Source of the DNA: Candidatus Zixiibacteriota bacterium
GTDB lineage: Bacteria > Zixibacteria > MSB-5A5 > UBA10806 > 4484-95
Direction of reading: 5' to 3'
Assembly: GCA_029932605.1 (NCBI GenBank)
Contig: JAOZPT010000061.1
Location: forward strand, 1-12,719
Length of the DNA stretch: 12,719 nt
The number at the start of each line of letters is the position of its first letter. Within the stretch, counting starts at the first letter, position 1. Both the position numbers and the translations under genes were made by a program. The notes beneath the pieces are model-generated. The model worked only from the letters and a program-made list of their open reading frames with translations, had not been told where the DNA came from and searched no databases. This document shows positions 1 through 12,719 of the stretch, piece by piece.

Positions 1-232
1 ATCCAATTAAAAACATCAAAAAGTTTCCCCTATTTTTAGAAAAATCAAGATATCCGCTTTTTGAAAAAGTCAACTCATTGAAATAATTTAAATTATAAAG
101 ATATTACCCAAGTTTTCGGGGAAAGTCCTGGGAAATAAGCTAATCAATTGTGAATAAAATCTGAGGGAAAAAGAAATGATGACCTACCCGTGAAACCGTT
201 AAATAAGATACATCTATTACTAACAATTAAAG

Positions 233-261
233 TTGAATAATTTTGTTTACTTGCCTATAAT
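233..261 (+). promoter_or_regulatory. Putative sigma70-type promoter upstream of the membrane glycosylation cluster
   Basis: TTGAAT (233-238), a 17-nt spacer, then perfect TATAAT (256-261). Predicted start site near 268. The AT-rich context raises the chance of a random match. Confidence 0.55.
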
Positions 262-395
262 CGTTCTATGTTTTGTTCAACGTCGAAAACAATTTCAGCT
301 CCAAAAACCTTCGTTTTGATATCGTTAATGTGTAGCTCAAATCGACTTCCAATCACCATCTCTTTGAGTAATCATATGTTCATGGTGAGCCGTCC

Positions 396-1298
396 ATGAA
401 ATTAAGCGCTATTTTAAAAATATTTTTTGCGGTTATCGCTATTGCTTTTATGGGGTATTATCTTTATAAGAACCTATCAGATCTTCAGCAATACCACTGG
501 CAATTCAATATCGTTTTATTCTTAATATCGATATTAATCCTATGGCTGGCTCTTTTTGCAATTGTATTAATATTCAGGTTAATTTTCAAGAAGCTGATAA
601 ATGTAGATATTGGGTTTCTCCAGATGTTCAGAGCATATAATATCGCTAATATCGGCCGTTATTTACCCGGGAAGGTATGGAGTATATTTGGATTGTTTTA
701 TTTTACCGGTCAATATGGAATAAATAAGAAACAGACGACACTGGCTATAGTCGCCAATGAGGTAAGTTCCAAGGGTTCAGGCGTATTATTGGGACTTTGT
801 TACTTCCTGTTTTCATCATCGTTTCAAAGTTACCTGCCGTTAATGATAGCACTTCTGGCTGCTTGTTTGGTTATTATACATCCTCGTGTTCTTGACAAGG
901 TTATTAACCTCGCCTTGAAACTAGTTAAAAAGCAACCCATTAAGATAGATTTTTCCTATTCAACCATATTCGTGTTTTTCTTAATGTACATAATTATTTG
1001 GGAAATACACAGCCTTGCGTTTTACTTTCTGATTAATTCCATAACCCCCTTAGAGGCGATCAATCTCGTTAAATTTTCCACTATCCTTCCTCTTTGTTGG
1101 GTAGTGGGCTATATAATTTTGCTAACGCCAGGCGGTATAGGGGTAAGAGAAGGAATGCTCGTAATAACGCTGGGAGAATTTTTAACACCTGAGGTCGCTT
1201 TGGTGGTAGCTATTTTGCAGAGAATCTGGTTTATACTAGTAGAGGGGATAAATGTTTTAATATCCTTTGCAATACAGGCTAAGACCAATAAAAGATAA
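396..1298 (+). CDS. UPF0104 / lysylphosphatidylglycerol synthase TM-domain family membrane protein (putative flippase-like)
   Basis: 300 aa with about 8 hydrophobic segments. Family-typical motifs NIGRYLPGKVW and TPGGIGVREG, and a conserved Arg in the last TM (ILQRIW). Confidence 0.85.
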   Translation: MKLSAILKIFFAVIAIAFMGYYLYKNLSDLQQYHWQFNIVLFLISILILWLALFAIVLIFRLIFKKLINVDIGFLQMFRAYNIANIGRYLPGKVWSIFGLFYFTGQYGINKKQTTLAIVANEVSSKGSGVLLGLCYFLFSSSFQSYLPLMIALLAACLVIIHPRVLDKVINLALKLVKKQPIKIDFSYSTIFVFFLMYIIIWEIHSLAFYFLINSITPLEAINLVKFSTILPLCWVVGYIILLTPGGIGVREGMLVITLGEFLTPEVALVVAILQRIWFILVEGINVLISFAIQAKTNKR

Positions 1299-1330
1299 CA
1301 GGAAGGATAGTTATACGTAAGATAAAAACA

Positions 1331-1359
1331 TTGCCACCAGCGAAGAAAATTTGTAATTT
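1331..1359 (+). promoter_or_regulatory. Possible internal promoter for the YfhO-family gene
   Basis: TTGCCA (1331-1336), 17 nt, TAATTT (1354-1359) in a 105-nt intergenic gap. SD-like GGAGAG at 1392-1397 precedes ATG 1404. Confidence 0.3.
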
Positions 1360-1403
1360 TTGTGAGGATGCGATATTGGATATAAACCCCCGGAGAGATT
1401 GTA

Positions 1404-3962
1404 ATGACTGATATTAAAAAGATGAGATTAACCGAAAAGGACCTTTTTGAAAAATTGCCCGGTAAACCGGTATGGTACTACCTGGGCATTTATTTAGTTG
1501 TTGTTATCGCTTTGTTCCATAACGCGTTATTCTCACCCTCGAAATTGATTTACGGAACAGATTTGCTTGCTGGAAACCTTTTCTTCAGACACTTCTTTAT
1601 CGAATTCTTCAAATCTCACGGCTGTTGGCCACTCTGGGATCCATATATACATGGTGGATTTCCCTTTGTGGATGGTATGCATGGCGACATATTTTATATT
1701 CCCAGTTCTCTCTTTTATATGCTTTTCAACATCTTCTACGCCTGGGGATTTGTGATAGCTTTGCATGTATTCTTTTCAGGTTTCTTTATGTACCTGTTTC
1801 TAAAGGACTTGAATATCAGGGGCATGGTAGCATTCCTTGGAGGCCTGTTATATATGATGGCGCCTTTATTTATTTCGCTGGTTTACGCCGGTCATAACGG
1901 TAAGATGTTTGTTATCACTCTTACGCCTCTTATGTTCTTTATATTCCACAGGGCAACCACACGGGGAAAACTCATATACTATATTTTATTATCTTTCGTC
2001 ATGCTCCTGGTGATGACCACGCCCCACATGCAAATGGCCTACTTTCTTTTCGCAACCCTGGGAGCTTACTTTATCGTGACCACCATCCAGCGCTGGCGCA
2101 AGGATGGTGTTGGCCCCATAAAGCCGACGGCTTTGTTTTTAACAGCGGTCATCCTGGGCATGATGCTCTCCCTCATGCAGTTTTTAACTCCTTACCAATA
2201 CCTTAATAAATATTCCATGCGGACACTACGCAAAGCGGAGGGAAAAGGCTATAGATTTTCTACCTCCTGGTCTTTGAACCCTGAGGAAATTGCAGCCGAC
2301 TTCTTTCCCGAGTTTTGCGGCGATAACGTTGCAGGACAAAAATCCACATATTGGGGTCATAATTACTTTAAGCTAAACTCTGAACATTTCAGTATCATCG
2401 CTATATTTTTATCTGTTTTGGGTATTGGTTTATGGCAACATCGAGGGAAGTGGTTCTTTTTTGGAACAATTATAGTAACACTTATCTTCTCTCTCGGTGC
2501 TAACACGTTTTTGTTTAAGTTGTTTTATCTTCTACCCGGTATTAAAAATTTTAGAGCGCCGGGTCTAATTGCCTTTTTAACCTGTTTTTCAACAATCACA
2601 CTCGGAGCAATGGGACTTGAAAGTTTTTTAACATGCAAAAAAGATGATAAAAAACTGAAAAAAACATGGAAAATCTATACCTATATTACCGCTGGTTACT
2701 CGCTGATTATACTGTTGTTATTAATCCTGCAGATGGGCTTTTTCAAAATATGGTTTGCCATATTCGGCTATACGCCCGATGCCGATAAAATGCGATCATT
2801 GCAAATGGGCATGGATCGAATAACGATCGGAGCCCTTATAAGCTTAGCAATCGTCTTAATACTCTACGCCCTTTTAAAATTCTATCTGGATAGGAAAATA
2901 AAACCATCCATTATCATTCTAATTCTTGCCACAATTACATTTGTTTATATGTGGAGCTTCAACTCAAGGTATATAATCACAATCGACCCCAAACCGTATT
3001 ACGCTAAGACACCAATTATCGACTTTTTCAAAGATAAACAGAAAGAAGGACCTTTCAGAGTACTTGTCCTTCCCCAGACATTACGTGACTACTATCTGGC
3101 TTATCATGGTATAGAGGAGTTGTCCACAACCCAGCTTCATGGCAACCACTTGGCTTCTACTGAGGAATTTATTAGAAAGAGTGGCAAGATAGATGTGCCA
3201 AGTGTTGATGCCTTTTTTAAGATAGTAAAGTTGTTAGAAACGAGCGGTTTAATTTATCAGCCAAGTATGAATATGTTGAATTCAAACGCGGTTCAACAAG
3301 CTATATATAGTATGATAAGAACCAGATTTATTTACAGTTCTGTCCAGGACCTTTTGAATATAAGATACGTGTTAAGTTCCTGGCAACTTTCTCCAGACAG
3401 GTTCAGACAAGTTAAAACATTCGGTAAAATTAAGGTATATGAGAACCTGTTCACATTACCAAGGGCTTTCCCCATATATCGATACGTCGTTATCCCCGAT
3501 GAAGATGACATTTTAGCCACTTTTAGTGATACCTCTTTCGATTACCGCAGTCAGATTATTTTCGACAAGATGCCGGATAACGCTCCCCCTGTATATGACG
3601 ATAGCCTCAGGTGGCCGGTGGTGCCTGCAAAAGTCTATGATATCGATAACTTCAGGTTCAAAGTCGATGTGGAAATGCTTGCCGACGGATTTTTATTCTT
3701 AAGCGAAAACTATTATCCAGCCTGGAAAGCCTACGAAAACGGCCGTTTGCTACCAACTCTTAAGGCGGATTTTACTTTCAGAGCCATACCCCTGAAAAAG
3801 GGTTTTCACACTGTCGAATGCAGGTTCGAAAATAATACTTTTTCAGTAGCGTTTTTGGTAAGCAAGTTTACATTTGTATTTCTTGCTCTTTCTCTTATAT
3901 TTTTAATTGTTAAAAATAAACTTAAAAATAAGACGCTAAAACGTGGAAATTCTGAAAAATAA
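1404..3962 (+). CDS. YfhO family membrane protein (putative GT-C fold glycosyltransferase)
   Basis: 852 aa. First-loop Asp (YGTD) followed by PLWDPYIHGGFPF, many TM helices, FRAP, then a soluble domain with FRV, LLNIRYV, VYEN..LPRAF, LFLSENYYPAWKA and FRAIPLKKGFH, and a final TM. This is the characteristic YfhO architecture. Confidence 0.88.
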   Translation: MTDIKKMRLTEKDLFEKLPGKPVWYYLGIYLVVVIALFHNALFSPSKLIYGTDLLAGNLFFRHFFIEFFKSHGCWPLWDPYIHGGFPFVDGMHGDIFYIPSSLFYMLFNIFYAWGFVIALHVFFSGFFMYLFLKDLNIRGMVAFLGGLLYMMAPLFISLVYAGHNGKMFVITLTPLMFFIFHRATTRGKLIYYILLSFVMLLVMTTPHMQMAYFLFATLGAYFIVTTIQRWRKDGVGPIKPTALFLTAVILGMMLSLMQFLTPYQYLNKYSMRTLRKAEGKGYRFSTSWSLNPEEIAADFFPEFCGDNVAGQKSTYWGHNYFKLNSEHFSIIAIFLSVLGIGLWQHRGKWFFFGTIIVTLIFSLGANTFLFKLFYLLPGIKNFRAPGLIAFLTCFSTITLGAMGLESFLTCKKDDKKLKKTWKIYTYITAGYSLIILLLLILQMGFFKIWFAIFGYTPDADKMRSLQMGMDRITIGALISLAIVLILYALLKFYLDRKIKPSIIILILATITFVYMWSFNSRYIITIDPKPYYAKTPIIDFFKDKQKEGPFRVLVLPQTLRDYYLAYHGIEELSTTQLHGNHLASTEEFIRKSGKIDVPSVDAFFKIVKLLETSGLIYQPSMNMLNSNAVQQAIYSMIRTRFIYSSVQDLLNIRYVLSSWQLSPDRFRQVKTFGKIKVYENLFTLPRAFPIYRYVVIPDEDDILATFSDTSFDYRSQIIFDKMPDNAPPVYDDSLRWPVVPAKVYDIDNFRFKVDVEMLADGFLFLSENYYPAWKAYENGRLLPTLKADFTFRAIPLKKGFHTVECRFENNTFSVAFLVSKFTFVFLALSLIFLIVKNKLKNKTLKRGNSEK

Positions 3963-4055
3963 TTTGGATACATTACACGGAGCTAAGCGAATACTAACAT
4001 AATCGCTCAAACAGGGGTATCTAAACAAAGTAATACCTTATATTATATATAGGAT

Positions 4056-6146
4056 ATGTTCAAAAAAAATAATATTAATAAGGTCTTAAAGATAAAACAA
4101 CCTACTGACCCAAAAGAGATAAAAGAAAAGAAATTACTGAAAATAGTTTTTATATATTTGACTATAATACTAGTGATACGATTTATATGTTCTTTTTTTC
4201 CCGAGGAACGATTATGGGGTCTAAATCATGCGGCTTTTATAAATGGAATGCCATTTCTTTATCTGGGGCTATTTTTAATAGGGATTTTTCTATATATAAG
4301 CGGTTATAATCATCCTGAAATAATCGATATAAACGGGTCAAATAAGTTTTGCAAATCCTTCAATAAAATCTTTCCCTATTTAATTATTTTGATTTCAGGT
4401 ATGTTCTTTTACTTCTTTTCAATCAAGGCTTATTTTCTTGGAGATGGTTATTTATTACTGTCTATTCTTTCGAACCAGGATACTATTGGAAAAAGCTTAG
4501 AAATTGGTGAATTTAGAGTTCATGAACTTTATCTAAAATTATTTGGGTTATTTACAATGCAAGGTGCCCGTCTAGCATATAAAAATATATCAATCCTATC
4601 CGGTTTAATTTTCATTGTGTCTTTGGCTTACTATGGAAGAAAAATCACAAGATCTTTCTTTTCTTATTGTGGTTTAATGTTTTTAACCTTAACGTCAGCG
4701 GGTACTATTCTCTTTTTCGGTTATGTTGAGAATTATTCAATAACCTCAGCTATGTTATATATTTTTTTCTTATCAGGAATATCAGCATTAAAAAATAATA
4801 AAAAAGCAATCATCCCGATAATTTCTTATCTGACTGCTTTATATCTTCATAAGATAGCTATTGTATATTTGCCAGCATTTTTGTTTTGTATAGTAACAAT
4901 GTTTTCTTCTAAGAAGGTTAATAAGTTACTATTATCGAAATATAAACACATTCTGACATTATTAGTGATATTATTTATTTCTTTTTATATAGTAGTAAAA
5001 ATATGTGCTCCACTATTTTGGCAAATATCATTTTTACACCCTTACAATTGGCGGTTCACGGTAGAAGGTTATACGTTATTTTCCTTAAAACATATTATTG
5101 ACTTTTTTAACTTGCTTGTTTTTTTAATACCTATTTCATTAATCGCTTTAATCATGGTATTACTTATGCCCTTTAGTAACAAAAAGAAAATTGATAAACC
5201 TACTTTGTTTGTTTTGATTGGATCGCAAGTTGGATTAATGGCAGTTTTTATATTTGAACCAAATCTGGGGATGGCTCGTGACTGGGATTTAATATCTGTT
5301 ATGTCAATTGGTGCTCTTGTAGGGGGTATTTATTATTGGATTGACAGATTCTATGATTATAAATTTTATAGATTAGCATCTGTTTTAATGTTACTAATTA
5401 ACTTGTCAATATATTTACCTTGGTTAACATTAGTTAATTCAAAAAAGGGAATATATGACTATAGTTTTTCTATTATGAAGCTTGACACCAAAAGATCAAG
5501 AACTGGAATATTTAACTTAATAGAATATAACAAGCGTAAAGGATATTATTTTGAAGTAAATAAACTTGAGGAATATAGAAGAAAAAAATATCCTGAGAGG
5601 GAATATTGGAAAGAAGGGGAAAAATATTATAAAGCGGGAGACTATAAAAAGGCTGAAGATTTATTTTTTAGAACGATTAAAGAAGCCCCTCGAAATTATA
5701 CTGGTTATGGATGGATAGGCACAATAAGATATAAACAAAAAAGATATAAAGAAGCACTTGAATATTTAAAAATTTCCAATGGACTTAATCCGGAAAATTA
5801 CATAACAGAATTCATGTTAGGAACAGCTTACAGTAATTTGGATAATGATAAACTTGCATTAAAATATTGGAAAAAAAGTATTAAACATAATATTTCTTTT
5901 TATGACCCTTATATAGCATTAGGAAATTACTTTTATGAAAAAGGTATTCCTGATTCTGCGAAATTCTATTTTACTCGTTTTCCTTTATCTAAATATCCTG
6001 TTGGAATCTATTATCGTCTTGGATTGGTTGAGTTACAATTGGGGGATACAGTAAAGGCAATGAATTATTTTAATACATATTTAGAAAAAGGCAGTGATAC
6101 AACTTTGATAAACCAAATAGAACATATTAAAGTTAAACTTAAATAA
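4056..6146 (+). CDS. Polytopic membrane protein with C-terminal TPR domain (possible GT-C glycosyltransferase)
   Basis: 696 aa with about 11-13 hydrophobic segments, acidic loop motifs FLGDGY, GYVENYS and ARDWDL, then five 33-34 aa TPR units. The TM+TPR architecture is seen directly; GT-C activity is inferred. Confidence 0.75.
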   Translation: MFKKNNINKVLKIKQPTDPKEIKEKKLLKIVFIYLTIILVIRFICSFFPEERLWGLNHAAFINGMPFLYLGLFLIGIFLYISGYNHPEIIDINGSNKFCKSFNKIFPYLIILISGMFFYFFSIKAYFLGDGYLLLSILSNQDTIGKSLEIGEFRVHELYLKLFGLFTMQGARLAYKNISILSGLIFIVSLAYYGRKITRSFFSYCGLMFLTLTSAGTILFFGYVENYSITSAMLYIFFLSGISALKNNKKAIIPIISYLTALYLHKIAIVYLPAFLFCIVTMFSSKKVNKLLLSKYKHILTLLVILFISFYIVVKICAPLFWQISFLHPYNWRFTVEGYTLFSLKHIIDFFNLLVFLIPISLIALIMVLLMPFSNKKKIDKPTLFVLIGSQVGLMAVFIFEPNLGMARDWDLISVMSIGALVGGIYYWIDRFYDYKFYRLASVLMLLINLSIYLPWLTLVNSKKGIYDYSFSIMKLDTKRSRTGIFNLIEYNKRKGYYFEVNKLEEYRRKKYPEREYWKEGEKYYKAGDYKKAEDLFFRTIKEAPRNYTGYGWIGTIRYKQKRYKEALEYLKISNGLNPENYITEFMLGTAYSNLDNDKLALKYWKKSIKHNISFYDPYIALGNYFYEKGIPDSAKFYFTRFPLSKYPVGIYYRLGLVELQLGDTVKAMNYFNTYLEKGSDTTLINQIEHIKVKLK
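5598..6101 (+). repeat. Five tandem tetratricopeptide repeats (protein-level repeat)
   Basis: Units REYWKEGEK...EAPRNY (34 aa), TGYGWIGTI...LNPENY (34), ITEFMLGTA...HNISFY (34), DPYIALGNY...SKYPV (33) and GIYYRLGLV...KGSDT (33), with the TPR consensus G and A positions. Confidence 0.85.
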
Positions 6147-6210
6147 ATATGCTTTTTTACCAAAATTTCTCACCCATTTATTCTTGATATCGAAAAGCAC
6201 ACCTGGTTTG

Positions 6211-6226
6211 AATTCTTTAAAGAATT
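6211..6226. promoter_or_regulatory. Perfect 16-bp palindrome upstream of the GG operon (candidate operator)
   Basis: AATTCTTTAAAGAATT is its own reverse complement. It is flanked by a second inverted pair, ATCGAAAA (6189-6196) and TTTTCGAT (6229-6236). Function is inferred. Confidence 0.35.
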
Positions 6227-6396
6227 AATTTTCGATTGCTTTAGGTAATTGATATTTGTATCTTTTTCGAGGTTTGTTGCCTTTAATCGGGATAATGGAT
6301 TCAAAATGGGATAGATCGATTGATTCTTGATACCGGTTGTGATTGCATTCTATTGATTGTTTTGGACACTTAACATTAATAAGGAATTTGATACAT

Positions 6397-7740
6397 TTGA
6401 CTACTGAAACCGAAAAACGTGATAAGCTCAGATCTGACGTTTTAAGGGTTATCCAGCAGGCGATAGAGTCAGTCAACCCTGAAAACGCTATTAGAAAACA
6501 CATGTCTATTGAAACCGAGGTGCTTCATATTGGTGATGAAAGAATTGACCTGAAGGATTATGTTAATATTAATGTTATAGGGGCAGGTAAGGCCTCACCG
6601 GCTATGGGCCTTGCTGTCGAGGAGGTCCTTGGTGAAAAACTAAAAGGTGGGGTTATCTGCACAAAGTATGGCTCTGGAGTTCGCCTTTCGAAGATGGAAG
6701 TTGTAGAAGCGAGTCATCCGATTCCGGATGAAAGGAGTGTATTGGGGGCTCAAAAAACCCTTGATAAAGTAAGATCATATGATTCAAATGACTTAGTTAT
6801 TTGCCTAATTTCAGGTGGTGCCTCTGCTATCTGGTGCCTTCCAGCTGGTAAAATTACACTTAAGGAGAAAGTGCAAGCTACCGAGGCTCTTCTTGCCAGC
6901 GGTGCTGATATCCATGAGATAAACACTGTAAGAAAGCATATATCGATGATTAAGGGGGGGCATCTGGCACGGGCTATTTATCCTAACAGGTTAATTAGCT
7001 TAGCCTTGTCTGATGTCGTTGGTGATAAATTCACCTCTATCGGCTCAGGTCCAACAACAGCCGATCCGACAACCTATCAACAAGCTATAAATGTGCTTAA
7101 TAAATACAGCTTGTTTTCAAGAATTCCACAATCAGTATTGGAGCATCTTAAGGCGGGTGTTAAATGCGAAATTCGGGAAACCCCCAAACCTGAAGATCCT
7201 ATATTCGAACGAAATATAGAGTGTATTATTGGCTCCAACAAATTAGCTCTTCGAACTGCTGAGGAGACTGCTCGCCATTTAGGGTATAATACTGCTATAT
7301 TATCATCGGAGTTGACCGGTGAGGCTAGATTTGTTGGCAAAAAACTTGCCGGTGAAATAAAGAAGATATATTTGGAAAAGAACCCGGTTGCCCCTCCGGC
7401 TATGCTGTTATGTGGTGGTGAGACAACGGTTACAGTTAAAGGGGATGGCAAAGGAGGTCGTAACCAGGAGCTGGTTTTATCTGCTGCTTTAGAATTAAAG
7501 GGTTTTAAAAGTATCCTTGTAGCGTCAATTGGTACAGATGGTATTGATGGTCCTACTGATGCAGCTGGTGCTTTTGCGGATGGTTCGACAGTTGGTCGTG
7601 GAGAGGAACTGGGGTTGGATGCTGTTGAGTATCTCGAGAGAAACAATAGCTATGAATACTTCAACCGTTTGGGCGAACTCATTTATATTGGGCCAACGGG
7701 CACGAATGTTATGGATATACAGGTACTTATCGCTATTTGA
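6397..7740 (+). CDS. gckA: Glycerate kinase, class II / MOFRL family (GckA/TtuD-like)
   Basis: Motifs GAGKA, HPIPD, LISGGASA, GADIHEINTVRKH, SDVVGD, IGSGPT, GGETTV, GKGGRNQE, GTDGIDG and TGTNVMD. Start moved from 6343 to the in-frame TTG at 6397 (447 aa) because SD-like AAGGA lies at 6381-6385; the exact start is uncertain. Confidence 0.92.
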   Translation: MTTETEKRDKLRSDVLRVIQQAIESVNPENAIRKHMSIETEVLHIGDERIDLKDYVNINVIGAGKASPAMGLAVEEVLGEKLKGGVICTKYGSGVRLSKMEVVEASHPIPDERSVLGAQKTLDKVRSYDSNDLVICLISGGASAIWCLPAGKITLKEKVQATEALLASGADIHEINTVRKHISMIKGGHLARAIYPNRLISLALSDVVGDKFTSIGSGPTTADPTTYQQAINVLNKYSLFSRIPQSVLEHLKAGVKCEIRETPKPEDPIFERNIECIIGSNKLALRTAEETARHLGYNTAILSSELTGEARFVGKKLAGEIKKIYLEKNPVAPPAMLLCGGETTVTVKGDGKGGRNQELVLSAALELKGFKSILVASIGTDGIDGPTDAAGAFADGSTVGRGEELGLDAVEYLERNNSYEYFNRLGELIYIGPTGTNVMDIQVLIAI

Positions 7741-7767
7741 TTATGAAGATTAACAGGGAGGGAAAAT

Positions 7768-8979
7768 ATGAGTGATTTCTTCCAGAGCGGTACGGTGGCA
7801 ACTTTTCACAGGCTGGGGGAATTTAGTCTGGAAAAGTTGGAAAAGGACCTGTTGGAATTTTCTTTCAAAAAAGGCATTACTCTTGTTTTGCCCTCACTTT
7901 ATTCGGAGATACAGGGGGAGGGTTTAAGAAAGATTGTTGAGGAGTTAAAAGGGGTGAGATATTTGCGTGAAATTGTGCTAACTCTGGGACCGGCATCAAA
8001 AAAACAATTTCTGGAAGTAAAAAAGTTTTTCTCTGGCTTACCACAGAGAATAAATGTCCTATGGAACGATGGTCCTCGTCTTCAGAGGCTCTATGATGAG
8101 CTAAAAGATAATGATCTTGACCCCGGGCCAGCTGGTAAAGGTCGTCAGGCATGGATGGCTTACGGTTATGTCCTGGCCGAAAGGGGAAGTCGGGTTATAG
8201 TACTTCATGACTGCGATATATTGACTTATTCAAGGGAACTATTGGGACGTTTAGTATATCCGGTTGCCTGCACGAAGCTTGATTATGAGTTTTGTAAGGG
8301 GTATTACAGCCGGGTGTCCGACAGGATGTATGGTCGTGTAACCAGGCTTTTCGTGACTCCCCTGATAAGAGCCCTTTTTAATGTTGTTGGTTATAAGGAG
8401 ATTCTTAGATATTTTGATAGTTTTAGGTATATTTTAGCGGGTGAATTTTCTATGACAACAGAGTTGGCGAGTATCAACCGTATCCCGGCTGATTGGGGAT
8501 TAGAGATAGGTGTATTAGCAGAGGTTTATCGTAATTGTTCGCCACAACGGATTTGTCAGGCTGAACTTTGTAAAAATTATGAACATAAACATCAAGAGTT
8601 ATCTGCCGATGACAAAATGAAAGGTTTGAATAAAATGACGATTGACATTGCTAAAACAATGTTCAGGATACTTGCCAGCGAGGGAGTAGTTTATTCATAT
8701 GGATTTTTCAATACTTTGAGGGCGGCTTATCAGAAAATTGCTGAGAATATGATAGGCAGATACCATGGTGATGCTATGATAAATGGTCTTGAATATGACC
8801 TTCACGAGGAGGAATACGCTCTTGAGGTTTTTGTTAAAGCCATACAAACTGCTGCTGAAATAATAATTGAAGACCCTATGGGGCCACCGCAAATCCCGAA
8901 TTGGTCCAGGGTTTTTTCAGCCATACCCGATTTTGACCATAAGTTATTGCAAGCAGTTAGGCAGGACAATAGTCCGTGA
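7768..8979 (+). CDS. gpgS: Glucosyl-3-phosphoglycerate synthase (about 400-aa Persephonella/cyanobacterial type)
   Basis: 403 aa with the MSDFFQ N-terminus, LVLPSLYSE, GKGR, the DxD motif HDCD, FCKGYY, YGRVTRL, GEF, DWGLEIGVL and YEHKHQ. SD GGAGG at 7757-7761. Lies in an operon with a GpgP-like phosphatase. Confidence 0.85.
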   Translation: MSDFFQSGTVATFHRLGEFSLEKLEKDLLEFSFKKGITLVLPSLYSEIQGEGLRKIVEELKGVRYLREIVLTLGPASKKQFLEVKKFFSGLPQRINVLWNDGPRLQRLYDELKDNDLDPGPAGKGRQAWMAYGYVLAERGSRVIVLHDCDILTYSRELLGRLVYPVACTKLDYEFCKGYYSRVSDRMYGRVTRLFVTPLIRALFNVVGYKEILRYFDSFRYILAGEFSMTTELASINRIPADWGLEIGVLAEVYRNCSPQRICQAELCKNYEHKHQELSADDKMKGLNKMTIDIAKTMFRILASEGVVYSYGFFNTLRAAYQKIAENMIGRYHGDAMINGLEYDLHEEEYALEVFVKAIQTAAEIIIEDPMGPPQIPNWSRVFSAIPDFDHKLLQAVRQDNSP

Positions 8980-8987
8980 GGTGAATA

Positions 8988-10265
8988 ATGAAGTATTATA
9001 CTTCCCTGCGACCATACGTTTCTAAAAGGGTTGAGCAGATTGAAAGCGCTGATATTTTAATTGGAATACCAAGCTACAACAGTGAAAGAACAATCGGGCA
9101 TGTCATTGAGATGGTGTCGGAGGGTTTGCACCGGCATTATAAAGACCTTCGTTCGGTGGTTATGTTAGCTGATGGCGGTTCTACCGATGACACCAGGGAT
9201 GTTATCGATAATACTTCAATAGGACCATGGCAGGAAAAACTTGTAACAATCTATCGGGGGCCGGCGGGCAAAGGAACAGCTCTTCGCTCAATATTCGAAG
9301 TGGCCACGAGGCTCTCGGTCAAAGCCTGCATGGTTGTTGACTCTGACCTTAGAAGCATTACTGGAGACTGGGTCAAACATTTGCTTGATCCGGTTATCGA
9401 GAAGGATTATGATTTTGTTGCTCCTATTTACTGTCGTTATAAGTATGACGGCACTATAACAAACAATGTAGTCTATTATCTTACGCGGGCTTTATATGGC
9501 AAAAGGATACGTCAGCCTATAGGTGGTGATTTCGCTTTTTCTAAAAGGTGTGCCAGTTTTTATATGAATCAGGATGTCTGGGAGACCGATATCGCCAAGT
9601 TTGGTGTTGATATATGGATAACCACTAGCGCCATTGTTAATAATTTCAAAATCTGCCAGTCTCATCTTGGAGTAAAAATCCATGATGCCAAAGATCCAGC
9701 AGTTCATCTTGCACCTATGTATCGTCAGGTGATTACTACGTTGTTTGCCTTAATGGAGGAGTATGAAAATTTCTGGAAGGAGATAAAATCCTCGGAACCA
9801 ACTGAGGTGTTCGGCGAGGATCCGGGTATCGAACCAGAGCCAGTAGCGGTTGATTTGAAAATGCTTGTGCGCAAGTTTAAGTTTGGGTATAAATATTTTG
9901 GTGTTCTCTGGAGAAAGATATTTTCTGAGGATGTTTTTAGAACTATCAGAAGGGCTTCCCGCCAGCGTTCAGAGAATTTATATATTAGTCCTGATGATTG
10001 GGCAAAGATACTATATGAGATTGCTGCCACGTTTCATAAGTGGAAGCATAACAGGTACAAGCTCGTCGAACTATCCACACCGCTTTATTATGGGAAGGTT
10101 GCGTCCTTTATAAACCACAGTCGTGACATGAATTCAGCGGAGGCAGAAAGACTCGTCGAGAGAAATGCACTGGTTTTTGAACATCTCAAACCCTTCCTTC
10201 TGGAGTTATGGGACAAACCTTTAGAAAATAACCACGAATTAGACCCTGAACTCGAAGATCTTTAA
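8988..10265 (+). CDS. ggs: Glucosylglycerate synthase-like GT-A glycosyltransferase (single-step Ggs family, related to mannosylglycerate synthase)
   Basis: 425 aa with ADILIGIPSYN, DGGSTDDT, GKGTA, the DxD motif VDSDLRSI, RYKYDGTITN, RQPIGGDFA, FGVDIWITT and KIHDAKD. SD GAGGTG overlaps the gpgS stop. Substrate specificity is inferred from family and context. Confidence 0.75.
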   Translation: MKYYTSLRPYVSKRVEQIESADILIGIPSYNSERTIGHVIEMVSEGLHRHYKDLRSVVMLADGGSTDDTRDVIDNTSIGPWQEKLVTIYRGPAGKGTALRSIFEVATRLSVKACMVVDSDLRSITGDWVKHLLDPVIEKDYDFVAPIYCRYKYDGTITNNVVYYLTRALYGKRIRQPIGGDFAFSKRCASFYMNQDVWETDIAKFGVDIWITTSAIVNNFKICQSHLGVKIHDAKDPAVHLAPMYRQVITTLFALMEEYENFWKEIKSSEPTEVFGEDPGIEPEPVAVDLKMLVRKFKFGYKYFGVLWRKIFSEDVFRTIRRASRQRSENLYISPDDWAKILYEIAATFHKWKHNRYKLVELSTPLYYGKVASFINHSRDMNSAEAERLVERNALVFEHLKPFLLELWDKPLENNHELDPELEDL

Positions 10266-10279
10266 TCCGTTTTCATCAG

Positions 10280-11104
10280 ATGTCTAACAACTTAGTAATA
10301 TTCACCGACCTTGACGGCACACTGCTTGATAAACATACATATCAACCCGGTGTCTCACTTGCAAGTCTTGAGAGATGCCGTCGCCTGAAAATACCGGTGA
10401 TCTTTGTATCTGGGAAAAGCAGGGCTGAGATGGAACTGGTTAGAAAGGAGTTGAATAACGACAGTCCTTTTATATCCGAAAATGGGGGTGGATTGTATTT
10501 ACCGGTGAAAGATTTTCAAGCTCCCGAGGGCGCTTCGAGGATCGATTCATACTGGTGTTTGTGTTATGATGAAAATATTGGGGATGTTCGCAATGTGCTC
10601 TTAAAATCAGCGACAGAGGCAGGTATTGAGGTTAAAACCTTTGACCAGATAACAGCCTTAGAAGTCTCCGAGTTAACCGGTCTAAATCTTGAGCATTCAA
10701 AGCTGGCAAAAATAAGAGAGTTTGACGAGGCTTTTGTAATTATCGATGAGACACCGGAAAAACTAAAAACTTTAAGAGAAAAAATCGCAAGTCATGGATA
10801 TAGATATACGCATGGGGGCCATTTTCATCATATTATGGGAAATTTTGATAAAGGCTATAGGGTGGACCAGGTTAAAAAGATTTATTTAAGTATGAATCCT
10901 ACAACCAAGTTCGCCGCCCTGGGAGATGCCTGTAACGACCTGCCGATGTTAAAAATTGTGGATTATCCATTCCTTGTCCGAAGACCGGATGATACTTATG
11001 ATGAGAGCGTTGTTTTTGAGAGCTTGAATATAACCGCCGGTATCGGACCTGCTGGCTTTGCCGAGGCTGTGGATTGGTTGATAAAAAAATTAGCCTTGGA
11101 GTGA
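10280..11104 (+). CDS. gpgP: Glucosyl-/mannosyl-3-phosphoglycerate phosphatase (HAD IIB, MpgP/YedP family)
   Basis: 274 aa with HAD motif I FTDLDGTLLD, motif II SGK, PFISENGG, REFDE, GGHFHH, motif III DKG and motif IV GDACND. Begins 14 nt after the ggs stop. Confidence 0.88.
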   Translation: MSNNLVIFTDLDGTLLDKHTYQPGVSLASLERCRRLKIPVIFVSGKSRAEMELVRKELNNDSPFISENGGGLYLPVKDFQAPEGASRIDSYWCLCYDENIGDVRNVLLKSATEAGIEVKTFDQITALEVSELTGLNLEHSKLAKIREFDEAFVIIDETPEKLKTLREKIASHGYRYTHGGHFHHIMGNFDKGYRVDQVKKIYLSMNPTTKFAALGDACNDLPMLKIVDYPFLVRRPDDTYDESVVFESLNITAGIGPAGFAEAVDWLIKKLALE

Positions 11105-11133
11105 TAAGTTTTAGATAAGTTTATAGTTTTTAA

Positions 11134-11170
11134 AGCTTGGGAAATAATAATTACCCAGGCTATTTTTTTT
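11134..11170 (+). terminator. Rho-independent terminator of the GG operon
   Basis: Stem AGCTTGGG (11134-11141) pairs with CCCAGGCT (11154-11161) with one G-U pair, followed by ATTTTTTTT, about 30 nt after the gpgP stop. Confidence 0.75.
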
Positions 11171-11247
11171 ATCCTTTTATTTGAACAAGCCATCAGTTTC
11201 CAAAGTTAGATTCTAAGATGTATAATATCTTATATCGAATTTTGTAT

Positions 11248-11276
11248 TTGATTATTAATCAGGTTATATTTATAAT
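11248..11276 (+). promoter_or_regulatory. Putative sigma70-type promoter of the M32 carboxypeptidase gene
   Basis: TTGATT (11248-11253), 17 nt, TATAAT (11271-11276). A second candidate, TTCCAA (11198-11203) N17 TATAAT (11221-11226), lies upstream. SD AAGGAG at 11302-11307. Confidence 0.55.
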
Positions 11277-11316
11277 TGATTCTGTTGAATAAAATTTGGA
11301 GAAGGAGTTTTTAAAT

Positions 11317-12719
11317 ATGGCGGGAAAAGCTGAGAAAGCGTTGGGGGAACTTGTTGATTTATGCAAAGAGATTCACCTTTTACGTTCATGTTCTTCTTTG
11401 CTGGGATGGGATGAAAGGACATATATACCACAAAAAGGAACGCCACACAGGGCAGAGCAACAATCACTTTTGGCTGGTATTGTCCATGATAAATTCACAT
11501 CACCCAAAATCGGCGATCTTTTAAATGAGATCGAAAACAGTGAACTGGTTGACGACCCTCTTTCGCCAGCGGCTGTAAATGTCCGTGAGATTCGCCGTCT
11601 GTATGACAAAGAAGTAAAATTACCTAAGTCTTTGGTGGAGGAGATATCCCGGACTGTTACTCTATCCGAGCAGGCTTGGGTTGAGGCTAGGAAGAAGTCT
11701 GATTTCCACATGTTTTCACCCTGGCTGGCAAAGATGACCGAGCTTAAACGCCAGCAGGCAGATGCGATAGGATATAAAAAGGAACGATATGATGCTTTAC
11801 TGGATGATTACGAGCCGGGAGAGACGGCTGAGAATATAAAAAAGGTTTTTGATGGTTTACGCAAAGAGCTGGTTGAATTGGTGGAGGCCATTGGCAGTTC
11901 GAGTAGGAGACCTGATATTTCGATTCTTGAACGTAATTACCCCGTTGATAAGCAGGAGGTTGTCAGCAAAACAGCCTCTGCGTCAATCGGTTTCGATTAC
12001 AATGGCGGGAGGCTTGATATAACCACCCATCCATTTTGCACCACCATTGGACCGGGTGATGTTCGCATTACAACCCGTTACAATCAGAACCATTTCGGCC
12101 AGGCTTTCTTCGGCGTATTACATGAATCCGGTCATGGTCTGTATGAGCAGGGGCTTGATCCTCAGTATGCCGGATTACCGATGGGCGAATCAGTATCTTT
12201 GGGAATTCATGAATCGCAATCTCGCATGTGGGAGAATTTTGTTGGCCGTTCAAAACCGTTCTGGATTTACTTTTTCCCGTGGGTTAAAAAGGTTTTCTGG
12301 GAATCTTTAAACGATGTTAAACTGGATGATTTTTATTTTGCCATTAACGATGTTAGGCCATCGCTTATCCGTGTGGAGGCCGATGAGGTTACCTATAACC
12401 TTCATATACTTTTGAGATTCGAGATAGAACATGCCATTTTTGCTGGTGATTTGAAAACCGATGATGTTCCCGGTGTCTGGAATGAGAATTTCAAAAGGTA
12501 TTTTGGTATTGTTCCTCCTGATGATGCAAGAGGTTGTCTTCAGGATGTCCATTGGAGCTGTGGCTATATAGGCTATTTCCCAACATATACGCTTGGCAAC
12601 CTTTATGCCGCACAATTTTTCGCCAAAGCGAAAGAAGAGTTGGGCAATCTTGATGAACAATTCAGCCATGGCTCTTTCACAGACCTTTTAAACTGGCTGA
12701 GAGAAAAAATCCATAAGCA
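11317..12719 (+). CDS. M32 family metallocarboxypeptidase (carboxypeptidase Taq-like), 3' end beyond the window
   Basis: Translated by hand from ATG 11317: MAGKAEKALGELVDLCKEIHLLRSCSSLLGWDERTYIPQKG..., then YDALLDDYEPG, RLDITTHPF, the HExxH motif HESGHGLYEQG (12121), GIHESQSRMWEN, IRVEADEVTYNLH, QDVHWS and GYFPTYTLGN. 467 codons with no stop seen before the window ends. Confidence 0.95.
   Translation, partial: MAGKAEKALGELVDLCKEIHLLRSCSSLLGWDERTYIPQKGTPHRAEQQSLLAGIVHDKFTSPKIGDLLNEIENSELVDDPLSPAAVNVREIRRLYDKEVKLPKSLVEEISRTVTLSEQAWVEARKKSDFHMFSPWLAKMTELKRQQADAIGYKKERYDALLDDYEPGETAENIKKVFDGLRKELVELVEAIGSSSRRPDISILERNYPVDKQEVVSKTASASIGFDYNGGRLDITTHPFCTTIGPGDVRITTRYNQNHFGQAFFGVLHESGHGLYEQGLDPQYAGLPMGESVSLGIHESQSRMWENFVGRSKPFWIYFFPWVKKVFWESLNDVKLDDFYFAINDVRPSLIRVEADEVTYNLHILLRFEIEHAIFAGDLKTDDVPGVWNENFKRYFGIVPPDDARGCLQDVHWSCGYIGYFPTYTLGNLYAAQFFAKAKEELGNLDEQFSHGSFTDLLNWLREKIHK

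Follow-up and report, generated by a model that had tools for sequence, protein, structure and literature searches.

Known glucosylglycerate gene sets

A dual pathway for the synthesis of glucosylglycerate (GG) in Persephonella marina is described in PMC3736172, and the GG locus of this organism, the source of characterised GpgS, GpgP and Ggs proteins, is closely matched by the cluster analysed here. Both contain the same four families of genes, closely spaced on a single strand, although their order is gpgP-MOFRL kinase-ggs-gpgS there and kinase-gpgS-ggs-gpgP here. A related arrangement is that of the GGaP clusters (GH13_18; E. coli YcjM). According to PMC7178133, genes for glycerate kinase, GpgS or GpgP often occur together with those for GG phosphorylase, so that a kinase beside GG genes is a known association. 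The present cluster too has a glycerate kinase, but neither its genome nor the carriers searched in its phylum yielded a GGaP-like gene.

The mannosylglycerate synthase (MGS) of Rhodothermus marinus (GT78; PDB 2bo4, 2y4j) offers a structural parallel, having a GT-A domain and a helical C-terminal domain, and a biochemical one, in that one-step transfer to free D-glycerate exists alongside a two-step phosphorylated route. Its donor sugar is, however, mannose and not glucose. A comparable logic is seen in sucrose synthase with SPS/SPP and in TreT with OtsA/OtsB, where an irreversible two-step phosphorylated route is paired with a reversible one-step NDP-sugar enzyme usable for breakdown, although these enzymes are unrelated in sequence to those of the GG set. 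The cluster is of the known P. marina type, and as such adds only a new phylum to the known GG gene set. What is new is comparative: the co-occurrence of Ggs, GpgS and the kinase across the phylum, with no known GG-cleaving family in the genome and no GH63-like or GGaP-like gene in 29 relatives.

The four-gene cluster

The window, which is the whole stretch of DNA that was analysed (12,719 nt), corresponds to an entire contig and contains the following features.

6147..6396, + strand: intergenic stretch 5' of the kinase gene, 250 nt, AT-rich, beginning after a TPR gene
6397..11104, + strand: GG cluster of four genes in the order kinase-gpgS-ggs-gpgP, with gaps of 27, 8 and 14 nt
6397..7740, + strand: class II glycerate kinase, MOFRL/DUF4147 family (predicted glycerate 2-kinase), 447 aa
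7768..8979, + strand: glucosyl-3-phosphoglycerate synthase GpgS, Methanococcoides/Persephonella type, 403 aa
8988..10265, + strand: predicted one-step glucosylglycerate synthase Ggs (EC 2.4.1.268), 425 aa
10280..11104, + strand: predicted glucosyl-3-phosphoglycerate phosphatase GpgP, MPGP family (HAD-IIB), 274 aa
11134..11171, + strand: likely intrinsic terminator, predicted by folding as a hairpin with a U-run after it

An earlier note on this DNA had described four tightly spaced genes and had named all four. The open reading frames (6343/6397-7740, 7768-8979, 8988-10265 and 10280-11104) agree with the positions and spacing, and homology in the form of profile matches, comparison with P. marina and matches in the PDB bears out each of the identities.

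The longest open reading frame of the kinase begins at TTG 6343. The start at TTG 6397, taken in the earlier note and with AAGGA 12 nt upstream, gives a protein of 447 aa, the length of its two closest homologues (loci L002 and L092). The protein contains the Pfam domains PF13660 (DUF4147; E 2e-81) and PF05161 (MOFRL; E 2e-39), matches the solved structures 1x3l (PH0495; 331 bits) and 2b8n (TM1585; 301 bits), and is 44% identical to the kinase of Persephonella locus L082. It scores below the cut-offs of the NCBIfam glycerate 2-kinase equivalogs NF041176 and NF040791 (253 and 228 bits versus 550 and 670), models that are archaeal. The two domains and the solved homologues place it, as a prediction from sequence, among the class II glycerate 2-kinases, and we infer that of 2-PG and 3-PG its product is likely to be 2-phosphoglycerate. 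It is the only MOFRL kinase in the genome.

GpgS, with GGAGG 7 nt upstream of its ATG, shares 49% identity over 402 aa with the protein at the gpgS position of locus L082. Its match to NF040724 covers residues 5-401 of 403 at 365 bits, below the cut-off of 700 of this methanogen-specific model. GpgP, 35% identical to its positional counterpart in L082, exceeds the cut-off of TIGR01486 for the MPGP family (192.4 bits versus 164.75) and matches the T. thermophilus MPGP structure 3ztw at 129 bits.

The ggs gene is preceded by a GAGGTG that overlaps the gpgS stop. Its product aligns over 410 of 425 aa with the named P. marina Ggs, WP_012675407.1 (47% identity, 193/410; 68% positives; E 3e-145), itself a match to Pfam MGS_GT. 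The best PDB matches of the predicted structure (pLDDT 88.2) are the R. marinus MGS entries, with TM-scores of 0.66-0.79 over about 400 columns, nearly the whole chain, at a sequence identity of only 12-15%. The motif D118-x-D120 is invariant in 17 homologues. Taken together, the model and the motif point to a GT-A fold with a DXD motif and an MGS-like C-terminal helical domain. A further candidate for this second transferase was MggA, which acts as MGPG synthase in the mannosylglucosylglycerate pathway. It was ruled out, as MggA belongs to GT4 and the protein encoded here shares 47% identity with Ggs.

The stretch between the TPR stop at 6146 and the kinase is likely the promoter region, the promoter-like matches within it being consensus hits only. 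At the other end of the operon, where the earlier note had placed a terminator, folding gives a hairpin (stem 11134-11161, -13.1 kcal/mol) followed by UAUUUUUUUU. The consensus scan called none there, as it admits loops of up to 8 nt and that of this hairpin is longer. With a z-score of only -1.08 for the 76-nt stretch, the intrinsic terminator predicted at this position is plausible. DNA nearly identical to the window was found only in hydrothermal-vent and marine-sediment metagenomes, with six runs holding at least half of the sampled words; no RNA run was among the matching runs listed.

Distribution within the phylum

The cluster had been noted to include neither a phosphorylase nor a hydrolase. 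This holds for the window and also for the 99.96%-complete genome, in which neither GH13_18 nor GH63 genes, which the earlier note had suggested looking for, were found by profile searches and tblastn; nor did the genome yield GH65, GH31, GH15 or GDE-type genes. PF22422, PF03200, PF03632, PF01055, PF00723 and PF06202 have no match in the profile search of the genome, and PF00128 has a single weak one, in a protein of 1159 aa. A tblastn search of the genome with E. coli YcjM and a Persephonella GH63-like protein returned nothing below E 0.5. The genome does contain an ADP-glucose-type GlgA, whose gene adjoins one of the GalT family.

Within a sample of 201 genomes from the phylum, 30 carry Ggs and 171 do not. 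GpgS is found in 29, the same genomes as Ggs except for one that is 82% complete. The kinase is present in 25 of the 30 Ggs carriers versus 6 of the 171 non-carriers, and this near-confinement to genomes with GG genes suggests that the GG genes are themselves the origin of the glycerate. Both MOFRL and class-I glycerate kinases are missing from five carriers, three of which are 100% complete. A GH63-like or GGaP-like gene was detected in none of the 29 other carriers (0/29).

The same gene set recurs in other families of the phylum. The order GpgS-GK-Ggs-(channel-like)-GpgP is seen in 11 of 20 phylum loci, the bracketed gene being a small mechanosensitive-channel-like one that sister clusters carry between ggs and gpgP, while clusters of the f7 family have GpgS-Ggs without an adjoining GpgP. 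The kinase lies within 150 nt of Ggs in 6 of the 20 phylum loci and in 8/8 Aquificota loci, and in some kinase/Ggs pairs the stop and start codons overlap or abut. Second Ggs paralogues occur in three families of the phylum; these are solitary, with no GG genes nearby.

Distribution outside the phylum

Ggs is carried by at least 587 species, of which our sampling covers 50 such genomes, the 29 phylum carriers and five Persephonella-family genomes. The kinase had been regarded as a special trait of the present cluster. This view does not hold: the same four genes, kinase included, are found together in all eight Hydrogenothermaceae loci examined, among them one in the genome that encodes the named, characterised P. 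marina Ggs, and in one of these loci the Ggs matches the named enzyme at 100% identity. Of the 80 loci in the wide sample, only 7 have the kinase close to Ggs, and the kinase also adjoins GpgS-like genes that lie apart from Ggs, as seen in genomes G056 and G060 among others. A GpgS-like gene is present in 49 of the 56 genomes reached from other Ggs loci.

The proposal that ggs and a GG phosphorylase or hydrolase are mutually exclusive is favoured by the picture within the phylum (0/29) and fails beyond it. A strong GH63-type gene lies outside the cluster in all five Persephonella-family genomes that share it, unlike in the present genome and its 29 relatives; genome G003, which has a kinase-Ggs cluster, also has a GH63-like gene, and G002 and G079, both with kinase-Ggs clusters, have a GGaP-like gene. 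Since such genes occur in genomes with Ggs and kinase clusters, the two are not mutually exclusive. Of the 50 Ggs carriers reached from other loci, 24 have a candidate for a GG hydrolase or phosphorylase.

The neighbours of Ggs outside the phylum include ADP-glucose, stress and osmotic genes: GlgA lies no more than two genes away in 11 of 80 loci, and GlgC, MscS and USP genes are also found. The presence of GlgA but not GlgC beside Ggs was tried as a hint of reaction direction and dropped, as GlgC-type genes are also nearby (cluster c22). In loci L055, L070, L072 and L077, Ggs adjoins a USP-GT2 gene and a histidine phosphatase gene, with a GT4 gene in three of the four. Pairwise identities of GpgS and Ggs are correlated across 52 loci (Mantel r = 0.59, 0/999 permutations as high), which fits joint inheritance or shared phylogeny alike.

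Direction of the Ggs reaction

We put at about even odds the reading in which this P. marina-type operon encodes two routes of GG synthesis, through GpgS and GpgP and through Ggs, with the kinase likely returning glycerate to glycolysis. GpgS and GpgP would convert NDP-glucose and 3-phosphoglycerate to GG, a committed route made irreversible by the phosphatase, while Ggs would form GG directly, transferring glucose from NDP-glucose to free D-glycerate in a single step. The kinase would likely phosphorylate free glycerate to 2-phosphoglycerate, drawing on a pool shared with Ggs. GG would serve as a compatible solute of a marine sediment and vent organism, and would leave the cell's pool through release, dilution or an unrecognised enzyme. 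Several observations count against a synthetic Ggs. There is no evident source of free glycerate, and a co-transcribed kinase would deplete the acceptor that Ggs requires. The equilibrium constant of ADP-glucose + glycerate = GG + ADP is roughly 1e2 to 1e4, as judged from standard free energies, and therefore net synthesis at hundreds of mM GG would need millimolar glycerate. The kinase acting in reverse was considered as a glycerate supply for Ggs and was ruled out on free energies alone, 2-PG being a poor phosphoryl donor. For a merely redundant second synthase it is also odd that Ggs never occurs without GpgS in the phylum, bar the 82%-complete genome, and that 49 of the 56 genomes reached from other loci have a GpgS-like gene. 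The kinase is almost confined to carriers of GG genes, and no known GG hydrolase or phosphorylase is found in the genome or the 29 carriers.

In a second model, which takes up that of the earlier note, Ggs in the cell would mainly catalyse GG + ADP -> ADP-glucose + glycerate, with the kinase pulling the reaction via 2-phosphoglycerate and GpgS and GpgP synthesising GG, a reading that we consider less likely than not. Such a route, resembling those of sucrose synthase and TreT in keeping the energy of the glucosyl bond, might replace GG phosphorylase and hydrolase in this lineage. The phylum Ggs could then conceivably be a GG-mobilising enzyme, with GlgA draining its ADP-glucose into glycogen or the adjoining GalT-family enzyme converting it to glucose 1-phosphate. 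Consistent with this are the lack of GH13_18, GH63, GH65, GH31, GH15 and GDE-type genes in a 99.96%-complete genome and of GH63-like and GGaP-like genes in the other phylum carriers (0/29), the co-distribution of Ggs with GpgS and of the kinase with Ggs (25/30 versus 6/171), the frequent placement of the kinase directly beside Ggs (8/8 Aquificota loci and 6/20 phylum loci within 150 nt), and the availability of GlgA or the GalT-family enzyme to drain ADP-glucose. By standard free energies, coupling the two steps (GG + ATP = ADP-glucose + 2-PG) gives a reaction close to equilibrium, which would run to breakdown at osmolyte-level GG and low glycerate. However, synthesis is reportedly the only activity on record for the Ggs family, and the structurally similar one-step MGS of R. 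marinus is regarded as synthetic in vivo. Neither a reverse Ggs activity nor a proposal of one was found in the accessible portions of the glucosylglycerate literature. The comparative data also contain contrary cases: the failure of exclusion elsewhere (5/5 Persephonella-family genomes, G002, G079 and G003; 24/50 Ggs carriers), the five carriers without a MOFRL or class-I glycerate kinase, three of them 100% complete, the rarity of the kinase near Ggs in the wide sample (7/80), and its position beside GpgS-like genes apart from Ggs (G056, G060). The channel-like gene of the sister clusters, moreover, provides an alternative exit for GG by release.

If a highly expressed MPGP-family phosphatase dephosphorylated some 3- or 2-phosphoglycerate, Ggs and the kinase could instead scavenge the stray glycerate, to GG and 2-PG respectively. 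We regard this as improbable, although it would account for the constant company that Ggs and the kinase keep with GpgS and GpgP in the phylum, where neither is alone, and would provide glycerate without any GG-cleaving enzyme. The f7-family clusters, with GpgS-Ggs and no adjoining GpgP, argue against it, and the millimolar Km of P. marina Ggs for glycerate is a poor fit to a scavenger. It is more improbable still that the end product is a larger GG-based glycoside, mannosylglucosylglycerate-like or a polysaccharide primer, with the second glycosyltransferase extending the product of the first. The neighbourhoods of Ggs with USP-GT2 and histidine phosphatase genes (L055, L070, L072 and L077, with GT4 in three) would suit such a pathway, and mannosylglucosylglycerate pathways do combine GpgS with a further transferase, as described in PMC3736172. 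MggA is according to the same source a GT4 enzyme, whereas the second transferase of the window is of the GT-A type and shares 47% identity with Ggs, and the domain search found no GT4 gene in the window.

Implications for glucosylglycerate turnover

In the phylum sample, the one-step and two-step routes, which have been seen as alternatives, are never separated, and the kinase goes along with them in the company of no known GG-degrading enzyme. This comparative result makes an old loose end testable, namely what purpose the kinase and the one-step enzyme serve, and by what means GG turnover proceeds where GGaP and GgH are lacking. If Ggs does run backwards in the cell, these bacteria would have a sucrose-synthase-like, energy-conserving recycling of their osmolyte in place of GG phosphorylase and GG hydrolase, and GG would join sucrose and trehalose as a solute with a reversible NDP-sugar salvage route.

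The operon and its genes

The genome (2.53 Mb in 101 contigs, 99.96% complete) contributes the window as an entire contig; the named relatives nearest to it are MAGs with the label candidate division Zixibacteria, and the organism is present in vent and marine-sediment metagenomes. Positions 6397-11104 are filled by four genes:

6397-7740, + strand: glycerate kinase with DUF4147 and MOFRL domains, similar to glycerate kinases of solved structure, PH0495 (331 bits) and TM1585 (301 bits)
7768-8979, + strand: GpgS, a full-length match to the GpgS equivalog with 365 bits, short of a 700-bit cut-off that is specific to methanogens
8988-10265, + strand: Ggs, a GT-A protein of 425 aa, by homology to the named Persephonella Ggs
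10280-11104, + strand: phosphatase (GpgP, MPGP family), TIGR01486 192.4 bits, above the cut-off of 164.75

The tight spacing described in the earlier note (gaps of 27, 8 and 14 nt) is borne out by the open reading frames. The terminator it noted is plausible from folding, which gives a hairpin at 11134-11161 (-13.1 kcal/mol) and then a U-run closing the gene set, but not by a consensus terminator scan, which made no call there. The kinase frame could also open at 6343; from 6397 it yields 447 aa, as in the nearest homologues, and AAGGA lies ahead of this start. Shine-Dalgarno-like motifs lie upstream of gpgS and of ggs. The G+C content of the four genes (0.416–0.432) is typical of the genome (0.409).

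The upstream neighbour, a TPR-repeat gene of 696 aa at 4056-6146, has a G+C content of 0.279, below the 1st percentile (0.347) of the genome's 2-kb windows (mean 0.409), and might be of foreign origin or simply unusual in composition. Downstream, the closest relative carries an IS110-family transposase (L002:10389-11471) that separates gpgP from the M32 carboxypeptidase gene, where the window has a plain 191-nt spacer.

The assignment of the third gene as Ggs rests on homology. A search from an Aquificota homologue returned WP_012675407.1 (UniRef100_C0QRQ1), named by NCBI "glucosylglycerate synthase Ggs [Persephonella]", to which the 8988-10265 protein is 47% identical over 410 residues (E 3e-145). 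Its AlphaFold model (pLDDT 88.2) superposes best, over nearly its full length, on Rhodothermus marinus mannosylglycerate synthase, followed by GpgS and MpgS structures, and P. marina Ggs matches Pfam MGS_GT. Both lines agree with the Ggs-like identity first proposed. MggA was ruled out, because it is a GT4 enzyme (PMC3736172).

A Persephonella-type gene set

The kinase had been viewed as the odd element of the cluster, which the comparison does not bear out. The Ggs of genome G007 and the named one are 100% identical, and there gpgP, the MOFRL kinase, ggs and gpgS adjoin; the same four genes lie side by side in all eight Hydrogenothermaceae loci examined. The kinase therefore belongs to the same locus that yielded the characterised GpgS, GpgP and Ggs, and the gene set of the window's operon is not unusual.

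Within the phylum, 11 of 20 loci have the order GpgS-kinase-Ggs-GpgP, mostly with a channel-like gene between ggs and gpgP, and the remaining nine have the cluster without the kinase. This conserved gene (about 235 aa, with mechanosensitive-channel TM helices, PF05552; for example L099:1592-2311, L103:6934-7641, L108:6944-7648 and like places) is found in other families of the phylum, whereas the window's operon lacks it. Three loci of one genus (L100:7840-11318, L101:8880-10625, L110:3171-8507) have opposite-strand inserts between kinase and ggs, encoding large proteins with type IX secretion C-terminal sorting domains.

In a wide sample of 80 loci, drawn from at least 587 species encoding a Ggs relative, the kinase is near Ggs in seven, GpgS and GpgP lie within 6 kb of it in 26 and 19 respectively, and GlgA is no more than two genes away in 11. 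GlgC, branching enzyme, 4-alpha-glucanotransferase, a GalT-family gene, MscS, USP, pyruvate kinase and PEP carboxykinase also recur nearby. At four loci (L055, L070, L072, L077) Ggs adjoins a USP-GT2 protein and a histidine phosphatase (His_Phos_1), with a GT4 transferase in three; this looks like a different gene set, possibly MGG-like.

Co-distribution and GG-degrading enzymes

Among 201 genomes of the phylum, Ggs occurs in 30 and GpgS in 29, spanning seven families; these are the same genomes except one that is 82% complete. A MOFRL kinase is present in 31, namely 25 of the 30 carriers versus 6 of the 171 others, so that the kinase is tied to glucosylglycerate (GG) genes in a phylum otherwise mostly without it, although these counts overstate the statistical weight because relatives are not independent. 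The five carriers without a MOFRL kinase, three of them 100% complete, have no class-I glycerate kinase either. Beyond the phylum, a GpgS-like gene is present in 49 of 56 Ggs carriers, and in five of the other seven a USP-GT2 fusion adjoins Ggs; a MOFRL kinase is encoded in 41 of 50, in some cases next to a GpgS-like gene that is separate from Ggs. Within the phylum, genomes from four families (f8, f13, f14, f16) carry a second Ggs paralogue, 42–46% identical to the window's Ggs, which stands with no GG genes near it at L114-L121 (genomes G207, G191, G233, G239, G158, G152, G286 and G132).

The lack of a GG phosphorylase or hydrolase, noted earlier for the operon, holds genome-wide for GH13_18 and GH63. 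An E. coli YcjM search finds no GG phosphorylase (GGaP)-like gene and PF00128 gives one weak match, GH63-type genes (PF22422, PF03200) are absent, and so are GH65, GH31, GH15 and GDE-type genes. The sole GH13-domain protein (1159 aa, L113:855-4334) is a weak alpha-amylase match (42 bits) with a 1170-aa counterpart in genome G096. This absence is not an assembly gap, since none of the 29 other Ggs-carrying genomes of the phylum has a PF22422 match or a GGaP-like gene, the lone YcjM match being 30% identical and in a 1170-aa protein. As judged from sequence, no known enzyme in the carriers' genomes would be predicted to free glycerate from GG.

The proposed mutual exclusivity of ggs and phosphorylase or hydrolase where the kinase is present fits the data from the phylum but fails outside it. 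In a second sample of 50 Ggs carriers, reached from the wide-sample loci and including two of the window's phylum, PF22422 matches above the cut-off occur in 23 (14 with at least 149 bits), 11 have a full-length protein 41–43% identical to YcjM, and 24 have one or the other of these candidate genes. Where Ggs is beside the kinase, a GGaP-like gene occurs in G002 and G079 and a GH63-like gene in G003; G004, G005, G046 and G083 have neither. All five Persephonella-family genomes tested have a GH63-type gene (304–324 bits) and none a YcjM match, PF00128 giving one weak match in one of them, in a 634-aa frame. Outside the phylum there is no exclusion. The samples compared here (50, 29 and 5 genomes) are drawn from a much larger number of carriers.

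On another contig (L112:356-4246), an alt-GlmU-like nucleotidyltransferase, a GalT-family gene (TIGR00209 130.6 bits, cut-off 102.1) and an ADP-glucose-type GlgA lie in a row; no GlgC above cut-off was found in the genome (best TIGR02091 match 135 bits versus 424.9). Near Ggs and GlgA in L063 there is a GalT-family gene with 51% identity to the one in this row. The row may offer another route for making or draining ADP-glucose.

Direction of the Ggs reaction

The most likely reading, to which we give about an even chance, is the conventional one: GpgS and GpgP would make GG, Ggs would be a second, one-step GG synthase, the kinase would salvage free glycerate, and GG would be released, diluted out or removed by an unrecognised enzyme. 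The comparative data weaken the idea of Ggs as merely redundant, because Ggs never occurs by itself, the kinase goes with the GG genes and no glycerate-freeing enzyme is apparent. To that extent they favour the model of the earlier note, in which Ggs works backwards, from GG to NDP-glucose, with the kinase pulling the reaction. For ADP-glucose + glycerate = GG + ADP, standard free energies give K of roughly 1e2 to 1e4; if GG stood at hundreds of mM and the kinase kept glycerate low, the reaction would run towards ADP-glucose, and its coupled form, GG + ATP = ADP-glucose + 2-PG, would be near equilibrium. Reversal is therefore physically reasonable. We nevertheless consider it rather unlikely, as synthesis is the sole recorded activity, other lineages freely combine Ggs with GH63-type and GGaP-like genes, some carriers are without any glycerate kinase, and sister clusters hold the channel-like gene. 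The safest statement is that the window's operon adds a new member to the GG gene sets of Persephonella type.
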